Shown: in pieces, positions 1-64,000 of the stretch
How the letters are laid out: each line of letters opens with the position of its first letter
Position numbering within the stretch: position 1 is the stretch's first letter
IMG/VR virus record: IMGVR_UViG_3300021373_002523
Coordinates: 1 to 64,000 of that record
Strand: one strand, 5' to 3'
DNA from: a virus
Length of the DNA: 64,000 bases
The notes under the pieces: generated by a model
Databases searched by the model: none
Told to the model about the DNA's origin: nothing
Seen by the model: only the letters and a program-made list of their open reading frames with translations
Made by a program: the position numbers and the translations under genes

Positions 1-757
1 AGTTTGTGCTTGGCCTTACAGAATTAGAATTAGGGCGAGAGCTGGAATTGATCCTGATAGTATTGTTGCTATTACTGTTGTTGCTATTACTGTTGATCCT
101 GATAGTTCTCGTTGGTCTTACACGGATTGTTGGTTTTGTGGACCTAGTTGGCTTTGTGCGGACAGTACGGTTATTTTGAAAATATGTGCGACTATCAGAT
201 GTGCTGCCATCTGAGACTGAGATGGATCTAGATCTATTAGAATTAGAATAACCAAAGCGGTTTCTATTTGAGTACCTCCAACCATATACATTTCCTAAAT
301 TGCCAGTTCTCGGTCCATATACATAGGAGTATTGCCACGGATTGTTCCACCTATTCCAATACCAATAATTTGAGCTCCAATTACCATACCAAGGATATTG
401 GTTCCAGCCATTCCAATAAGTATAGCCAGTGTTAAATCCCCATTGCCAGTTTAACCAATAATCATGAGGACTTTGCCACCCAAATCTGTATAGCCTGTTA
501 TAGAAATAGTTTTGATGAAAGAAGCTATAGTTTTGAGTGCTTAGCCAATAGTAATAATCATTAGCAAAACCAAAGTCTGTTTGCAGCTTCCATCTTAGTT
601 GACTTACTGTGTTTATCTCATCTATCGTGACTCTTTCAGATCTTAAAGTATCTACATAGCCAGCTGTATTGAGTGTTTGGTATTGCCATTGAACTCCACA
701 GCTATTAACTGAGAAAAATAAGACTATTATGCAGATGAGTTTAAGTAAGTTTTTCAT
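1..757 (-). CDS. Putative lipoprotein with W/Y/N/G-rich then R/S/N/T-rich low-complexity regions (3' end outside window)
   Basis: Own translation from ATG at 757 is open to base 1: MKNLLKLICIIVLFFSVNSC (lipobox-like)...YWLNWQWGFNTGYTYWNGWNQYPWYGNW...RINSNSNNSNSNN. Absent from the ORF track because there is no stop in the window. Confidence 0.8.
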   Translation of the reverse strand, partial: MKNLLKLICIIVLFFSVNSCGVQWQYQTLNTAGYVDTLRSERVTIDEINTVSQLRWKLQTDFGFANDYYYWLSTQNYSFFHQNYFYNRLYRFGWQSPHDYWLNWQWGFNTGYTYWNGWNQYPWYGNWSSNYWYWNRWNNPWQYSYVYGPRTGNLGNVYGWRYSNRNRFGYSNSNRSRSISVSDGSTSDSRTYFQNNRTVRTKPTRSTKPTIRVRPTRTIRINSNSNNSNSNNTIRINSSSRPNSNSVRPSTN

Positions 758-793
758 AAGAAAGTTTTAGTTGATTTAGTTATATATTGTGAC

Positions 794-822
794 AAAAAAG
801 GGACCACCGCTATGATGGTCCC
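794..822 (-). terminator. Rho-independent terminator
   Basis: GGGACCATC-ATAGC-GGTGGTCCC-TTTTTT on the minus strand, downstream of 882..2039. Confidence 0.85.
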
Positions 823-881
823 GTGGGGGCGTGGTTTAATCAAGGTAAACGGAAATAAACCTTGATACCGTTACCCGGATA
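794..881 (-). ncRNA. Candidate 3'-UTR-derived small RNA (hairpin, C-rich linker, terminator)
   Basis: 8-bp stem AUCAAGGU/ACCUUGAU (839-866) with loop UUAUUUCCGUUU, then CCACGCCCCCAC and the terminator. Confidence 0.35.
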
Positions 882-2039
882 TTATGCCTGTCCCATCATC
901 CTTGCAGATTCTGATGCAGTTAGCAATTGGCTATTTGCAAAAGGATCAAATTGGAGTAATGCTTCAGTGTCGTAATTCTTTTTCATTAAAAGGTTACCTG
1001 CTGTTACCATTAGATTACCAGTTTTATGATCGTCGATATTGTATTTGTTATCGTTAGATGCAAAGTTTGTCATACCATTTACAACTTCCCATACTGACAT
1101 TCCTGATTTAGCATTTTGCAATTGTTTTGTAGTAAAGGTAGATGGCTCAGCTCCAATATCAGAATAAGCTTTCATTGCTCGGTCAATTGGAATAAACCTT
1201 TGAGCATATTCGTAATCAACTTTCTTATCTGTTGAAAGAATAGCCGACATTGCTTTTTGAACCTCAGCAAGACTTGCATCAGTGTGATTAGCAGTTTTAA
1301 TCTTATCAGCCAATCCAATAGGTTGGAAACCTGTAGATGCCATTGAGATCATATGCTCGTTAAACTCATTGATAGATTTATCAGTCAGTTCATGCAAACC
1401 GTAGTTTTCAGAGAATGCAGTTGAAGTCATACCATTTGAACAAACCAATCGGTTCAAATAAGGTGATACTTCCAATCCTCGGATAGGAGTGTTTCTAAAT
1501 GTTACACCAGTATTAAAGATTTCATCTGACATTCCAGGTACAGTAAATACACCGTTCTTAGATACACAGTTGATTGTAGCTCCACCTGAAGGATCTGAAC
1601 CAAAGTCAGTTACATCTAAATCATATTGGTCAATATAACGCTCAGCAAAATTGATGAAGTTTTCATTTGAAATACTTGCATAACCTGCAGGTAGAATGTT
1701 TGTTACTTTCTTTGCTCTTGGATCAACCAATAGTGTAACCGTTTGGTCGTTCTTAGATGATTTCATAGATTTCATCATGTTAACCAATTCTTTTAGTCCG
1801 TCATTACCGAACCCGGCTGTAAACCTTTTAGCAAAAGCTTTAGGAATTCGTAGCCTTCCGAGTAGTTTACCAAATGCATAGGGAGTTAGTTCAATTTTAA
1901 CTCCGTCAATCTCAATATGAGTATTGTCAATTACATTGAATTCTGAAAGGTTAAGTTCCTTTCTCATTACTTCATTTCTAATCGCTTCTTCCTTTTTTTG
2001 GTTGAATGCGGTAGTTCCTAGTGTTGTTAAATTTGTCAT
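882..2039 (-). CDS. DUF932-like phage protein
   Basis: 385 aa; RLVCSNGM motif recalls DUF932; has an early-type promoter. Confidence 0.55.
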   Translation of the reverse strand: MTNLTTLGTTAFNQKKEEAIRNEVMRKELNLSEFNVIDNTHIEIDGVKIELTPYAFGKLLGRLRIPKAFAKRFTAGFGNDGLKELVNMMKSMKSSKNDQTVTLLVDPRAKKVTNILPAGYASISNENFINFAERYIDQYDLDVTDFGSDPSGGATINCVSKNGVFTVPGMSDEIFNTGVTFRNTPIRGLEVSPYLNRLVCSNGMTSTAFSENYGLHELTDKSINEFNEHMISMASTGFQPIGLADKIKTANHTDASLAEVQKAMSAILSTDKKVDYEYAQRFIPIDRAMKAYSDIGAEPSTFTTKQLQNAKSGMSVWEVVNGMTNFASNDNKYNIDDHKTGNLMVTAGNLLMKKNYDTEALLQFDPFANSQLLTASESARMMGQA

Positions 2040-2085
2040 ACTTTTTCTTTTTTTCCGTTTAGTTAATTATTTAATTATTATAGTA

Positions 2086-2115
2086 TAAATATAATCAATT
2101 GTTTTGGGAATTGAA
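2086..2115 (-). promoter_or_regulatory. Early-type promoter TTCA-N18-TATATTTA
   Basis: Same spacing in 9 intergenic regions; resembles the Bacteroidota -33/-7 promoter. Confidence 0.7.
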
Positions 2116-2175
2116 AATATTTTTGTGTCTTTTTTTCACTCTACCCTCATTTTTTAGATGATTGTTAATAACTTT

Positions 2176-3042
2176 TTATTTATCCGATTCTTCTTTACCA
2201 TCCAATCCGAATAATGCATCGAATTGCAAACCTGATTTCTTAATCTTTTCTTTTTCAGCTTTCTTTAATTGCTTAAGGCTTTCAGATTTTTTGAACCTTT
2301 CAGTATCATATGTTACATCACCACTAGCAGAAAGATCAAAATACATTTGCTTACCTACATGACCACGTCGGTTTTTACTAAAGGTAACATACCTTTCTTC
2401 CTGATCCCTTTCATCTACGAACCTAATCTCCATCATACCAGTTGTCATATGCTTCAGTTTATTAGAACCGACGAATGTACCACCTTTGTTAACTTGTTGG
2501 ATATTAAGGAATGCAGTAAAGTGTTTTCCTTTGTTATCTCCGAGGTTATGTTTGTACATCAAATCTAGGAGGTACTTTTCAGAACTGTTTCTGGTCATTC
2601 TCCCAGCTTCTCGGATAGTTTCTTGCAATTCAATAAATGAGTCGGTTAATACAATATCATAACCTTCTGCAAGGATTTCTTCTAAGACTGCTTTTGGATC
2701 TTCATCATCGGCAATTTCTTGTGGAAAGAAAATATCCAATTCTCCGAACTTAGGATACCTTTTAACATAAAGGTAAAGATCCACCTGGTTCATCTCAGCT
2801 GAAATGAACAATACTTTTGAACCGCTTGCTTTTGCATTTGCAATGATATCCAGTGTTACAGTAGATTTACCTACACCAGGATCTCCAACTACCATCCAGT
2901 TAGTTGCTTTTGGAATACCTCCATCAATACTGAACAATCCGTCCAGTGGAGTATTTGTCTTGTGAGCCTCGAATAAACCCTTCTCATATTTTACATTTGA
3001 GATTTGAGTCAGCCTTGAATTGATTTTTTGTACTTTTGCCAT
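2176..3042 (-). CDS. RadA/Sms-like RecA-superfamily ATPase
   Basis: Walker A GDPGVGKST, Walker B VLTDS, KNRRG resembling RadA KNRFG; no Zn finger or Lon domain. Confidence 0.75.
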   Translation of the reverse strand: MAKVQKINSRLTQISNVKYEKGLFEAHKTNTPLDGLFSIDGGIPKATNWMVVGDPGVGKSTVTLDIIANAKASGSKVLFISAEMNQVDLYLYVKRYPKFGELDIFFPQEIADDEDPKAVLEEILAEGYDIVLTDSFIELQETIREAGRMTRNSSEKYLLDLMYKHNLGDNKGKHFTAFLNIQQVNKGGTFVGSNKLKHMTTGMMEIRFVDERDQEERYVTFSKNRRGHVGKQMYFDLSASGDVTYDTERFKKSESLKQLKKAEKEKIKKSGLQFDALFGLDGKEESDK

Positions 3043-3081
3043 GTTTTCCGTTTTTAGGTTTAGTATTAATTAATTATAGTA

Positions 3082-3151
3082 TAAATATAACACAATTTGT
3101 TGGGAATTGAACTATAAATTCTTGTTTTTTTCAAAAAAGTTATTAACAATT
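3082..3151 (-). promoter_or_regulatory. Early-type promoter with upstream AATTGTTAATAACTT box
   Basis: TTCAATTCCC-N12-TATATTTA (3082-3111), box at 3137-3151. Confidence 0.7.
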
Positions 3152-3622
3152 GTGGAATTCATAATGTGGATTCTCAACTGTGTCCGTTGATTTATTTAAC
3201 GGACCGTATGCAAGATCCGCCCAGGTTTTTGAACCGATGTTTTTCCAATGGTTATAGTCAGCCATTGATGAGAAGGAACTGTGAATGTCTCCAACTGTAA
3301 TGTTTTCCAAGATTTCTTTATCTATGATGTAGAACTTACCACCTTTCATTGCAAGAGCAGTTAGATAAACACCGCCTTCAGTTTTAATTTCAACTGTATG
3401 AAGTGCAGATTTCTTCCAACCTGTAACAATGTTACAAAGATAGTCTTTTCCGTCAGAAATGGTTAGGAACCCAGCTCTACATTTGGTAACTGCTCTATAC
3501 TCATATTGCTTATTCCAATCAAGGTTATGGTCATGAGCAGTAAATTTGTAAAACTTACCTTTTACCATTTGAGTGATTGAGTAACTGCCTCCGAAAGGTG
3601 TATTGTGTTTTGTAATTTGCAT
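3143..3622 (-). CDS. Hypothetical early protein
   Basis: 159-aa ORF with its own early promoter and AACGGAAAAC leader. Confidence 0.7.
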   Translation of the reverse strand: MQITKHNTPFGGSYSITQMVKGKFYKFTAHDHNLDWNKQYEYRAVTKCRAGFLTISDGKDYLCNIVTGWKKSALHTVEIKTEGGVYLTALAMKGGKFYIIDKEILENITVGDIHSSFSSMADYNHWKNIGSKTWADLAYGPLNKSTDTVENPHYEFHNC

Positions 3623-3646
3623 GTTTTCCGTTTTTTAAATTATATT

Positions 3647-3715
3647 TAAATATAATACTATTTGTTGGGTTTTGTACTATACTTTGGCAGTTTTTTTAGA
3701 AAGTTATTAACAATT
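3647..3715 (-). promoter_or_regulatory. Early-type promoter with upstream AATTGTTAATAACTT box
   Basis: TATATTTA at 3647-3654, CCC at conserved spacing, box at 3701-3715. Confidence 0.65.
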
Positions 3716-3906
3716 TATTGTTTATTGTCAATTAACTGTGCTGCTTTATATAATTCATCAACGGCTGTTGATATATGATCTTTAATTTGTGGTTCTATTT
3801 TAGCAACTGGGTGTTGTTGTAAGATTCCTTCCATGATAAGAGATACTGTAGCTAACCTATCTCTAAAGAATTCATATTGCTCGGAGGGTAACTTTGGTTT
3901 ACTCAT
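3715..3906 (-). CDS. Hypothetical protein
   Basis: 63-aa ORF in the co-oriented gene run. Confidence 0.6.
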   Translation of the reverse strand: MSKPKLPSEQYEFFRDRLATVSLIMEGILQQHPVAKIEPQIKDHISTAVDELYKAAQLIDNKQ

Positions 3907-4014
3907 TTAAAATAGAAGTTTAAAAATACAATTCCAAATTACATAAGTAAATAAAAATATAAAAATCCAAGTAAAAATAAAACCCCATCTATATTTCTTA
4001 TACCACTTCATATA

Positions 4015-5016
4015 TTAATTGCTTAAAGGTGCTTTAATTGCTGGGTGAGATTCATATCCTAAGATAGCATAACCAAACTCGCCATTTAAAATATCAACAT
4101 TAATTACATCAATCTCAGGTAAACAGTAAGGTTCTCTTGTTACTTGTTCTTTTGCCTGATCTAAATGATTAAGGTATAAATGAGTATCACCTAAGTTGCC
4201 TACTAATTGATCAGGTACCATGTTTACCTCATCTGCAATCAATTTAAGTAAAAGAGCATAACTTGCAATATTGAATGGTAATCCTAAAAATACATCAACA
4301 GATCTTTGATTCCACATTAAACTAATTTTTCTTCTTGGAACTTTTCTTTCATCTAAATCTTCATGTTCAAGTCTTTTAGCATATGATATATCTTTTCCTA
4401 TAGAAAGAGTCCATTCTTCTGCTCTTTCTTTTAAAGTCATTTCTGTAGTATAAACTTGGAACCCATAATGGCAAGGCGGAAGTGTCATATCTGATAACTT
4501 ATCTACATTCCAGGCATTAACCATTAATCTTCTTGAATCTGGATTAACTTTAAGATCATGGATTAAATCTGCAATTTGATCCCTCCCATTCCAATTTCTC
4601 CATTGCTTTCCATAAATAGGTCCTAAGTCACCCCATGATTTTGCAAACTCATCATCGGTTTTAATTTTTTCAATAAATTCTTTCTTAGTTAAATCATCCA
4701 ATTCTAAAAGATACATACATGCTCTTTGGTATGCTTTATATGCATCACCATTCCAAATGTTACAATTATTCTTTATTAAGGTTTGGATGTTAGTATCACC
4801 TTTAAGAAACCACCTCAATTCTGTTACCATAGTTTTAACAGCCATCTTCTTTGTGGTTAATAGAGGGTAGCCTTGTGTCATATCATGCCTTATGGTATAT
4901 CCAAAAATAGATTTTGTACCAGTACCAGTTCTATCTTTCTTTTCTCTACCATATTGTAAAATAGTTCTAAGAAGATCTTTATACTGTTCATCTATTGTGT
5001 AGTCTTTATCAATCAT
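4015..5016 (-). CDS. thyA: Thymidylate synthase
   Basis: DRTGTGT, ELRWFL, GPIYG.QWR, PPCH catalytic Cys, QRSVDVFLGLPFN (Asn, dUMP-specific), HLYLNH. Confidence 0.97.
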   Translation of the reverse strand: MIDKDYTIDEQYKDLLRTILQYGREKKDRTGTGTKSIFGYTIRHDMTQGYPLLTTKKMAVKTMVTELRWFLKGDTNIQTLIKNNCNIWNGDAYKAYQRACMYLLELDDLTKKEFIEKIKTDDEFAKSWGDLGPIYGKQWRNWNGRDQIADLIHDLKVNPDSRRLMVNAWNVDKLSDMTLPPCHYGFQVYTTEMTLKERAEEWTLSIGKDISYAKRLEHEDLDERKVPRRKISLMWNQRSVDVFLGLPFNIASYALLLKLIADEVNMVPDQLVGNLGDTHLYLNHLDQAKEQVTREPYCLPEIDVINVDILNGEFGYAILGYESHPAIKAPLSN

Positions 5017-5354
5017 ATGTATGCAGTTAAGTATTGTGAAATGAAATATGCTAACTTATAACCTGCAAAACCACCAAAGGCAGTAGGAATAGGAAAAAGA
5101 ATAAACTTTGCTAATGAAGTGACATATTTCGGTCGGTTAATTACTCGGCTAATATAAAAGTAATGAAACATATATGCCATAAGAACTGCAATATCAATTC
5201 TTAGTGCAATAAAAGGTACAATAATAGCTCCGCTGAAACCAAAGATGAAATTTTCAAAGATTGCTCCACGAACTTCTTTTTTGTCAGCTTCTCTGTATTC
5301 TTGTGAGATTTTCTTAATTCCCATTTTTTTCTCTGTCTTTAGCGTATTGTTCAT
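5013..5354 (-). CDS. Hypothetical membrane protein
   Basis: About 3 hydrophobic segments; overlaps the thyA start. Confidence 0.6.
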   Translation of the reverse strand: MNNTLKTEKKMGIKKISQEYREADKKEVRGAIFENFIFGFSGAIIVPFIALRIDIAVLMAYMFHYFYISRVINRPKYVTSLAKFILFPIPTAFGGFAGYKLAYFISQYLTAYI

Positions 5355-5520
5355 CTAGAGCATCATTTAAAGATCCAGTAGGTCTTTCATCATATAGCCA
5401 CATATCTTCTTCTGTTAAATCAAAATCATCAGGCATTAGTGGTGACCGATAAATTTCAAATCCTACCCAAACCCATAGTAATGCAAAAAAGCCAATTGCT
5501 AACCATATTGCTAATTTCAT
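5314..5520 (-). CDS. Small membrane protein
   Basis: N-terminal TM helix, acidic tail. Confidence 0.55.
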   Translation of the reverse strand: MKLAIWLAIGFFALLWVWVGFEIYRSPLMPDDFDLTEEDMWLYDERPTGSLNDALDEQYAKDREKNGN

Positions 5521-5633
5521 TTACTTACTTGTTTTTCCTGCAAAATAGTCCCACAATAAACCTAGTAGTGTATTTGCTTTATATTTATTTCCTTTATGAT
5601 TTAACAGGAAATTTTTCATTTTTACTTTTCTTT

Positions 5634-5897
5634 TCATTTTTTCAATTTTAATAATTTTGCACATTCTTCATAAGCTTCCATTTCTTCAAAGTGTGCAATC
5701 ATTGAATCTATTTGTTCATTATCTGGTTCTTCGTCAGGTGGTATGAAAAATACCGGCATAGTTGATAAATCATCAGAAGGTAAATCTGCTTCTTCTCTTC
5801 TCACCTCTAAATAATCAACTAATTCTTCCATTGAGTACCACCCAGCCAAAACCTGATAAGAATTCCAAATTGCTTGGTCCATCCAATCGTCTTTCAT
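5634..5897 (-). CDS. Hypothetical protein
   Basis: 87 aa, acidic, C-terminal EAYEECAKL (UVR-like). Confidence 0.6.
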   Translation of the reverse strand: MKDDWMDQAIWNSYQVLAGWYSMEELVDYLEVRREEADLPSDDLSTMPVFFIPPDEEPDNEQIDSMIAHFEEMEAYEECAKLLKLKK

Positions 5898-5898
5898 A

Positions 5899-6270
5899 TT
5901 ATTTTGTTTTAAAGTATTTAATAATTATATGAGCTGCTTTATAATTTGTTGCTAATGGTATACCATGTACATCGCATAACCTCATTAACATAGCAATGTC
6001 AACATCATGAGGATGTTTATCTAAAGGATCCCTAAAAAATATAACAGCATCCATTTCACCACGAGTAACCATTGCTCCTATTTCTGCATCTCCTCCTAAA
6101 GGTCCGCTGTTTAAACATTCAACCTTTAATCCTGCATTTTCAATCATACCACCAGTTGTACCAGTAGCAACCAATTCTACATCTTTTCTTTTAAAGAAGT
6201 CTAATCTTTTCATAACAAAGGCAACCATATCTGCCTTCTTTCCATCATGTGCTACTAAAGCTATTTTCAT
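5899..6270 (-). CDS. mgsA: Methylglyoxal synthase
   Basis: IALVAHDGKK, ATGTTG, SGPLGGDAEIG, FFRDPL, HDVDI, PLATN; start moved to 6270 (track gives 6321). Confidence 0.95.
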   Translation of the reverse strand: MKIALVAHDGKKADMVAFVMKRLDFFKRKDVELVATGTTGGMIENAGLKVECLNSGPLGGDAEIGAMVTRGEMDAVIFFRDPLDKHPHDVDIAMLMRLCDVHGIPLATNYKAAHIIIKYFKTK

Positions 6271-6271
6271 T

Positions 6272-6547
6272 TTATTCATTTTTATATAAGGAGTCAATAT
6301 ATCTCCATCTTTCTCTATCATCTCTGATTTGATCTTTTATAGTATAGATGTGTAAAGTGTCATTAATTATTTCCCAATGTAAAATTTCTTCAACCGAATC
6401 TAATACATCTAAATTTTGGCAAGGTATATCCGAATCCATTTTTTCTTCTGTTGGTATTGGGCTCCCACTAGCCATAAACATTAGGAATAGGAAAAGTCCT
6501 ACAACAGCTATGTTAAAAATCGTATATGCTTTATTCATCTTCTTCAT
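6272..6547 (-). CDS. Hypothetical membrane-anchored protein
   Basis: N-terminal hydrophobic helix. Confidence 0.6.
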   Translation of the reverse strand: MKKMNKAYTIFNIAVVGLFLFLMFMASGSPIPTEEKMDSDIPCQNLDVLDSVEEILHWEIINDTLHIYTIKDQIRDDRERWRYIDSLYKNE

Positions 6548-6983
6548 TCAATACATTAGGATTCTGCTTCATAGTCATTCGAGTTATCAAATCTTTTAAT
6601 TTAGTAGTTGACCAACCATGACTTCGTGTAGTATAGACAACCTCCATTGGAATATGATCACCTGTGAATCTTTTTCCAATATAGTCGTCGCCTAAAATCC
6701 TAACATCTGGTTTAAAAAATTCTATAAGCTGCAAAAGATCATCTTCGGTTTGGTATGTAACTACTTCATCAACAGCCTCTAATGCCATTAAAGTTTTATA
6801 TCTTTCGTGCAATGGTATTACAGGCTTATACTTGTTATTCTTAAAAGCTGATGGATCTGAATGCAAAAATACCATGAAGTGATCACAGTGATTCTTTGCC
6901 GTTTCAAAAGTATAAATATACCCAGGATGAATTAAATCAAAGTTACCTGCAGTAAATCCTATCTTTCCTTTATGTTGGTCCAT
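6531..6983 (-). CDS. Cytidylyltransferase (TagD/RfaE-like)
   Basis: GNFDLIHPGY (HIGH-like), VDEV, GDDY, RSHGWSTT. Confidence 0.85.
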   Translation of the reverse strand: MDQHKGKIGFTAGNFDLIHPGYIYTFETAKNHCDHFMVFLHSDPSAFKNNKYKPVIPLHERYKTLMALEAVDEVVTYQTEDDLLQLIEFFKPDVRILGDDYIGKRFTGDHIPMEVVYTTRSHGWSTTKLKDLITRMTMKQNPNVLNEEDE

Positions 6984-7001
6984 TATCCTACTAATTTATT
7001 A

Positions 7002-7028
7002 TTATATGCAAAAAATGTATTTTGTTTA
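7002..7028 (-). promoter_or_regulatory. Middle-type promoter AAAC-N16/17-RTATAA (representative copy)
   Basis: Also at 26588, 33319, 33563, 44715, 51139, 57959, 61210 and 63754. Confidence 0.6.
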
Positions 7029-7149
7029 ATAGTCAATAAAGGTATTTGTACAAACTATAAAGATGCTAGAGAGGGGCTAGCATCATTGGTTATATAGTAT
7101 GTATGTATATATGTAATTAGATTATCTCCTACTAGAAGTGAGATATCTC

Positions 7150-7587
7150 TTAAAGAGCCTTTTCAATTGCCTTTTTAATTGCTGATGAAAATGCAGTTTT
7201 ACTGAAAGCTAATTTATCATTATTAAGATCTATGAAAGTTGCCTCAACTGTTGATTTTGCTTTACCTTCTACTTCAATTTCTTTACCATCCATATAGATT
7301 AGCAACTTTACAATAGTTCTTTTACTAACTTTAGTCCATGGTCCTAATTCAATCCCAGTTGTTGGGGCCTCAATAGATTTCACAACTATTATTACAGGTT
7401 TACCATCCATACATAATTCATATTTGTCTGAAATAATATCTTCCACCATTTGCTTAATTCCAAATACGATACGGTTCTTTCCGATTTCTTCCATTTCTAT
7501 TTGTGTTCCTACTCTGGCCACAGTATAGCATTCCTGTGAAAATGAAAGTATAGGTAGAAGCATTAATGCTATAATTAAATTTTTCAT
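7150..7587 (-). CDS. Secreted protein, small CsgG-like paralog
   Basis: Signal peptide; NRIVFGIKQMV...SAIKKAIEKAL parallels NRVGLGVSNI...IATKKALETA of 8847..9551. Confidence 0.5.
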   Translation of the reverse strand: MKNLIIALMLLPILSFSQECYTVARVGTQIEMEEIGKNRIVFGIKQMVEDIISDKYELCMDGKPVIIVVKSIEAPTTGIELGPWTKVSKRTIVKLLIYMDGKEIEVEGKAKSTVEATFIDLNNDKLAFSKTAFSSAIKKAIEKAL

Positions 7588-7588
7588 A

Positions 7589-8866
7589 TTAAAATCTTAT
7601 TTTACCACCAGTTAAAACTTGATAATTTAAAGCATTACCATTAGAATGCCAAACGCCTGTAAAACTGATATTATATTTAAATGTTTTTGTTATTTTAATA
7701 TCCCAAGAACTAAACGGAACTATTAAAATTCCAGGATCCCACCACTTACCTTCATAAAATTGAGTGAATGGTGAATAAACTCCTAGAAGTAAAGTTGAGG
7801 TTGTAATTCTTGGACTAACTCTAAAATTTCTATGTGCACCTACAACAGCTGAAAGATTTAATAATTCCCTTTCTCCTAATTTGCCTAAAGTAAAATTAGC
7901 ACCAGCCATACCTGTAGTTTTTCCCATCTTCCATGATTCAAGAGCAGTGGTAGTATTAAAATGATTTTTATCAAAATCTGTCATAGTGGTATTAGCTCCC
8001 ACTAAATTAAAAGTTCTTTTAGGATTAATCCAAGATTTATAAAATGTTAAACTAAAATCATTTGTAACAGATGTATATGTAAAGAGAGCACCTTTAATTC
8101 TATTTTGTTTTGTATTGGCATGTGTAATAGAACCAACCACCTTTAACTGCCTACCGTTTGAATTATCTTGATTGTCAATAACAATGATATCACCTGATGC
8201 AATTAGTGATCCTCTATTTTTATTATCAGCATCTCCACCATCTACTGCATTGGAAATAGAATTAGCTAATGATAATGTTGCTGTGCCTTCTGTTTCTTCT
8301 TCCTCAGTTCCATCTAAACTTCCACTATTAGATCCAGTTCCTTCTTCACTATTATTTCCTCCGCTACCTTGATTTATATTTGATGAATTTTCAGAATTAG
8401 AATTACTTTGATTATTAGATGATTTTTTCTTTTCTTCTTCCTCATCTTCACCTGCCGAATTATCTATGGCTTCTGCAACCGGAACAGCAGATGCAGATAC
8501 TGTTTGAGGTAACATATCCCCTCCTAAGATTGACATAACATTTGTAACAACGGTGATAGTATTTTGAATAACAACAGCATTTGTAGTATTCATAATTACT
8601 TGTGTTATACTTTCACAAGGCGATGAACTATTAGCTTGAGTAACTAAATCCATCCATGAATCAAATGTACCATCTGTAAAATCAGTCTGTGTAAATGTTT
8701 GAACATTACCAAAATAGTTTAAAGCAATTGAACCACTAGAGCCCATTTGAATTGTTTGCTGATTTAAAGTACAAGGATCAGTAAATGTATAAGACCATTG
8801 GCCATAACTAACTAATGGTGCTAAGAATAGTAGAAATGTAATTATTTTATTCTTCAAATATTCCAC
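7589..8866 (-). CDS. Outer-membrane beta-barrel protein with N-terminal domain and S/N/E/G-rich linker
   Basis: Signal peptide, two-Cys N-domain, low-complexity linker, amphipathic beta strands, terminal Phe (GGKIRF). Confidence 0.6.
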   Translation of the reverse strand: MEYLKNKIITFLLFLAPLVSYGQWSYTFTDPCTLNQQTIQMGSSGSIALNYFGNVQTFTQTDFTDGTFDSWMDLVTQANSSSPCESITQVIMNTTNAVVIQNTITVVTNVMSILGGDMLPQTVSASAVPVAEAIDNSAGEDEEEEKKKSSNNQSNSNSENSSNINQGSGGNNSEEGTGSNSGSLDGTEEEETEGTATLSLANSISNAVDGGDADNKNRGSLIASGDIIVIDNQDNSNGRQLKVVGSITHANTKQNRIKGALFTYTSVTNDFSLTFYKSWINPKRTFNLVGANTTMTDFDKNHFNTTTALESWKMGKTTGMAGANFTLGKLGERELLNLSAVVGAHRNFRVSPRITTSTLLLGVYSPFTQFYEGKWWDPGILIVPFSSWDIKITKTFKYNISFTGVWHSNGNALNYQVLTGGKIRF

Positions 8867-9551
8867 GCTTAATCATTCTTTTTATGATACGAGCTGATGC
8901 AGTCTCCAAAGCCTTCTTGGTTGCAATACCGATTGTTGATTTATTAAACTTAACTTCATTATCTTCACCAATCTGACTTCTTTTAATTGTAACTGCTTCC
9001 CCGCTTCCGCTTCCTGTAAAGATTGTTCCTGTTTCAGCATTAACAAATCTTACTTGCATACCGATAATAGTTTTAAGAACTGTTTTGACACCATCAACTG
9101 TGACTTCTTCTTCCTCTGATACAGAATAATCATATATCTCTACATAAACAAAATATTCTGCCAATACAACATTACCTACAACTTTAATATCATTTGCGGA
9201 TATACCTTTAGCAGCTGCTTTATGTTGTTTTACCATTCTTTGTTTGATTTCTTCTTTATCTTCAGTGAATAAAAATCTATCCGTCCATTCCAAATAAGAC
9301 AAAGTAATGTTACTTACACCAAGTCCTACTCGGTTCTCTCTTAACTCTGGATAGAACTCATATAATTCTGGAGTAAAGCCAATGTTTAAAACTTGAATAG
9401 GTAATTGATAATCTAACATATAATCTGATACCTCATCTATGTCTGATTTTTGTTCAAAGCCAGCTTTATAATCTTCAGTTTCAGTTTTTCCTATTTGAGC
9501 ATTAGCTGTAAGATTAAATAAAAGTAATGCAATTAAAAATATTCTTACCAT
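8847..9551 (-). CDS. CsgG/HfaB-family protein
   Basis: Signal peptide; AEYFVYVEIYDYS...IGMQVRFVNAETGTI pattern of the CsgG fold. Confidence 0.7.
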   Translation of the reverse strand: MVRIFLIALLLFNLTANAQIGKTETEDYKAGFEQKSDIDEVSDYMLDYQLPIQVLNIGFTPELYEFYPELRENRVGLGVSNITLSYLEWTDRFLFTEDKEEIKQRMVKQHKAAAKGISANDIKVVGNVVLAEYFVYVEIYDYSVSEEEEVTVDGVKTVLKTIIGMQVRFVNAETGTIFTGSGSGEAVTIKRSQIGEDNEVKFNKSTIGIATKKALETASARIIKRMIKRGIFEE

Positions 9552-9805
9552 GATATCTCTTCTTCTTTTTCTTCTTCCTTAGGAGGTATAACTATTGTTT
9601 TGGTTATTACCAAAGTATCCTTTACATTGTTTGGAGTGTTAATTCTTTGCTCCATTACAGGTTGCTCTACTTTTTCTTCTTTAGGTTCAAATATAGATTG
9701 CATATTGGCTATCAATAAACCAAAAGCTGCTGTTATAACTAAACCTATCCCGGTTACTATTTGATTCTTAATTTCTGAAAAGAACCCTCCCTTTTTATCT
9801 TCCAT
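9545..9805 (-). CDS. Small single-TM protein
   Basis: One TM helix; coupled to the CsgG-like gene. Confidence 0.65.
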   Translation of the reverse strand: MEDKKGGFFSEIKNQIVTGIGLVITAAFGLLIANMQSIFEPKEEKVEQPVMEQRINTPNNVKDTLVITKTIVIPPKEEEKEEEISW

Positions 9806-9806
9806 C

Positions 9807-10544
9807 TTATTTCTTTATTATTTTGAATGTTTTTACAAATACACCATTTGTTACTTGTAACAAATAAATGCCTTGTCCTAAATCAGATAAATCTGTTTGA
9901 AAAGAAACATAACCACTAAAGAATCTCTTCCTTAACTTTTTATATGTTACTCCGCTATAACTAATTACTCTGATTTCATAATCACCGTTGTCTGGTACAG
10001 TTAAATCAAAAGTTAGCATTCCTTTTGTTGGAACTGGATAAACGACTCCATAAATGCCATCCATTGGTCTAGTATCAAATGGGGCCATTCTTTTATTGAC
10101 ATACCCATCAGTATTTAAAACTTCAATATCCCACCCTAACTCAGTCCCGGCCGTTTTTCTTCCAATCGTTATAGGAATAGTATCCCAATCTTGGTTAGTA
10201 ACTTTAAATCTTATTGTAAATAATTCAGTGGTGTTACTTATTGTATATGTACCAAAAGAAGCATCATAACCACCCCATCTAACAGTTTCACCTTCCCAAT
10301 CCATTGTATAAGTTAACCATTCTTGAGCTTTAGCAGTGACATTAACTGATACAAATTCTAAATAATCAGAATCATAATTTAATGCAAATTCTAAACTACC
10401 AACATCTTCACCTACAGTTTCAATTTCAATAGGTAAATTAATGTATTCACTAACAGGCACCTCAATCTCAGGTACATTAAAGACGACCTGAGACTGAGCG
10501 CATGTTGATATGATAAACAATAATGTTAATAGAATCCCTCTCAT
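9807..10544 (-). CDS. Cohesin-domain protein with T9SS C-terminal sorting domain
   Basis: Signal peptide; LPIEI...VGSLEFALNYDSDYLEF (cohesin); VYPVPT...DLSDLGQGIYLLQV...KTFKIIKK (CTD type A). Confidence 0.8.
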   Translation of the reverse strand: MRGILLTLLFIISTCAQSQVVFNVPEIEVPVSEYINLPIEIETVGEDVGSLEFALNYDSDYLEFVSVNVTAKAQEWLTYTMDWEGETVRWGGYDASFGTYTISNTTELFTIRFKVTNQDWDTIPITIGRKTAGTELGWDIEVLNTDGYVNKRMAPFDTRPMDGIYGVVYPVPTKGMLTFDLTVPDNGDYEIRVISYSGVTYKKLRKRFFSGYVSFQTDLSDLGQGIYLLQVTNGVFVKTFKIIKK

Positions 10545-10545
10545 A

Positions 10546-11640
10546 TTAGTTTAAACCAGTACCATTAGCATCACCTAAAATAAGTAGGTAAAAATTACCT
10601 GATGTAGTACCATTAATTTGAGGAGATAAAAATTCTGACTGACCTGGTATCGTAACAGATTGATCTGATGACGATGCATCAATAGTATTAAATTGTGCTT
10701 CAGTAAAAAATAATACATCTGGGTTTGCTGGATAATTACTATTACCTTGAGCTAGCCTAGAAAATACCAAGTATGAATCAGATGCAGTTACTCCATTAGT
10801 TTGATTTGGGTTTGCAGTATAAAATTGAACACCTGACGCAGATTGAATACCTGCGGCAATTTGTGCAATCATATTAGCATCTGCCGTAGATAATGCCGTA
10901 CTAGCATCTAAGCCACTTGCAATCTTTAATCTGATTTGCCAATATCCTTCATCAATGTATTCTGAAAATACAGCAGTTCCATCTACAGCAGTTGTTACTG
11001 TTGCAACATCACTCCAAGTTGAACCATCCGATGATTTTTGTAAAATGACTGGAATAGATTCCGCTGGATTAGTAGCATCATTTAAAATAGTAGCTGTATA
11101 ATCAAATGCAGGTTCAATAAAGTTACCTCCATTATCTTGTGTACCTAAAGCACCATCAGTTCCATCTGACTTTGCATAATATGCAATTAAGTCAGTTGTA
11201 AAATCTAAACCTGTAACAGCGCCGTTAGTATAGCTTGATTTAAAAGGTAAGTCAACTGAGAACATATTACCTGTGATGATATCAAAAGTAGTTGATGCTC
11301 CATCATAAACCCATACAACCTTAACAACACCACTTGATGTATCTACATCTGTAGCCATATAACCTACAGGACCAGATGTAGCATTATATGTAACAGTTGG
11401 AGAATCAAAAACTGTATTATCATAACTGAATGAGAATTGAATACCTTTCACCACATTTCCTGAAGTATTGTCATAGTAAATGTCAACACTAGTATTTGAA
11501 CTAGATGTAACAGATTCTAAAGAATACGTCGAATCAAGAATAACCCATGGCTTGGTAGCATCAGGTGCAGTTGTTTGTCCAAAGACAAATACTGAACTCA
11601 TTACCAAAAGTAGTGTTAAAAGAATGTTTTTCGTTTTCAT
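10546..11640 (-). CDS. Secreted cohesin + Ig-like + dockerin-like protein
   Basis: Signal peptide; VKGIQFSFSYDNTVF (cohesin); LSTADA...ANPNQTNGVTASD...LGDANGTG (dockerin-like). Confidence 0.65.
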   Translation of the reverse strand: MKTKNILLTLLLVMSSVFVFGQTTAPDATKPWVILDSTYSLESVTSSSNTSVDIYYDNTSGNVVKGIQFSFSYDNTVFDSPTVTYNATSGPVGYMATDVDTSSGVVKVVWVYDGASTTFDIITGNMFSVDLPFKSSYTNGAVTGLDFTTDLIAYYAKSDGTDGALGTQDNGGNFIEPAFDYTATILNDATNPAESIPVILQKSSDGSTWSDVATVTTAVDGTAVFSEYIDEGYWQIRLKIASGLDASTALSTADANMIAQIAAGIQSASGVQFYTANPNQTNGVTASDSYLVFSRLAQGNSNYPANPDVLFFTEAQFNTIDASSSDQSVTIPGQSEFLSPQINGTTSGNFYLLILGDANGTGLN

Positions 11641-11656
11641 TTGTTTTTAATTTTTT

Positions 11657-12730
11657 TTAGTTTTTATGCCCCGCTCCTATGACATAAAAGGTTGTTTGAT
11701 TTTCATTGGCTAAATCAAAGAGCGACCATTGTCCATATCCTGGAAAAAGTGTTTTATCATCGGTATCTACTGAAACCGCATCCCAAACATAAGGTTGTTG
11801 CCAGTAGTTTGTGATCCACAGTGTCTGACCAAAACCAGGATAAGTTGTAATATTACCTTGTTTGGTTTGATGCATTAAATAAATATCGGACACTGAAAAG
11901 TCACCTGAATTATTAACATCCATTCTCCAGTAATCTTTTGAACTAATCGGTCCTGTTAAAAGCCTATTGGTAAACCAATTAATATCTGTTGTGGTTGGAA
12001 GATCCAACTCTGGATAGATGTTTATAGTAAAATCGTAATCATCGTAGTTTAGATTTGTATTAAATGAATAATAGCCATTAGCATCCGTTACTACGGAATC
12101 TGCTTCGGTATAACTAAAGCCTGGCTGATTTTTATTTTGTGTTAGTAATTTAACTGTCACTCCAGCTAATCCCTGTTCTTCTGCACCCTTTACATAACCA
12201 TCAGCTGAAATAGGATCAGTTGCCCCAGTAATTGTAGTTTTAAAATCAACAGTATTACCATAAGAATAATTTCCACATAAAGTAGGAGCAGAAGAATAGA
12301 CCATTATGAATCTCATATAAACTTCTCCATTAAAAACTGTTTGCGGTACAGTAAAGGTATGTGTAAAATTTTGAATTCCATTTACAACAGCTGATGTAGA
12401 ATGTATTAATTCACCAGCATCTGTTAAATCACCATTGCCATTAAAGTCAATCCATAATTTAAAAAATTGATTATAGTTACCAGTTGTCTGTATTTGATAA
12501 TCCAGCTGAATTACATCACCTGCATTTATAGCAGGAACTGGTGTACTTGTATGATCTACATAACCAGGACCACTCCATCCAGTATTTACTGTATAGCTTT
12601 GTCCATTTATAGTTATTGAATTTACACGCTCATAACCAAAATTAGTCGAAGTTGATGAACATAATGGAGATTGCCCAAAACTGTCAAAACTAATGAAAAG
12701 AAATAGAATAAGTAATTTAATGTATCTCAT
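11657..12730 (-). CDS. Secreted GEVED-domain + dockerin-like protein
   Basis: Signal peptide; WIDFNGNGDLTDAGE...MRF...YGNTVDF (GEVED); DVNNSGDFSVSD Ca-binding loop. Confidence 0.75.
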   Translation of the reverse strand: MRYIKLLILFLFISFDSFGQSPLCSSTSTNFGYERVNSITINGQSYTVNTGWSGPGYVDHTSTPVPAINAGDVIQLDYQIQTTGNYNQFFKLWIDFNGNGDLTDAGELIHSTSAVVNGIQNFTHTFTVPQTVFNGEVYMRFIMVYSSAPTLCGNYSYGNTVDFKTTITGATDPISADGYVKGAEEQGLAGVTVKLLTQNKNQPGFSYTEADSVVTDANGYYSFNTNLNYDDYDFTINIYPELDLPTTTDINWFTNRLLTGPISSKDYWRMDVNNSGDFSVSDIYLMHQTKQGNITTYPGFGQTLWITNYWQQPYVWDAVSVDTDDKTLFPGYGQWSLFDLANENQTTFYVIGAGHKN

Positions 12731-12779
12731 ATACTATATATCTTAAAAAATGAATTAAGATGTATAGTAATAGAAGAAT

Positions 12780-13400
12780 TTAATTTAAAAATACCTTTGC
12801 CCTAGAGCCATCATTATATTCAAAAAGATATAATCTACCAGGTTCTAAACCAATTATATCTTTTTGGATATACCTACCAAGAAAGTCCCATACTCCTGTT
12901 ACCTCCTTATTAACATTTACTAATTCGGCAACATTAACTACATCATAACAATTATCCCAGACAGGATTAAAGCCAATGTAATTATTAGAATTGTTAGGAT
13001 CTAGGTTAATAGAATTATTTACACCTGTTGCAGTGACTGTGGCCACGCAAGTTTCTTGGTAAGAAGCAAATGCATTATCAAAACAACTAAAAGGGTCTGT
13101 CCAATCGGAGAAAGAATACGTGATAGTGTCATTTAAACCAAGAGGTGGATAAAAGTTACTAGTATTAGAAGAAAGGTTACACATCATAGCATCATAACTA
13201 AAATAAAGTTGTACTACATAAACAGAATCAGGTGTAGGTACCCATGAAGGTGTTGATGAATTGGAACAAACATTATCATTTAAAGTTAAAGTTATGGTTT
13301 GGTCATCCCAGTCTATATTTAATAATTCAAGATCACATGTTTGTGCAGATATGCCTGTAGCTAGAAAAAGGCCATAAAAGGCTAAGAGTAGATGTTTCAT
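12780..13400 (-). CDS. Secreted Cys-rich protein with T9SS-like C-terminal domain
   Basis: Signal peptide; C-terminal WDFLGRY...LYLFEYNDGSRAKV. Confidence 0.55.
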   Translation of the reverse strand: MKHLLLAFYGLFLATGISAQTCDLELLNIDWDDQTITLTLNDNVCSNSSTPSWVPTPDSVYVVQLYFSYDAMMCNLSSNTSNFYPPLGLNDTITYSFSDWTDPFSCFDNAFASYQETCVATVTATGVNNSINLDPNNSNNYIGFNPVWDNCYDVVNVAELVNVNKEVTGVWDFLGRYIQKDIIGLEPGRLYLFEYNDGSRAKVFLN

Positions 13401-13577
13401 TAGGTAATAAATTATTTTGGAGTTGTGCCCAGCGTTATGAGCTTAGAGAATTATATATTCACACCTAGTACAAAAACAATAACCATAATTAAAATATAAA
13501 TTGCTGGTGTAATGTCGAGTTTAGTTTTAGTTTCCATATATTATTTATAGAGAAAACTACCTAAAGTTTCGTCTTTC

Positions 13578-13617
13578 AATATTAATTCAATATTAATTCA
13601 ATGTTATCTGAATGTTA
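13578..13617. repeat. Four direct repeats AATRTTA with exact 11-bp period (candidate PhoB/OmpR-type boxes)
   Basis: Copies at 13578, 13589, 13600 and 13611, upstream of the only plus-strand gene. Confidence 0.7.
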
Positions 13618-13653
13618 ACAAGTTTGATATATAATAAAATAACCTAATAAGAT

Positions 13654-14004
13654 ATGAAAACAATTATTTTCTTTTTGGGTCTATTTCTCTCAATTTCTGC
13701 ATACTCACAAGAGAATGTTACGTATGTACAAGACCCGGTGACAGAAGTCATCAACTACACAAAAACCTATAATAATGGCCAGGTAGCAGAAACTGGAACA
13801 TTTAACTCAGATCGTCGACCGCATGGAGAATTCCGAGCTTATGATGAAAACGGTAATCTTTTAACCGTTGCTCATTATAGAAACGGATTAAAGAATGGAA
13901 CTTGGAAACATTGGACTAATGATAAATACACTCAAGTTGTTTATTCCAGAGGTAAAATAATTAAAGCTATTGAAGAGATAAACTTTATAGCATCAAGCAA
14001 TTAA
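13654..14004 (+). CDS. Secreted MORN-variant repeat protein
   Basis: Signal peptide; YNNGQVAETG, HGEFRAYDENG, KNGTWKHW; has its own upstream motif and terminator. Confidence 0.8.
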   Translation: MKTIIFFLGLFLSISAYSQENVTYVQDPVTEVINYTKTYNNGQVAETGTFNSDRRPHGEFRAYDENGNLLTVAHYRNGLKNGTWKHWTNDKYTQVVYSRGKIIKAIEEINFIASSN

Positions 14005-14007
14005 GAC

Positions 14008-14040
14008 AAAAAAGGCTGGTGTAAAAACCAGCCCTTTTTT
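14008..14040. terminator. Bidirectional terminator
   Basis: AAAAAAGGCTGGT-GTAAAA-ACCAGCCCTTTTTT between convergent genes. Confidence 0.85.
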
Positions 14041-14055
14041 ATAAATATCTTTTTC

Positions 14056-14613
14056 TTATTCACATTTAAATCCAGTACCTACTCCTGGTGTAGCCACAGT
14101 CTTACAAGTAACGTCCTTGATTTCAACAGTGTTTTTAATAGGCCATCCTGTTTGATTTGCAGGATTACTTCCCCATGTTAATGTGTATTTCCAATCAGTA
14201 TCTAAAGAATAAATTGTAGATTCCATTGGTGAACCGTATGCATTCCAATCAATACATTTTAATTGGTTTCCTGGTTCTAATTGATATGATAAGCTAAATT
14301 TTCCAGTTGAAGGATTACCGGATCCTCCTACAGGTAATAATTGAGCTTGGAATTCTGAACACTCTGTTGGTAATGTTCTACCAGCAGCACTACAGTTAGA
14401 TGCAATTGTAGCAGAATCACCTGGATTAATATTCCATACTTGACCAGGTTTATCAATACCATAAGTTGCTGTAATTGATACAATTTGGTCTGTTGAATTT
14501 TTAACTAAGATTTCAACTTTATTCATTTCAGTCTCCACCTCAACTTTTTCAGTTGTATGTTTGCACCCTACAAATAAAATAGCTGCAAATAAAAATGTAA
14601 TTAGTTTTTTCAT
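14056..14613 (-). CDS. Putative lipoprotein
   Basis: LFVGC lipobox. Confidence 0.7.
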   Translation of the reverse strand: MKKLITFLFAAILFVGCKHTTEKVEVETEMNKVEILVKNSTDQIVSITATYGIDKPGQVWNINPGDSATIASNCSAAGRTLPTECSEFQAQLLPVGGSGNPSTGKFSLSYQLEPGNQLKCIDWNAYGSPMESTIYSLDTDWKYTLTWGSNPANQTGWPIKNTVEIKDVTCKTVATPGVGTGFKCE

Positions 14614-14679
14614 TGTTTTTGTTTTTTTTATTAATTATTGTCAGGATACCAATTATCCCATTCATCAACTCTATACGCT

Positions 14680-15249
14680 TTATGCGGCTTGAGCCAATTC
14701 TTTATCCAAAGTTTTAACTTCTTTAGCATCTTTCTTTTGAATCTTGTTTAGAATTCTTTCCATTTCAGCATCTGCTAATTTAATAGTGGCTTCAGTTGCT
14801 TTCATTCTAATTTCAAGTTTTATTTTATTTACATATTTTAGAAGAGTTTCATTTTCACCAGCAATACTGTCCATTTGATCTAAGATAATAGATTCTTTAC
14901 TTTCTAATGCTTGCTTCTTTTTTTCTTCTGCCGTTTTTGCCACATCAACACTAGGGTTTGATACATAAGTAGAATCTTTAGCTTTTAAATCTGCTTCAAG
15001 CTTGTCAATATCATTTTGTTCAATTTCTAACTTTTTAATCTGAACCTTTACTTTAAATAATTGATCTCCTAACTTTTTTAATTTTCTTTTCTGTCTAGGA
15101 TTTGTAAAAAGGCCCTTAAAAAAAGAAAAGATCCCTTCATTAAGAACTTCATCTAAATATTCATAACTTACATTACCTTCTAAAAGATTATAAGTTTCCT
15201 GAACCAATTCGTGATTATTAAAATTTGTAAATGTAGGTATTTTATTCAT
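14680..15249 (-). CDS. Putative internal virion protein (coiled coil)
   Basis: MNKIPTFTNF...VLNE-G, CTS-like N-terminus. Confidence 0.55.
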   Translation of the reverse strand: MNKIPTFTNFNNHELVQETYNLLEGNVSYEYLDEVLNEGIFSFFKGLFTNPRQKRKLKKLGDQLFKVKVQIKKLEIEQNDIDKLEADLKAKDSTYVSNPSVDVAKTAEEKKKQALESKESIILDQMDSIAGENETLLKYVNKIKLEIRMKATEATIKLADAEMERILNKIQKKDAKEVKTLDKELAQAA

Positions 15250-15575
15250 TACTTTAAATCTGTTAATTTATTAGTAGCTCTTTTAATGATTAAATCATCA
15301 CCTTTTAACAAAACTGCTAAAGCTCTACCAAAATCTTTTCTTGCAACATCTGTTGAATGAAGATATCTCCATTCTCTAGCTTCTTTATTTGCCCACTGTT
15401 TCCAAATGTCACTTAACTTTATAAAAAATTTAGAACTATCTGTAATATCTTTAAGTTCCTTTTTAATTTTACCTCTATTTTTGTATGCCCATGAATTAAA
15501 ATCTAAATAAGCAAACTCATTAGGAGTTTCTTGGAACATTGGTCTTGCTTCATTAAGAGGCTTAATATATTTCAT
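15249..15575 (-). CDS. Putative internal virion protein
   Basis: MKYIKPLNE-A. Confidence 0.6.
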   Translation of the reverse strand: MKYIKPLNEARPMFQETPNEFAYLDFNSWAYKNRGKIKKELKDITDSSKFFIKLSDIWKQWANKEAREWRYLHSTDVARKDFGRALAVLLKGDDLIIKRATNKLTDLK

Positions 15576-16564
15576 TATGATAGTTTTTGATATAATGCAG
15601 GATATTCTTTTTCAAAATCTTCTCCGTAAGTATCTTGCCAAATTCTAGCAATTTCTCTCTTATCCTTTATTTTTCTTTGTCTTATGATTTTAGCCACAGC
15701 TGGATATTGTGATCTGAAATTTTCACCGTAAGTCTTTTTCCAAATTTCTTCTAAGTCTTCTTCTAAATGATTTTCATGCCTATGTTTACCATCAGAATCT
15801 TTAGTACCATCTTGTGCAGATGATAATTCATTAACAGCTTCTTTAACAAATACAATAAAAGATTCTCCTGCTGAATTAGGATCTTCCAATTCTTTAAAAT
15901 CTACATTATATTTTTTTAATATCTTTTTAGCATCATCCCATTGGTGTGATACATAAGAATAAAGAATAACTGTGTTTTCATCTTCAGGATTAACACCGGC
16001 TTTTTTCCAAATCTTTTTTGTATCATCATCAGCATCATCAAGCCAATCAATTTGAGAACCTTTTCTTTTTAGGTCTCTCATTGCCTTATCAGCATCAGGT
16101 GCTTTACCCCAACCTTCATACATTATATCAGGATGGAATTCCTTTTTCTTTTTCTTTTTCTTTCCATCATTAACTTCTTCAACTTTATCTGGTGCCATAT
16201 CTTTATACATTCCGTATAACCAATCCATAAAATCTGGAGTAGGCTTAAATATCTTAGGGAATCCTTTTTTGAACTTTTTCTTAAAGTCTTCATAATCTTT
16301 TGATGCATCGGCCATTAAATGAATGTTATCCATTACGCCTTCTCTAATCATTCCACCATGATCAAACTGAGATTTATTAACATTAAAGGTTTTGCCGTCT
16401 TTAGTATTCTTTAACTTTAACACATATCCGTTATTATCAAGTACTTCTACTTCACCGCCCATATACAAAACAATAGAGCCTTTTTTGATTTTCTTAAAAT
16501 CCTTAAGGTCTATTTTTTTCATATAGTCCTTGGTGAACTTTTCAAATAACTTAATATATTTCAT
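15575..16564 (-). CDS. Putative internal virion polyprotein
   Basis: MKYIKLFEKF; internal IRE, VEE and VKEAVNE sites; C-terminal repeat IWxxTYGExFxxxYPA twice. Confidence 0.6.
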   Translation of the reverse strand: MKYIKLFEKFTKDYMKKIDLKDFKKIKKGSIVLYMGGEVEVLDNNGYVLKLKNTKDGKTFNVNKSQFDHGGMIREGVMDNIHLMADASKDYEDFKKKFKKGFPKIFKPTPDFMDWLYGMYKDMAPDKVEEVNDGKKKKKKKEFHPDIMYEGWGKAPDADKAMRDLKRKGSQIDWLDDADDDTKKIWKKAGVNPEDENTVILYSYVSHQWDDAKKILKKYNVDFKELEDPNSAGESFIVFVKEAVNELSSAQDGTKDSDGKHRHENHLEEDLEEIWKKTYGENFRSQYPAVAKIIRQRKIKDKREIARIWQDTYGEDFEKEYPALYQKLS

Positions 16565-16566
16565 CT

Positions 16567-17022
16567 TTACTTATTTTGTTTAATAAAATCCTTTACCTCA
16601 TCAATATCCGATTTAATCTTATCTAAATCAGCTTGTGCTTCTTCTAACTCTTCTTCCTTTTCTTCTAACTGTTCCTTAGCCATTTCAGCCATATCTTCAT
16701 CACCGTCAGCAATGTCATTTTTTAAATCTACTATTTCAGATCTAATATCTTTCACTTCATCAGCCTTTTCAGAATATGAATCTTGAAGTTCTTTTAATTC
16801 AGCTTGTGCTTCTTTCATTTCATCAGATCCACCATCATCAGATCCACCTTTCAGTTGGTCTTCTTTTGCTTTAACCTTTTTATACATAGGGTTATCAGTA
16901 TCTCCTAAGATTGTCTTAACAGTAACTTCTCTACCTGATTTAGGATTTTTAATTTTAGTGTTATAAAATTTTTCTAAATCGGATTCTAATATAAATTGTT
17001 CAAATAATTTAATATGTTTCAT
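16567..17022 (-). CDS. Putative internal virion protein
   Basis: MKHIKLFEQFILE-S; acidic coiled coil. Confidence 0.6.
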   Translation of the reverse strand: MKHIKLFEQFILESDLEKFYNTKIKNPKSGREVTVKTILGDTDNPMYKKVKAKEDQLKGGSDDGGSDEMKEAQAELKELQDSYSEKADEVKDIRSEIVDLKNDIADGDEDMAEMAKEQLEEKEEELEEAQADLDKIKSDIDEVKDFIKQNK

Positions 17023-17552
17023 TAGGATTGATTTTTTATTTCATTTTTAATATCTGCATGAAACATATCCATATATTCTTTTGCGCCTTCTTTATCACCA
17101 TCTTCTATCCAATCAATAGCAATACCTAAGTTGGCAAATGGTGTATGATAATTTACATCAGTTGCAGAATCAAATAATTTATTAAGTGTTCTAATTGGAG
17201 TCTTTATACTTGTTTTTAAAGCAAACTTTAACATTCCGTCATAATCAAAATCATTTGACCACTTATCACCAGGCTTAAATTTCTTAGCTTCATTTACTTC
17301 AGCAGATTCACTTAGCTTAATACTTTTAGGATCAATGTTCATTGCAGCCATTTCTTCAGGGCCTTTGCCATCATTGTAATCTACCTTTGCAAATCCTCCT
17401 CTAGGATCAATTTCTAAAACTGTAAACGATGCAGGAAACCTAGCATGGCGTGCAGTTACAGTCTTTCCGTCTTTTAAGGCTAGCGCCATCGCTCTAAAAT
17501 CGCCTTTGTCTGAAAAACCTTCATTTAAATCTAAACTTTTAATATATTTCAT
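17022..17552 (-). CDS. Putative internal virion polyprotein
   Basis: MKYIKSLDLNE-G; internal LSESAEVNE-AK. Confidence 0.6.
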   Translation of the reverse strand: MKYIKSLDLNEGFSDKGDFRAMALALKDGKTVTARHARFPASFTVLEIDPRGGFAKVDYNDGKGPEEMAAMNIDPKSIKLSESAEVNEAKKFKPGDKWSNDFDYDGMLKFALKTSIKTPIRTLNKLFDSATDVNYHTPFANLGIAIDWIEDGDKEGAKEYMDMFHADIKNEIKNQS

Positions 17553-17611
17553 TTTCTTTGTTTTATTTTGTTTTTAATATTCTTAATTCTTTCTTGTGGT
17601 AAAGCAGAATA

Positions 17612-17645
17612 ATCATCCCAGTAACAAAAAATAAACTGGGATGAT
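17612..17645 (-). other. Perfect 11-bp RNA hairpin with 12-nt U-rich loop
   Basis: AUCAUCCCAGU-UUAUUUUUUGUU-ACUGGGAUGAU; no U-tail. Confidence 0.6.
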
Positions 17646-17661
17646 GCTTCCTTCTTTGTGG

Positions 17662-17850
17662 TTACTTTTTTAGCCATCCTCTGAAAAGATCCCAGTTTCT
17701 AGTTAAGAATACACCGAATGCAATTCCAGCATATATCTTATAACCAAACGCCCAAAGACCTAATCCTAGACCTAATGATAGTAAAGCAGAGAATCCTTTT
17801 GAGTCAACCCAACTTACTATTTTTCCAAAAATTTCTTTTGCTTTTTCCAT
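17662..17850 (-). CDS. Small 2-TM membrane protein
   Basis: Two hydrophobic segments, basic C-terminus. Confidence 0.6.
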   Translation of the reverse strand: MEKAKEIFGKIVSWVDSKGFSALLSLGLGLGLWAFGYKIYAGIAFGVFLTRNWDLFRGWLKK

Positions 17851-17886
17851 TACTTGTTTTTATTTTTAAAATTTAACTATTTATGA

Positions 17887-18246
17887 TTAATCGTAAAAAA
17901 TAGTTATTTCGCCAACTGCCGGTCCAGTACCTGCACCAGTTACTTCACTAAATGAAAATTTTCTAATTTGTCCAGTAATAAATCCACCTAGTACTACAGT
18001 ATTGCCTACTTGATCTTTAACAACGATTGTTTCAGGTGCAGCTGTTGTTGCTCCAGCTTTCGTAGTCATGATCCCAGAAGGATATTTTTTAATAGGACCT
18101 TGTGTTAAATTAGTAGTCCCAATAACTTGTTGTGGAACTTGCTGAGTTACATTTATTCCTAAATCTTCATCTCTTAAAAATTGAACATTTGCATCTGTTA
18201 TTGCGGCTACATCAATTTTTGCTATTCCGTATGTTCCTAATCCCAT
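17887..18246 (-). CDS. Hypothetical protein (possibly structural)
   Basis: G/T/V-rich 119 aa behind a late-type motif. Confidence 0.6.
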   Translation of the reverse strand: MGLGTYGIAKIDVAAITDANVQFLRDEDLGINVTQQVPQQVIGTTNLTQGPIKKYPSGIMTTKAGATTAAPETIVVKDQVGNTVVLGGFITGQIRKFSFSEVTGAGTGPAVGEITIFYD

Positions 18247-18256
18247 GATTGTATAT

Positions 18257-18277
18257 TGTTTTCTTTATTTATTCAAC
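18257..18277 (-). promoter_or_regulatory. Late-type promoter GTTGAATAAATAAAGAAAACA
   Basis: Identical 21-mer at 32150-32170; both lie upstream of the CTS-protein clusters; core resembles T4 late TATAAATA. Confidence 0.6.
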
Positions 18278-18571
18278 TAAGCCGAGGTCTTTTTGAACTT
18301 GTGTTGAATGTTTACAGGCTCCTCTAAATTTGCCTGCAGGACAATCACATGAAAAGTTTCCATTTCGGTTAGTTACAGTATATTTATTCCCTCTTGATCC
18401 AGTTATTTTATATTCCTCTACTTTAACATTTCTATAAGGATTAATTACTTCTACATCATCAAATGAAATATGATCTTCTACTGGAATCCAACCTGGAAAT
18501 AAGTATTTTTGTCCGCCTAGCGTTGAAAAGGCAATACCCATATGACTTTCTACTTTATACTTCTTCTTCAT
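18269..18571 (-). CDS. SWIM zinc-finger protein
   Basis: CDCPAGKFRGACKH; ATG at 18571. Confidence 0.75.
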   Translation of the reverse strand: MKKKYKVESHMGIAFSTLGGQKYLFPGWIPVEDHISFDDVEVINPYRNVKVEEYKITGSRGNKYTVTNRNGNFSCDCPAGKFRGACKHSTQVQKDLGLVE

Positions 18572-18761
18572 ACTTAATTTTATCAATATTTAATTCTCTA
18601 ATATCAAATGATGCAAACGGAGTACAATGTATTTTTTCTACTTCACATCTTTGTGCAGGATATTTTGATTGTTCTCTGTTTGCAATCATTTCAGCTTTAG
18701 ATACCGCATGCTTATCATTTTCGGCATCTATATAAATTGTATATGTTATAGTATATCTCAT
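18555..18761 (-). CDS. Hypothetical protein
   Basis: 68-aa ORF coupled to its neighbours. Confidence 0.6.
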   Translation of the reverse strand: MRYTITYTIYIDAENDKHAVSKAEMIANREQSKYPAQRCEVEKIHCTPFASFDIRELNIDKIKYEEEV

Positions 18762-18763
18762 TC

Positions 18764-19489
18764 TTATTTTTTAGTTGTTGGCATTAACCACATCCCATCT
18801 TTTAATATAACTTCCATTAATCCAGGTATAGTTCTTAAAAGGTTTAAACTCTTAAGAGTATCATGCTTAAACATTTTAGTAACTTCTTCTCTTATTCTTT
18901 CTTGAGAAACTACATCTTCTAATTTTCTTAGCAAACCTGGCTCTTGCATACATTCCCATAATTCATCATCAAAGGTAAAACCTTTAGTGATGGAAAATCT
19001 TAAGCCTCTTATCATTCTTAAAGGATCGTCCATTAAAGTTTTCATTGGAGGTAATGGAGTTCTAAGGATTCTATTATTTAAATCTGTAACACCATTAAAC
19101 ATATCTATGATTTTACCGTTCTCATCTTTACATAAAGCATTAAGAGTAAAATCTCTTCTCATTAAGTCATCTTCCAAAGTACCTAATTCCAATATAGGTT
19201 TTCTAGTTCCAGGAATAACGCCTACTTCTTTCCTAGACATAACAAAGTCAGCAACTAAGCCTTCATGTTTATGCCCTTTAGGAAACATAGCTCTTACAGT
19301 AAAACAGTCTGGTGTTTTTAAGAATATTTTGAATCCTTCAAATTCAAGGATAGATAGCATTTTACCCCACCCTTCTTCTACTGTCATATCAGTATTATCT
19401 AATACAAAAGTAAAGTCGATGTCTTTTGTATGAACTCCTAAGATTTCGTCCCTTACACAACCACCGACTTCAAATATTTTATGTTCCAT
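18764..19489 (-). CDS. tRNA nucleotidyltransferase (CCA-adding) / poly(A) polymerase family
   Basis: GGCVRD, DIDF, DLMRRDFTLNAL, DDPLRMIRGLRF, SQERIREE. Confidence 0.9.
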   Translation of the reverse strand: MEHKIFEVGGCVRDEILGVHTKDIDFTFVLDNTDMTVEEGWGKMLSILEFEGFKIFLKTPDCFTVRAMFPKGHKHEGLVADFVMSRKEVGVIPGTRKPILELGTLEDDLMRRDFTLNALCKDENGKIIDMFNGVTDLNNRILRTPLPPMKTLMDDPLRMIRGLRFSITKGFTFDDELWECMQEPGLLRKLEDVVSQERIREEVTKMFKHDTLKSLNLLRTIPGLMEVILKDGMWLMPTTKK

Positions 19490-19511
19490 TTTCCGTTATT
19501 TAATTATATTA

Positions 19512-19580
19512 TAAATATAATACATTTTCACGGGATTTGAACTATAGTTTCACGTTTTTTTCAAAAAGTTATTAACAATT
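19512..19580 (-). promoter_or_regulatory. Early-type promoter with AATTGTTAATAACTT box
   Basis: TTCAAATCCC-N12-TATATTTA (19512-19541), box at 19566-19580. Confidence 0.7.
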
Positions 19581-19585
19581 TTAAA

Positions 19586-19664
19586 ACTCCACTTGGACTC
19601 CACCTTTCGGTTTGTAGGCGTGAGATTTGACGCCTCGTTGTTCGGTATTAACCTATCCAAGAGC
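19586..19664 (-). ncRNA. Structured RNA (four-way junction) directly 3' of the tRNA-like gene
   Basis: P1 CUUGGAU/GUCCAAG enclosing GGU-UAAU-ACC, AGGCGU-8-ACGCCU and ACC-GAAA-GGU. Confidence 0.5.
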
Positions 19665-19777
19665 TGGGTGGTAGGGGAATCGAACCCCTGATCGCATATC
19701 TCCGATTTACTCATCGTTGCTAGCATTAACTTCCAACCGTTAAGAAATATGCAGCCGTACCACTTGGCTAACCTCCC
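19665..19777 (-). tRNA. tRNA-like RNA with 42-nt insertion in the anticodon loop; isotype undetermined
   Basis: GGGAGGU/ACCACCC acceptor (A4:A69 mismatch), D-arm GCC-AAGUGGUAC-GGC, stem GCAUA/UAUGC around 49 nt, T-arm AGGGG-UUCGAUU-CCCCU; no CCA. Confidence 0.75.
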
Positions 19778-19786
19778 ATATTTAAT

Positions 19787-19975
19787 TTATACAGCTAAAC
19801 CTTTACTAATTCTTTCGGTTATTTTTTCTTGCAAACCGATACATAATTCTTTAAACTTATCTTCTGATTCAAATGGCTTAACTGAATCTGCTTTTAGCAA
19901 ATCACCTTTAAGATTTTTAATCATTAAACTTTCACCTGATAGCTCTACTATAAAATTACCTATTGTCTTTTTCAT
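19787..19975 (-). CDS. Hypothetical protein
   Basis: 62-aa ORF upstream of the tRNA-like RNA. Confidence 0.6.
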   Translation of the reverse strand: MKKTIGNFIVELSGESLMIKNLKGDLLKADSVKPFESEDKFKELCIGLQEKITERISKGLAV

Positions 19976-20147
19976 ATTATGCGTTTATTAATTGTTTAGT
20001 TTTTTTCCAAGTTTTAATTAAGCTTAAGGCTTCATGTTCACTACAACCTAATTTACTTGCAATAAACTCAGAAAATTCTATATTAAAGTTTTTATGACTT
20101 TTAATATATTGGTTAAAATAAAATTGTATTTTGTTATTCATATAGTA

Positions 20148-20177
20148 TAAATATAAACTATTTTATTGGGAATTGAA
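20148..20177 (-). promoter_or_regulatory. Early-type promoter
   Basis: TTCAATTCCC-N12-TATATTTA. Confidence 0.7.
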
Positions 20178-20358
20178 CTATAAAATCTTGTTTTTTAATA
20201 GCCCATTATTCCAGCAAGAGCTAAAAGAAGTATACTCCCACCACCTAAAACTTTCCAATACCATTTTTCAACCCAATCATCTTCAAAAACAATAAGATGA
20301 AATAAAAAACTTAGCCCTATAATAAATAGGCATGCAAACATTTCCATTATTGGTCCCA

Positions 20359-20649
20359 TTAGTAATTCATTTTATCTAACGTAGGTTCAGCTCCATTTAA
20401 AACTTGAACTAATATAGTTTTTAATTCTTCATATTCTGGGGCACCTTTATAAATTTTTTGAAAAACTTCAGTTCCTCTACCAAATTCAATTCTTCCAGTA
20501 CTTGTAGATTTTGCAGCTCTACCAAACCAAGGGTTTCTTGATGGTTGGAATCTTGTAATTCCATACCACTGTCCACCTGTTACTTGTACCAATATGCCTT
20601 CAACCGAGGTGGTACTTTTTAACGGTTTCTCTTTAATAATTTCAATCAT
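20359..20649 (-). CDS. Hypothetical protein
   Basis: 96-aa ORF. Confidence 0.6.
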   Translation of the reverse strand: MIEIIKEKPLKSTTSVEGILVQVTGGQWYGITRFQPSRNPWFGRAAKSTSTGRIEFGRGTEVFQKIYKGAPEYEELKTILVQVLNGAEPTLDKMNY

Positions 20650-20664
20650 TTTTTTTAATTTAAG

Positions 20665-21645
20665 TTAAACTTCTAATACTAATTGATTATCTATGTGTAC
20701 ATCAAAAGGTAAGTAAGATTCTAACAATGAATCTTTATCATCCTTGTATTTTAGTACAGCCACTTCTTTAGCTTTAGCTTCTACTTCTATATCTACAGCA
20801 AAACCGTAGTCATCAATTTGTTCGTATACAAAATCTGCATGTGCTTGTGCTTTACAGCCTGGATCTTCGAATGTTCTTCGGCAAGATGAATAATGAAAAA
20901 GTGGTTTTACATTATGATATTCCCATGTTTCTTTTGCCATTATGAATGCATCCCTTTCGGATAATCCACCATCATTAAATCTGTGGTGGTGGAAGTCAAA
21001 TGTAATAGGTACTCTTACCTCCGTAAAAATACCCCAATACAAATCTTTTACTGAATACATACTTCCTTTATCATCATTTTCTACAACTAACCTACTCTGA
21101 GCCGATACTGATAAATTTTTAAAATTATCAGACCATCTTTTTAATGTAGCCTTTTTATCGCCGTATACTCCATTGCAATGAATATTAATAGGATAATGAT
21201 TAGATCTCTCTAATCCCATAAGATCCATTATTTCAGCAGTTTGATTTAATTCTTTGAGGGTTTTTGAAACAAGATCTGGATTAGGTGATCCTAGAACATT
21301 AAAAGGCCCTGGGTGAAAACTTAATCTTTGTCCATATTTCTTAGCCAAATTACCCGCACCCCTAAGCAATGTAGATATTTTTTGATAATCTGGTAAATCT
21401 TTAAGTTCATATTCAGACATCCAAGGAAACATATTAGAAGACATCCTGTAAACTTTAAATCCATTTTGTTCATTCCATTTAATAATCTCTACAAGATCTC
21501 TGATATTTTGTAAAGCAAGGCTACTTACATGAGGTAAACCTTTTTGTGCAAAGGTTGCCTTTCTGCATGTTCTATTAACTGTTATCTTTTTTGGTTGAAG
21601 ATTTAGATTGATACAGCAATAACCTAATTGAGTACTTGGATTCAT
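20665..21645 (-). CDS. uvsE: UV damage endonuclease
   Basis: LGYCC, YRMSSNMFP, RLSFHPG, LVVENDD, FDFHHH, HYS, HADF, EVEAKAKE. Confidence 0.95.
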   Translation of the reverse strand: MNPSTQLGYCCINLNLQPKKITVNRTCRKATFAQKGLPHVSSLALQNIRDLVEIIKWNEQNGFKVYRMSSNMFPWMSEYELKDLPDYQKISTLLRGAGNLAKKYGQRLSFHPGPFNVLGSPNPDLVSKTLKELNQTAEIMDLMGLERSNHYPINIHCNGVYGDKKATLKRWSDNFKNLSVSAQSRLVVENDDKGSMYSVKDLYWGIFTEVRVPITFDFHHHRFNDGGLSERDAFIMAKETWEYHNVKPLFHYSSCRRTFEDPGCKAQAHADFVYEQIDDYGFAVDIEVEAKAKEVAVLKYKDDKDSLLESYLPFDVHIDNQLVLEV

Positions 21646-21703
21646 ATGTTCTTATTTAATTTAAATATAACAAATAATTTGAACATCTGAAAGTAAATCA
21701 TAC

Positions 21704-22315
21704 TTAATTTGTATAACAACACCAAGATGTTAAAATAATCTTATCATCAGATATAGGCATACAGCCTTTATGAACATAAGGCCATGCAGCTGGATGAATT
21801 ATTAACCTACCCTGCTTAGGTTTAACTTTAAAATAGTCAGCCTTATCTTTTTCTTTAAAATAAAATGCAGTTTCCCCACCTTCTTCTACATCATTAAGGT
21901 AAAGAATAAAAACAAATAATCGATTTGATGTATCTTTATTATAGTTTTCTAAATGCCAAGTATTAAAATGCCCTTCTTCTTTTTGATATTTTTGGATTTG
22001 AAATACTGGATAGTATGTTTGATTCATAATAACTGATGATGTATCAAATTCAGCCCAAGGAGAGAAGAACCGAAGATATCTGAGGTGATGTTCATTAAAT
22101 CTGTTAGCTACGAGATTAGTTAATTCTCTATCATTATCATTGTCTCCTTTAATAATATCCCAATCTACTGATTTTTTATGCTCAGCTAATTCACCATAGC
22201 CGCCTTCCCAAGCCGCACCTGAATTTATTGCATTGGTGTGAGATTCAATTAATCTTAAACATTCTTCTTTTGTGAATGCATCATCAAAAATTCTTATACT
22301 ATCTTTAAATTCCAT
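21704..22315 (-). CDS. 2OG-Fe(II) oxygenase
   Basis: WHLE...LYLNDVEEGGET...PYVHKG...K. Confidence 0.85.
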   Translation of the reverse strand: MEFKDSIRIFDDAFTKEECLRLIESHTNAINSGAAWEGGYGELAEHKKSVDWDIIKGDNDNDRELTNLVANRFNEHHLRYLRFFSPWAEFDTSSVIMNQTYYPVFQIQKYQKEEGHFNTWHLENYNKDTSNRLFVFILYLNDVEEGGETAFYFKEKDKADYFKVKPKQGRLIIHPAAWPYVHKGCMPISDDKIILTSWCCYTN

Positions 22316-22708
22316 TTATATCCATTTATTCTTTTTAAAATATAACCACATACCTACAACAGTGGCAGTAGTTAAACTAGCAAATACCCAAAACCCATTA
22401 TCATCCGAGATTAAAGGTACATCATCAAAATTCATACCCCAAAGCCCAGTATAAAATGAAAGAGGTAAAAATATAGTAGACCATATTGTAAGAAGGTTTA
22501 ATCTTCTATTCAATAAATCATTATTTTTCTTTTCAATCATTGATTCTAAAACCTCAAAAATCTGAATAAGATCTAAATGTTCTCCTTTTAAAAGTTTTCT
22601 TTTTAAGTTATAGAATTCTTTTGTGTTTATTGGATGACCTTCAAAAATAAGATCTTCATATTTTTCTAATTCCTTTTTTAATTCTTTTTCCATAAATCTA
22701 ATGTCCAT
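22316..22708 (-). CDS. Truncated CorA-family protein (pore region only)
   Basis: LTIWSTIFLPLSFYTGLWGMNF signature, second TM, KKNKWI end; only 130 aa. Confidence 0.8.
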   Translation of the reverse strand: MDIRFMEKELKKELEKYEDLIFEGHPINTKEFYNLKRKLLKGEHLDLIQIFEVLESMIEKKNNDLLNRRLNLLTIWSTIFLPLSFYTGLWGMNFDDVPLISDDNGFWVFASLTTATVVGMWLYFKKNKWI

Positions 22709-22983
22709 AATAGAGATTCAATAAAATATAAAAAACCAACAAGACCCATTCCATAATGAGTCCATGTTCCTTGGTGGCCGTAAGTAAAGTCTTGATAAAT
22801 TGAAGGTATAGCCGATCCCATTATAGCAATACTAAAAATTATCTTTACCCACTTATTATCTAAAAATGTTTTTGGTTTTACAACCTGTCTCATTTGATCT
22901 TCCAACCAATCATAATCTTCATGCTTACGAGTGGCTAATAATCTAAATGATATCTTATCTGTTAGTTCTTTTATAGATCCCAT
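22678..22983 (-). CDS. Membrane protein
   Basis: Two TM segments. Confidence 0.6.
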   Translation of the reverse strand: MGSIKELTDKISFRLLATRKHEDYDWLEDQMRQVVKPKTFLDNKWVKIIFSIAIMGSAIPSIYQDFTYGHQGTWTHYGMGLVGFLYFIESLLWTLDLWKKN

Positions 22984-23037
22984 ACTGATTTTCTTTTTCT
23001 TTTTGCGAACTTTAACCTAATTAAGAATATTAATTTT

Positions 23038-23229
23038 TTAATTAGTTTCATTCTTTCTTAGTTCAATTATTTTTTCTTCTATCTTACTTGCCTCAAATGT
23101 TAATGTATCACTTAAGGTTCTATTTGATTTAGACGCAATAAATGCTTGCCCTAAAAGATCTTTATACTGAGCTTCTAATTTTTCTAATTCTGTTTTTCCT
23201 TTAAATATCTTTTTAATAAATTTAAGCAT
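23038..23229 (-). CDS. Lacal_2735-like small protein (Flavobacteriaceae family)
   Basis: KTELEKLEAQYKDLL...SKSNRTLSD pattern, recognised from memory. Confidence 0.6.
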   Translation of the reverse strand: MLKFIKKIFKGKTELEKLEAQYKDLLGQAFIASKSNRTLSDTLTFEASKIEEKIIELRKNETN

Positions 23230-23381
23230 CTTCTAATTTTGTAAATTCATCTTGTGTTATTTCTACTTGTACCCATTCATGAAATTTTTCACTGATAGGT
23301 AAATAAGTATAGTATTTGGTAATGATTCCGCTTACGGCATCCTCCCTTCTAATCCAAATTAGTATTTTCATATTTTTTATT

Positions 23382-23789
23382 TTATTCGCAATCAGAACTT
23401 AATCTCCATAGGTGACTGAATTGACCATCCATAAAAAGTTTACCACCATCACATTCAAATGTAACTTCTGTAACTAATTCATTTCCAAAATGTAAATCAA
23501 CTCTTAATGTGTCATTTTCAAATGTATATGGATTAGTGCCTGGAATAGCATCACTTGGATCTAATGAATTCCAATAAGTAGAATCACAATTAAATGTATT
23601 ACAGTAATAAGTGTATCTTATACCATCAGCAAACTCATACATTGTATTTGCATCTGCTCTATTTTCACTAGGTGACCATAACCATTTGCCTTCTATGGTA
23701 TAATAAGGTTCTGGTGTTGTTTCTATTGTTTCTTTTTCACAACTTATAAACGTTGCTACTGCTAATAATATTAATAATAATTTTTTCAT
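23382..23789 (-). CDS. Putative lipoprotein (lipocalin-like)
   Basis: MKKLLLILLAVATFISC lipobox, IEGKW; start moved to 23789. Confidence 0.7.
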   Translation of the reverse strand: MKKLLLILLAVATFISCEKETIETTPEPYYTIEGKWLWSPSENRADANTMYEFADGIRYTYYCNTFNCDSTYWNSLDPSDAIPGTNPYTFENDTLRVDLHFGNELVTEVTFECDGGKLFMDGQFSHLWRLSSDCE

Positions 23790-23823
23790 TTTTCTTCTCT
23801 TTTTTAGTATTTTCATATTATAT

Positions 23824-24492
23824 TTATTTTCCACCAATTACCTCGTCAATTATTCCATACTTAACAGCTTCTTCAGCATTCATCCAAAAATCTCTTGTTG
23901 CATCCTTTGCAACTTTATCTGCTCTTTTGCCGCAATATTTTCCTAAGAGAACAAATAGTTCTTTATTTACTTTTTGCCATTCTTTCCAATCAATTTCAGC
24001 ATCTTGAATATTTCCTCTAAACCCACCTGAAGATTGATGTAACATTGTTTTAGAATGTTTTAAAGAACTTCTTTTACCTTTTGTTCCTGCTCCTAGTAAA
24101 ACAGATCCCATTGAAGCAGCCATTCCAGTATTAACCGTTCTAATATCTGATTTAATATAATCCATAACATCTACCATTGAAAGTCCTGATTTAACCGAAC
24201 CTCCTGGAGAATCAATATGCATTGTAATATCCTTTTTCTCCACACTATCCAAAAACATTAATTGAGCTTGGACAATTGTAGACATATTATCATTGACTGG
24301 CCCAGCCACCCATAGTAACCTATCCATCATTAACCTTGAAAATATATCAATTTGCGTGGCTCTCATTTCTCTCTCCTCTAAAATATAAGGAGTCATTGAG
24401 TTTTCAATATGCTTTTCATAATAGTCCAATGTTGATGAACTTACATTATGATCACTCATTGCATATTTTTGAAATTCTTTTCCGTAATTCAT
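23824..24492 (-). CDS. clpP: ATP-dependent Clp protease proteolytic subunit
   Basis: DIFSRL, SPGG, GMAASMG (Ser), MLHQ (His), RDFW; Bacteroidota-style N-terminus. Confidence 0.97.
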   Translation of the reverse strand: MNYGKEFQKYAMSDHNVSSSTLDYYEKHIENSMTPYILEEREMRATQIDIFSRLMMDRLLWVAGPVNDNMSTIVQAQLMFLDSVEKKDITMHIDSPGGSVKSGLSMVDVMDYIKSDIRTVNTGMAASMGSVLLGAGTKGKRSSLKHSKTMLHQSSGGFRGNIQDAEIDWKEWQKVNKELFVLLGKYCGKRADKVAKDATRDFWMNAEEAVKYGIIDEVIGGK

Positions 24493-26516
24493 TATTCTTC
24501 TATATTAGTTATGTCAATTATTAATTCACCTTTAGTACTTTTAATATTAATTGTACCGCCTTCTTTTAATTCACCTTTAAGAATTAATTCTGACACTTTA
24601 TTTTCAATTAATCTTTCAATAGTTCTACGTAAAGGTCTTGCACCATACTTAGGATCATATCCTTGATTAAGTATTACTGTTTTAGCTCCTTTTGATATTT
24701 TAAAAATATAATTACCTACCTCAGATAAATTAGATGCTAATTCTTTACATTCCTTTGTTAGGATATCCATTACATTATCTTCAGTTAATCTGTTGAATAC
24801 TACAATCTCATCAATCCTATTTAAAAATTCTGGTGAAAATTTATTTTTAAGAGCTTTTCTTAAAATAGTTTTTTCTTCTTCAGCCTGATTAACAATTTTT
24901 GATGAACTTTCAAATCCAATACCTGAACCAAAATCTTGTAACTTTCTAGATCCTGTGTTTGATGTAAGTATTACTAAACAATTTCTAAAATCAACAGTTC
25001 TACCTAATGAATCAGTTAACTGCCCATCATCTAACATTTGTAGAAGTACATTAAATACCTCTGGATGAGCTTTCTCTATCTCGTCAAATAATATAACAGA
25101 ATGTGGTTTTCTCTTCACCTGCTCTGTTAAAAATCCACCACCTTCAAATCCTACATATCCTGGAGGCGCTCCAATTAATTTAGAAATTGAATGAGGCTCC
25201 ATGTATTCACTCATATCAACTCTAATTAATGATTCTTCACTATTAAATAAGTATTCTGTTAATTCTTTAGCCAATTGTGTTTTACCAACTCCAGTAGGAC
25301 CTAAGAAAATAAAGTTACCCATTGTTCTGTTTCTTTTTCTAATACCTACTCGGTTTCTTTGAACAGTTACAGATATTTTATTCACTGCTTCATCTTGACC
25401 TATTACTTTTGATGATAAATGTTTATTAAGACCTAATAGGTTTTTATTTTCTTTATCAGATATTTTTTCAATAGGTACACCTGTAGATTTAGATACAACT
25501 TTTAGTACATCATCTTCAGTTATTTCTAATTGATTAACAGCCATCTGTTCTTTCCATTCAGCTAAGTCTCTTTTAATTCTATCTTTAAGTGTTAAACACG
25601 CATCTCGTTCTTTAGCTGCTACTTCATATAATTGTCTGGAAACTGCTTTTCTTTTTGCATGTTCTTTATCTAATAATCTTTCCTCTAATGCTTTAATCTT
25701 TTGAGGAATTTTCATATTAGTTAAATGCTTGTAAGATCCTACCTCATCTAAAATATCAACAGCTTTATCTGGAAAGTATCTATCCATAATATATCGGTCT
25801 GCTAATTTAACAATAAGATCAATTATTGAATCATCATATGAAACACTATGGTGTTCTTCATACTTATGCCTAATGTTAGAAAGTATTTCAATCGTTTCTT
25901 CTAATGATGGGGGATTAACTGTTACTTTTTGAAACCTTCTATCTAAAGCACCATCATCTTCAATGTTTTCTCTAAACTCATCAAAGGTTGTAGCTCCTAT
26001 ACACCTAATCTCTCCTCTTGCTAATGCTGGTTTAATTATATTAGATGCGTCTAAAGATCCCGTAGAACTACCTGCACCTACTAAGGTATGTAATTCATCA
26101 ATGAATACGATAATATGTGGATTAAGAATTAATTCATCTACAATAGATTTCATTCTTTCCTCAAATTGACCTCTATATTTTGTACCTGCAACTATTGTAG
26201 ATAATTCTAATGTATAAATAACCTTTCCTTGTAAAGATACTGGAACATTACCTTCTACCATTTTTAAAGCTAAACCTTCAACAATGGCGGTTTTACCAAC
26301 ACCTGGCTCTCCTACTAAAACTGGATTGTTTTTTCTACGTCTACCTAAGATTTGAATAACTCTTAAGATTTCATCTGTTCTTCCAATAACAGGATCTAAC
26401 TTACCTTCACCTGCTAACTTACTTAAATTGGTACCGTAAGTATCTAAGATTAAAGTTTGCTTTTTAAATCTTTTCTTCTCTCTTTTTGGTTCTTCCTCTG
26501 GATATATTTCTCCCAT
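24492..26516 (-). CDS. clpC: ClpC/ClpA-family AAA+ unfoldase lacking the N-terminal domain
   Basis: Two AAA modules ([16 protein letters not shown]), UVR-like coil, IGF loop (SGIGFE), GARPLRR. Confidence 0.92.
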
Positions 26517-26616
26517 AATTTATTTTAGTATAGTTTAATAATAACAAAAAATAACCTGAACTGAAAGTAGTTATTTAAGTATATTAATTATACTGAGAAA
26601 TAAAAAATGGTTTAAG

Positions 26617-26958
26617 TTAAGACTTAATAGAAATACTTAATTCTGAAGTTCCTTTAATTAAGCGGTGAATTAAGCCTTTAGGTATATGAATGATCTTACC
26701 TGGTTCTATAGATTGTGGCAATTCATTATCAAACTGAAATTGCCAGTCGTTTTCATTTAAGGATTCAATGAAACGATCTTCATCGTCAGCGTGCCATTTA
26801 TATAAATGATCAGGTGCTGCTTTGTCAAAATGTCTTAAGACAATATTAGAAGAATATGCTTCTTGTGTAAACGGTTTAGTTTGATCATCCATGTGTTCTA
26901 TAACCTTTTCATTGGTTAATTCTTTACACTTGCATGATTTACATTTACAATCTTTCAT
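26617..26958 (-). CDS. Cupin-like protein
   Basis: WHADDEDR...WQFQFDN...IPKGLIHRLIKG. Confidence 0.6.
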   Translation of the reverse strand: MKDCKCKSCKCKELTNEKVIEHMDDQTKPFTQEAYSSNIVLRHFDKAAPDHLYKWHADDEDRFIESLNENDWQFQFDNELPQSIEPGKIIHIPKGLIHRLIKGTSELSISIKS

Positions 26959-26961
26959 TTA

Positions 26962-28803
26962 TTATCCTTTTAAAGACTTTTGAAAATCTTCAGTATCAGG
27001 AATAAGATCTTCGGCACCTAATGCTTTAGCTCTTTTTGCAATAAACTTAGCAGCTCTTGCTTGGTCCTTTGCTCTACCATAAGCCATGATAGCATTTTTG
27101 AGATCTTCTAAATTAGCAATAGGAAAACTCCCATCAGCTAAAGCAAAACCTTTTGCTGCCATTTCTTTTCTTTGTTCTGTATCATATTTTTCAGAAACAA
27201 ATTCACCGAATGTTTTGAAATTTTCCAATACTGATTCTTTCATTAATTCTACATACCTACTTCCTTTTTGAGAATATACTGAAGTAATTTTAAAATCACC
27301 TTTAACAGTCTTCCCTGTATCTTGTTTATAGTATTTAGGATAATAAGCTTTAAAGAAAAGATTAGGTTCAAGTTCTCCAAAGAAATGACTTGTTTTACCA
27401 ACAAAGAATTTTGCCTTTGGGTATATCTTTAAAACTTCTTTTTTTGTTTCAGCATCATTTACTTTAGTATCATATGACTTAACAAATTTAGCTTCATTTA
27501 CTTCAACAGATTCAAACTTTTTAATATTCTTCATAATTTTTTTAATATCTTTATCTCCTATTTTTGCATAAACTGCATTAGGAAATGAATTACCGATAGC
27601 AACATTTACAACTTCACCATTAGGTCTTACGACATAACTACCACCATCATATTTTTCACCATCCATTGATATTTCAAAACCGGCACCACGGCCTGCATCA
27701 TATTCCATATCATGGACTTCTGCTTTAACTCTATCAGCTTTTGCAATTGCCTTTGCTATTAAATCCGCTACATTTTTTACTTCATCTTCAGAAAAATTAA
27801 ATTTAGCTTCATTAATTACTGATTCTTTTACAAAATATTTTTTAAGATCATTTGGGTCTATTGAGTATTCTATTTCATCATCAGCTCCAAATATAATAGC
27901 TTCATCTCTTCCTACAGATCCAACTCTAAATGTCATACCTTTATCAATCTCCGTACCGTCTACATCATTTGTTACATCATAAACATCTCCACTAAACTTA
28001 TCACTATCAACTTTAGATTTAATAAATTGACCTTCTCTAAATTTTTCATTAACATTTTCATTAGCAAAGTTATATTCCATATCCTCAGCCCAATCATCTA
28101 CACTAAAAGTTCCATAATCTTTAAAGAATTTTTTAGCATTTCTTTTTGCCATTCTTTCAATTGATTTAACATAATCTTTCATCCATGACATTGGAAGTTT
28201 AACTTGTTTAGAAGCAGCATCAATATCTAACATAATTTCGCCATAAGGAGATGATCTTTTTTCATTCAGTTCAATAGCCCCTAATTTTTGATCATGCTTA
28301 CTTATTGTCATTATTAACTTATCTAACTGATTTCCTATACTATTTAATGCGCGTGACCATTTAGGATCAGTAGCAGTAGCAGCTAAATCATTAATCTTAT
28401 CCTCTAAACTTGCTAACTCAGTGCCTACTTCATCATATATAAGAGTTTCCTCTTCATTAAGAGATTCAGCTTTCATTTTTTGTTGCTTACTCATTTCTTT
28501 AGCCTTAGCCTTAAGTTCTTTAAACTCGTCTTTTACTTCAGTCCTAGCGCCCTTAACATATCTGTCTAAGCCCCAATTAAATGCAGCAGTAAATAACATA
28601 TTAAAAGGTAAAGATCCAAACTTTTTACCATAAGTAGAATATTTTAACCAATCCAAAAAGCCTTGGGCCATTTGTTTAGATAATTTAATACCTTCAACTT
28701 CAGATGTATTACCTTTTATAACATCTTTAAGTAATCTATCAGCAGCAGCTCTTCGTTCTAATATAGAACCTACTGCTTCATCTATTCTTTTTAAATTTTT
28801 CAT
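26962..28803 (-). CDS. Putative internal virion polyprotein
   Basis: Recurrent LNE/VNE/INE/VSE sites separating unrelated modules; internal KTFGEFVSE; C-terminal ALADGSFPI...LKNAI.AYGRA domain. Confidence 0.65.
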   Translation of the reverse strand: MKNLKRIDEAVGSILERRAAADRLLKDVIKGNTSEVEGIKLSKQMAQGFLDWLKYSTYGKKFGSLPFNMLFTAAFNWGLDRYVKGARTEVKDEFKELKAKAKEMSKQQKMKAESLNEEETLIYDEVGTELASLEDKINDLAATATDPKWSRALNSIGNQLDKLIMTISKHDQKLGAIELNEKRSSPYGEIMLDIDAASKQVKLPMSWMKDYVKSIERMAKRNAKKFFKDYGTFSVDDWAEDMEYNFANENVNEKFREGQFIKSKVDSDKFSGDVYDVTNDVDGTEIDKGMTFRVGSVGRDEAIIFGADDEIEYSIDPNDLKKYFVKESVINEAKFNFSEDEVKNVADLIAKAIAKADRVKAEVHDMEYDAGRGAGFEISMDGEKYDGGSYVVRPNGEVVNVAIGNSFPNAVYAKIGDKDIKKIMKNIKKFESVEVNEAKFVKSYDTKVNDAETKKEVLKIYPKAKFFVGKTSHFFGELEPNLFFKAYYPKYYKQDTGKTVKGDFKITSVYSQKGSRYVELMKESVLENFKTFGEFVSEKYDTEQRKEMAAKGFALADGSFPIANLEDLKNAIMAYGRAKDQARAAKFIAKRAKALGAEDLIPDTEDFQKSLKG

Positions 28804-28901
28804 TACTTCTTTTTATTTTTGTCACACCAACCCAGGCATACCTTTTTAAATGTTAATGCATAAACTGTATCACAGATAATCTTTTTCATATTATTATTTA
28901 T

Positions 28902-29447
28902 TTACCAAGGATTAGTACTTTTTAATCCTAACTGTTTTCCAAATAAGGAAGGTCCATAACATGCCCAAAAACCAGCTTTGCTAGGATCCATCTTTTTCTT
29001 TTGATCACATTGGTGTCTTGCCCAAAAACTAGCAGCTCTTCCTGGATCATCATTCTTAACAGCTAATTTAGGATCTCCCCATTCAATCTTCTTTGCAACA
29101 ATCTTTCCTGTTTCTTTATCAGTTCTTCCACTATTACGATAAACAATAAATTTTCTATTACCGCCTCTTTCTGGTGAATCAAGTTTAACTTTTTTAGTTC
29201 TACCAGATTTACGATCTTTGTAAATTGCATCTTTACCTACCTCAAGATTTTTAGCCATCCAGCCACCTTTACCATTTAAAACAATATTTCCTTTATCCCA
29301 ATATTGTTTCACTTCTTCAAATAATTTACTATGAGCATCAGATCCTAAACGAAAAACAGTATCATCTAACCCTAAACCATTATCTATATGGTATTTAAGT
29401 TCTTCCGATACTTTATCAAAATCTTTAAAATCCTTTACAAATTTCAT
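28902..29447 (-). CDS. Putative internal virion protein
   Basis: MKFVKDFKDF; SFWARHQC...AGFWAC domain. Confidence 0.6.
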   Translation of the reverse strand: MKFVKDFKDFDKVSEELKYHIDNGLGLDDTVFRLGSDAHSKLFEEVKQYWDKGNIVLNGKGGWMAKNLEVGKDAIYKDRKSGRTKKVKLDSPERGGNRKFIVYRNSGRTDKETGKIVAKKIEWGDPKLAVKNDDPGRAASFWARHQCDQKKKMDPSKAGFWACYGPSLFGKQLGLKSTNPW

Positions 29448-30250
29448 TACTTAGGTAAGCCTGTTGTTTTTAATTTTTTATCCTCGCCTTTTTTAATTAC
29501 TTCTTTAGCAATATCGGCATCAGCTCCAAACTTTCCTTTAGGTCCATTCTTTTTTGGATTATCTAATGGTCTACCCCAAGTACCAGGTGCTTTAGTTAAA
29601 AATGAATTAACTCTCGCATAACCCCATTGTTCTTGTCCAGCACCAGGCCTATGTCCACTTTTCCATGCAGCCATACCTCTTCTCATTACTAATCTTAATA
29701 AGGGTAATGATACGCCGGTTTGTTCTGATTTCTTTTTAAGGCCAGTTTCTATTCCCTTTCCTTTAATAGGACTTCTATCTCCACCTGCTTTTTCTTCAAG
29801 GCTTTCACCTAAACCTTCTTCATATAATGATTTTAACCAAGAATCCATATCTTTATTAGGTTTAACCTTATCGCTAAACTCTTCATAAAACATTTTTCTA
29901 AATTGATTAAAGTTTTTAGCCTCTTCCATCATTACATGCAATTCACTCATTACACTTTCATTGGTAACCATTTCTTCTAAGGCTTCATCAGCATATAAAT
30001 CATCAAATGCTTTAGTGTGTTTAGATTTCTTTAAAAGTTTTTTGCCTTTAGTATCACCTGGCATTTCTTTATAAGCATCTGGATCATCATCAGACATCTG
30101 AGATTGCTTTTTCATTTGATCCACCTTTTGGCGAGCGGTTGATATAGAAATACCTTTATAATATCCATCACCTTCAATTTTATCTTCAAAGGATTCTTTT
30201 TCCTTTTTCTTTTCAAATAAAAATTCTGTATATTTTTTAATAAATTCCAT
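29447..30250 (-). CDS. Putative internal virion polyprotein
   Basis: MEFIKKYTEFLFE; module shared with 15575..16564; RGMAAWKSGHRPG...WGYARVNSF domain. Confidence 0.6.
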   Translation of the reverse strand: MEFIKKYTEFLFEKKKEKESFEDKIEGDGYYKGISISTARQKVDQMKKQSQMSDDDPDAYKEMPGDTKGKKLLKKSKHTKAFDDLYADEALEEMVTNESVMSELHVMMEEAKNFNQFRKMFYEEFSDKVKPNKDMDSWLKSLYEEGLGESLEEKAGGDRSPIKGKGIETGLKKKSEQTGVSLPLLRLVMRRGMAAWKSGHRPGAGQEQWGYARVNSFLTKAPGTWGRPLDNPKKNGPKGKFGADADIAKEVIKKGEDKKLKTTGLPK

Positions 30251-31074
30251 TATGCCATTCTGTGTTTTTCAATTCTAGCCATGATCTTATCTTTTTTAGC
30301 TTTTAGCTTAGCGTATTCTTTTTCTTGCTTCATCATGGTAGTACCGTACTTATCTGCAATTTCACCACCTTCTGGTTCAGCCTCTTGTTCCATGTCTCTG
30401 AGTGTTTGGGCCATTTCATCACCTAAATCTTTGATTTGTTGATCCACATCCATTCTTGCATCTAATAAATCCATATACTTATCAAAACTTAACCTACGTG
30501 ATTTTACTTTAGGAAGCTTCAATTTAGGAAGGTCTCTTCTTGTTGCTCTAAATGCTATAAGCACAGGATCATTAACATCTGTAGCTTCATTCATAATAGT
30601 TTTAGCTAACTTTTTTACTTGTGCCGTTGATCTTATACCATAACGAGACAGCATTTCTTCATTACCGAATTCGTCAATAAATTCTATCATGTCCTTTACT
30701 GTACCTTTATCTTCAATGCCTTGAAACATATCCATTGTTTCTTGATCAGTTCCAAATATCTTTTCTAAATTATTATAAGCATCTGTTACTGATTCAACTA
30801 CAGATTCACTGAATAATCTTTCACCAGTTTTAGATTCAATATGTACGGTTGCTTTAGGATATTCTTTCTTTAATTGATTAAATGCAGCAGGAACTATTTG
30901 AGGAGTTCCAACTAATTCTTGTTTAACTACTTTACCATTTTCAATTACAACAAGAGTTACTGGGTAACTTCCTTTCTTTGCAGCGTTATGAATCTTAGAT
31001 AGTTTAGCTTCATTGACTGATTCTTTAACTGCTTTAATATTTTTAAATTCAGAATATTTACTTATATGTTTCAT
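30250..31074 (-). CDS. Putative internal virion polyprotein
   Basis: MKHISKYSEF...VKESVNE-AK; SESVVE-S; IMNE-A. Confidence 0.6.
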   Translation of the reverse strand: MKHISKYSEFKNIKAVKESVNEAKLSKIHNAAKKGSYPVTLVVIENGKVVKQELVGTPQIVPAAFNQLKKEYPKATVHIESKTGERLFSESVVESVTDAYNNLEKIFGTDQETMDMFQGIEDKGTVKDMIEFIDEFGNEEMLSRYGIRSTAQVKKLAKTIMNEATDVNDPVLIAFRATRRDLPKLKLPKVKSRRLSFDKYMDLLDARMDVDQQIKDLGDEMAQTLRDMEQEAEPEGGEIADKYGTTMMKQEKEYAKLKAKKDKIMARIEKHRMA

Positions 31075-31076
31075 AA

Positions 31077-32138
31077 TTACCAGCCGTAATTTTTATTCTT
31101 TACTTTCTTAGCATAATCAGTAAGTCTTTTGGCATAAGCCTTTACTTCTCTACCATAATAGTTATCTTCTCTACCTTCAGCTCTTGCTTCTTTATCTTGT
31201 CTTTCATAATCCTTATACCTTTGGTAGTCATCTAACATACTTCGGATAGCACTTGCACCGTCTTTAATTGATACATCTCTACCTCTAGGACTTTTACCGA
31301 TAACAAAGTTTCCGTATTGATCCATTTCACCCCTATCTAAAGCGTCAGATATATGTTGATTTAACATTTCAATTGAATCTCTAACTGCTTTATCAATATC
31401 AGTCATTGCTGCTTTATCTTGTAAGATAGCAGTATACCTTTTACGGTTTTCATCTTTAATTTCTTTAGCAGTTTTTAGTGCAGTTGCACCAGCTTTAGAA
31501 TTTGCACGATCTGATTGCAATCCACTTACATCATATTTGTCTCTTAAACTATTTAAATCTAAAACATATACACGAGTAGCAGCATCAATAAGATTCTTTC
31601 TTGTTACTTTAGGAGCAGGAGCACCATCCCATCCATTATATAGTGAACGAGTATCATAATCTTTTGCAAGAACTCCATATCTATCCTCAGCACCTTTTCT
31701 GTGTCGGCTATAAGTTGATCCTCTGTCCATTGCAAACCCAGACCACATACCAACTCCACCTCTAACAACAGAAAGTACAATTCCATATTTAGAAATGTTG
31801 TTTAATGATAAATCACCTGGTAAATATTTTTTATTTGCTTTTGCCCATTTGATAAAGCCTTTATCATCATCAACAAAGAATCCTACTTTATTAGGATCTT
31901 TAGCATCAGGGCCTTTCCAATAAGCTTCTGGTGTAGTTGTAGTAAAATCAGCATCTGAAATTTTATCAATAGCAAGTTTAGCAAATTTTTGCATGTCTTT
32001 TGCTAAGTTACCTCTCCATCTTGATTTTAATCCATCTTGAGAAGCAAAATCTCTAAGAATAGATGAACTAAATCTTTCGGTAATTAAATCAATTTGTAGA
32101 GACTCTTTAAATAATTTATAGTCTTTAATATGTTCCAT
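31077..32138 (-). CDS. Putative internal virion protein
   Basis: MEHIKDYKLFKES...LITE-R; late-type motif upstream. Confidence 0.6.
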   Translation of the reverse strand: MEHIKDYKLFKESLQIDLITERFSSSILRDFASQDGLKSRWRGNLAKDMQKFAKLAIDKISDADFTTTTPEAYWKGPDAKDPNKVGFFVDDDKGFIKWAKANKKYLPGDLSLNNISKYGIVLSVVRGGVGMWSGFAMDRGSTYSRHRKGAEDRYGVLAKDYDTRSLYNGWDGAPAPKVTRKNLIDAATRVYVLDLNSLRDKYDVSGLQSDRANSKAGATALKTAKEIKDENRKRYTAILQDKAAMTDIDKAVRDSIEMLNQHISDALDRGEMDQYGNFVIGKSPRGRDVSIKDGASAIRSMLDDYQRYKDYERQDKEARAEGREDNYYGREVKAYAKRLTDYAKKVKNKNYGW

Positions 32139-32180
32139 GTTAAATAGTTTGTTTTCTTTATTTATTCAACAAGGAAGAAG

Positions 32181-32429
32181 TTATTTTCGGATATCCTCTA
32201 CTCCTAAATACTGTTGAATTAATTTTGTTATTTCTGTGTCTTGTTTGACTGTTCCAAATTGAATCCAATCATCATCAGAAATAACAGAACCGACCTTAGA
32301 TGCTAGGCCGGTTTCTGTTATGAGGGCATCTACTTTATGAGTATACCATTCTCTTATTCTTGATACTCCACCGTTTTCATATAACCTAATTACTTGTTCA
32401 TTCGTAATATGTCTTTTGTGGAATCCCAT
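32181..32429 (-). CDS. Hypothetical protein
   Basis: 82-aa ORF. Confidence 0.6.
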   Translation of the reverse strand: MGFHKRHITNEQVIRLYENGGVSRIREWYTHKVDALITETGLASKVGSVISDDDWIQFGTVKQDTEITKLIQQYLGVEDIRK

Positions 32430-32431
32430 AC

Positions 32432-33070
32432 TTAAACTGTTTCTACAACTGGATCAACTTCATCCATTAAATTATTCAGTTCTTCTTCAGCTTTATTGTA
32501 TTCATCAATTGGTACATCAAGAATAACATCTGGATGATTAACTTCTTGATCTAATTCAGCCATTTTTGCATGGTTATCTCTAAGAGCTTGGTTATCTTCA
32601 TGAACCTTTCCAACAACCTTAGAAAGATCTGCACCAAATGCAGCCATCATTTCTACAAAATCACGAGCAGCAAAGAACCCTTTACCTTTCATTGATGTAA
32701 TCATTGTCCAAAAGATAGTAATACTCGTACCTCTTAATTTAATAATACCATCCCAGTCTTTTTCTCTCGTTACTGGTTGCTGTTCTTTTAAGTTAGAATA
32801 TAACATGATCAAACCTGTTGCAGTTGTATGACCCCAATCAGCTTCTTTTTCTAAAAACTTTAATACTTGCTTATAAAGTTTTACAGAACCAAAAGGAATA
32901 TCATATTCATTTTTCTGAAGAGCTCTAAGTAAGTCTTCATTTGTTTTTAATGCAGCTTTTTTATCTGCAATAATTTCACTCATCTTACGAGGATTCTCGT
33001 TAACGATTTCATTAGGATCGGTTACAACACCACCTTGTGCAGTAGGATCCATTTTAACTGTTTTTGCCAT
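32432..33070 (-). CDS. Hypothetical protein
   Basis: 212-aa ORF. Confidence 0.7.
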   Translation of the reverse strand: MAKTVKMDPTAQGGVVTDPNEIVNENPRKMSEIIADKKAALKTNEDLLRALQKNEYDIPFGSVKLYKQVLKFLEKEADWGHTTATGLIMLYSNLKEQQPVTREKDWDGIIKLRGTSITIFWTMITSMKGKGFFAARDFVEMMAAFGADLSKVVGKVHEDNQALRDNHAKMAELDQEVNHPDVILDVPIDEYNKAEEELNNLMDEVDPVVETV

Positions 33071-33311
33071 CTTTATCTGTTTTTGTTTTAGTTTTCGGCG
33101 TTGCTGCCTGAAATTCTTTATTTATATTTCCACATTTGCTACATTCCATTGTATCAAGTGGTAATAATCTGTCTTGGCCATCAGGTGAAATAAACCTACT
33201 CACCTTTCTTAAAAAGTAAGCCGGTCTAAATACATTATGACCACATTCATCACACACTATTTCTAATGTTGAATCTAAATCAATATTCATTTGTTTACCT
33301 TCCATTGCCAT
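33054..33311 (-). CDS. Zinc-ribbon protein
   Basis: CDECG...CSKCG. Confidence 0.7.
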   Translation of the reverse strand: MAMEGKQMNIDLDSTLEIVCDECGHNVFRPAYFLRKVSRFISPDGQDRLLPLDTMECSKCGNINKEFQAATPKTKTKTDKDGKNS

Positions 33312-33318
33312 TATTTAA

Positions 33319-33549
33319 TTATATGGATTTTTCTTTAATTGTTTTAACTTTATTAATTTCATTTAACTTATATTCAGAATCAATCCATCCGCTATCTACA
33401 AAATCCCAAAGACTTAATTGCGGTACTGTAGGATGAGGTTGAGTTTTAGCCCATCTCCTTGCTTTTACAAATTCTTCTGGTGACCAACCAAAAGTGCCTT
33501 CGTGTTTAGGTAAAAAGAATCCTCTAATTTTTTGATATAATTTAAACAT
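33319..33549 (-). CDS. Hypothetical protein
   Basis: 76-aa ORF with a middle-type promoter. Confidence 0.6.
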   Translation of the reverse strand: MFKLYQKIRGFFLPKHEGTFGWSPEEFVKARRWAKTQPHPTVPQLSLWDFVDSGWIDSEYKLNEINKVKTIKEKSI

Positions 33550-33575
33550 AACTTATTTATTATTATATTGATTTA

Positions 33576-34277
33576 TCATCTTTTGTTTACAATCTCTAAT
33601 GCTTTTCTCAAATCTTCTTTAGTGTCTACCCCTAATGACTTGTATGATGTCCAACCTGTTACTATAGATATATTATTGTCCATCCAAGTTAGTTGTTCTA
33701 GTGAGTCTCTAACAGAGCTTTCCGAAGGTTCTAGTGTTGATATCTTTTCTAATGTTTTAGAACTATAACCATAAATTCCAATATGTTTAAATGTAAAATT
33801 GGTTTTCATATACATTGAACTTCTCGTAAACATTCCAACTTCGCCTACAGCATTACTTATAGCTTTAACAACATTAGGATCTCTTTCTTCTCCTTCGTCT
33901 AAATTAGTAGTCATAGTAACTATCTTGTTTGGATGATCATGTAAAAGTTTTATTACCTCATCTATATCAGAAGGATTAATAAAAGGTTCATCACCCTGAA
34001 CATTTATAATATAATCTGCTTTTAAAAATCCTTGAGCTGCAATTACTCTTTCAGTTCCAGTATCACAAACATCTGTCATAATTGCCTTTGCACCAAAATC
34101 AGTCACAGTATCAAATATTCTTTTATCATCAGTCGCAATAATCACTTCATCAGCTAATGATTCTTTAGCCCTTTCCCAAGTATGTTCTATCATTGTTTTA
34201 TCACCTATAAGCATTAAAGGTTTCCCTGGTAGCCTTGTTGATTGCCATCTTGCTGGTATAACTATTACTGTTTTCAT
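33576..34277 (-). CDS. kdsB: CMP-Kdo synthetase
   Basis: IPARWQSTRLPGKPL, ATDD, GTER, NVQGDEP, HIGIY, LEQL, GVDT. Confidence 0.93.
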   Translation of the reverse strand: MKTVIVIPARWQSTRLPGKPLMLIGDKTMIEHTWERAKESLADEVIIATDDKRIFDTVTDFGAKAIMTDVCDTGTERVIAAQGFLKADYIINVQGDEPFINPSDIDEVIKLLHDHPNKIVTMTTNLDEGEERDPNVVKAISNAVGEVGMFTRSSMYMKTNFTFKHIGIYGYSSKTLEKISTLEPSESSVRDSLEQLTWMDNNISIVTGWTSYKSLGVDTKEDLRKALEIVNKR

Positions 34278-35062
34278 AATTTATTCATTTCTTTATATTC
34301 ATCATTCCAATATTCTTTAACATAATCCTTAAAAGATGATTCAATTTGATCATTTAAGTATAAGAATCCATAAAATTTAGTATTATCTAAATATTGAGGT
34401 ATTCCTTTTTTTCTAAAGTTATGAGATAGAATAGCATATTCATATCTTTCACTATCATCATCATAAGTAACTTCCTTTAAAATTTCTTTATTTAAAAAAT
34501 ATGTACAATGAATTGTATTTACATCAATAAGACCTTTGATTTCCTGCGACCATATAGAATGATAAAAATCATTATCTTGGTAATAACCTAATTCACATGT
34601 TTTATTATGAAAATTAGAGTACCAATGATTTTTAGTCAATTTTAACATTGGTCCTATACAATTTAATCTTTTATTTTTATACAGACTTTCTAAAGTATTG
34701 GAGGTTATAAAATTATCACAATCAACTACAAAATAATGAGCATTTAATTTTATGGCATAATTTATTGATTCTTGTCTTAGTTTTCCTAATATTTTAAACC
34801 TTTCAGAATTCCATTCATGTTCATCATATTTTTTTAATTCTTCAGTTATAGATGAATTATCATAATAAATAGATGCATATTCTTTATGATAAGTTTTTAC
34901 AAAATTATCTAAAATGCTTTGTGTATTATCCTTGTTATCATTAGTTCTTATGTAAAGATGTATCTTCTTTTTATCATAAGTCTGATTTAAAATACAGTTT
35001 AAATAAAAATCTAAACAATATTCTTTATCCTTAGCTAATATGGCAATAACAATTTCTTCCAT
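34274..35062 (-). CDS. GT-A fold glycosyltransferase (procollagen galactosyltransferase-like)
   Basis: IAILAK, YIRTNDNKDNT, VVDCD (DxD), YSNF, IHCTY. Confidence 0.7.
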   Translation of the reverse strand: MEEIVIAILAKDKEYCLDFYLNCILNQTYDKKKIHLYIRTNDNKDNTQSILDNFVKTYHKEYASIYYDNSSITEELKKYDEHEWNSERFKILGKLRQESINYAIKLNAHYFVVDCDNFITSNTLESLYKNKRLNCIGPMLKLTKNHWYSNFHNKTCELGYYQDNDFYHSIWSQEIKGLIDVNTIHCTYFLNKEILKEVTYDDDSERYEYAILSHNFRKKGIPQYLDNTKFYGFLYLNDQIESSFKDYVKEYWNDEYKEMNKL

Positions 35063-35730
35063 TAATTATCTAATTGATAGTCGCTAGGTGGCAGTTCATT
35101 TAATAAACTTCCTTTTGGATATTGTGATTCTTCTTTACTCTTTTGCCCTAAATAACCACTATGGTGTCTTTTTGAATATTCTAATTTTGTAAATCCTATC
35201 TTTTTCATTAATTCAACAACTAGGATATCACCTATCACTGTCATGAGTGTAGTAGATATTGTCGGTGTTAAACCTAATGGGCATATTTCTTCAGCATCAC
35301 CAGTATGTAAAATAATATCTGATTTGCTAGCAAGTGGACTGTCTATTTTACCAGTGATGCAAATAATATTAATATCAGAATACATATTTTTTGAAAGTTC
35401 AATTAATTCTAAAATTTCCCTAGTCTTACCAGAATTAGAAAGTAAAATAAGTACATCATTTCTTTGAAGTATTCCTAAATCTCCATGCTGAGCTTCACTA
35501 GGATGGAGGTACACCGCAGGAGTTCCAGTAGAACTAAATGTTGTTGCAATATTTAATGCAATTTGGCCAGCCTTTCCCATACCTGATAATACCACTTTAC
35601 CACAAGGGCTAAGAGATGAGTGTACTTTATTTTGAATTCTATTTACTGCCATTTCAAACGAAGAAGTAATTGGAATATTACTGATTGCTTCGATTTCAGC
35701 TTTAATTAATTTATTAATTGAGTCTTTCAT
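35062..35730 (-). CDS. kdsD: Arabinose-5-phosphate isomerase, SIS domain only
   Basis: SGMGKAG, STGTPA, HPSEAQHGDLG, SNSGKT, PLGLTPT.ST, HHSGYLG; no CBS pair. Confidence 0.9.
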   Translation of the reverse strand: MKDSINKLIKAEIEAISNIPITSSFEMAVNRIQNKVHSSLSPCGKVVLSGMGKAGQIALNIATTFSSTGTPAVYLHPSEAQHGDLGILQRNDVLILLSNSGKTREILELIELSKNMYSDINIICITGKIDSPLASKSDIILHTGDAEEICPLGLTPTISTTLMTVIGDILVVELMKKIGFTKLEYSKRHHSGYLGQKSKEESQYPKGSLLNELPPSDYQLDN

Positions 35731-35731
35731 A

Positions 35732-36367
35732 TTATTGAATTGTTTTACATTTATTAAATACAGGAAATTCAGTTAAGTCTTTATATCCGTTGTATTCTTC
35801 TTGATCTTTATTTACTTCTGGTAAAATTTGCATTAGGCATAACCCTTGTGCAGCTTCTTGTGGAGTCATATACATATTCCAACCTAAAGTTTCTATATTG
35901 TCTTCTTTATAAAATTTTTCACTCCTACCTTCATACCTAGCCTTTTTAAACCATTCATATGCTTCCTTATCATTTGTGAGAATAGCACCACCTTTACCTA
36001 TATTAAGTATTTTTTTAATATGAAAGGAAAGACACATAAAAGAATCTTTTATATACATATCTTTAGTGAATCTTTTTGCTGCATCATAAATAGGATATGG
36101 CTTAAGCTGATATATTCCTTGCCATGAGTTAGTTTTAAATGACTTATCAAATACAACTTCACCACCTGCCTGCATTATACTCATAGGTACTGAAAGGTAT
36201 GTTTGTGAAGGTATAGTAACCTTTTTTACTTTTAAGTACGTACTTACTAAAAATAATGCATTTGTGCAACTATCAACTGACACTGCATATTTAGAACCGG
36301 CATAAGAAGCCAGTTCTTCTTCAAACATTTGAACAATTTTAAAAGGATTATGTTTATTAATTGGCAT
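35732..36367 (-). CDS. DegT/DnrJ-family PLP sugar aminotransferase (short form)
   Basis: FEEELA, SCTNAL, DAA, SFHIKK (PLP Lys), GKGGAI, GWNMYM. Confidence 0.8.
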   Translation of the reverse strand: MPINKHNPFKIVQMFEEELASYAGSKYAVSVDSCTNALFLVSTYLKVKKVTIPSQTYLSVPMSIMQAGGEVVFDKSFKTNSWQGIYQLKPYPIYDAAKRFTKDMYIKDSFMCLSFHIKKILNIGKGGAILTNDKEAYEWFKKARYEGRSEKFYKEDNIETLGWNMYMTPQEAAQGLCLMQILPEVNKDQEEYNGYKDLTEFPVFNKCKTIQ

Positions 36368-36372
36368 GGTTT

Positions 36373-37092
36373 TTATATTAAAGTTAAATGCATAGTTGCT
36401 ACAGGATTATAAGGTTTAAAACCAGCTTTATTCATTGATCTATTAACTGGAAAATTATTTACAATAACATTATGTTCACACCAATCTAAACCTTTACTTT
36501 TAGACCAATCTAAACCTGCTTGTAATATACTAGGAAAAACGGATTTGCCTCTATGTAATGGATCTACTGCTCCCATACCACCAGCTGCGTATTTAAAGGA
36601 ACCTTCTTCATATATTTTAAAAGATAAGTATCCTATAGGTTTATCATTTTTACATGCTACAATAATTTTATCCGCAACTTCTTTTTTAGTACATGTGTTA
36701 TAAGCCCAGTCTTCATAAACCTCTAAACACCTTTCTTTATCTAATTTATTATTTTTAAAATAATGACCGTAATTATTAAAAGAATCTTTAGCCATTTGTA
36801 CAAGTATAGGTATATCGGATTTTTTAAAATCCCTAAGTTTTAAAGAAGTAGGTTTACTAATATAATTTTTTAAATTATGCTTATAAGTTATCTGAGTATC
36901 TTTAAGTCTAAATCCAATACTTTCTAATTTATTAATTAGTTCTATATCTTCTAAATTAACACGAGCTATTACTAACCCATAATCATTAGTTAATTTTACA
37001 ACCTTTTCAGTACTTAAGTTTCTAAATATTTCTCCGTCTGTTTTAGCTACCTTAAAACCAAATCTATTTGAATCTATTTTACTTTCTTTCAT
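36373..37092 (-). CDS. GNAT acetyltransferase (WecD-like)
   Basis: DSNRFG, GAVDPLHRGKS, NFPVNRSMNKAGF. Confidence 0.7.
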   Translation of the reverse strand: MKESKIDSNRFGFKVAKTDGEIFRNLSTEKVVKLTNDYGLVIARVNLEDIELINKLESIGFRLKDTQITYKHNLKNYISKPTSLKLRDFKKSDIPILVQMAKDSFNNYGHYFKNNKLDKERCLEVYEDWAYNTCTKKEVADKIIVACKNDKPIGYLSFKIYEEGSFKYAAGGMGAVDPLHRGKSVFPSILQAGLDWSKSKGLDWCEHNVIVNNFPVNRSMNKAGFKPYNPVATMHLTLI

Positions 37093-37813
37093 AATATTCT
37101 TTATAGCTTTTAGGTGGTATATTTAAATATCCTAATCTCTTTTTTGCCTTATTATTTAAATTAACATTACCTAACATTGTAGGGATATCCATTCTTTGTT
37201 TACAAAAAGGTTTTGTCATAACAATAGTAAATGCATCTCTCCATTCATTCGTTTTATTAGATCCGCCAGCATGCCAAATTTTAGGATTCCAATATAAAAT
37301 AGATCCTGCCTTTGCAACTAATCTTTTAGCATTTTTATAAAAATCTGTAGGTTCAGTATTTAGCTTATGTGATTCAGGTAAAAACCAAGTAGCACCATTC
37401 TCTTCTGTAAAATCGTCTAAGATAATTAAAGATAGCATTCTCATAGGATAATAATGAGGATAATCTGTAGGTACATCAATATGAATTCTTTTAGAATAAT
37501 TTGATTTATTTGGTGGCATTGATGAAGATGTATTAGAATACAATATACAATCCTTTCCTAATATTAATTCAAAAGGTTTAAAAATAGAATCATTTTCAAA
37601 AATCTTTAAAAAATTACCACCATATTTAGCACAGCATAATACCATTCCATAATCTTTATAATCTTTAGATCCATGATATTCTTCTTCTTTCTTTGTGGCA
37701 TTTTTTAATTCACGTTTTAATTCTTTAACCAAATCTAAACTTAGTGCATCTTTAACTAAAACCATACCTTCCTTTCTATATTTAGAAACAAAATTATCCA
37801 TACACTTTTTCAT
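37079..37813 (-). CDS. PhyH-family Fe(II)/2OG dioxygenase
   Basis: IHID, LDDFTEENGAT...SH, WHAGG.N...R. Confidence 0.85.
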   Translation of the reverse strand: MKKCMDNFVSKYRKEGMVLVKDALSLDLVKELKRELKNATKKEEEYHGSKDYKDYGMVLCCAKYGGNFLKIFENDSIFKPFELILGKDCILYSNTSSSMPPNKSNYSKRIHIDVPTDYPHYYPMRMLSLIILDDFTEENGATWFLPESHKLNTEPTDFYKNAKRLVAKAGSILYWNPKIWHAGGSNKTNEWRDAFTIVMTKPFCKQRMDIPTMLGNVNLNNKAKKRLGYLNIPPKSYKEYYERK

Positions 37814-38648
37814 TTAAATAATAATCTAAATACAGCCATTTATCATCAGTAAGAGTATGAGAGTCAATAGCTGGTTGAACAGTTCCAATTTTTTCAGCTT
37901 CCTTTTTTATTATTTCAGCACAATGATCATTATTTTGAAATGTTATCATTCCTTTAAATAACTCAGTATAAAAACCAGAATTCATTATTGTTCTTCTTCC
38001 CATTAAACCTAACTCTCTGTTAGTTGACATTCCTGAGTCAGGATATCTAAAATTAAGATTAATAAAACACTTATCATAAAAATTTTCCTTTAACCACTTA
38101 ATGTCTTTATATTGCTCAAAGCTACTAAAGTATGTTGTGATTATTTCATATCCACATTTATCTTCAATTTCTTTTATAAAATCTGGATGTTTTCCATCAC
38201 CACAGTCTATCCCAGAATAATAATAAACTTTATCACCTAATACATTAGGCTTAAACATACTAAAGTCTTTAATTTCAATTAAATCCTGTTTAAGTATAAT
38301 TCCAGGAGGTACATCAAATTTATTCTGAGCAGTAAGTATAGCAGTATTAGACTTATTAGATATTAAATCCCAATCTACATTATCAGTAGGTCCTGCTGTA
38401 ATAATAACTTTAAATCCTCTGTGTTTTTGGATGGCATCAAAATTACTCTTACACCCAAAAAATAAAGAAGGTTCATCAAGTGAAGTATAATCAGTTAAAC
38501 TCCATCTTTTAACAAAAGCATCTTTAAAGTATTTTAGTTGAGGAGCAACTCTACACTGTGTTATTCTTTTTCTCATTAAAAGGCTGATGTATTTATTATT
38601 ATATGTAATTCTATTCATTTGTTTACCTTTTAAATGGGCAAGCATCAT
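37794..38648 (-). CDS. Putative glycosyltransferase-like protein
   Basis: Cluster context; C-terminal part similar to 40314..41216; start uncertain. Confidence 0.45.
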   Translation of the reverse strand: MMLAHLKGKQMNRITYNNKYISLLMRKRITQCRVAPQLKYFKDAFVKRWSLTDYTSLDEPSLFFGCKSNFDAIQKHRGFKVIITAGPTDNVDWDLISNKSNTAILTAQNKFDVPPGIILKQDLIEIKDFSMFKPNVLGDKVYYYSGIDCGDGKHPDFIKEIEDKCGYEIITTYFSSFEQYKDIKWLKENFYDKCFINLNFRYPDSGMSTNRELGLMGRRTIMNSGFYTELFKGMITFQNNDHCAEIIKKEAEKIGTVQPAIDSHTLTDDKWLYLDYYLNEKVYG

Positions 38649-39408
38649 ACAGCAAATCTAAATCTATCTCTATTTTGTAATCTTTAATTTTAGGATCTTT
38701 TACTATGTCGGCTAATTTACTTTTAGCTGTTACTTTAATAGGTTTTGTATCAGCCCTTTTCACTGATAAAAAATAATCTCTAAATTTAAAACCATCACCA
38801 TACACTTTATCTGATAATTCTATCCAATAAGAAGGTATCCCATAAGAATCACCACAAACTATTCCATGTAATGAACTAGATAATATTACCTCGCATTTAT
38901 TTACTTCATCTACAAAAGTATTAGTGTTAGTAGCTGTTGGGTGTATAACATTTACTGATTTATCTTTCTTTAATTGCTCTACCCATTCAGTATGATAATC
39001 TACATAGTGTGGAACAATACCATACTTATATTCTTTTAAAACATTAGGTTTATAAAATTTAGAATAAAGTAAAGCAGGATCTCCATAAATTTCCGGACAT
39101 TCTATATTATGACTAAGTAGTATATTTCTTGTTAAGGGTCCTCTAACTGCATGTATTTTATTAGGTATATGTTTTAAACTAGCAGCAGAACTTATAAATC
39201 CTGTACCCCAAACTTCATAATTATCAGAACCTGGTGATTGTAAAATGCTTCCTATACAATAATACCTAAATATTGAATTAGCTTCACTCGTATCTATTAC
39301 ATTAACTTTTCTTCCAGATATAGCTTCACATAAATCTTTATTTAATTCATCTCCCCAATTTCCGCTACCGCTCCAATAACATATATTAAGATCCTTCATT
39401 ATAGGCAT
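38623..39408 (-). CDS. Polysaccharide pyruvyl transferase
   Basis: NWGDEL, IGSIL, WGTG, AVRGPLT, GDPALL, GIVPHY, SSSLHG. Confidence 0.88.
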   Translation of the reverse strand: MPIMKDLNICYWSGSGNWGDELNKDLCEAISGRKVNVIDTSEANSIFRYYCIGSILQSPGSDNYEVWGTGFISSAASLKHIPNKIHAVRGPLTRNILLSHNIECPEIYGDPALLYSKFYKPNVLKEYKYGIVPHYVDYHTEWVEQLKKDKSVNVIHPTATNTNTFVDEVNKCEVILSSSLHGIVCGDSYGIPSYWIELSDKVYGDGFKFRDYFLSVKRADTKPIKVTAKSKLADIVKDPKIKDYKIEIDLDLLYDACPFKR

Positions 39409-40300
39409 CTATTAATTCTTTAAAAAACCATTCACCAATTTTATCTTGGCTCAATTTATCTTCCCATAGATTCAAACAATTAGTCTTTATCTCTTGCATT
39501 TTTGCAGGATCTTTTAATAACTCTTTGGCAACATCCACAAAGTTTTTTGGATTCTTTTCAAATATACAATGAACACCATCTTCAAGTACAACATTATTAC
39601 ATAAAGGATAATCTTTTCCTAATGGTTCAGTTATCATAATGACACCTTCTTGTATAAATTCACCTATCTTCCATCCTAAATACGAAGATGCACTCCAAAT
39701 AAACCCAAGCTTTGTATCTTTTAAAGAATTAGCATAAACATCCCTAGGCTTCATATGAACTACTGTATTATAGCCTTCTGTTGCCATACTGCGAGCCCCA
39801 TTCATAAGTGTTAATCTAGCATTACTCCATGCTGGCCAATCCTTTGGATCTGGTGGTGTACCTGAATTGGTATGTCTCATTGTTGCCTGAACATCAATAG
39901 GTCTATTTCTAGTTAATAAATCGTGCTTATTCCATTTATAATTAATTCCACCATTTCCTTCTACTGAAGTCCATGATCTCCATAATCCACAAGGAATAAT
40001 TCTATCTAAGTATTTACTATCAATAGGAAGTTTTGTATAATCAATAATGTTAGGACTATAATGATATTTAAAAATCTTTTGATAATCATTAGCATTCATA
40101 TGTTTAATATGTTGATCAACAAAATGGAATGCATCTTCATATACAATATACCCTATCGGTTTATCATTAACATATAGAGAATTGGCTTGAATAGAATCAT
40201 CCTGGATTAAAATAAATCCTAAACGATCTGCAACATGCCTTAGTGCATCACGGAGTGCAAATGTATAGTGAAAATCAAAGTTAGCTCTTATTGTATACAT
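39386..40300 (-). CDS. Putative GT-B glycosyltransferase
   Basis: YANSLKDTK...WKIGE...LEDGVHCI...ELLKDP C-terminal pattern. Confidence 0.55.
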   Translation of the reverse strand: MYTIRANFDFHYTFALRDALRHVADRLGFILIQDDSIQANSLYVNDKPIGYIVYEDAFHFVDQHIKHMNANDYQKIFKYHYSPNIIDYTKLPIDSKYLDRIIPCGLWRSWTSVEGNGGINYKWNKHDLLTRNRPIDVQATMRHTNSGTPPDPKDWPAWSNARLTLMNGARSMATEGYNTVVHMKPRDVYANSLKDTKLGFIWSASSYLGWKIGEFIQEGVIMITEPLGKDYPLCNNVVLEDGVHCIFEKNPKNFVDVAKELLKDPAKMQEIKTNCLNLWEDKLSQDKIGEWFFKELIDAYNEGS

Positions 40301-40313
40301 ATTTATTTTTATT

Positions 40314-41216
40314 TTATATTGAAAGTGGCCTACTCATATTTGATGATTCAGCTATTATTTCATTGTAATTTTTAAAAGTTAGTGGTTGGTCATTATGAAA
40401 AAGCTTTGGCGTTGGTTTATTTTGACTATAAGTTTCTAATTGAAAAACATAATTATAGTTAGGATTTGTCATATTAAGATATTCTTTACATTTAGATGAT
40501 AATGCCGTATCATTAAATCCTATTGTTTTTTCTTCATTTCTAATATGATTTATAATATCTTGCTCCGATTCATAAGATAGTGCTGATGGCGTACCACCAT
40601 TCCATATAGTTTTAATGCCACGAATACCAAGACTTTGTACAGTATCAGATAAACCATCAAATCTAGTTAACCTTACACCAACAAATACCTTTTTGTAAAC
40701 TTCTTTTAATTGATCTTTCGTATAACTGGTAAAAGGAGGAATTGAAGAAGAGTATCTTGTATAAATTACATTAAGATGTGGAAAATTATCTTTTATTAAT
40801 CTTGGAAGAATATGATAGCCATAAAAATTATCACCTTTAGTAGATCCATAAAAATATACACTCTTACCTTTGGGGTATGACTGAACATTTTTAGTATTAC
40901 TAACATTCCAAGGAAATTCTACATAATTAAGACCTAAATTATCTAAGTAAATGCTTATTAATTTAGAAGTAGATATAAAATAAAAATCTTTTTTGTTTTT
41001 AACCCATTCTAAATTATTTTGAATTGGCCTTATGTCATTATTAATAATCATAACGGCTGGACCTTTATGTTTCAGTATTACATGTTCAAGACACTGTGTA
41101 GAATAGAAAAAGGTTGGGGCATTTACATCTGAATACGGTTTTAAGAAACTATTAAAAAGAGAACCATCTTCATGAAAATGTTTAAAAATTTCAGGAATAA
41201 AATACTGTGTTATCAT
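40314..41216 (-). CDS. Putative glycosyltransferase-like protein
   Basis: YKKVFVGVRLTRFDGLSDTVQSLG, GT-B-like; cluster context. Confidence 0.5.
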   Translation of the reverse strand: MITQYFIPEIFKHFHEDGSLFNSFLKPYSDVNAPTFFYSTQCLEHVILKHKGPAVMIINNDIRPIQNNLEWVKNKKDFYFISTSKLISIYLDNLGLNYVEFPWNVSNTKNVQSYPKGKSVYFYGSTKGDNFYGYHILPRLIKDNFPHLNVIYTRYSSSIPPFTSYTKDQLKEVYKKVFVGVRLTRFDGLSDTVQSLGIRGIKTIWNGGTPSALSYESEQDIINHIRNEEKTIGFNDTALSSKCKEYLNMTNPNYNYVFQLETYSQNKPTPKLFHNDQPLTFKNYNEIIAESSNMSRPLSI

Positions 41217-42113
41217 CTATGTAAAAATTTGATGTCTTTTTGGTTTAAAATCAGGATTGTGTGTTATCCAATTTAAATGAGCAAATTCATCTTTCATAAA
41301 CATGTGCCTAGACTGTAATCCTGACCATGCATCTAATATACTTCCTACATCAATTGCTACCTTTCCTAATTCCTTAGCTGCCCAAGGAATAAGACTCTTA
41401 ACACCATACCCTCCACCAAATAAAACAATTTTAGCTGGAGTACTTTCCATATCTTTTTTAACTGCTTCTCTTATGTCAGCATGGTAACTTTCCTTTCCAC
41501 TTATATCTGTATAATATACATCTACACCTAATATCTCTTCAATTTTACCAGCCTTAAATCTATCTACATTAGGAGTAACAAAATGAACAGCATTACCTTG
41601 TATAATTGATTTAAATGATTCTAAACTACCGAACATTTTATCACGAGGAAATAAACTACTGATTGTTTTAAGCCTAGTTACATCAATACCATACCTATTT
41701 AAAGTTATATCATTAATTGTATAATAATTAGGATTTCTTCCTGGGACTGTTAAACCAACATAATCTGATTCTTTAATTGAATAAGATATAATATCTCTAG
41801 CTAAACCTCTCCATGCTAACGATGATTCATCAGTTAGATAACATTCACATGTTTTTGGTTTTAAACTGTTAGGATTATCAGGTTTATGAGTTGGGCATTT
41901 CCAAATGTTCTCTCTCCACTGAATTAAACAAAGTGAATGATGGTGAGTTACTAATTGGCCTGGTATTCCTTTAGGAAAGTCATCAACAGATTTTAGTATA
42001 TGCATTTCACCATCTCCGCATCTAACTACACTTAGTGGGTGGCCATATTTTACGGCTTTTCTCATTGCTTGAATTAATTCTAAGTCTGAAGTATTTTGTG
42101 TTATTGCTTTCAT
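41217..42113 (-). CDS. GT-D fold-like glycosyltransferase
   Basis: SVVRCGDGE ... VLFGGG ... AIDVGSILD. Confidence 0.7.
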   Translation of the reverse strand: MKAITQNTSDLELIQAMRKAVKYGHPLSVVRCGDGEMHILKSVDDFPKGIPGQLVTHHHSLCLIQWRENIWKCPTHKPDNPNSLKPKTCECYLTDESSLAWRGLARDIISYSIKESDYVGLTVPGRNPNYYTINDITLNRYGIDVTRLKTISSLFPRDKMFGSLESFKSIIQGNAVHFVTPNVDRFKAGKIEEILGVDVYYTDISGKESYHADIREAVKKDMESTPAKIVLFGGGYGVKSLIPWAAKELGKVAIDVGSILDAWSGLQSRHMFMKDEFAHLNWITHNPDFKPKRHQIFT

Positions 42114-43669
42114 TATCCCTGGTTTACATTACTTTTAAATCTTCTACTTGCTTGAAAATGTTCTATCACAGGAACTACATTAGGATACATACCTCTCATA
42201 CTATCAAATATCATTGTATACTCTGGAGGTAAATTTTTATAAGTAAAATCTGGATCTGATTTCATTTGATTAATAACTGTATCTAAATTCCATTGTTCCA
42301 TTCTTGAAGATTCATTTCCTTCTTGTACATTTATATCTCTCCATAATTCACAGATGCGCTTTGTCCTTTCATTATTTTCCATATAAATAGTACCACTTAA
42401 ACATTCATTTTGCCTCCATCTAAAATCTTGCCATCTTACAGCAATATCACAGTTATAATTTTTAAATAAATCTGGACTCTTATGAACTACCGCATCACAG
42501 TCCACATATAGTAATCTGTGATTAGGCCATTTAATTAACATATCTAACATGAAGCCGGCTTTAAATCTAGTATTTGCTTGCCAGCTTCCTAAAGTTTTAA
42601 CTCCACTGATATCATGATTAAGACCTAATTTATTTAAAGACTGTATTAGGTTTTGTGCTTCTTCCTCATACGGTGTGTTAACTGTATAATAACCTACCAC
42701 CATTAGATTTCTTAATGAACCATTATCATTAGGAATATATGGAGTCGATGATTCTGTATATTCGCTAACAATATCATTAAATGATTCTGTTTTAATATAT
42801 GGAGAATCAGTTAAAATACTTGATGAAGAAAGATTTATAATTTCTTGATTTCCTTTATAATCTTGCAAAGATCTAATTAAAGTTTCAGCATAACCATCTA
42901 CACGACCTCTAAATGATTTTTGATCAATCTCTCTGTATGATTGATGAAAGTGAGTTTGGCCTTCACTCTTTAAATCAAATCCTAATAAGTATATTTTTTT
43001 ATAACCTAATAATAGAGCTAATTGGATAGCGCAATGGCCACTATTATTTCCATGAGAAAAAGATTGAATATCAGATCCAAACCCTTCTGTGTGGTAAGAA
43101 GGAATAACTCCAGTATATTTGTAAAGATCAGAGTAAACAAAATTTCTACGAGTATCTACAATCTGCCCATTTACAAAACTCATATAGGAATGTTCCATAT
43201 TAGCTATAAAAAATGTATGTGCTGTTTTTTGTTTGATTTCATCAATAGGTAATGATGCTTTAATAAAGTAAGAATAATCTGTAGTTATAAAATAAGTAGG
43301 ATTAGAAATATATTCTACTGCCTTATTAACTGCAATAGTATCAAAACCATTTAATTGTGAAAAATCAAATCCATTTAATGAAGGACCGCCACCTATAATA
43401 AAACAAAAATCATTGTTACCTTTAGGAAGAGTACTATCAAAAAATTTAATAGGAGGAGCAACCGGAGCCGGAGCCGGTGTAGGTTTTTTAGGTACTGGTA
43501 CACTTCTATTGAAATTCCTATTCTTATTTTTAGAAGCAACATGATATCTAGGATTACTTATTCTATCCTTTTGATCTGGTCTAACGGTTATTCTAGGAAA
43601 GTTCTTTTCCTTATTCCCATAGGATTCTGGCTCTGATATAATCCTCTTAATTCTTCCTCTCCTTGGCAT
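42113..43669 (-). CDS. Two-domain glycosyltransferase (sialyltransferase/Maf-like + GT-A)
   Basis: R/P-rich N-tail; IIGGGPSL...IAVN...NSG...LGYKKIYLLGFD; second domain with YVDCDAVV, LSGT, IEHFQASR. Confidence 0.75.
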   Translation of the reverse strand: MPRRGRIKRIISEPESYGNKEKNFPRITVRPDQKDRISNPRYHVASKNKNRNFNRSVPVPKKPTPAPAPVAPPIKFFDSTLPKGNNDFCFIIGGGPSLNGFDFSQLNGFDTIAVNKAVEYISNPTYFITTDYSYFIKASLPIDEIKQKTAHTFFIANMEHSYMSFVNGQIVDTRRNFVYSDLYKYTGVIPSYHTEGFGSDIQSFSHGNNSGHCAIQLALLLGYKKIYLLGFDLKSEGQTHFHQSYREIDQKSFRGRVDGYAETLIRSLQDYKGNQEIINLSSSSILTDSPYIKTESFNDIVSEYTESSTPYIPNDNGSLRNLMVVGYYTVNTPYEEEAQNLIQSLNKLGLNHDISGVKTLGSWQANTRFKAGFMLDMLIKWPNHRLLYVDCDAVVHKSPDLFKNYNCDIAVRWQDFRWRQNECLSGTIYMENNERTKRICELWRDINVQEGNESSRMEQWNLDTVINQMKSDPDFTYKNLPPEYTMIFDSMRGMYPNVVPVIEHFQASRRFKSNVNQG

Positions 43670-44340
43670 TATCTTTTAATTTTTTTAAATGTATATTTGT
43701 TTACCCTTTGATTATTTATTATTGGCATATTATGCCTAGTGTTAAGTGCTGATGGACCGTTACCACCAATCATCCCAAACAATTTTGTTTTATCAGAATC
43801 TTTAGTTTTTTCAAAATACTTAAGCTCTTTTATTCCATGATGATCAGGTACATAAGTATGGCCAAATTGATTTCTTTGTTTAGTAGAACTTTCAAAAAAG
43901 TCAAATCCAATTAAATCTAACCTACGAAAATCTATATACTTATTAAAGAAATTATATGTGGCAATACCAGTTGAAGGTTTAAATCCTCCTAGTTCATTTT
44001 TAAGAATATCGTAAGCAACATCCTCTACTTTATAACAATTTTCAAAAAGTAATTCTTCACTATGTTTTACTGGACTAAGTATATAATTAAGTGAATTTTC
44101 TCTAATGATATTAGCTGCACCTACAGCTGATTTAATTCCAATTGATAAAATGTTGGTTCGTGATCCAATATGAGCAGCATAAAATTCGCTATCATTTTGA
44201 TAACCACGGTTAATTCTAACCACAACTTCATACCTATCTATAAGATCTCTATATCGCCCATTTAAAAGCCTTGAAGAATTTCCTACAATTATAATACTCT
44301 TACCTCTACAATAATTCTGTAGATCTCTCAGTGTTGCCAT
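43669..44340 (-). CDS. GT29-like (CMP-sugar) transferase
   Basis: IVGNS...IDRYEVVVRIN...IGSRT (L-motif-like), KPSTG...LIGFDF (S-motif-like), H..KE. Confidence 0.75.
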   Translation of the reverse strand: MATLRDLQNYCRGKSIIIVGNSSRLLNGRYRDLIDRYEVVVRINRGYQNDSEFYAAHIGSRTNILSIGIKSAVGAANIIRENSLNYILSPVKHSEELLFENCYKVEDVAYDILKNELGGFKPSTGIATYNFFNKYIDFRRLDLIGFDFFESSTKQRNQFGHTYVPDHHGIKELKYFEKTKDSDKTKLFGMIGGNGPSALNTRHNMPIINNQRVNKYTFKKIKR

Positions 44341-44371
44341 TTAGTTAATATTTGTATTATATATTAAAACT

Positions 44372-44401
44372 AGAAAGGGACCCATTTCTGGATCCCTTTC
44401 T
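44372..44401. terminator. Terminator-like hairpin
   Basis: AGAAAGGGACCCA-TTTC-TGGATCCCTTTCT. Confidence 0.7.
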
Positions 44402-44419
44402 TATAAAATGGGAAGCAAA

Positions 44420-44683
44420 TTACTCTCCAACTTTAGTCATTACTGGCTCTGCTGGAGCATCTTCATTTACAACAGGATCCGCATCAGTTCCTTGCTCTTC
44501 AGCAGGAGTTGGTGGAACGAATACTTTAATTGCTTTTGAAATTAATTCAGCATCCTCGATTGTATATGCACCTTTACCTTGTGCAATCCTAACAGCTTGA
44601 ATTAAAACATTTAATGCTTGCTGACCGTTAAGCTCTTCTGGAGCTACTTGCGGATTTTCTTGAGTGTTTTCTTCTTTGTTCAT
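44420..44683 (-). CDS. Hypothetical protein
   Basis: 87 aa with promoter and terminator. Confidence 0.7.
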   Translation of the reverse strand: MNKEENTQENPQVAPEELNGQQALNVLIQAVRIAQGKGAYTIEDAELISKAIKVFVPPTPAEEQGTDADPVVNEDAPAEPVMTKVGE

Positions 44684-44740
44684 GTTAACGTTAATTTTTA
44701 AATATATTTAATATTTATATACACTATCTATTAATTTGTT

Positions 44741-45139
44741 TTACTTTACATCAATAAAATTTTCAGTTTCTTCTTTTATTGGTAAATTTAAACTTAACAC
44801 TCCATTTTCTACTTTTGCTTTAATCTTTTTAGTATTAACTTCCTCAGGTAAAGTAAAGCGTTTATCAAAAGTTCCTAACCAAACATTGTCTTCATTTGAG
44901 GAAGCAATACTTAATTCACCTTTAATCATTTTAACTTTTAAATCTTCTTTAGTTAATCCAGGTATAGCGATTTCCAATACCCAGTTTTTATCTTCTTTTA
45001 TACAATGCCAACCTTTTGAAGGTTTTGTAAAAAAGTTTTCAAAATCATCCCAGAAAGGATCCTTTAAAATTGTATCAATATTATCATTGATTTTTTTTGC
45101 TTGTGTAATTGGCCTAAAGCCATTTAAAATTGTATACAT
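44741..45139 (-). CDS. Small heat-shock protein Hsp20
   Basis: IPGLTKEDLKV...FTLP...KVENGVLSL.LP alpha-crystallin motif. Confidence 0.92.
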   Translation of the reverse strand: MYTILNGFRPITQAKKINDNIDTILKDPFWDDFENFFTKPSKGWHCIKEDKNWVLEIAIPGLTKEDLKVKMIKGELSIASSNEDNVWLGTFDKRFTLPEEVNTKKIKAKVENGVLSLNLPIKEETENFIDVK

Positions 45140-45196
45140 TTGTTTTTCTTATTTTTAATTTTAAACAAGGATTATTCCTTATTTTAATTAATATAC

Positions 45197-45237
45197 TGAA
45201 AAAACCGTGCCAGAGTGATATTTCTGACATAATGTCC
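45197..45237 (-). promoter_or_regulatory. Sigma54-like promoter with upstream GACA-N3-TGTC palindrome
   Basis: TGGCACG-GTTT-TTTC (-24 perfect, -12 one mismatch); palindrome at 45226-45236. Confidence 0.5.
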
Positions 45238-45257
45238 ACTTTTTCTTTTTCTCTATG

Positions 45258-45641
45258 TCAGGATGTCCGTTTCTTACCTCCATGATACTCATATCCATGA
45301 CCTTCTGTAATTAAAGTTTGATTTACATCCCATTGCTTTCCTTCTACATCCATAATAAAAATCTGACCTAATACTCTACCATATTTACCTACACCCTGGG
45401 ACTTGATTCTAAAAAATCCTGGTTTACTACTGACTTCATTTAATAAGACCTTTAATCTCTCTTTAGCTGCTAATCCTTTTTTCTTTACTTCGAGATCACG
45501 TGTACGACTTTCCCATGCATCCATTCCAACAAATCGGATTCTCTTTTTTACCCAAATATCAAAACCTACATCAATAAGAGCATCAATAGTATCACCGTCA
45601 ACGACTCTTTCTAATTTGCCTCTATAAATATACTTATCCAT
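45258..45641 (-). CDS. Thermonuclease (SNase-like)
   Basis: RVVDGDTI, RIRFVGMDAWE, GKYGRVLG. Confidence 0.88.
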   Translation of the reverse strand: MDKYIYRGKLERVVDGDTIDALIDVGFDIWVKKRIRFVGMDAWESRTRDLEVKKKGLAAKERLKVLLNEVSSKPGFFRIKSQGVGKYGRVLGQIFIMDVEGKQWDVNQTLITEGHGYEYHGGKKRTS

Positions 45642-45646
45642 TCCTT

Positions 45647-45835
45647 TTATTTTGTTAAAAGAACATTAAGTGCTAAAACAACAATACCTGAAATTAATAA
45701 TTTCATTACAGGATCATGCTCTCCACTTACAACTTCTGTCTTTGGTTTACAGCAATCATCTGTTGCAGGTTTACTAGAACCACATCCAAATAATAATATT
45801 GAACTTAATGATAATGCAATCATTTTCTTTTTCAT
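45647..45835 (-). CDS. Small lipoprotein
   Basis: LLFGC lipobox, C-terminal hydrophobic segment; next to the endolysin. Confidence 0.55.
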   Translation of the reverse strand: MKKKMIALSLSSILLFGCGSSKPATDDCCKPKTEVVSGEHDPVMKLLISGIVVLALNVLLTK

Positions 45836-45850
45836 AATTTCCGTTTTATT

Positions 45851-46726
45851 TTATAAGGATACTAACATATCCATCAATTCAGGTTGAGGAAACATATCTA
45901 CTTTATCTTTACGAACATTAGTATGAGTCCATACACCTTTTAATTTACCAGCCTTAACATCTGGAATATATTCAAATGCATCAGCTCCAATTGATTTTAT
46001 TAGTTTTGGTAATCCTTCACAAATATCAATTCCATCTCTTTCACCTATCCATAAGATCCAATCTCTTAATACTTCTATTTGTTTATCAGAATATCTTTGC
46101 CATGTTTTATATCCTCTAAAAGGTTTATCTAATGTAATGATTTGAGATTCAGCTGCTCTTGTACCTGCATAAGTTTTTCCATCTTTAATCCAGCCAAAAT
46201 TATTTACTTCAATTCCTACTGAATGTTGATGCATATGACTTCTACCAGTTCCTAAGTGCCAGCCCCAACCGCCTTCAGGTGTACATTGAACTAAAACACC
46301 ATCATATTTATTATCATTACCTTTTATGGATTGCCCTCCTAATACAAATTCAGTTGCAACCTTTCCTCTGCTATCTCTACTCCAATGATCAACAGTATTA
46401 AAAGGATTATGCCAACCTGCTGTATGATGTAAAAAGATATATTCTGGTTTACTACCTGTCATATATTCATGAGGAGGTAACATATGACGATGAACAGTTA
46501 ACCCGTTTGGTGTTTGGTATGTAGCTTCTTCAACATCAGTAGAAGCAAGACCCATAGCATCCCAAGTGGCAGGACCCACAATACCATCAGCAATAAGTTT
46601 ATTATCGGTCTGCCATTTTTTAACTGACCCTTCAGTTCCTCTACCGAACACGCCATCCGCTGATATGCCCAAAAATTCTTGAAGGATTTTAACATCTTTT
46701 CCTTTAGAACCATATTTTAAAATCAT
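45851..46726 (-). CDS. Endolysin: PG-binding domain + N-acetylmuramoyl-L-alanine amidase
   Basis: DGVFG.GTE..VK.WQ...DGIVGP.TW; LHHTAG, SVGIE, THT...K.D. Confidence 0.88.
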   Translation of the reverse strand: MILKYGSKGKDVKILQEFLGISADGVFGRGTEGSVKKWQTDNKLIADGIVGPATWDAMGLASTDVEEATYQTPNGLTVHRHMLPPHEYMTGSKPEYIFLHHTAGWHNPFNTVDHWSRDSRGKVATEFVLGGQSIKGNDNKYDGVLVQCTPEGGWGWHLGTGRSHMHQHSVGIEVNNFGWIKDGKTYAGTRAAESQIITLDKPFRGYKTWQRYSDKQIEVLRDWILWIGERDGIDICEGLPKLIKSIGADAFEYIPDVKAGKLKGVWTHTNVRKDKVDMFPQPELMDMLVSL

Positions 46727-46735
46727 TATTCTTTT

Positions 46736-46999
46736 TTATTTTACCATCTCTTTTAATTGGTCTAATGTTTGCATGCCAATTTTTCTAGATTTTTCTTCTC
46801 CATCTTCAACAACAATAAAGCATGGAATACTACGTACCCCATACTTACTTGCTGCATCTGATTCCTTATCAACATTACATTTTAATAATTCAATATCTGA
46901 ATCTTCTTTAAACTTTTCTAATGTTGGATTCATTGCTCTACATGGACCACACCAATCGGCGTAAAAATCCACTAAGAATTTTCCTTTTGCTGGAATCAT
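46736..46999 (-). CDS. trxA: Thioredoxin
   Basis: DFYADWCGPC, SIP. Confidence 0.93.
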   Translation of the reverse strand: MIPAKGKFLVDFYADWCGPCRAMNPTLEKFKEDSDIELLKCNVDKESDAASKYGVRSIPCFIVVEDGEEKSRKIGMQTLDQLKEMVK

Positions 47000-47019
47000 A
47001 TTATTTTTATTTTTTATAT

Positions 47020-47721
47020 TTATTTACGACTTCTTTTAAAATTTTCATCGTCATAGATTTCTATTAAGTCATCAACTATAGGATCTCTATGATTTTGTAA
47101 AAGTGTAATAGACGAAAGCTTTTTAACTTTAGATGCTTGATTATATAAAAATCTAAAACCCGAATCAGATCTTCCTTTTAAATCTACTTGCCCATCATCA
47201 CCACAAATAATCATTTTAGATCTTAAACCTATTCGTGTTACTATCATTTCCATTTGTTCATTTGTTACATTTTGAGCTTCATCTACAATAACACAACTAT
47301 CTACAAAAGTTCTACCTCTCATAAAGGATACTGGTACAATTTCTATTTGGCCACTATCTATGAATGGTTGGACTCTGTCCTTTCCATATAAACTATACAT
47401 ATTTTGGTATATAGGCTGTACCCAAGGATCCATTTTTTGATGAAGATCACCTGGAAGGAATCCTATATCTTCTTTGGAAACTGTAGGCCTAGTTATAATT
47501 ATTTTTTCATAGTGCCTTCTAAATAAACCATCTAATGCTACTTGGCATGCTAATAAAGTTTTACCTGAACCAGCTTTACCTGCCAAAAGAGTTATAGTAT
47601 TTAAAAGTATAATTTCTTTTGCAAGTTTTTGCTCTTCATTAAGCTTTAGTTTAAATGTAATTGGATTTTTGATTTTTCGCTTTTCACGAAACACATCATC
47701 GTTATAAGTACGTGCGGGCAT
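47020..47721 (-). CDS. phoH: PhoH-family ATPase
   Basis: GKAGSGKT, ITRP, GFLPG, MRGRTF, DEAQN, HRDP. Confidence 0.95.
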   Translation of the reverse strand: MPARTYNDDVFREKRKIKNPITFKLKLNEEQKLAKEIILLNTITLLAGKAGSGKTLLACQVALDGLFRRHYEKIIITRPTVSKEDIGFLPGDLHQKMDPWVQPIYQNMYSLYGKDRVQPFIDSGQIEIVPVSFMRGRTFVDSCVIVDEAQNVTNEQMEMIVTRIGLRSKMIICGDDGQVDLKGRSDSGFRFLYNQASKVKKLSSITLLQNHRDPIVDDLIEIYDDENFKRSRK

Positions 47722-47767
47722 ATTATTATCTTATTTTTAAAATCCTCCGAAATGTAATCTCGAAAGA

Positions 47768-48700
47768 TTAGTTTTGTGCTCCACCCTTTCGAAACTTTCT
47801 AGCCGTTAATTTCGGTTTAGGTTCCCTAACTGGTGTTGCTTCGGTTGTTGGGATAATTATAGGATCTCCAACTGGTGTAATATGCTCCGTAGGAACTGGC
47901 TTTACTGCATCATCAACATCTGCATTATCGGTTTGTACCGTCTCAGGTGCTATGTGCACTTCTCCAACTTCTACTGGGGGTTTTGCCTTTTCGGCGTCGC
48001 GAGAATATAGATCTTTTTCCGGAGCCTCCTCGCTGGCTTCCGAGATTATTTCTTGTAATTCAGATTCTGCTTTTTCAATTTCTAAATCAGTTTCATCTAA
48101 ATCTTCAACCATACTATTTAATACTTTATCCAAGGCATGGTCTTCATCCCATTCTTCAAACTTGTCATCCTCTAAAATATCTAATACTTCCTTTTCATCC
48201 ATATAATCATTTGGATCAAATGGCGTAGTAGAAGGTAATGGTGGTTGAGGTTCTGTTTCTTCTGGTCTGATATAATCAACTAATGATTTAATAAATCCTA
48301 ATGCTACTAATGGAAGTATGGCACCACTTATAATAGCTAAAACTCTTTTTTGAAATATTGGTTCTTCTTCTTGTAAACCAAATAATTCAATCCATCCCAT
48401 ATAATCTTCTAAGTTTACAAATGCATGATATGAATTAGCCATCATCTGAAATGATGTAAGTAATAAGAATAGTCCCCAAACCATTGTCTTATTAGTTTTA
48501 TCTAAAATTATAATAGCAGCTAAAGATGCAGCCGCTCCGATTTCAAATCCTATTGCCAGTGACCACGACATTAAACCAGCATGACTTAAGTCAAAAAATG
48601 CAACTGAATTAATCATAGATATAGTAGCAACTAAAAAATATAAACTGACAAATATGCCAATAATAAAATAATGTACTAATTTTTCTCTTAATGTTTTCAT
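47768..48700 (-). CDS. Membrane protein with 4 TM and acidic Pro-rich tail
   Basis: Hydrophobic N-half, D/E/P-rich C-half. Confidence 0.7.
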   Translation of the reverse strand: MKTLREKLVHYFIIGIFVSLYFLVATISMINSVAFFDLSHAGLMSWSLAIGFEIGAAASLAAIIILDKTNKTMVWGLFLLLTSFQMMANSYHAFVNLEDYMGWIELFGLQEEEPIFQKRVLAIISGAILPLVALGFIKSLVDYIRPEETEPQPPLPSTTPFDPNDYMDEKEVLDILEDDKFEEWDEDHALDKVLNSMVEDLDETDLEIEKAESELQEIISEASEEAPEKDLYSRDAEKAKPPVEVGEVHIAPETVQTDNADVDDAVKPVPTEHITPVGDPIIIPTTEATPVREPKPKLTARKFRKGGAQN

Positions 48701-48712
48701 AATAATAGTTTT

Positions 48713-49231
48713 TTAACTACACCCATCATCACATCCATTTTGATAAATTCTAGACGGAATAATTTTTGCCACCTGCAAACATGGAATGCCTGAGGTTTCA
48801 GCAGTACCAGCAGTTGTTAATTCTGTTAAAAGAATTTCTGCAAATATTGCACTTGGGCTAGTTTTTGTACAGGCAGGATCTAAACAGATTCTTACCATAC
48901 CTTCATTGTGAATTACACCTTTTGCATCTGTGTACTGCAAAATTGTCATTAATAAACCTTTACAGCCAGTAGGAATTGATGGCCACCAGAAATTTGCAAT
49001 AGTACAATCAAATTCATTATATAACATAATTTGAATTTCACTAAACCTAGTCAAATCTAATGGCTTTCCATCCTTACCAAAAAATTGTAAATCAATACAA
49101 CCGTTAGTTCCTTGCATTATTACAATAATACAATCAACCTGGGCAATAATTCTACCACATAATGTTAATGCACATTTAGGATCTCCACTCGCTGGTGTAG
49201 GTACTCCTGGTATAATCGGTGTATTGGCCAC
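48713..49231 (-). CDS. Cys-rich protein, possibly BppU-N-like virion protein
   Basis: MQGT...LQFFGKDGKPLDLT pattern; many Cys. Confidence 0.4.
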   Translation of the reverse strand: MANTPIIPGVPTPASGDPKCALTLCGRIIAQVDCIIVIMQGTNGCIDLQFFGKDGKPLDLTRFSEIQIMLYNEFDCTIANFWWPSIPTGCKGLLMTILQYTDAKGVIHNEGMVRICLDPACTKTSPSAIFAEILLTELTTAGTAETSGIPCLQVAKIIPSRIYQNGCDDGCS

Positions 49232-49233
49232 AT

Positions 49234-49521
49234 TTAATCTTCTTTTTCTTCTAAGGCATTAATAGAAATTCTTTCTTTATCAGAAATTTCTTCAATTCTT
49301 AGAGTTTTCCAAGCAGGAACTGTTTTTATTAAAAAAATCATTTCCTCTTCATTAACTATTTGAGATGATAAAGTATCAACCTCTTCAGTTAATATTCTTT
49401 GTTCTTTTTTGATTCTTTCTACTTCTGAATCAATGCCACATGATTTAAAATAAGTTAGCAATACTAATACTACTAAAATCTTAATTCCATGATCTGCAAA
49501 AAATTTATTAAATTTACTCAT
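49234..49521 (-). CDS. Membrane-anchored coiled-coil protein
   Basis: Start moved to ATG 49521 (MSKFNKFF); TM + coil. Confidence 0.6.
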   Translation of the reverse strand: MSKFNKFFADHGIKILVVLVLLTYFKSCGIDSEVERIKKEQRILTEEVDTLSSQIVNEEEMIFLIKTVPAWKTLRIEEISDKERISINALEEKED

Positions 49522-49525
49522 GTTT

Positions 49526-49822
49526 TTATTTTTTAAATTCTTGTTTTGGTTTTGTTTTTTGTTCAATGCCTTTTGGAGTTCTATGGTAGTTTTGAGTTGA
49601 CCATGGGTCTTCCGTTTCACATTTACAAGACTCGAAACGCTCTCCACACCTTGGGCAGTCTTCGGCAATTTCTTCCAACTCATCTGCTATTTGTTTTTCA
49701 AGTTCTTCATTACTACCTTTATGTTTATTGTCTTTATGAGCTTTAGCCACCTTTTCCCCTGCAGGCTCAGGTTTTTTATCTCTAACCTCAAAAAGAAATT
49801 CTCTATAATTCTTAATAAACAT
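49526..49822 (-). CDS. Putative internal virion protein with Zn-binding motif
   Basis: MFIKNYREFLFE; CPRCG...CKC; AATATATAA upstream. Confidence 0.55.
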   Translation of the reverse strand: MFIKNYREFLFEVRDKKPEPAGEKVAKAHKDNKHKGSNEELEKQIADELEEIAEDCPRCGERFESCKCETEDPWSTQNYHRTPKGIEQKTKPKQEFKK

Positions 49823-49839
49823 CAATCTATTGATTTTTT

Positions 49840-50589
49840 TTATATATTAGGAATAAGAGGGAACTTATTATGAAATTCTTTTACTAGCTCTAAAAACATT
49901 TTTCCATATTTTGTTATATCGTCAAAAGACATTTCAAATACCTGTGGAAAACCATCAGCTTCATTACTTATCCAAATTTCACCACCTTTAGGTTTTCTAC
50001 CATTCATTTCCCAATAAGCTAATGAGTAGGCTGCAATTTGCATTTTATAATTTTCAATCCATTCTTCTTTTTTAGGTTTTTTTGAAGATTTAAAATCTAA
50101 GATCACTAGATGCCCTTTTTCATTTTCATATATAATATCTACCCTACCAGCATACCCTCCCATTAGAGGTGAGAATAGAGTATCTTCTATGGACACTACA
50201 TTAGCAATACGATCAAAGCATTTACTATTATAAAAATTAAAGAAAAGTTTTCTACCTATATTGGTTTCTTCTTCAGTATATCCATTATCAATTACAAAGG
50301 TTCCTATTTGTGTTTGCGCATCAATCAGCCTTTCCCTTTGAGTTTCTTTATCAGAACCTAAAAAGTATTCACAAAACTGATGCATAACAGTTCCTCTATT
50401 TGCTGAAAATCTAGAGATAGCATCTGCTTTTTCTTCACCTACTCTTTTTCTCCATTTATCAATTCCTGATTTATCAGTCATTGCTCCTAAGATAGTAGTT
50501 ACAGATGGGTACTTTATACCTTCACCAATATTATAATATCTTTTTCCGTTTATTGTTTCGGTTGTTGCTAAAGATTCTGCTGTTGCCAT
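49840..50589 (-). CDS. PD-(D/E)XK exonuclease (Cas4/RecB-like)
   Basis: YPSVTTIL, RGTVMH, AGRVD, LDFKSS, QIAAY. Confidence 0.88.
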   Translation of the reverse strand: MATAESLATTETINGKRYYNIGEGIKYPSVTTILGAMTDKSGIDKWRKRVGEEKADAISRFSANRGTVMHQFCEYFLGSDKETQRERLIDAQTQIGTFVIDNGYTEEETNIGRKLFFNFYNSKCFDRIANVVSIEDTLFSPLMGGYAGRVDIIYENEKGHLVILDFKSSKKPKKEEWIENYKMQIAAYSLAYWEMNGRKPKGGEIWISNEADGFPQVFEMSFDDITKYGKMFLELVKEFHNKFPLIPNI

Positions 50590-50973
50590 TTAAAAAAATT
50601 TGTTTCTTACTCTATCAGAAATAGGAATAGGATCACCTTGTTCATCTATTCTTACAAACTTAATAGTTGTGGATAAAATGATATTTTGTTTTCCATTGTA
50701 AACATTATGACTTCTTGCTTCAATGTTTAATGTTAAAGAAGTATTTCCTATAGTATGTACACTTCCATAAATTTTAAGCAAATGACCTTCCTTTGCTGGT
50801 TTTTTAAAAACACATTTATCAATACTTACTGTCACCATTCTAGGAGAATCAGCAACCTGTGCAGCATAAGATGCTCCAGCTGCGTCAACCCAAGCTAAAA
50901 GTTTACCACCAAAAAGATTTCCATGAAAACCTAAATCTGATTTTTTTACTGGATGTGTACTTATTAATTCCAT
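50590..50973 (-). CDS. Acyl-CoA thioesterase (HotDog fold)
   Basis: DLGFHGNLFGGKLLAWVD, MVT, FVRID..G.P; start likely 50973. Confidence 0.88.
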   Translation of the reverse strand: MELISTHPVKKSDLGFHGNLFGGKLLAWVDAAGASYAAQVADSPRMVTVSIDKCVFKKPAKEGHLLKIYGSVHTIGNTSLTLNIEARSHNVYNGKQNIILSTTIKFVRIDEQGDPIPISDRVRNKFF

Positions 50974-51169
50974 TTGATTTATATGGATCTGTTCCTTCTT
51001 TTCCCTTCCCATTCATTTCTTTTAGTTTGACCTAAATATACTAATCTATCAATCTTTTTATTCAATTGATTTCTTGTTTCATTGGTATGAGGATTACCGT
51101 TTCTTTGATCTAAATTACTCATTTAAGATAGTTTATTTTTATATGGAAATAAATAAGAAAGTTTAAGAC

Positions 51170-51201
51170 AAAAAAACCAGTAACATTTCTGCTACTGGTT
51201 T
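51170..51201 (-). terminator. Rho-independent terminator
   Basis: AAACCAGTAGCA-GAAA-TGTTACTGGTTTTTTT. Confidence 0.8.
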
Positions 51202-51220
51202 AATATGAATTAGTTAAGTA

Positions 51221-51445
51221 TTATTTTTTATCAAATACTGACCATAGGATTAATAAAGCAACTAGGCCGATGAAACCACCGTCTCCTAATACTTTAACAA
51301 TCTCCATAACATTTGTTACTACAGAAGTTCCGAAGATACCTAAACCGAAAATAACTTCAGCTAAGATACTTAAAGAAACGAATGATAACAAAATTGTTGT
51401 AAGACCTCCTAAGAAGTCACCGATTTTTGAAAATATATCTTTCAT
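51221..51445 (-). CDS. Small hydrophobic membrane protein
   Basis: 74 aa, two long hydrophobic stretches. Confidence 0.7.
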   Translation of the reverse strand: MKDIFSKIGDFLGGLTTILLSFVSLSILAEVIFGLGIFGTSVVTNVMEIVKVLGDGGFIGLVALLILWSVFDKK

Positions 51446-51466
51446 AATTTAATTATTTTTTAATCC

Positions 51467-51499
51467 AAAGAAACCGAATCTTTACGACTCGGTTTCCTT
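51467..51499 (-). terminator. Terminator-like hairpin
   Basis: GAAACCGAGTC-GTAAA-GATTCGGTTTC-TTT. Confidence 0.65.
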
Positions 51500-51517
51500 A
51501 AATTTGATTTATACTCA

Positions 51518-51943
51518 TTAGAATTTCAATCCGAAACCTAACATCATGTTTGTTGTTTTAGCACCTGTGTGATAAACAACCTTTGGCTCAACAAATACAC
51601 TTTTGTGTATTGTGAACATCTTACCTAGACCTAATGAAAGGTTATCAGTATCAAAGTCAGTTAGACCACCGTACAAGAAAAAGTCTTGTCCGCCAGCTGT
51701 AACAAAATATCTAGCATGTAAATCCATTACCAAGTCTTCAGTAGAATCTGCTTGTGCTAAAGATAAACCAACCATTACTTTATCAGATACACCGTATCCT
51801 AGTGTTGGTGAAATTGCCCACTCAGTCCATGCAACATCTGCGATGTCACCTGTACCTACGTACCAATCTCCTTTTGCATTTTGTGCATTCATTGAAATTG
51901 AAATTCCAACTACTAACATCAAACTTAAAATTAATTTTTTCAT
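51518..51943 (-). CDS. Small outer-membrane beta-barrel protein
   Basis: Signal peptide, QNAKGDW.VG start, alternating strands, terminal GFGLKF. Confidence 0.8.
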   Translation of the reverse strand: MKKLILSLMLVVGISISMNAQNAKGDWYVGTGDIADVAWTEWAISPTLGYGVSDKVMVGLSLAQADSTEDLVMDLHARYFVTAGGQDFFLYGGLTDFDTDNLSLGLGKMFTIHKSVFVEPKVVYHTGAKTTNMMLGFGLKF

Positions 51944-52039
51944 TTTTAAAATTTTTTTTTGTTTATTAATTTAATTAAGCGAGGAATATTCCTCTAACAT
52001 AGAAAACCCTTTCCTATGTGTTTCGTTAACCTTTCGGTC

Positions 52040-52264
52040 TTATTTTAAAAAGTCATCTTGCTCTTGTAAACTGGCATAGCCTATTTCCTGTTTACATATT
52101 GAGCAAAATTTCTTTATGCTTTTTCTTTCATCAAAGTTTATAAATGTTTCTCCTTTATGATTACAACTCTGTTGAATATTTTCTTTTTCTTTTTCTAATT
52201 CTCTAACTTCTTTTTCAATTTTGTTAATGTTTCTTAAAATATTGTCGTCATTGTTTTGTTCCAT
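52040..52264 (-). CDS. Hypothetical coiled-coil/Zn-binding protein
   Basis: CNH...CSIC. Confidence 0.6.
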   Translation of the reverse strand: MEQNNDDNILRNINKIEKEVRELEKEKENIQQSCNHKGETFINFDERKSIKKFCSICKQEIGYASLQEQDDFLK

Positions 52265-52686
52265 AACTCAATTATTTTTTCACTATGAGACTGAAAGAGC
52301 AAATAAATTATTCTTAAAAGTAATAAACCAAATCCTGTTTTTATTAATGATATCAGAAAAGGTTTAAGTTTAAAATATTCTCGGTCAGCTGATAATACTA
52401 ATAAGAATGATGTTGAATCTGGAATAGGATTAAATTCTGGTGAAACATAATCTGCAATTCCTAAGTCCATTAAAAATTTATCATGCTCTCTTAATTTCAT
52501 TAGTACATAACCTTCTTGTGAGATAGGTGCAGAAACTACTTCTTCCGGCAAATTTATAACTGTATAAATTCTACCTACCCAATCTACTCTAAATCCTTTC
52601 TCTATAAGTTGAGGTTTTGCTTTCATTGCAATTGCTCTAATCTTAATCCAGATTTTTAACTCTTTATATAAATCTATTATGTACAT
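52234..52686 (-). CDS. Hypothetical membrane protein
   Basis: C-terminal TM. Confidence 0.65.
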   Translation of the reverse strand: MYIIDLYKELKIWIKIRAIAMKAKPQLIEKGFRVDWVGRIYTVINLPEEVVSAPISQEGYVLMKLREHDKFLMDLGIADYVSPEFNPIPDSTSFLLVLSADREYFKLKPFLISLIKTGFGLLLLRIIYLLFQSHSEKIIELWNKTMTTIF

Positions 52687-52709
52687 AGTATTATCTGTTT
52701 TTTATGTAT

Positions 52710-53348
52710 TTATGCCTCGGAGAAGACTTTCATACTTTCTAATTGTTTTTTAACTATTTTCCTACCACGGAATATGCGGTTTTTCACAGTTTGTAAATTT
52801 ATGCCTTTTTCATAGTCAGACATTATCTCTAAAATGTCATTATAAGATTTCTTATTTAAGAATCTTTCTTCCATAAATCTCTTATACATTGGAGGCAAAG
52901 CTTTGATTGCTTCTGTGGTTAATCTTACTTTTTCAGCAAGAATATTTTCTGCCTCCCAGTGGTCTGCTTCAGTAGGTGGCATTGAATTATCTGTGTCAAC
53001 ATCAGGAAGCAAAAATGTAGGAGGATCAATTCCTTTATCTGTGAATGCATTCATACTTACCTTTCTATTTCTATATCTTATCCAACCGATGCATTCATTG
53101 TAAGCAATACGATATGCCCATGTAGTAATTTGATAATCCTCATTATATTGATCAATTTTTAAATACACAGTTGTTAAAGTTGTTGAAACAATATCATCCG
53201 ATACTTGAGGATCTTTTACTATATTATTTACATATGACCAAAGGCCTGGTCTCATTTTAGCATAAAGTTCATTATAAACTTTTTCACTTTTTGTCTTTTT
53301 AAATTCTAATGCGAGTTCTTTGTACGTCTTCTTTGCTTTTTTAGCCAT
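52710..53348 (-). CDS. ECF-like RNA polymerase sigma factor
   Basis: Region 2: DIVS...YLKIDQY...TTWAYRIAYN; region 4: LPP...SY.DI...TVKNRIFRGR. Confidence 0.88.
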   Translation of the reverse strand: MAKKAKKTYKELALEFKKTKSEKVYNELYAKMRPGLWSYVNNIVKDPQVSDDIVSTTLTTVYLKIDQYNEDYQITTWAYRIAYNECIGWIRYRNRKVSMNAFTDKGIDPPTFLLPDVDTDNSMPPTEADHWEAENILAEKVRLTTEAIKALPPMYKRFMEERFLNKKSYNDILEIMSDYEKGINLQTVKNRIFRGRKIVKKQLESMKVFSEA

Positions 53349-53868
53349 TGATAAAATCTTTTAAAGTTAAATAATTAATAGGTGTATAATTCCAAAAATC
53401 CGTACAAACATTTATTCTGCTTGATACATTCAGATCTGTGCGGTGTGAATATACTGTATGGCCATGCATATGAATAGTGCCAGAATCTTTACCATTCCAA
53501 ACCTCCAAAGGATAGTGGCAAATCACCGCATCAAAATCAGTAAGCTCCATAATAGCATCACTGAAAAATTTAGCATTAGGAAATTCATGGATGACTTCCT
53601 CTAATGCATTGTCTTGACTTCCTTTTAAAAAGAATATCTTTCCTTTTAATTTTTTAAGTACTTTACGAGCAGTTTCTGGATCCCATGCAAAATTTCCTAA
53701 ATGAAATACTACATCATTCTTTTTTACCTTTTTATTCCAATTCTTAATAAGTGCAGAATTCATATCTTCTACATTCTTAAATTTTCTATTGGCTATCTGG
53801 AGAATTTGTGGTCTACCAAACCACGTATCAGAAGTAATATAAAAATCTTTAGGTATTTCTTTATTCAT
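53341..53868 (-). CDS. Calcineurin-like phosphoesterase homolog with degenerate metal ligands
   Basis: Family scaffold (MN.ALI.NWN..V...D.V.HLG, CHYP) but SDTW, GNF, GSQD, HGHTV. Confidence 0.8.
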   Translation of the reverse strand: MNKEIPKDFYITSDTWFGRPQILQIANRKFKNVEDMNSALIKNWNKKVKKNDVVFHLGNFAWDPETARKVLKKLKGKIFFLKGSQDNALEEVIHEFPNAKFFSDAIMELTDFDAVICHYPLEVWNGKDSGTIHMHGHTVYSHRTDLNVSSRINVCTDFWNYTPINYLTLKDFING

Positions 53869-53907
53869 ATAATTGATTTACAGTATATTGTTTCATAATA
53901 TACAGAT

Positions 53908-53937
53908 TAAATATAAACAATTTTGTTGGGAACTGAA
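53908..53937 (-). promoter_or_regulatory. Early-type promoter driving the phosphoesterase-sigma operon
   Basis: TTCAGTTCCC-N12-TATATTTA. Confidence 0.7.
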
Positions 53938-53958
53938 AAGCTTTTAAGAACTTTTTTA

Positions 53959-55170
53959 CTATTTAATTGAAAATCTTTTTCCTCCATCTTTCTTGAGGGT
54001 CTTTTCAATCATAGTTTTTGCATATTCATTTAGTTTGGTTAAACTTTCTTTATCAAGAGGTTTCTTATAAAAATCTTCATAGATATGTTTATAAGCCTCA
54101 ACAGTCGAATCAAATGGTACTCCAGGTTGAGCATTTGATTCAATAACATATACCTTTCCATTTTTACCTTTCATTATATCAAAACACATATAAGGAAGGT
54201 CCTCATAAATCTTACAAAACTTTTCTAAGACTTTTCTATAATCTTTTGGTAAATCTTTAACATCTCTTTTAGCATAGCCAAATTCCATTTCTTCTTTAGC
54301 ATTACCTTTACCACTTTTGGCTTTTTCATTTAAAGGAGTTCTCTCCATCCAAAAAATCGGTTTGCCTTTAAAGTTTATAAATCTATGTTCTTCAGCTTTA
54401 TCTATATACTCTGAAAATGTATCAAAGATTTTTTCATCTACATCTTCCATAAGATCTGGTTTATCAATAATTTGAATACCTATCCCACTATGGCCTTTTG
54501 ATGGTTTAGCAATTATAGGAAAGGTTAAATTTTCTAAAGCATCATTTTTAGAATAAACTGTCTTAGGTATATTTTCATCCTCACCAACAAGTTTATGGAA
54601 CTCTTCTTTAGATCCAGATTTTGAAATATGATCTGGGTGATTATAAACATTTTCTTTTTTAATCTTACCAGCTTTTATTAACTTATTAACAGTATCTGTG
54701 TGATATGTTAAAACTGGGTAATCAGGATTAATATCAATATCATCCATATTATTTTCATGTACTTGTACAAAAAATTTATCTCCAGCAAAACCTTTATAAG
54801 TCCACCATCTCTGTCCGCTATCTTCTCTTAAAGCTAAATAAACTTTACCTAAACCACTTTCATTATCTTTAGATTCTTTTAATAAATCGTCTCTACCTAA
54901 TTGCTTATATACTTCCTTTCTAGTTTTCTCCATCTTTTCAGCATACTTAGGATCACTCTTTCTATTAAAAACTATTTGTTGAGTTAAAGAACCGCTAATC
55001 TTTTTAACATCTTTCTTTCTGGTTTTAATTAACCATGCAGCTAAATCCTTTATAGAAAGATCTTTAAATCTACCTTCAGCATCTGGTGCATCAGAATGAT
55101 GGAAGTCAGGAGCCCCTTTAGGTTTCTTCTCTAGGATAAATTGTTCAAAAAGTTTTAGATATTTCAACAC
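53959..55170 (-). CDS. RimK-like ATP-grasp ligase with CTS-like N-terminus
   Basis: MLKYLKLFEQFILE; IPKT, PIIAKP..GHSGIGI, SEYID..EHR, CFDI, VIESNAQPG. Confidence 0.8.
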   Translation of the reverse strand: MLKYLKLFEQFILEKKPKGAPDFHHSDAPDAEGRFKDLSIKDLAAWLIKTRKKDVKKISGSLTQQIVFNRKSDPKYAEKMEKTRKEVYKQLGRDDLLKESKDNESGLGKVYLALREDSGQRWWTYKGFAGDKFFVQVHENNMDDIDINPDYPVLTYHTDTVNKLIKAGKIKKENVYNHPDHISKSGSKEEFHKLVGEDENIPKTVYSKNDALENLTFPIIAKPSKGHSGIGIQIIDKPDLMEDVDEKIFDTFSEYIDKAEEHRFINFKGKPIFWMERTPLNEKAKSGKGNAKEEMEFGYAKRDVKDLPKDYRKVLEKFCKIYEDLPYMCFDIMKGKNGKVYVIESNAQPGVPFDSTVEAYKHIYEDFYKKPLDKESLTKLNEYAKTMIEKTLKKDGGKRFSIK

Positions 55171-55184
55171 TTTTCTTTATTTTA

Positions 55185-56069
55185 TTATATATCAGAGTCC
55201 TTACTATAGGATGATAGCCACTTAAATAAGAGATCATTAAAAATTTCTACTATTGGAGTATCATCTAATATGTTATCTTCTAAAAGATTCATATTATCAG
55301 TAGGATGACCTTTAGTTGTAATAAGATTTTCTTTTAAAGGCGGGTAAGACATTTGAATAAACGGCCCAGCTAACATTCTCTTAACCAAATCAAAATGCCT
55401 TTCATAAATATGAAGTGAATGTACAATATGAGTATAGTTACCCATTTTAAGATTAGGATAATGTAATTGTAGATGCTTTAACATTTGTTGTTGTAATAAA
55501 CAGAAAAATGCAATATCAGTTGCTGTACCTAAGATAAGATCATTTGATCTCATATCAACTGTAAAGTTTAATCTGTTATCTCTGATTTGAAATACACCAT
55601 TAAGAGTACATACAAAATCTTTATTACCTTGCCATTGATGAGATGGTTTATTAAAATGTAAAATTGCTTGTCTTGAATCTCTATCCTCTATTAAAGAATC
55701 TAGTGCCCATTGCCATTGATTTCTACCATCAGAAAGAGGTTCTTTAAATATAAGATTACCATAAGCGGAATTTACAGTACCATCACCATTATCCAATTGT
55801 TTCCAAAACTTTGAAAACTTATCAATAAATTCAATATCTTTTCTACCTGTAAAATACCAAACAGTTTCACCTGCAATATATTTAAATTGACTGCTCCTTA
55901 CTTCATTTTCATAAAGTGGAAAATAAGGATCATCTATAACTAAAGCTGCATTACATATTTCTTTAATCTCCATACCTCTTGGTGAAGAAGTATATTCAGG
56001 ATTCTCTAATGTATCTCTTAATGCCTTTTCGTAAACGTCTGCAAATGTATCTCCTCTATATGTTCTCAT
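55185..56069 (-). CDS. dCMP hydroxymethylase-like (thymidylate synthase fold, T4 gp42-like)
   Basis: VNSAYG, DSRQA, KDFVCT, MRSNDLILGTATD (Asp at the TS Asn position), SLHIYERHF. Confidence 0.85.
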   Translation of the reverse strand: MRTYRGDTFADVYEKALRDTLENPEYTSSPRGMEIKEICNAALVIDDPYFPLYENEVRSSQFKYIAGETVWYFTGRKDIEFIDKFSKFWKQLDNGDGTVNSAYGNLIFKEPLSDGRNQWQWALDSLIEDRDSRQAILHFNKPSHQWQGNKDFVCTLNGVFQIRDNRLNFTVDMRSNDLILGTATDIAFFCLLQQQMLKHLQLHYPNLKMGNYTHIVHSLHIYERHFDLVKRMLAGPFIQMSYPPLKENLITTKGHPTDNMNLLEDNILDDTPIVEIFNDLLFKWLSSYSKDSDI

Positions 56070-56227
56070 TTATTTTAATTTTTCTAATATTTTTTAATGC
56101 TATTTCTAAACGGTCAGCAAATTCCATGTGAGTATATTTACCACCTTTGTTGAGTAATCTCCTGCTTTCATCAAGTACCTCATCCCTAATACCTTCAGCA
56201 TGAGCTTCATATAATAAATCTTCAGTC

Positions 56228-56845
56228 TTACACATTGGAAAACATATTTAATTGTTTTGCTTCACCTGTAACAGTATTTTCTCTTTGTAAGAAATTTACA
56301 ATTAAATGTGATACTTCTAATGCACTCATTGTACCTACATCAATATGTAACTTATTTTTTATTGTACTTAATCGGTGGGCTCGTTTAAAACCATCAACCT
56401 CAGCCTTTACTTCTTCTTCATTACCATAAAATGATTTACCGTCATCTCTTTTTAATATTGTATGAGGATCATTTGTTAATGTAATTAAATAAAGATTTTC
56501 TCTTAATGCCTTTGTATACTTTTTTTCAATATCAAAAACATAATCTCCAGAATAACCTCTATAAAGAGGAGAGTAAACGGTTTCACCTAGATGAGATCTG
56601 TTAAAAATTAAATTGATATCCTCGTCTCCTTTAGATTGTCCTATTTTAGATTTCATCATTAACTTAAACATACCATCATACATCTTTTTAGAATAAGTAG
56701 CATGCAAGTCTTTATCTTTTCTAAAAGGTAAAGAAGAGTAATGTAATTTATGAAAGACTAAATTAGGCATTCTTTCAATAATTAAATTTTGCTGTGTATC
56801 TTTACCTACATTATCGGTACCTTCTATAATAATGAATTTTTGCAT
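56228..56845 (-). CDS. dNMP (thymidylate-type) kinase
   Basis: IIEGTDNVGKDT P-loop, FNRSHLGETVYSPLYR. Confidence 0.8.
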   Translation of the reverse strand: MQKFIIIEGTDNVGKDTQQNLIIERMPNLVFHKLHYSSLPFRKDKDLHATYSKKMYDGMFKLMMKSKIGQSKGDEDINLIFNRSHLGETVYSPLYRGYSGDYVFDIEKKYTKALRENLYLITLTNDPHTILKRDDGKSFYGNEEEVKAEVDGFKRAHRLSTIKNKLHIDVGTMSALEVSHLIVNFLQRENTVTGEAKQLNMFSNV

Positions 56846-56863
56846 CAGTTTATTTTTATATGT

Positions 56864-57343
56864 TTAAAAATTAGGATTGTTTACAATAATATCATAATCA
56901 GTAAAGCCTTCAAAATCTTTTTCATCAGCTTTAATTCTTCTTTCTATTTTATCATTTAAATCTCCCCTTTCTTCTAATCTTTTTCTTCTAATTTCTAAAG
57001 GAATATCTAAATAAATTATTGTACATTTTTTTCTATCAATAGGATTAATTGCATTAACACCATGAGGGGTCATAACAAATAGGTTGCATGTCTTTTTAAA
57101 CTGTTCATAGCTTGTACCATAATACCAACCGTTGAATTCTACATATTCATACCAATAATTATTATCAGCAAAGTTTTTAAAATCTTCTTCTGATATAAAA
57201 TAATAATCTTGGCCATCAATTTCACCTTTTCTCGGTGGCCTTGTGGTATAAGAAGTACCGTATGTAAATCCTCTACCTTCCAAGACCTTTCTCATATGAT
57301 CTTTTCCAGCAGCGGCTTTCCCTATAAGTATAACTTTATTCAT
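56864..57343 (-). CDS. gmk: Guanylate kinase
   Basis: GKAAAGKD, SYTTRPPRKGEIDGQDYYF, WYYGT. Confidence 0.88.
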   Translation of the reverse strand: MNKVILIGKAAAGKDHMRKVLEGRGFTYGTSYTTRPPRKGEIDGQDYYFISEEDFKNFADNNYWYEYVEFNGWYYGTSYEQFKKTCNLFVMTPHGVNAINPIDRKKCTIIYLDIPLEIRRKRLEERGDLNDKIERRIKADEKDFEGFTDYDIIVNNPNF

Positions 57344-57566
57344 TTACTTCAGTATCAGTATTGATTTCAAAATTTCTTTTTAAAGTTTCCAAAGCATCGT
57401 CAGCTTCTGCTAAAGATCTGGTTAGTTCAACCATTTCTTCAATATGCTGAGGGTGCTCACCAATACCTACTGGGTTAGTTAAATAAATTGTTAATGTGGC
57501 TAATGCCTTTTGTCTTTGTGCTTCAAATTGAGATTTCAAAGCATCATATATAATGTTCTTATTCAT
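57336..57566 (-). CDS. Hypothetical phage protein
   Basis: NPVGIGEHP motif, helical. Confidence 0.65.
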   Translation of the reverse strand: MNKNIIYDALKSQFEAQRQKALATLTIYLTNPVGIGEHPQHIEEMVELTRSLAEADDALETLKRNFEINTDTEVNE

Positions 57567-57568
57567 AA

Positions 57569-57796
57569 TTAGTCTATTAAAAGTTGTGTATGTTCAAAAT
57601 TATTTTTAATCTTCTCATTGAAGAATTTACCAGTCGATTCAGCTTTACAAAGTTCATCATATAATTCAGCTTCTACATTTGCATATTCATATAAAGATCC
57701 ACTATTAAATTCTACTTTTAATGTTTTAGTATGAAAGTTATAAATGTATTTGTTAATCATTGATGAGTCAACTGTTGTTGTTTGTTCTTTAATCAT
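57569..57796 (-). CDS. KTSC-domain protein
   Basis: VDSSMI...Y...L.VEF.SG..YEY..V...AESTGKFFN..IK. Confidence 0.9.
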   Translation of the reverse strand: MIKEQTTTVDSSMINKYIYNFHTKTLKVEFNSGSLYEYANVEAELYDELCKAESTGKFFNEKIKNNFEHTQLLID

Positions 57797-57982
57797 TTTC
57801 TTGTATTATTGTATAAAGTTTTTTAACTTGTTTTACTGGTAATTTTTTTGTTGCAGCTAACCATTCCCAGGCTAGTTTTTCAGATTCAGCTTTACATGCT
57901 GTTCTACAATCATCTTTAATGCAAAATTTAAATTTTATCATAAAAATTTGATTTATTATTATATGCCTTTTTCATAAAAAGT

Positions 57983-59323
57983 TTACTTAATTGCTGCCTT
58001 TAATTTTTTAAGATCGGTTAAATACATTTCTTTAGGATCTGTTGCTTTTAATGTTTTAAGAGCAATAATACACCCTTCTTTCTCCTGTAATAATTTTTCA
58101 TATCTTTCTTTTGTTAAAGAATGAATAGCCATTGATAAAAGATAATCATATGATCCATGAACAGTATCATAACCATTTGTTTTTAAGTAATTAACAATCT
58201 TTTCTTTGGGTACATTATTAACTTTTAATTTTCCATCTATAATGTCTTTAATAAATCTAGCTTTATTTGTAACTAATGCTAATTGTTTTTCCGTTTTATC
58301 AATTAAATAATCTTTTCTCGTTTGATACCAACCTAACCTAACTTGTACAAAATGTTTTACAATTTCTTCTGCTTTATTAAAAATCTTAAGTTCACCATTT
58401 TCATCTATGGTTGTTAGATTTTCTGTTTCTTGAGTATTTAGTCTTAATGCCTTCTCTAACCTATTTTTTGAAATTAAATCTTTTAAGACAGCTCTTTTAA
58501 ATTTTAAAACATATTCAATAGTTTCTGAGGAGTTATCATCATAAGCAATAATAATTCCTTTCTCCATTAAAAGATTTAAAATTTCTTCATATCTTTCATA
58601 TGTATAATTTGGAGGAATAGAAGTTATTTTTATTGTATTTGAATTTACAATTTCATATGAGCCATTTATTTTCCATGTTTTGGGATTTTCACTATCTCTT
58701 GTAAATGTTCCTTTAAATTCTTCAACCCAAGGAGTTAAAGTTTTCATTCTCCTTCCATTAACTTCAGAAATACATGCATTAACTACATCCATTGGATTTC
58801 TATTTAAGATGTTAGTTGCAAACCCTACAGCAATACCTGATGTACCATTTAAAATAACAGTAGGAACGATAGGTAAAAAATATTCTGGTTCAATTTTTTC
58901 ACCTTCTTCTATTTTATTATCAAGTAATTCAAAATCTTGATAAAGTAATCTGAAGTTAGGATGTAGCTTAGCACTTATGTAACGAGGAGCACCAGCAGCA
59001 GGAGATCTTAAGGATCCAAATTGACCTATACCTTCTAATAACGGTAATGAGTTTTTAAACTTTTGAGCCATACCAACCATTGAAGATTCTAATGAAGTAT
59101 TACCATGATGATAAAATGCTTCGGCTGCTACCCTACCTGCAAGCTGAAATAATTTCATTGGCTTTTCATTACCAGTTTTCCATATCTTATTTGCGATATA
59201 AACCACTTTTCTTTGTGTAGGTTTAAGACCATCAATACAGCTTGGTATTGCTCTGTTTTCTACAACATATTTAGCATATTCTAAATATTCTTTATCAAAA
59301 AATGAAGTTACTGTTCTATTCAT
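57983..59323 (-). CDS. Type IIA topoisomerase, DNA cleavage subunit (T4 gp52-like)
   Basis: RAIP..IDGLKPTQRK, YHHG, GQFGS, APRYI (catalytic Tyr), GIAVGF; no C-terminal pinwheel. Confidence 0.95.
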   Translation of the reverse strand: MNRTVTSFFDKEYLEYAKYVVENRAIPSCIDGLKPTQRKVVYIANKIWKTGNEKPMKLFQLAGRVAAEAFYHHGNTSLESSMVGMAQKFKNSLPLLEGIGQFGSLRSPAAGAPRYISAKLHPNFRLLYQDFELLDNKIEEGEKIEPEYFLPIVPTVILNGTSGIAVGFATNILNRNPMDVVNACISEVNGRRMKTLTPWVEEFKGTFTRDSENPKTWKINGSYEIVNSNTIKITSIPPNYTYERYEEILNLLMEKGIIIAYDDNSSETIEYVLKFKRAVLKDLISKNRLEKALRLNTQETENLTTIDENGELKIFNKAEEIVKHFVQVRLGWYQTRKDYLIDKTEKQLALVTNKARFIKDIIDGKLKVNNVPKEKIVNYLKTNGYDTVHGSYDYLLSMAIHSLTKERYEKLLQEKEGCIIALKTLKATDPKEMYLTDLKKLKAAIK

Positions 59324-61197
59324 TAAAATAATGATTTTTTATTTTTAATTTCTACGGCTTGACCTAATATCTTTCTTTTTCGAGGTTCAGAGTTCTTAGA
59401 AAACCATATATCTAATGTACTGTTAAATTCCTTATCTTTAGTTAAGGTGAATGTTTTCGGGCTTCTAATGATCTCCTTGTATTCTGCATCCTCTAATGCA
59501 GCCAAACCTTTTTTATATTCAATTGACCATTTACTTAAACTCCTCTGCTTAGACTCCCATTCTTTATATTCTTCTTCGGTATAAAAGTTTAAAGATTCCT
59601 TACCTTTTTTTGCAACCATTAATGGTGTTTCTACTTTCAGAACTCTACCTTCACTAAATAACTCTGGCCAATACTTTCCTAAAAAGTTTATAAGTAATGC
59701 TGAAATAGAATTACCATCAACATCCGCATCAGTATAAAGTAAAATTTTACCATACCTTAAATCTTTAGGTTCATGACCAATCTTTAATCCTATTGCAGCC
59801 ATTAGAGATTGTACTTCTTTGTTTTGTACAACCTTAGATGCAGATAGTTCTCTTACATTAATAAATTTACCTCTTAATGGAAATGCTCCTTGATATTGTG
59901 GTTCTCTATATCTTCTAAAGGCTGATGATGCAGAATCGCCTTCAAAAATTGCAAGTGTACACTTATCTCTAATACCTCTTTTCTTTGCATCAATAAGTTT
60001 AAGTACTTTAGTTTTATCTAACCCTTTATTAAGCCTTCTTAATTTCTTTCTCTCCTCAGCGTCCTTTTTTCGTTGTACCCAATCTAATACGGATTGTATA
60101 ATTTCGGAATTTAAAACTTGTCTTAAAACCTTATCACTTAAAATGTGTTTAGTACCAAAATCTTTAGGTGATGTAATTAACTTTTCTTTTGTTTGAGACG
60201 AGAAGGCAGGATTAATAATTGTACAATTTATAAACAAATATAAATGCTGTCTTAATTCAGAAGGCTTTACATCAACTCTATATTTTCTTTTTATCTTTTC
60301 TCTAAGGAATGAAGTTATCTGCCAATCAATATCATTCACATGAGTTCCTCCATCTTTAGTTTCAACGGAGTTAACAAATGATATAGCCTTAAAGCCGGTT
60401 GTTGAATGACCTATACCTATTTTCCAATGTTCTGATTGTTCATAAAATATTGGAGTAACATATCTGTTTGCATAATCTTTAAATGTTCTAAAAGAAATAG
60501 CATTACCATTTAAGAATATTTTTAAGGAAGGATTACATGCAGCAATATCAATAAGCCTTTTTGTTATCATTAGGTAATGATGTCTATCAATACCCTTTAA
60601 ACCAAATCTTTCAAAATCAGTAAGATAAGTTATTTCAGTATGTTTTGTTTTCTTTTTAGTAATCTTTGGCTTTGTTCTTTCAGCCATATTATTAGTAAAG
60701 GTTTGGTTAAATTGTTTTTTACCATCACAAGTTTGAATTTTAAATTCTTTACTAAATATATTTGTTAATGTACTGCCTACACCGTTTGTCCCTACAACAA
60801 TTCTATCTTCACTATCATCAAAATTACTTCCTGTTTTTAAATTAGAAAATATCATTTCTGGTACCCACTCATCATATTCTTTATGAACCTCTACAGGTAT
60901 ACCTCCATTGTCCCAAACAGAAATTAAACCTGTTTCTTGATTTAATTCTATTTTAATTTTATTAAGTTGTGGATTTCTTTTATGTTCATCTACAGAGTTG
61001 GAAATGATTTCATCAAAAAGTTTTAAGAATCCAGGATTGTAAGTTACTTCAGTTAGTTGAAATTGATCCTTTCCTTTAATAGGTAAAAATACTTCTTCTG
61101 TATGTGGCTTAATTGATCCTACATACATACCTGGCCTTAACAATACATGTTCAGTATCTGTTAATTTTTGGTACTTCTTTTCAATGCTTACTGCCAT
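59323..61197 (-). CDS. Type IIA topoisomerase, ATPase/TOPRIM subunit (T4 gp39+gp60-like, fused)
   Basis: EHVLLRPGMYVGS, EIISNSVD, GTNGVG, EGDSA, PLRGK, TDADVDG, YKKGLA. Confidence 0.95.
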   Translation of the reverse strand: MAVSIEKKYQKLTDTEHVLLRPGMYVGSIKPHTEEVFLPIKGKDQFQLTEVTYNPGFLKLFDEIISNSVDEHKRNPQLNKIKIELNQETGLISVWDNGGIPVEVHKEYDEWVPEMIFSNLKTGSNFDDSEDRIVVGTNGVGSTLTNIFSKEFKIQTCDGKKQFNQTFTNNMAERTKPKITKKKTKHTEITYLTDFERFGLKGIDRHHYLMITKRLIDIAACNPSLKIFLNGNAISFRTFKDYANRYVTPIFYEQSEHWKIGIGHSTTGFKAISFVNSVETKDGGTHVNDIDWQITSFLREKIKRKYRVDVKPSELRQHLYLFINCTIINPAFSSQTKEKLITSPKDFGTKHILSDKVLRQVLNSEIIQSVLDWVQRKKDAEERKKLRRLNKGLDKTKVLKLIDAKKRGIRDKCTLAIFEGDSASSAFRRYREPQYQGAFPLRGKFINVRELSASKVVQNKEVQSLMAAIGLKIGHEPKDLRYGKILLYTDADVDGNSISALLINFLGKYWPELFSEGRVLKVETPLMVAKKGKESLNFYTEEEYKEWESKQRSLSKWSIEYKKGLAALEDAEYKEIIRSPKTFTLTKDKEFNSTLDIWFSKNSEPRKRKILGQAVEIKNKKSLF

Positions 61198-61237
61198 GTA
61201 TTTTTATTTTTATATGGTAACTTCTTATGTTTGTTTA

Positions 61238-61663
61238 TTATAAGTATTTTTTCATTACAACATTATTAACCTCAAAACCATTCTTTGAATAAAAATTAAT
61301 AAGTTCTTTTCTACAGAATAATGTTATTCTATAACATCCCCTTTTCTTTGCAGATTTGACTAATTCTGAAATAAGATCTACACCTACATTTCTACCTCTC
61401 ATTTTTTTATCTACTACAATATCTTCAATATGTCCTGCAACTTCTCCTCTGATTTTGTTTTCAATTACACAACTCCCATAAGCAACAACAAAATCATTTT
61501 CGTCTATACCTACAATTGAATTATTACTTGTATTTTTTATGAAGCTTTCCCAGATTAGTTCAACATCATTTAAATTAATTTCCTGTTCTTTTAATTGATT
61601 TAATAATATACATACCTCAGCAAAGTCTTTTTTCTCTACTGGTCTAAATTTAATACTTTTCAT
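61238..61663 (-). CDS. Glucosamine-6-phosphate N-acetyltransferase (GNA1-like GNAT)
   Basis: LLNQL, IENK, GHIEDIVVD..MRG, GCYRITL.C, FY.KNGF. Confidence 0.75.
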   Translation of the reverse strand: MKSIKFRPVEKKDFAEVCILLNQLKEQEINLNDVELIWESFIKNTSNNSIVGIDENDFVVAYGSCVIENKIRGEVAGHIEDIVVDKKMRGRNVGVDLISELVKSAKKRGCYRITLFCRKELINFYSKNGFEVNNVVMKKYL

Positions 61664-61845
61664 TTGAAAGATTTTTTAAGATTAAGATTTAAAGAATTTA
61701 AATAAACATTATAAACTGGAGTATGATTATGTTCTTTCCATTTAAATGCCCAATTAGCAATAAGTTGTTTAATAGCTGGATAATGTACTAATTTGTTATT
61801 CTTGTTTTTAATAACCCTAATTGTAAATTCAAAATCTTCTTTCAT
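61660..61845 (-). CDS. Hypothetical protein
   Basis: 61-aa coupled ORF. Confidence 0.5.
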   Translation of the reverse strand: MKEDFEFTIRVIKNKNNKLVHYPAIKQLIANWAFKWKEHNHTPVYNVYLNSLNLNLKKSFK

Positions 61846-61850
61846 AATAT

Positions 61851-62048
61851 TTACTTATAAAACTCCTTAATTAGAGTTTTTTCTTCTTTACTTAATTTAA
61901 GTAATTTTTTTTCACCTTTTATTACTTGTTTTGCAATATACCTATCTGTGTTTTTTCTCATTTTAGTGAGATCTTTCCAAGATATAGCAGCATCAATCCC
62001 AATGGGTAATAGCGATAGAGCTAAACATTTAATTATTATTATATTCAT
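61851..62048 (-). CDS. Hypothetical protein
   Basis: 65-aa ORF. Confidence 0.45.
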   Translation of the reverse strand: MNIIIIKCLALSLLPIGIDAAISWKDLTKMRKNTDRYIAKQVIKGEKKLLKLSKEEKTLIKEFYK

Positions 62049-62061
62049 TATTTATTTTTTG

Positions 62062-62135
62062 TGGAGAATATCGGAGTCGAACCGATGGCCTCCTGCGTGC
62101 AAGGCAGGCGCTCTAGCCAGCTGAGCTAATTCCCC
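62062..62135 (-). tRNA. tRNA-Ala(UGC)
   Basis: GGGGAAU...CCUGC-CUUGCAC-GCAGG...UUCGACU...AUUCUCCA; G3:U70; CCA not encoded. Confidence 0.97.
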
Positions 62136-62138
62136 GTG

Positions 62139-62510
62139 TGGTGGAGGTGGTGGGATTCGAACCCACGTCCAATAAGCATCTATAAAAACATTTCTTACAG
62201 CTTAGGATAAGTTTTTGTAAACTTCCAAAATCAATAATGTTTTAAGCATAACATTTTAAAACTGCGTACTGTATAAAACTCTTTTCGTTTCCTTTCGGAC
62301 CCATAGGTGGTTTAGTAGCTCGCCCATTCACCTGTAGCTGCTTTCCTTTTACATCTTAATTATTTACAAGCATACTAATAATATGATGTGCATTTACTTA
62401 CCTCTTAGGCAGCCATTGCATACTCAGCGTTGTCGGCTAAGATTGATGTAGGTCATCACCCGGTGCTGTAGTTTTTATTTCAATCAGATTGTCAAAAACC
62501 GTTCACCCCC
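62139..62510 (-). ncRNA. ssrA: tmRNA
   Basis: 5' GGGGGUG pairs with 3' CACCUCC-ACCA (G3:U); T-arm GUGGG-UUCGAAU-CCCAC; tag frame 62437-62405 = ADNAEYAMAA*. Confidence 0.95.
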
Positions 62511-62529
62511 ATAATGTCAAAGATCGGTT

Positions 62530-62859
62530 TTATATATTATAAGGTACTTTAGGATGTAAATGAAATGCTCGTTTTAAAGCTTTATATGCTTTTATAGATC
62601 CAAATCTATTTTCTGTACCTATATGCCATTCAATCATTTCGTCATTATCATATTCTCGATATTCTTTCCAATCATAAATAGTAAAATGTACATCATCTTG
62701 AGTTGACATCTCCCATTCATTTTGAGTTTTTTCTTTAATATCGCTATCAGTGTACATTACTTTACCACATACCTTTTCAAGATCATCTTTAGTAGCTTCA
62801 AAATAATGGCCATGAAAACGAGTATCTTCTAAGCTGTAATTTTCTAATCTTTTTATCAT
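62530..62859 (-). CDS. Hypothetical protein
   Basis: 109 aa; FTIYDWKE...WHIG; early-type promoter at 62884-62913. Confidence 0.7.
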   Translation of the reverse strand: MIKRLENYSLEDTRFHGHYFEATKDDLEKVCGKVMYTDSDIKEKTQNEWEMSTQDDVHFTIYDWKEYREYDNDEMIEWHIGTENRFGSIKAYKALKRAFHLHPKVPYNI

Positions 62860-62916
62860 CTTATATTAATGTTTAGTATATTATAATAATAACAAACTTT
62901 CTCTTATTCTGAAAGT

Positions 62917-63720
62917 TTAATATGGCATTTCTATATTTTTGTTTTCCTCAGCTTTAAATTTTTCTACTAATTTTCTACAGATAACTTTTAATTCTTTAGA
63001 GAATTCACCTTTATCAATAATCCAATCAATGTACCTAGCATCCATTTCAAATACTTCTTTAAAAGGCTTACCTTTATTTTTACCAAAATTGAATACAATT
63101 GTTCTCTTTCCGTTTACCTCATCAAATTTTAGCTTACCTCCTAAATCTACTTGATCTGCTCTACGAGTATTTACTGTCTTATCAATTTCTTCGGCTGTTT
63201 GTGGCATTTCATAAACTTCTCTCTGTTTTTGAAATATTTCCATTGTAGCTCTAACGTCTGCTTCAGCTCTATGTGCACCTTCCAAAGATTTTCCTGTATA
63301 CTTTTTATAAGCATTAGTTAAATCTCTCTTTTCATAATTACTGTAAATAAGGAAAGGATCCATTACTGCTCGGGTTCTATGATTAAATACAATACCACAT
63401 CTCATAAACTCTTCACATAAGAAAGGTACATCAAAGAATAATGCATTATATCCTCCTAGATCACAATCGCCTATAAAATCGTTTATTTCAGATGCTATCA
63501 TTTCAAAGGTAGGTTTATCCTTTAGCATCTCCATAGAGATTCCATGTTTATCTTCAGCTTCAGCTCGCATTTGCACATTACCTGGATTAACTAATTGGTG
63601 GTAAGTTTCAATTTCATTACCGTCAAAATCAGTCTTTATCATACAAATTTCAATGATGCGGTCGGCTGAAGTACTTATGCCTGTGGTTTCTAAATCAAAC
63701 CAAACTATATTTTTATTCAT
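62917..63720 (-). CDS. DEDDh 3'-5' exonuclease (DnaQ/Pol III epsilon-like)
   Basis: FDLETTG, GYN...FD, AHRAEAD; C-terminal FNFGK.KG...Y..W. Confidence 0.9.
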   Translation of the reverse strand: MNKNIVWFDLETTGISTSADRIIEICMIKTDFDGNEIETYHQLVNPGNVQMRAEAEDKHGISMEMLKDKPTFEMIASEINDFIGDCDLGGYNALFFDVPFLCEEFMRCGIVFNHRTRAVMDPFLIYSNYEKRDLTNAYKKYTGKSLEGAHRAEADVRATMEIFQKQREVYEMPQTAEEIDKTVNTRRADQVDLGGKLKFDEVNGKRTIVFNFGKNKGKPFKEVFEMDARYIDWIIDKGEFSKELKVICRKLVEKFKAEENKNIEMPY

Positions 63721-63779
63721 ACTATACTATTTAACTTTAGTTGTTATTAAATATTATATAGCTTAAAATAGGAAAAGTT

Positions 63780-64000
63780 TTAGGAACTTCTTACAATAAG
63801 TTTCATATCCTGGATATTTCCTGGTAATGCATTTAATGTACCATTAAGTTTTGATAATACCTTTATTATTTGTTCAGTGTCCGGACCGAATGCGCGCTCT
63901 GTCACACTACCTCCAGCTGCTGGTGTTGAGGCTGTTGTAGCAGCAGCTGCACCACCGCCTCCAATATTTAGAGCGAATGTTCTCCTAGTCTTAGTTAACT
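63780..64000 (-). CDS. C-terminus of an unknown protein (5' end outside window)
   Basis: Own translation: ...LNIGGGGAAAATTASTPAAGG...DMKLIVRSS*, stop at 63780-63782. Confidence 0.55.
   Translation of the reverse strand, partial: LTKTRRTFALNIGGGGAAAATTASTPAAGGSVTERAFGPDTEQIIKVLSKLNGTLNALPGNIQDMKLIVRSS

Follow-up and report, generated by a model that had tools for sequence, protein, structure and literature searches.

Exposed RNA loops that silence phage transcripts are known from temperate phages. In the c4 RNA of P1 and P7 and the CI RNA of P4, such loops pair with short repeated leader boxes and block expression; the targets are leaders of phage early or anti-repressor transcripts, and the RNAs, which serve immunity, arise by processing from the 5′ portion of the operon to which the target itself belongs. 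The effectors of early shut-off in T4 are proteins, the translational repressor RegA and the endonuclease RegB, which acts at GGAG. In phage lambda, the boxB hairpin, composed of a 5-bp stem and a GNRA-like pentaloop, lies next to boxA in the arrangement cro-nutR-tR1. Among bacterial messages, a regulatory 3′ UTR has been described for vigR of Staphylococcus aureus (PMC9217812), and pairing between 5′ and 3′ UTRs for icaR mRNA of the same species (PMC3868564) and for hbs of B. subtilis (PMC5737220). Ribosomes of the Bacteroidota do without the Shine-Dalgarno (SD) sequence, and initiation depends on unstructured A-rich leaders (PMC6847099, PMC7797042).

Here we describe a conserved hairpin in the 3′ UTR of an early gene of a marine T4-like phage, together with a short box in the leaders of early genes that is complementary to the hairpin loop. 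The element is solid; the circuit suggested by the complementarity is plausible and specific, and is presented as a candidate only.

Genome context and carrier gene

The stretch of DNA analysed, referred to here as the window, comprises 64,000 nucleotides of IMG/VR record IMGVR_UViG_3300021373_002523. It is AT-rich (31% GC), with nearly all genes on the minus strand, and its gene content includes T4-type topoisomerase II subunits, thymidylate synthases, a Clp-type ATPase, a DnaQ-like exonuclease, a CCA-adding-type enzyme, a tmRNA and tRNAs. Adjoining the phage tmRNA (62139-62510 (-), Rfam 74 bits) is a tRNA (62062-62135 (-)), and beside the gene of the CCA-adding-type enzyme (18764..19489) is a tRNA-like match (19665-19777 (-)). 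No SD-like k-mer is enriched before the start codons of the window, where A/T-rich words alone are enriched, in agreement with an earlier first-pass annotation that had described the other leaders as simply A-rich.

The gene carrying the element in its 3′ UTR encodes a 385-aa protein without a Pfam match, whose only PHROG match is phrog_1362, of unknown function; a PDB sequence search with the protein returned nothing. Its neighbours in the Atlas belong partly to DUF932, which provides a lead, and a lead only, to a DUF932-like phage protein. The AF2 model (pLDDT 87) gave no PDB match with Foldseek. With VIA-align the N-terminal domain appears weakly OB-like (RPA70 DBD-C, Z 6.3, r.m.s.d. of 3.7 Å, 88 residues), a match below the noise level of that method, about Z 8; a frataxin-like match is likewise below noise. 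Located after the terminator of the carrier gene is an open-ended ORF (2..757), the product of which is very rich in W, Y and N and probably secreted or lipoprotein-like. Between terminator and ORF is a late-type AATATATAA motif (about 780-788 (-)); the motif and the ORF are conserved in group A relatives only.

Relatives of the carrier gene were collected from IMG/VR (13), metagenomes (80 loci kept) and MAGs (3), with protein identities of 69-100%, and the 93 IMG/VR and metagenome loci yielded 58 distinct 3′ UTRs. A protein search found 647 homologues, all unnamed, on contigs of up to about 219 kb, whereas IMG/VR scans with homologues at 53%, 47% and 44% identity gave no matches. Given the abundance of this gene family in marine metagenomes, the element is ecologically widespread. 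Three short contigs with a homologue sit in MAGs labelled Bacteroidota, Balneolaceae and Rhodospirillaceae. These labels, and a TAnnTTTG-like promoter box described below, suggest a Bacteroidota-type host, and the host of this marine T4-like phage family is probably in the Bacteroidota. The contigs of relatives often break near the carrier gene, and 3′ of its terminator, in groups B and C, are repeated TTTCACAC...CTCACACATTCTAGAG units (L012, L043, L065, L084 and others); repeats and contig breaks may indicate a repeat or terminal region.

A conserved hairpin upstream of the terminator

Positioned between the stop codon (884-882) and the intrinsic terminator (822-794) of the carrier gene is a hairpin (876-827), in which the 8-bp stem ATCAAGGT/ACCTTGAT encloses the loop UUAUUUCCGUUU (Table 1). 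The terminator follows as GGGACCAT..GTGGTCCC and T6, and the 3′ UTR as a whole folds with an MFE of -35.1 kcal/mol (z -4.1). The first-pass annotation had called both this stem (866-859/846-839, loop 858-847) and the terminator, which folding and the terminator scan confirm. The C-rich linker that it had placed between them is in fact the 3′ arm of an outer helix (876-873/830-827), which co-varies among close relatives. Pairs of the terminator also co-vary among relatives. Opening of the loop is predicted to cost 0.9 kcal/mol.

Table 1 Features of the hairpin, its carrier gene and the early leaders in the window.
Feature	Position	Strand	Details and basis
Carrier gene, 385-aa early gene with the element in its 3′ UTR	882..2039	(-)	ORF list
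Extended stem-loop	827..876	(-)	Outer helix 876-873/830-827, GG/CC step, inner helix and loop; single-sequence fold
Inner stem, 5′ arm AUCAAGGU	859..866	(-)	Fold and relatives
Loop UUAUUUCCGUUU, core UUUCCGUUU as candidate seed	847..858	(-)	Core invariant in relatives
Inner stem, 3′ arm ACCUUGAU	839..846	(-)	Fold and relatives
Intrinsic terminator	794..822	(-)	Stem-loop 822-800, U-run 799-794; terminator scan
Own-mRNA leader box AACGGAAA	2052..2059	(-)	12 nt before ATG 2039; predicted hybrid -11.0 kcal/mol
Early promoter box TTATATTTA for 2039	2086..2094	(-)	Copies at 3082-3090, 3647-3655, 19512-19520
Leader box, RecA/KaiC-like ATPase gene	3045..3052	(-)	2 nt before ATG 3042
Upstream box ATTGTTAATAAC	3139..3150	(-)	More copies at 3703-3714, 19568-19579; inverted near 2161
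Leader box, 159-aa gene of unknown function	3625..3632	(-)	2 nt before ATG 3622
Leader box, CCA-adding-type nucleotidyltransferase gene	19490..19497	(-)	Abuts ATG 19489 (0 nt)
Intercistronic box, 62-aa ORF	45838..45845	(-)	2 nt before ATG 45835; best predicted hybrid, -11.4 kcal/mol

Rfam, run on the whole window at the gathering threshold and including the c4 family, matched only the tmRNA and two tRNAs, without a match to c4; on 740-940, with E up to 10, it gave only three unrelated sub-threshold chance matches. A literature search for the motif strings returned unrelated papers only.

Among relatives, TTCCGTT lies inside a hairpin just 5′ of an intrinsic terminator in all 58 distinct 3′ UTRs, and the loop core UUUCCGUUU is invariant (58/58) within U-rich loops of 12-20 nt. 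The stems, by contrast, are unrelated in sequence between groups yet still paired (for example, UCAAGGU/ACCUUGA, UUAAGGU/ACCUUAA, GCAGUAG/CUGCUGU, CCAGG/CCUGG, CCUGG/CCAGG, CCGGG/CCCGG and AACC-n-GGG/CCC-n-GGUU). With the motif forced open, at least five enclosing pairs form in 38 of 44 distinct sequences; the distinct stems number 33, and z averages -1.9 relative to shuffled flanks. In group B, which is homogeneous in length, 93% of cells are paired and 2/5 pairs show compensatory change, a result matched by 0/500 shuffles and by none of the slid registers; in group A, RNAalifold on 11 close relatives detects exchange of C-G for U-A in the inner helix as well as in the outer one. Owing to the differing loop lengths, unanchored MAFFT/RNAalifold alignment across groups gave no structure, and a group-B covariance model (R1), too narrow in that it recovered group-B hairpins only, was not used for cross-group alignment. 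Five longer genomes (63-81 kb) carry a single such hairpin apiece, always directly before the terminator. The distant phage G005 (236 kb, homologue of 37% identity) has no hairpin, and the element is also absent from LR756508 (26% identity), the only match in cultured collections. The hairpin is thus a genuine, previously undescribed conserved structured RNA element, a new and well-supported annotation even without a mechanism.

The strand on which the element acts is given by context only. Sense and antisense hairpins fold with equal stability and G-U accounts for only 10/335 stem pairs, so that wobble pairs prove nothing; the hairpin is invariably placed within the transcribed unit, after a stop codon and before an intrinsic terminator on the sense strand, in a genome transcribed in one direction. 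The symmetry of the fold would also suit a role at the level of DNA, as a cruciform or single-strand hairpin (origin, packaging or nicking) or as a duplex site AAACGGAAA in both orientations, and relatives' contigs often end near the carrier gene. Such a role is very improbable in view of the hairpin's place in the transcript, of the co-varying flanking arms, which a double-strand site does not need, and of the leader boxes described below, which track the start codon rather than the promoter and occur in eight sense copies against one antisense copy.

Hairpins recognised by proteins classically combine an invariant loop with a variable stem, and this is the form that the element takes. Were it a protein-binding RNA site, its match to the leader box would be coincidental. 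It could then be an operator for the product of its own gene, a target of some other RNA-binding protein from phage or host, a determinant of processing or stability, or a site of the antitermination type. Its strict linkage to one gene fits autoregulation, for which the sub-noise OB-like resemblance of the 385-aa product (Z 6.3) offers a faint hint. Because the next gene in the window is served by a late-type AATATATAA motif of its own, there is no obvious need to control read-through, which counts against antitermination. Searches for the RegA (PF01818), CsrA (PF02599) and RegB (PF10715) families found none in 4-5 relatives, which are fragments 22-77% complete, and identified no candidate binding protein.

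Located between the stop codon and the main hairpin in eleven distinct relatives is a second, long and near-perfect hairpin (L085:3312-3475, equivalent to G004 about 3310-3475; L048, L067, L068, L070, L073, L076, L080, L087, L089 and L091). Its loop, UUUUACC(C)GUU, again contains CCGUU, and the complement of this loop, AACGG(G)UAAAA, is similar to AACGGUAAAA, a variant from leaders of the gene itself. A conserved CAATTGATTATGAAATAAA box stands just 5′ of the main hairpin in groups B and C (L012, L013, L043, L054, L065, L079 and others). The first 11 nt of this box equal CAATTGATTAT of the early promoter module, with the -7-like box destroyed; the box is absent from the window, and could be a protein site or a promoter remnant.

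A leader box in first cistrons of early transcripts

The motif AACGGAAA occurs nine times in the window against 1.49 expected, a count that 0/100 shuffles reach. Eight copies are on the coding (minus) strand; the ninth (848-855), on the plus strand, corresponds to the hairpin loop. Of the eight sense copies, five are no more than 20 nt away from a start (binomial P = 1.8e-6, about 103 starts), which bears out the clustering at start codons on which the first-pass annotation had leaned, and its coordinates (2052, 3045, 3625, 19490 and 45838, respectively 12, 2, 2, 0 and 2 nt before ATGs) are correct. The box-bearing leaders are predicted to be unstructured, opening at a cost of 0.1-2.2 kcal/mol.

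Four of the five boxes sit in one repeated early promoter-leader module, composed in order of ATTGTTAATAAC, TTCAATTCCC, TTATATTTA, a short leader, AAACGGAAA and ATG. The TTATATTTA box is one that we take to resemble the Bacteroidota -7 element TAnnTTTG. The fifth, at 45838, is intercistronic and has no early promoter upstream.

The ATTGTTAATAAC box is a GTTA-n-TAAC inverted repeat that precedes the TTATATTTA box by about 55 nt. This box recurs with identical spacing in L114, L132, L151, L155, L167, L170, L177, L183, L186 and G005, the leaders of which lack the ACGG box; the promoter architecture is therefore wider than this phage family. G005 has the same upstream box and a -7-like box, but the leader box in just 1/32 leaders. 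What looks like a second promoter class, AAAC-N16/17-RTATAA, occurs 14 times in the window against 2.9 expected, with 13 sites on the minus strand (for example, 7002, 26588, 33319, 44715, 57959, 61210 and 63754). In the L003/L055/L062 lineage, the hairpin-bearing gene is driven by an AAAC-N17-ATATAA promoter.

Across relatives, AAACGG(A/U)A is present in 82 of 126 distinct early-type leaders; leader motif and hairpin are both under selection, the former strongly. Conservation centres on AAACGG, within A-rich flanks; A is almost invariant at -1 and -2, and the base after CGG is A in 64 boxes and U in 18 (ACGGU). The distance to the ATG is 2-8 nt in 59 of the 82 leaders, whereas that to the promoter box ranges from 4 to 33 nt. 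This tight spacing on one side and loose spacing on the other tie the box to the start codon and not to the promoter, which argues for a role in RNA or translation over a DNA operator.

The orthologues of the RecA/KaiC-like ATPase offer a comparison within one gene. Where the orthologue has its own early promoter, the box is present in 11/11 distinct upstream regions; where it is translationally coupled to the upstream gene, in 0/32. AAACGG(A/U)A therefore marks the first cistrons of early transcripts, a new and well-supported annotation irrespective of mechanism. In lineages of group A, the ATPase gene (2176-3042) comes with an early promoter and box of its own, and in groups B and C it is coupled to the upstream gene, with TAA overlapping or abutting ATG; these differences show the gain or loss of early promoter modules as cassettes.

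Standing where an SD or an operator would, the box could be a signal in its own right, a weak SD, a CsrA-like ANGGA site (a pattern that ACGGA fits) or the target of a RegB-like nuclease, with the hairpin unrelated to it. Its specificity for early first cistrons (ATPase orthologue, 11/11 vs 0/32) would be expected of such a signal, which would leave a complementary, invariant loop unexplained, and we regard this explanation as unlikely. An SD is complementary to the anti-SD CCUCC and lies 5-10 nt before the start; sites of CsrA/RsmA have an invariant GGA, usually in a hairpin loop. Both had been offered as alternatives in the first-pass annotation, and neither is supported. The GGA of the box is all that matches an SD, and with its end 1-5 nt from the AUG it lies too near; starts show no enrichment of SD-like k-mers, and Bacteroidota ignore the SD (PMC6847099, PMC7797042). 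A CsrA-type ANGGA site is unlikely because the GGA varies among boxes, 18/82 reading ACGGU; the box, moreover, is not in a hairpin. PF02599 was not found in four relatives, all of them fragments. A reading of the loop as a mimic of 16S rRNA was rejected, no CCGTT being present in the 16S of the Balneolaceae MAG with a related contig, a MAG that may not be the host.

Complementarity of loop and leader

The loop core UUUCCGUUU is the exact complement of the box AAACGGAAA over the 9 nt of the two conserved cores. Contiguous complementarity between loop and leader has a mean of about 9 nt and in some relatives extends to 13 nt, as between AAAAACGGAAAUU and a group-C loop. The predicted hybrids are modest, at -9.2 to -11.4 kcal/mol, and among 103 predicted targets the five leaders with the box rank highest. 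When the loop is shuffled at constant composition, 6% of trials equal the mean of the top five and 11% equal the number of targets that reach -8 kcal/mol or lower; a U-rich loop finds partners in A-rich leaders regardless. Information resides in the CGG/CCG core alone, and we estimate that two conserved cores would be complementary by chance in 1 in 16 to 1 in 64 cases.

Flanking positions do not co-vary: the match of a loop to leaders of its own genome is 8.87 nt and to those of others 8.73 nt (p = 0.25). As the cores themselves never vary, compensatory change does not prove pairing. A U-U mismatch with the loop results in the 18/82 boxes that read ACGGU, and a helix of 9-10 bp within a closed 12-nt loop would be sterically strained. 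Of the base-pairing circuit proposed in the first-pass annotation, the complementary, conserved and open cores stand, while flanks without co-variation, modest hybrids and the 6% of shuffles that match weaken it. Together with the shuffled-loop control, which is only borderline, these flanks would be consistent with the protein-binding site considered above, and the second CCGUU hairpin could equally be a second protein site. That reading has to take the complementarity of two conserved motifs as chance, at the odds just given, and the two elements are missing together from G005, which lacks the hairpin and has the box in 1/32 leaders; we consider it rather unlikely, although it is the strongest of the alternatives.

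Pairing might instead be purely in cis, as in icaR, the loop meeting only the leader of its own mRNA and controlling its translation or decay. The own-leader box of the window (2059-2052) provides the longest match, 10 nt including the first stem base; AAACGG is kept in the own leader in 44/53 of the distinct leaders listed; and the loop of the second hairpin, UUUUACC(C)GUU, complements the own-leader variant AACGGUAAAA. Three lineages (L029/L033/L039, L003/L055/L062 and L060/L072/L074), however, keep a fully conserved hairpin while their own leader is without the box, and other early leaders in these genomes keep it. Any action would accordingly be mainly in trans, and the self-targeting proposed in the first-pass annotation is not general. 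In the own leader, the box also usually stands 13-22 nt away from the AUG, farther than the 2-8 nt of other early genes, and most own leaders read ACGGU, mismatching the loop. Action confined to cis is decidedly unlikely.

The reading that we favour, with a probability of about 0.5, is that the hairpin acts by base pairing, in trans, with early leaders. Both the pairing and the repression that it would cause are inferred from sequence.

Proposed mechanism and significance

Under the favoured reading, the hairpin would be co-transcribed with the DUF932-like early gene, in an RNA ending at the gene's intrinsic terminator. The open, U-rich loop would display UUUCCGUUU and pair with AAACGGAAA, which precedes the AUG by 2-8 nt in the very short leaders of messages made from phage early promoters. 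Pairing would cover the site at which the ribosome lands and thereby reduce translation, and perhaps stability, of early messages, with repression growing as the carrier RNA accumulates. The active form may be the whole mRNA or a processed 3′ fragment.

A wider version of this scheme is possible, if doubtful. The 3′ UTR would be a global riboregulator, an RNA equivalent of T4 RegA/RegB, titrating the box in all early first cistrons and timing the switch from early to middle expression; the box would double as an SD-independent enhancer of initiation, masked by the loop, and some lineages would make the 3′ UTR from the second promoter class.

If the pairing is real, this would be, as far as we know, the first RNA-based circuit for early-gene shut-off in a T4-like phage, and would add a rare example of translation under riboregulation in a Bacteroidota-type system, in which no SD is available and the regulator has to mask an A-rich leader box. 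The novelty lies in the setting, which combines a T4-like phage, an SD-less host and a dedicated leader box common to early first cistrons.

Comparison with known systems

By sequence or model, the element belongs to none of the families compared here. With regulatory 3′ UTR RNAs of the CpxQ, SroC, DapZ and vigR type it has in common that it shares the terminator of an mRNA, has a short, conserved and accessible seed upstream of that terminator, and would target translation-initiation regions of other mRNAs. The seed is in a hairpin loop, whereas theirs is in a linear 5′ region; the candidate is phage-encoded, its target would be an A-rich leader box and not an SD, no chaperone is known for it, and there is no sequence or Rfam relationship.

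As in icaR and hbs, a motif in the 3′ UTR is complementary to the ribosome-binding region of the gene's own leader. Here, in contrast, the box is common to many early leaders and the hairpin persists in genomes without an own-leader box, so that pairing within the own mRNA is not found in all members and action in trans is needed to explain the conservation.

Lambda nut/boxB shares the invariant loop, the variable stem and the location between an early gene and its terminator. The loop described here differs in being 12-20 nt long and U-rich, no boxA-like element is conserved across groups, and the element, read directly from the sequences, is not a boxB/nut site.

The outcome proposed is that of T4 RegA and RegB, namely the silencing of many early mRNAs through a short motif in the initiation region. 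The proposed effector differs in being an RNA, and neither protein family was detected in the fragments of the relatives. The logic of loop to box is that of c4 and CI RNA; the present element differs in residing in the 3′ UTR of a T4-like phage without a lysogeny context, with no match to the c4 family of Rfam.

Follow-up and report, generated by a model that had tools for sequence, protein, structure and literature searches.

The window analyzed here, a 64,000-nt stretch of viral DNA (positions 1 to 64,000 of the IMG/VR record IMGVR_UViG_3300021373_002523), comes from an AT-rich phage (about 30% G+C) and contains on its minus strand a compact tRNA-related unit that stands alone between protein genes, with two small same-strand ORFs upstream of it. 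The principal features of the locus are the following:

19587-19777, minus strand: the whole conserved unit, 191 nt, consisting of a tRNA-like head, one discriminator base and a 3' domain that form one cassette
19665-19777, minus strand: tRNA-like head, 113 nt (Rfam tRNA match, compensatory changes, invariant elbow nucleotides)
19587-19664, minus strand: 3' domain (the tail), 78 nt, a predicted four-way junction with three hairpins (conservation, covariation in helix P1b)
18764-19489, minus strand: class II tRNA nucleotidyltransferase-type protein, short (241 aa), outside the RNA unit (Pfam PolyA_pol head, 1e-17; phrog_24229, 1e-61)
20168-20182, minus strand: upstream copy of the repeated motif TATAGTTCAAWTCCC, promoter-like, which might drive the two small ORFs and the RNA
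19532-19546, minus strand: second copy of TATAGTTCAAWTCCC, between the RNA and the nucleotidyltransferase gene, outside the cassette

The 15-nt motif TATAGTTCAAWTCCC occurs in three exact copies (at 3102, 19532 and 20168), all on the minus strand, and none of 100 shuffles gave four matches. The initial annotation had placed an early promoter upstream of the RNA, at 20148; the repeated promoter-like motif is indeed present, at 20168-20182, and can be regarded as a putative promoter. No terminator-like site was found. The adjacent nucleotidyltransferase-type gene noted in that annotation is likewise recovered by the Pfam match listed above, although the 241-aa product falls under every NCBIfam equivalog cut-off; at the DNA level, the gene is 66% identical to its counterpart in Cellulophaga phage phi4:1. 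A functional link between this enzyme and the RNA appears weak, with each being found without the other and approximately half of the RNA copies residing in tRNA arrays. Specifically, the enzyme adjoins the RNA in 23 of the roughly 38 related loci that carry the RNA, two loci (L002 and L003) have the enzyme without the RNA, two others (L028 and L029) have the RNA without an adjoining enzyme, and in L005 an extra 288-aa ORF separates the two.

Comparison of the loci around homologs of the neighboring nucleotidyltransferase delimits the unit. In L002, the enzyme is 98% identical to that of the window, yet exactly 189 nt (19589-19777) are absent, the alignment to the window stopping at 19778 and restarting at 19588. 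An otherwise unrelated contig (L026) contains the 113 nt of the head at 100% identity and has approximately 210 nt in common with the window at 98%. Homology among the copies extends from G1 of the tRNA-like part to about 78 nt beyond the discriminator, and every tail with enough upstream sequence immediately follows a tRNA-like head whose arm is expanded. Across these alignments, head and tail behave as one cassette. The limits of 19665-19777 given in the initial annotation hold for the tRNA-like part and not for the unit, which continues to 19587.

An exact 20-nt piece of the tail was found in 24 IMG/VR contigs; a pattern with the hairpin-B stem left free returned the same 24 contigs together with 91 marine metagenome stretches, and two looser patterns raised the IMG/VR count to 32 and added divergent members. 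The extracted set comprises 72 unique full-length copies (181-252 nt, mostly 190-197 nt) and about five divergent ones. The unit is common in metagenomes from seawater, estuaries and salt marshes. The tail pattern had no exact match in 185,579 bacterial and archaeal genomes, the unit had no blastn match in 50,697 sequenced phage records even at E<=10, and the tail had none in E. coli genomes, rRNA and tRNA genes included. No Rfam 15 family covers the unit as a whole, and we found no description of such an RNA in the literature. These searches identify the unit as belonging to a widespread and hitherto undescribed family of non-coding RNAs from marine phages. Other contigs, forming a second and unrelated set (up to 212 kb long, with completeness estimated at 56-76%), have the unit embedded in same-strand tRNA arrays, usually in the order tRNA-Leu(UAA), tRNA-Arg(UCU), unit and, 15-25 nt later, the next tRNA. 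Same-strand tRNAs surround the unit in 55 of 119 contexts, a count that covers 118 extracted copies and one empty record and includes duplicates. Furthermore, contigs of four marine metatranscriptome runs from four studies contain the stretch, and in three of the runs they span the head-tail junction; such contigs carry no ends, strand or level and might reflect DNA carry-over, and they hint only weakly at transcription.

The tRNA-like head includes the following elements:

19771-19777 / 19666-19672, minus strand: acceptor stem, GGGAGGU/ACCACCC, with an A4:A69 mismatch
19754-19768, minus strand: D arm, GCCA/CGGC, with loop AGUGGUA
19673-19689, minus strand: T arm, AGGGG-UUCGAUU-CCCCU
19665, minus strand: discriminator A, read from the sequence

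The claim of a tRNA-like RNA in which a 49-nt stretch replaces the anticodon loop is borne out by the Rfam tRNA model (RF00005), which matches 19665-19777 on the minus strand over its full length, scoring 43.0 bits where the gathering cut-off is 29 (E-values of 8.6e-6 when the whole window is searched and 5e-8 for the local region), with 45 inserted nucleotides in the anticodon loop. The D arm, the T arm and the acceptor mismatch that the initial annotation described can be read directly from the sequence, as can the absence of an encoded CCA, the discriminator being followed directly by the conserved tail. The 49 nt lie between the anticodon-stem halves GCAUA/UAUGC, where a 7-nt anticodon loop would be expected, and the variable loop is 4 nt long. 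No variation occurs at the elbow nucleotides U8, A14, GG and UUCGA among 59 homologs, and the acceptor, D and T stems show compensatory changes. ARAGORN with default settings does not report the head. The acceptor stem contains exactly one mismatch in 30 of the 37 variants from the window phage's own group, in every case an A of the 5' strand that faces C or A, located at pair 3-70, 4-69 or 5-68, and the array-borne group has no acceptor-stem mismatch. The A4:A69 mismatch is a recurrent feature of the group, and an unusual one for an RNA that needs tRNA-like handling.

In place of an anticodon arm, the head carries a much longer structure:

19694-19752, minus strand: expanded arm replacing the anticodon arm (covariation among homologs)
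19744-19752 / 19694-19702, minus strand: arm stem 1, the extended anticodon stem (5 of 9 pairs with double changes in 36 close homologs)
19740-19743, minus strand: bulge UUAA
19735-19739 / 19703-19707, minus strand: arm stem 2, CGGUU/AAUCG (99% paired in 36 close homologs)
19731-19734 opposite 19708-19715, minus strand: internal loop, GGAA opposite GAUGAGUA
19716-19730, minus strand: arm stem 3 and its loop, the short stem leaving GCUAGC in the loop
19719-19724, minus strand: self-complementary hexamer GCUAGC in the apical loop, a candidate kissing-loop dimerization site

Extension of the anticodon stem to about 10 bp, as originally suggested, agrees both with the window sequence, in which GCAUA/UAUGC continues to 9-10 bp, and with a single-sequence fold (-37 kcal/mol, z = -2.0), in which the stem reaches 10 bp. 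The further hairpins proposed inside it (UUAAC/GUUAA and UGCUAGCA) are not conserved; the homologs support instead CGGUU/AAUCG as stem 2 followed by a short stem 3. In the 36 close homologs, the bulge is 4-5 nt long with AA at its end, stem 2 appears as CGGUU/AAUCG, GGAUU/AAUCU or AGGCC/GGCUU, the internal loop is GRAA opposite a strand that usually contains AGUA, and the short stem 3 carries a loop of 8-13 nt. To our reading, the internal loop resembles a motif of the loop-E or sarcin-ricin type. Among all homologs, the arm ranges from about 60 to about 90 nt or more.

Given that this long three-helix arm without an anticodon takes the place of the anticodon arm, the unit is predicted to be unable to decode. 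A canonical decoding tRNA was rejected on the same ground: the cloverleaf and elbow are present, but a 5-bp anticodon stem with a 7-nt loop, U33 and a stable anticodon are not, and U33 is missing in many homologs. The initial annotation had left two possibilities, namely a phage tRNA with a protein-spliced intron and an unspliced tRNA mimic, and it is the latter that fits the comparative evidence; a decoy for anticodon nucleases and a modulator of the ribosome or of a synthetase had been put forward as putative roles of such a mimic. According to the former, the locus would be a decoding tRNA gene from which a protein enzyme and a ligase remove a 42-nt intron, leaving one of the anticodons listed at the time (GGA, UGA, UCA or UCU). 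The tRNA body is intact, and the intron mode of ARAGORN can indeed force the window copy into a tRNA-Ser(tga) with a 42-nt intron, although the 4-nt variable loop does not suit a bacterial tRNA-Ser. Applied to the 72 homologs, the same procedure yields 18 anticodons, 14 isotypes and one "stop" suppressor, with no call for 3 copies, and these homologs with their 18 forced anticodons have one nearly invariant tail in common. Moreover, the would-be loop bases are paired, the pairing is maintained by compensatory changes, and the inserts share a conserved architecture although their length ranges from about 42 to about 70 nt or more. We consider splicing very improbable, and no conserved anticodon is apparent in the family.

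The known intron types fare no better, as the initial annotation had correctly anticipated. Group I introns are about 200 nt or longer and have a P3-P9 catalytic core; the insert, at 42-49 nt, has no such core and does not match the Intron_gpI model even at E<=10. In a bulge-helix-bulge intron, a 4-bp helix at the exon-intron borders is flanked by two bulges of 3 nt each, whereas the helix in the arm is 5 bp long and lies between a 4-nt bulge and a 4/8-nt internal loop, and the borders are not conserved.

Nearly all of the 72 unique copies have a self-complementary motif at the tip of the arm. At the aligned position, the main 6-nt forms are GCUAGC (31 copies), ACUAGU (28), GAUAUC (3) and GAGCUC (3), and the subfamilies with longer arms have UGAUCA, UAGCUA or UAAUUA. 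When the tip is treated as the pairs 1-6, 2-5 and 3-4, the pairing is 100% canonical and all three pairs have changed on both sides (GC 33 and AU 26, CG 53 and AU 6, UA 56 and GC 3). Palindromes of 6 nt are frequent by chance, occurring in about 49 of 72 shuffled arms, and the argument therefore rests on the fixed position of the motif and on the changes that preserve the palindrome. Because adjacent bases cannot pair inside a single loop, a loop-loop (kissing) homodimer is the simplest reading, and the most likely arrangement, judging from these substitutions, would be a symmetric kissing-loop dimer joined through the arm tips of two molecules. Retroviral dimerization sites provide a precedent for kissing-loop homodimers.

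The tail is made up of the following segments:

19661-19663 / 19587-19589, minus strand: closing helix P1a, CUC/GAG, followed by a GUG bulge
19655-19660 / 19593-19598, minus strand: helix P1b, UUrrAU/GUyyAA, which covaries at two positions
19644-19653, minus strand: hairpin A, GGU-UAAU-ACC, variable in length and sequence (stem covaries, loop 4-8 nt)
19636-19643, minus strand: junction strand GAACAACG, invariant in 72 copies
19616-19635, minus strand: hairpin B, with closing pair A-U, stem GGCGU/ACGCC and loop CAAAUCUC, invariant in 72 copies
19612-19615, minus strand: junction strand ACAA
19602-19611, minus strand: hairpin C, ACC-GAAA-GGU (stem covaries: ACC/GGU, GUC/GAC, CC/GG)
19599-19601, minus strand: junction GGA

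The 3' stretch is better conserved than the tRNA-like part, the tail being about 95% identical across copies whose heads fall to 77% identity, and its strands GAACAACGA and UACAA are invariant. Wherever the upstream sequence is long enough, the tail opens with GCUCUU directly after the discriminator (A in 58, C in 13 and G in 1 of the 72 copies), with no linker variation. Hairpin B is too invariant to covary in the core set, and its pairing is supported by a few divergent members, which retain the junction strands and keep the hairpin with another stem (L142) or with a larger loop (L143, L144 and L149). Most copies have GAAA as the loop of hairpin C, L142 and L144 being exceptions, and these other loops weaken the case for a tetraloop-receptor role. 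A coding function of the tail was rejected, because the length of hairpin A varies by non-multiples of 3 within the overlapping ORF (19550-19726). In P1b, patterns suggestive of codons and anticodons or of a mini-ORF (AGA/UCU; GCU CUU AGA UAG) were judged to be numerology, and inspection by eye found no conserved pairing of the tail with the arm, the T loop or the flanks. Invariant junction strands combined with free outer hairpins give the tail the look of ribozyme and aptamer cores, and we take it to be the functional core of the unit, either as the binding site of a conserved partner or as a catalytic core.

When 59 copies were aligned, RNAalifold recovered the acceptor, D and T stems along with three tail helices, with compensatory changes in 13 of 31 pairs. 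A full model of 12 helices and 57 pairs, tested on 59 sequences, gave standard pairs in 87.4% of the cells, compared with 38-49% when the partners were slid by 1-3 columns, and changes on both sides in 30 of the 57 pairs, values that none of 500 shuffles reached. Covariation in this alignment supports the stems of the tRNA body as well as the extended arm and the helices of the tail. The initial annotation held that homologs showing an ordinary tRNA with a non-conserved insertion would speak for a decaying pseudogene; the insertion that they do show is conserved and covarying. The same observation bears on the notion that the unit is either such a pseudogene or a site functioning at the DNA level, for instance an attachment site or a homing-endonuclease target that happens to contain tRNA-like sequence. 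The gain and loss of a compact cassette and the DNA palindrome in the arm would both suit a DNA site, but the insertion covaries in the manner of RNA helices, G-U pairs included, across more than 70 variants from unrelated phages, and the unit invariably has the same orientation as the tRNAs or genes that flank it. Furthermore, none of the 185,579 host genomes scanned contains the unit, which is therefore no copy of an attachment site. We find this explanation hardly credible.

The position and appearance of the tail raise the further question of catalysis. Conceivably, it is a new self-cleaving ribozyme, functionally analogous to the theta ribozyme (minimal HDV-like), that cuts between the discriminator and G74. 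Such a role would account for a tail that begins at the nucleotide after the discriminator in every copy, irrespective of whether this base is A, C or G, as well as for the invariant junction strands surrounded by variable outer hairpins that are reminiscent of ribozymes or aptamers, and for the lack of an encoded CCA; the first base of the tail is G, as in HDV-like ribozymes, and the theta ribozymes, whose cleavage sites lie at the 3' end of phage tRNAs (PMC10879173), supply a precedent. The topology, however, is not HDV-like, with the partner of the 5' helix at the very 3' end, three hairpins enclosed and nothing conserved thereafter. The HDV-like fold is a nested double pseudoknot (P1, P1.1, P2, P3) with a catalytic C in J4/2, and the nested double pseudoknot is absent from the tail; threading of this fold by hand, theta included, was rejected on topology. 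No ribozyme family of Rfam 15 matches the tail even at E<=10, which applies equally to the hammerhead, hairpin, twister-sister, pistol and hatchet classes that we considered. The tail has never been seen behind an ordinary tRNA, even though ordinary tRNAs adjoin the unit in the same arrays, and the RNA-library contigs run across the junction, a weak point against cleavage. On balance, a self-cleaving tail seems unlikely to us.

A cut at the same junction is also central to the idea that one precursor gives rise to two separate small RNAs, with the head serving as an RNase P/RNase Z handle that provides the tail with an exact 5' end and the tail acting as the effector. Each domain has its own terminal helix (the acceptor stem and P1, respectively) and could fold alone, the tail is far more conserved than the head, and there is a parallel to tRNA-linked small RNAs, with phage T4 yielding two separate stable RNAs at the equivalent place (PMC9697503). 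Nevertheless, a mere handle would have no use for the long arm, which is conserved and ends in a covarying palindromic tip, and in the arrays an upstream ordinary tRNA could serve the purpose, yet the special head is always kept. Neither RNA C nor RNA D of T4 shows sequence similarity to the unit. This division of labor we deem rather improbable.

Taking these lines of evidence together, we favor, with modest confidence, the view that the unit is a non-decoding tRNA mimic joined to a conserved effector domain, released by tRNA processing, dimeric, and functioning as a decoy or scaffold. The head retains all the features by which tRNA-processing enzymes recognize their substrates, and RNase P is accordingly predicted to release the unit from its transcript by cutting at G1. 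A further cut at the discriminator/G74 junction is possible and would generate two stable RNAs, as in the case of RNAs D and C of phage T4. The arm tips of two molecules would then pair to form the symmetric kissing-loop dimer, and the mimic might act as a decoy or a scaffold for a factor that recognizes the tRNA body. The decoy role alone does not explain the extreme conservation of the tail. A possible but doubtful version casts the unit as an RNA-only machine, in which the tip-joined dimer displays two tRNA bodies and the junction is either a new class of ribozyme, acting at discriminator/G74, or a trap for a factor; in the latter case, the target would be a conserved bacterial tRNA-handling factor, such as a tRNA-targeting defense nuclease.

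RNAs C and D of phage T4 were sequenced in the 1970s, and small RNAs in phage tRNA clusters have remained unexplained since. The family described here could offer a good entry to this puzzle, being widespread in marine phages, compact (about 190 nt) and endowed with an architecture that can be tested directly, namely a tRNA body for processing enzymes, a probable dimerization loop and a small, invariant catalytic or binding core. If this core is a binding site, its partner would have to be shared among widely differing hosts. A ribozyme in the tail would represent a new class tied to tRNA-end formation, and a decoy function of the RNA would bring a further, RNA-based route into the tRNA-centered arms race between phages and bacterial defenses. 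There is also a practical consequence for annotation, in that tRNA finders run in intron mode will misreport such genes as intron-containing tRNAs of arbitrary isotype, false suppressors included.

Several known RNAs provide a background for the unit. The window itself encodes a tmRNA (62139-62510), which similarly joins a tRNA-like to a non-tRNA domain and has a long helix where the anticodon arm would be. However, the tRNA-like domain of tmRNA is assembled from both ends of the molecule, whereas the 3' acceptor strand of the unit is internal; tmRNA has the alanine identity pair G3:U70, an encoded or added CCA and a tag frame, in contrast to the unit, which has G-C or A:A at pair 3-70 and lacks a tag frame. 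The only match of the unit to the Rfam tmRNA models covers 17 nt of the T arm (12.7 bits). Another parallel is the bacterial YrlA, reportedly a non-decoding Y RNA-like molecule in which the acceptor, D and T parts are arranged as in tRNA but which is said to be permuted, ending in a Ro-binding stem at the "anticodon" side. The unit is likewise non-decoding and retains the same three-part architecture, but its ends are at the acceptor stem, and it matches no Y RNA family of Rfam.

The theta ribozymes resemble the tail in that the domain starts with G at the nucleotide after the 3' end of a tRNA-shaped phage RNA (PMC10879173). They differ in that the tail is a predicted four-way junction whose 5' and 3' ends pair with each other to close it, without an Rfam match of the HDV type, and in that it occurs only behind an anticodon-less head, in marine phages as opposed to the gut phages of theta. 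ROOL and GOLLD, non-coding RNAs of phages and prophages that are often located near tRNA islands, form homo-oligomers through kissing loops, and in GOLLD the 3' part is conserved while the 5' part varies (PMC12286853). As with the unit, their function is unknown; they are, however, about 580 to more than 800 nt long and have Rfam models of their own that do not match the 191-nt unit, which contains a complete tRNA body and for which oligomerization is suggested by the covarying palindrome only.

A further comparison is with the T4 locus, where RNA D (species 2, 119 nt) comes directly after tRNA-Arg(UCU) and RNA C (species 1, 139 nt) comes next, both described as "of yet unknown functions" (PMC9697503). 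In T4, unlike in the unit, the tRNA-like part belongs to the second RNA and not the first, RNA D ends in an encoded CCA, and neither the invariant four-way junction nor the palindromic tip has a visible counterpart; a search of the T4 locus with the tail profile (nhmmer) found nothing. The similarities are nonetheless several: RNA C has a T arm and an acceptor-like stem, the copies of the unit in larger phages, although not the window copy itself, have head and tail directly after tRNA-Arg(UCU), and these array-borne copies, phage-encoded and predicted to be non-decoding, are situated within a tRNA cluster, as are the phage-encoded, non-decoding stable RNAs D and C.

Comparison of window positions 19490-19786 with the corresponding parts of five related loci (L002, L003, L004, L005 and L028) indicates that the stretch bounded by the 62-aa and 105-aa ORFs is, as judged from these sequences, an accessory-cassette hot spot, in which the RNA unit, a 288-aa ORF and the nucleotidyltransferase are gained or lost independently.

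L005:3051-3917, 288-aa ORF of no known family, accessory cassette
18764-19489, minus strand, tRNA nucleotidyltransferase-type protein of only 241 aa, head and neck regions

All NCBIfam equivalog cut-offs lie above the score of the 241-aa protein, so CCA, A and poly(A) are all candidate products.

A repeated motif, TATAGTTCAAWTCCC, is present in three exact copies, with minus-strand genes downstream of each (3/3 in the window).

3102-3116, minus strand, TATAGTTCAAWTCCC
19532-19546, minus strand, TATAGTTCAAWTCCC
20168-20182, minus strand, TATAGTTCAAWTCCC

Four matches to this motif at two or fewer mismatches were reached in none of 100 shuffles, and a role as phage-specific promoter or regulatory element is probable. 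Several protein genes lie nearby.

20665-21645, minus strand, UvdE-type UV endonuclease
21704-22315, minus strand, 2OG-Fe(II) oxygenase
24492-26516, minus strand, ClpB-like double AAA+ ATPase, 674 aa

On the unrelated contig L026, the identical copy of the RNA is likewise preceded, at a distance of ~1.2 kb, by a 2OG-Fe(II) oxygenase gene (7311-8324).

Exactly one acceptor-stem mismatch occurs in 30 of the 37 variants from the window phage's own group, with A on the 5′ strand facing C or A and the affected pair being 3-70, 4-69 or 5-68 (e.g., window 19771-19777/19666-19672); none of the copies borne in phage tRNA arrays has a mismatch of this kind. In two loci, an extra T-arm and acceptor 3′ strand directly precede the tRNA-like head (L032, ~12930-12965; L123, ~1-30 of the extracted element). 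This stretch, for which ARAGORN made no call in either locus, could represent another non-canonical tRNA-like gene, arranged in tandem with the head. Divergent tails (L144:2689-2790; L149:5310-5410) carry an additional mini-hairpin inside the loop of hairpin B, one of three tail hairpins; in L144 it is the 10-nt palindrome GUCGAUCGAC.

The phage also possesses its own tmRNA, with an encoded CCA end and the tag peptide DNAEYAMAA*, directly followed by a tRNA gene.

62139-62510, minus strand, tmRNA, 74 bits
62061-62135, minus strand, tRNA-Ala(UGC)
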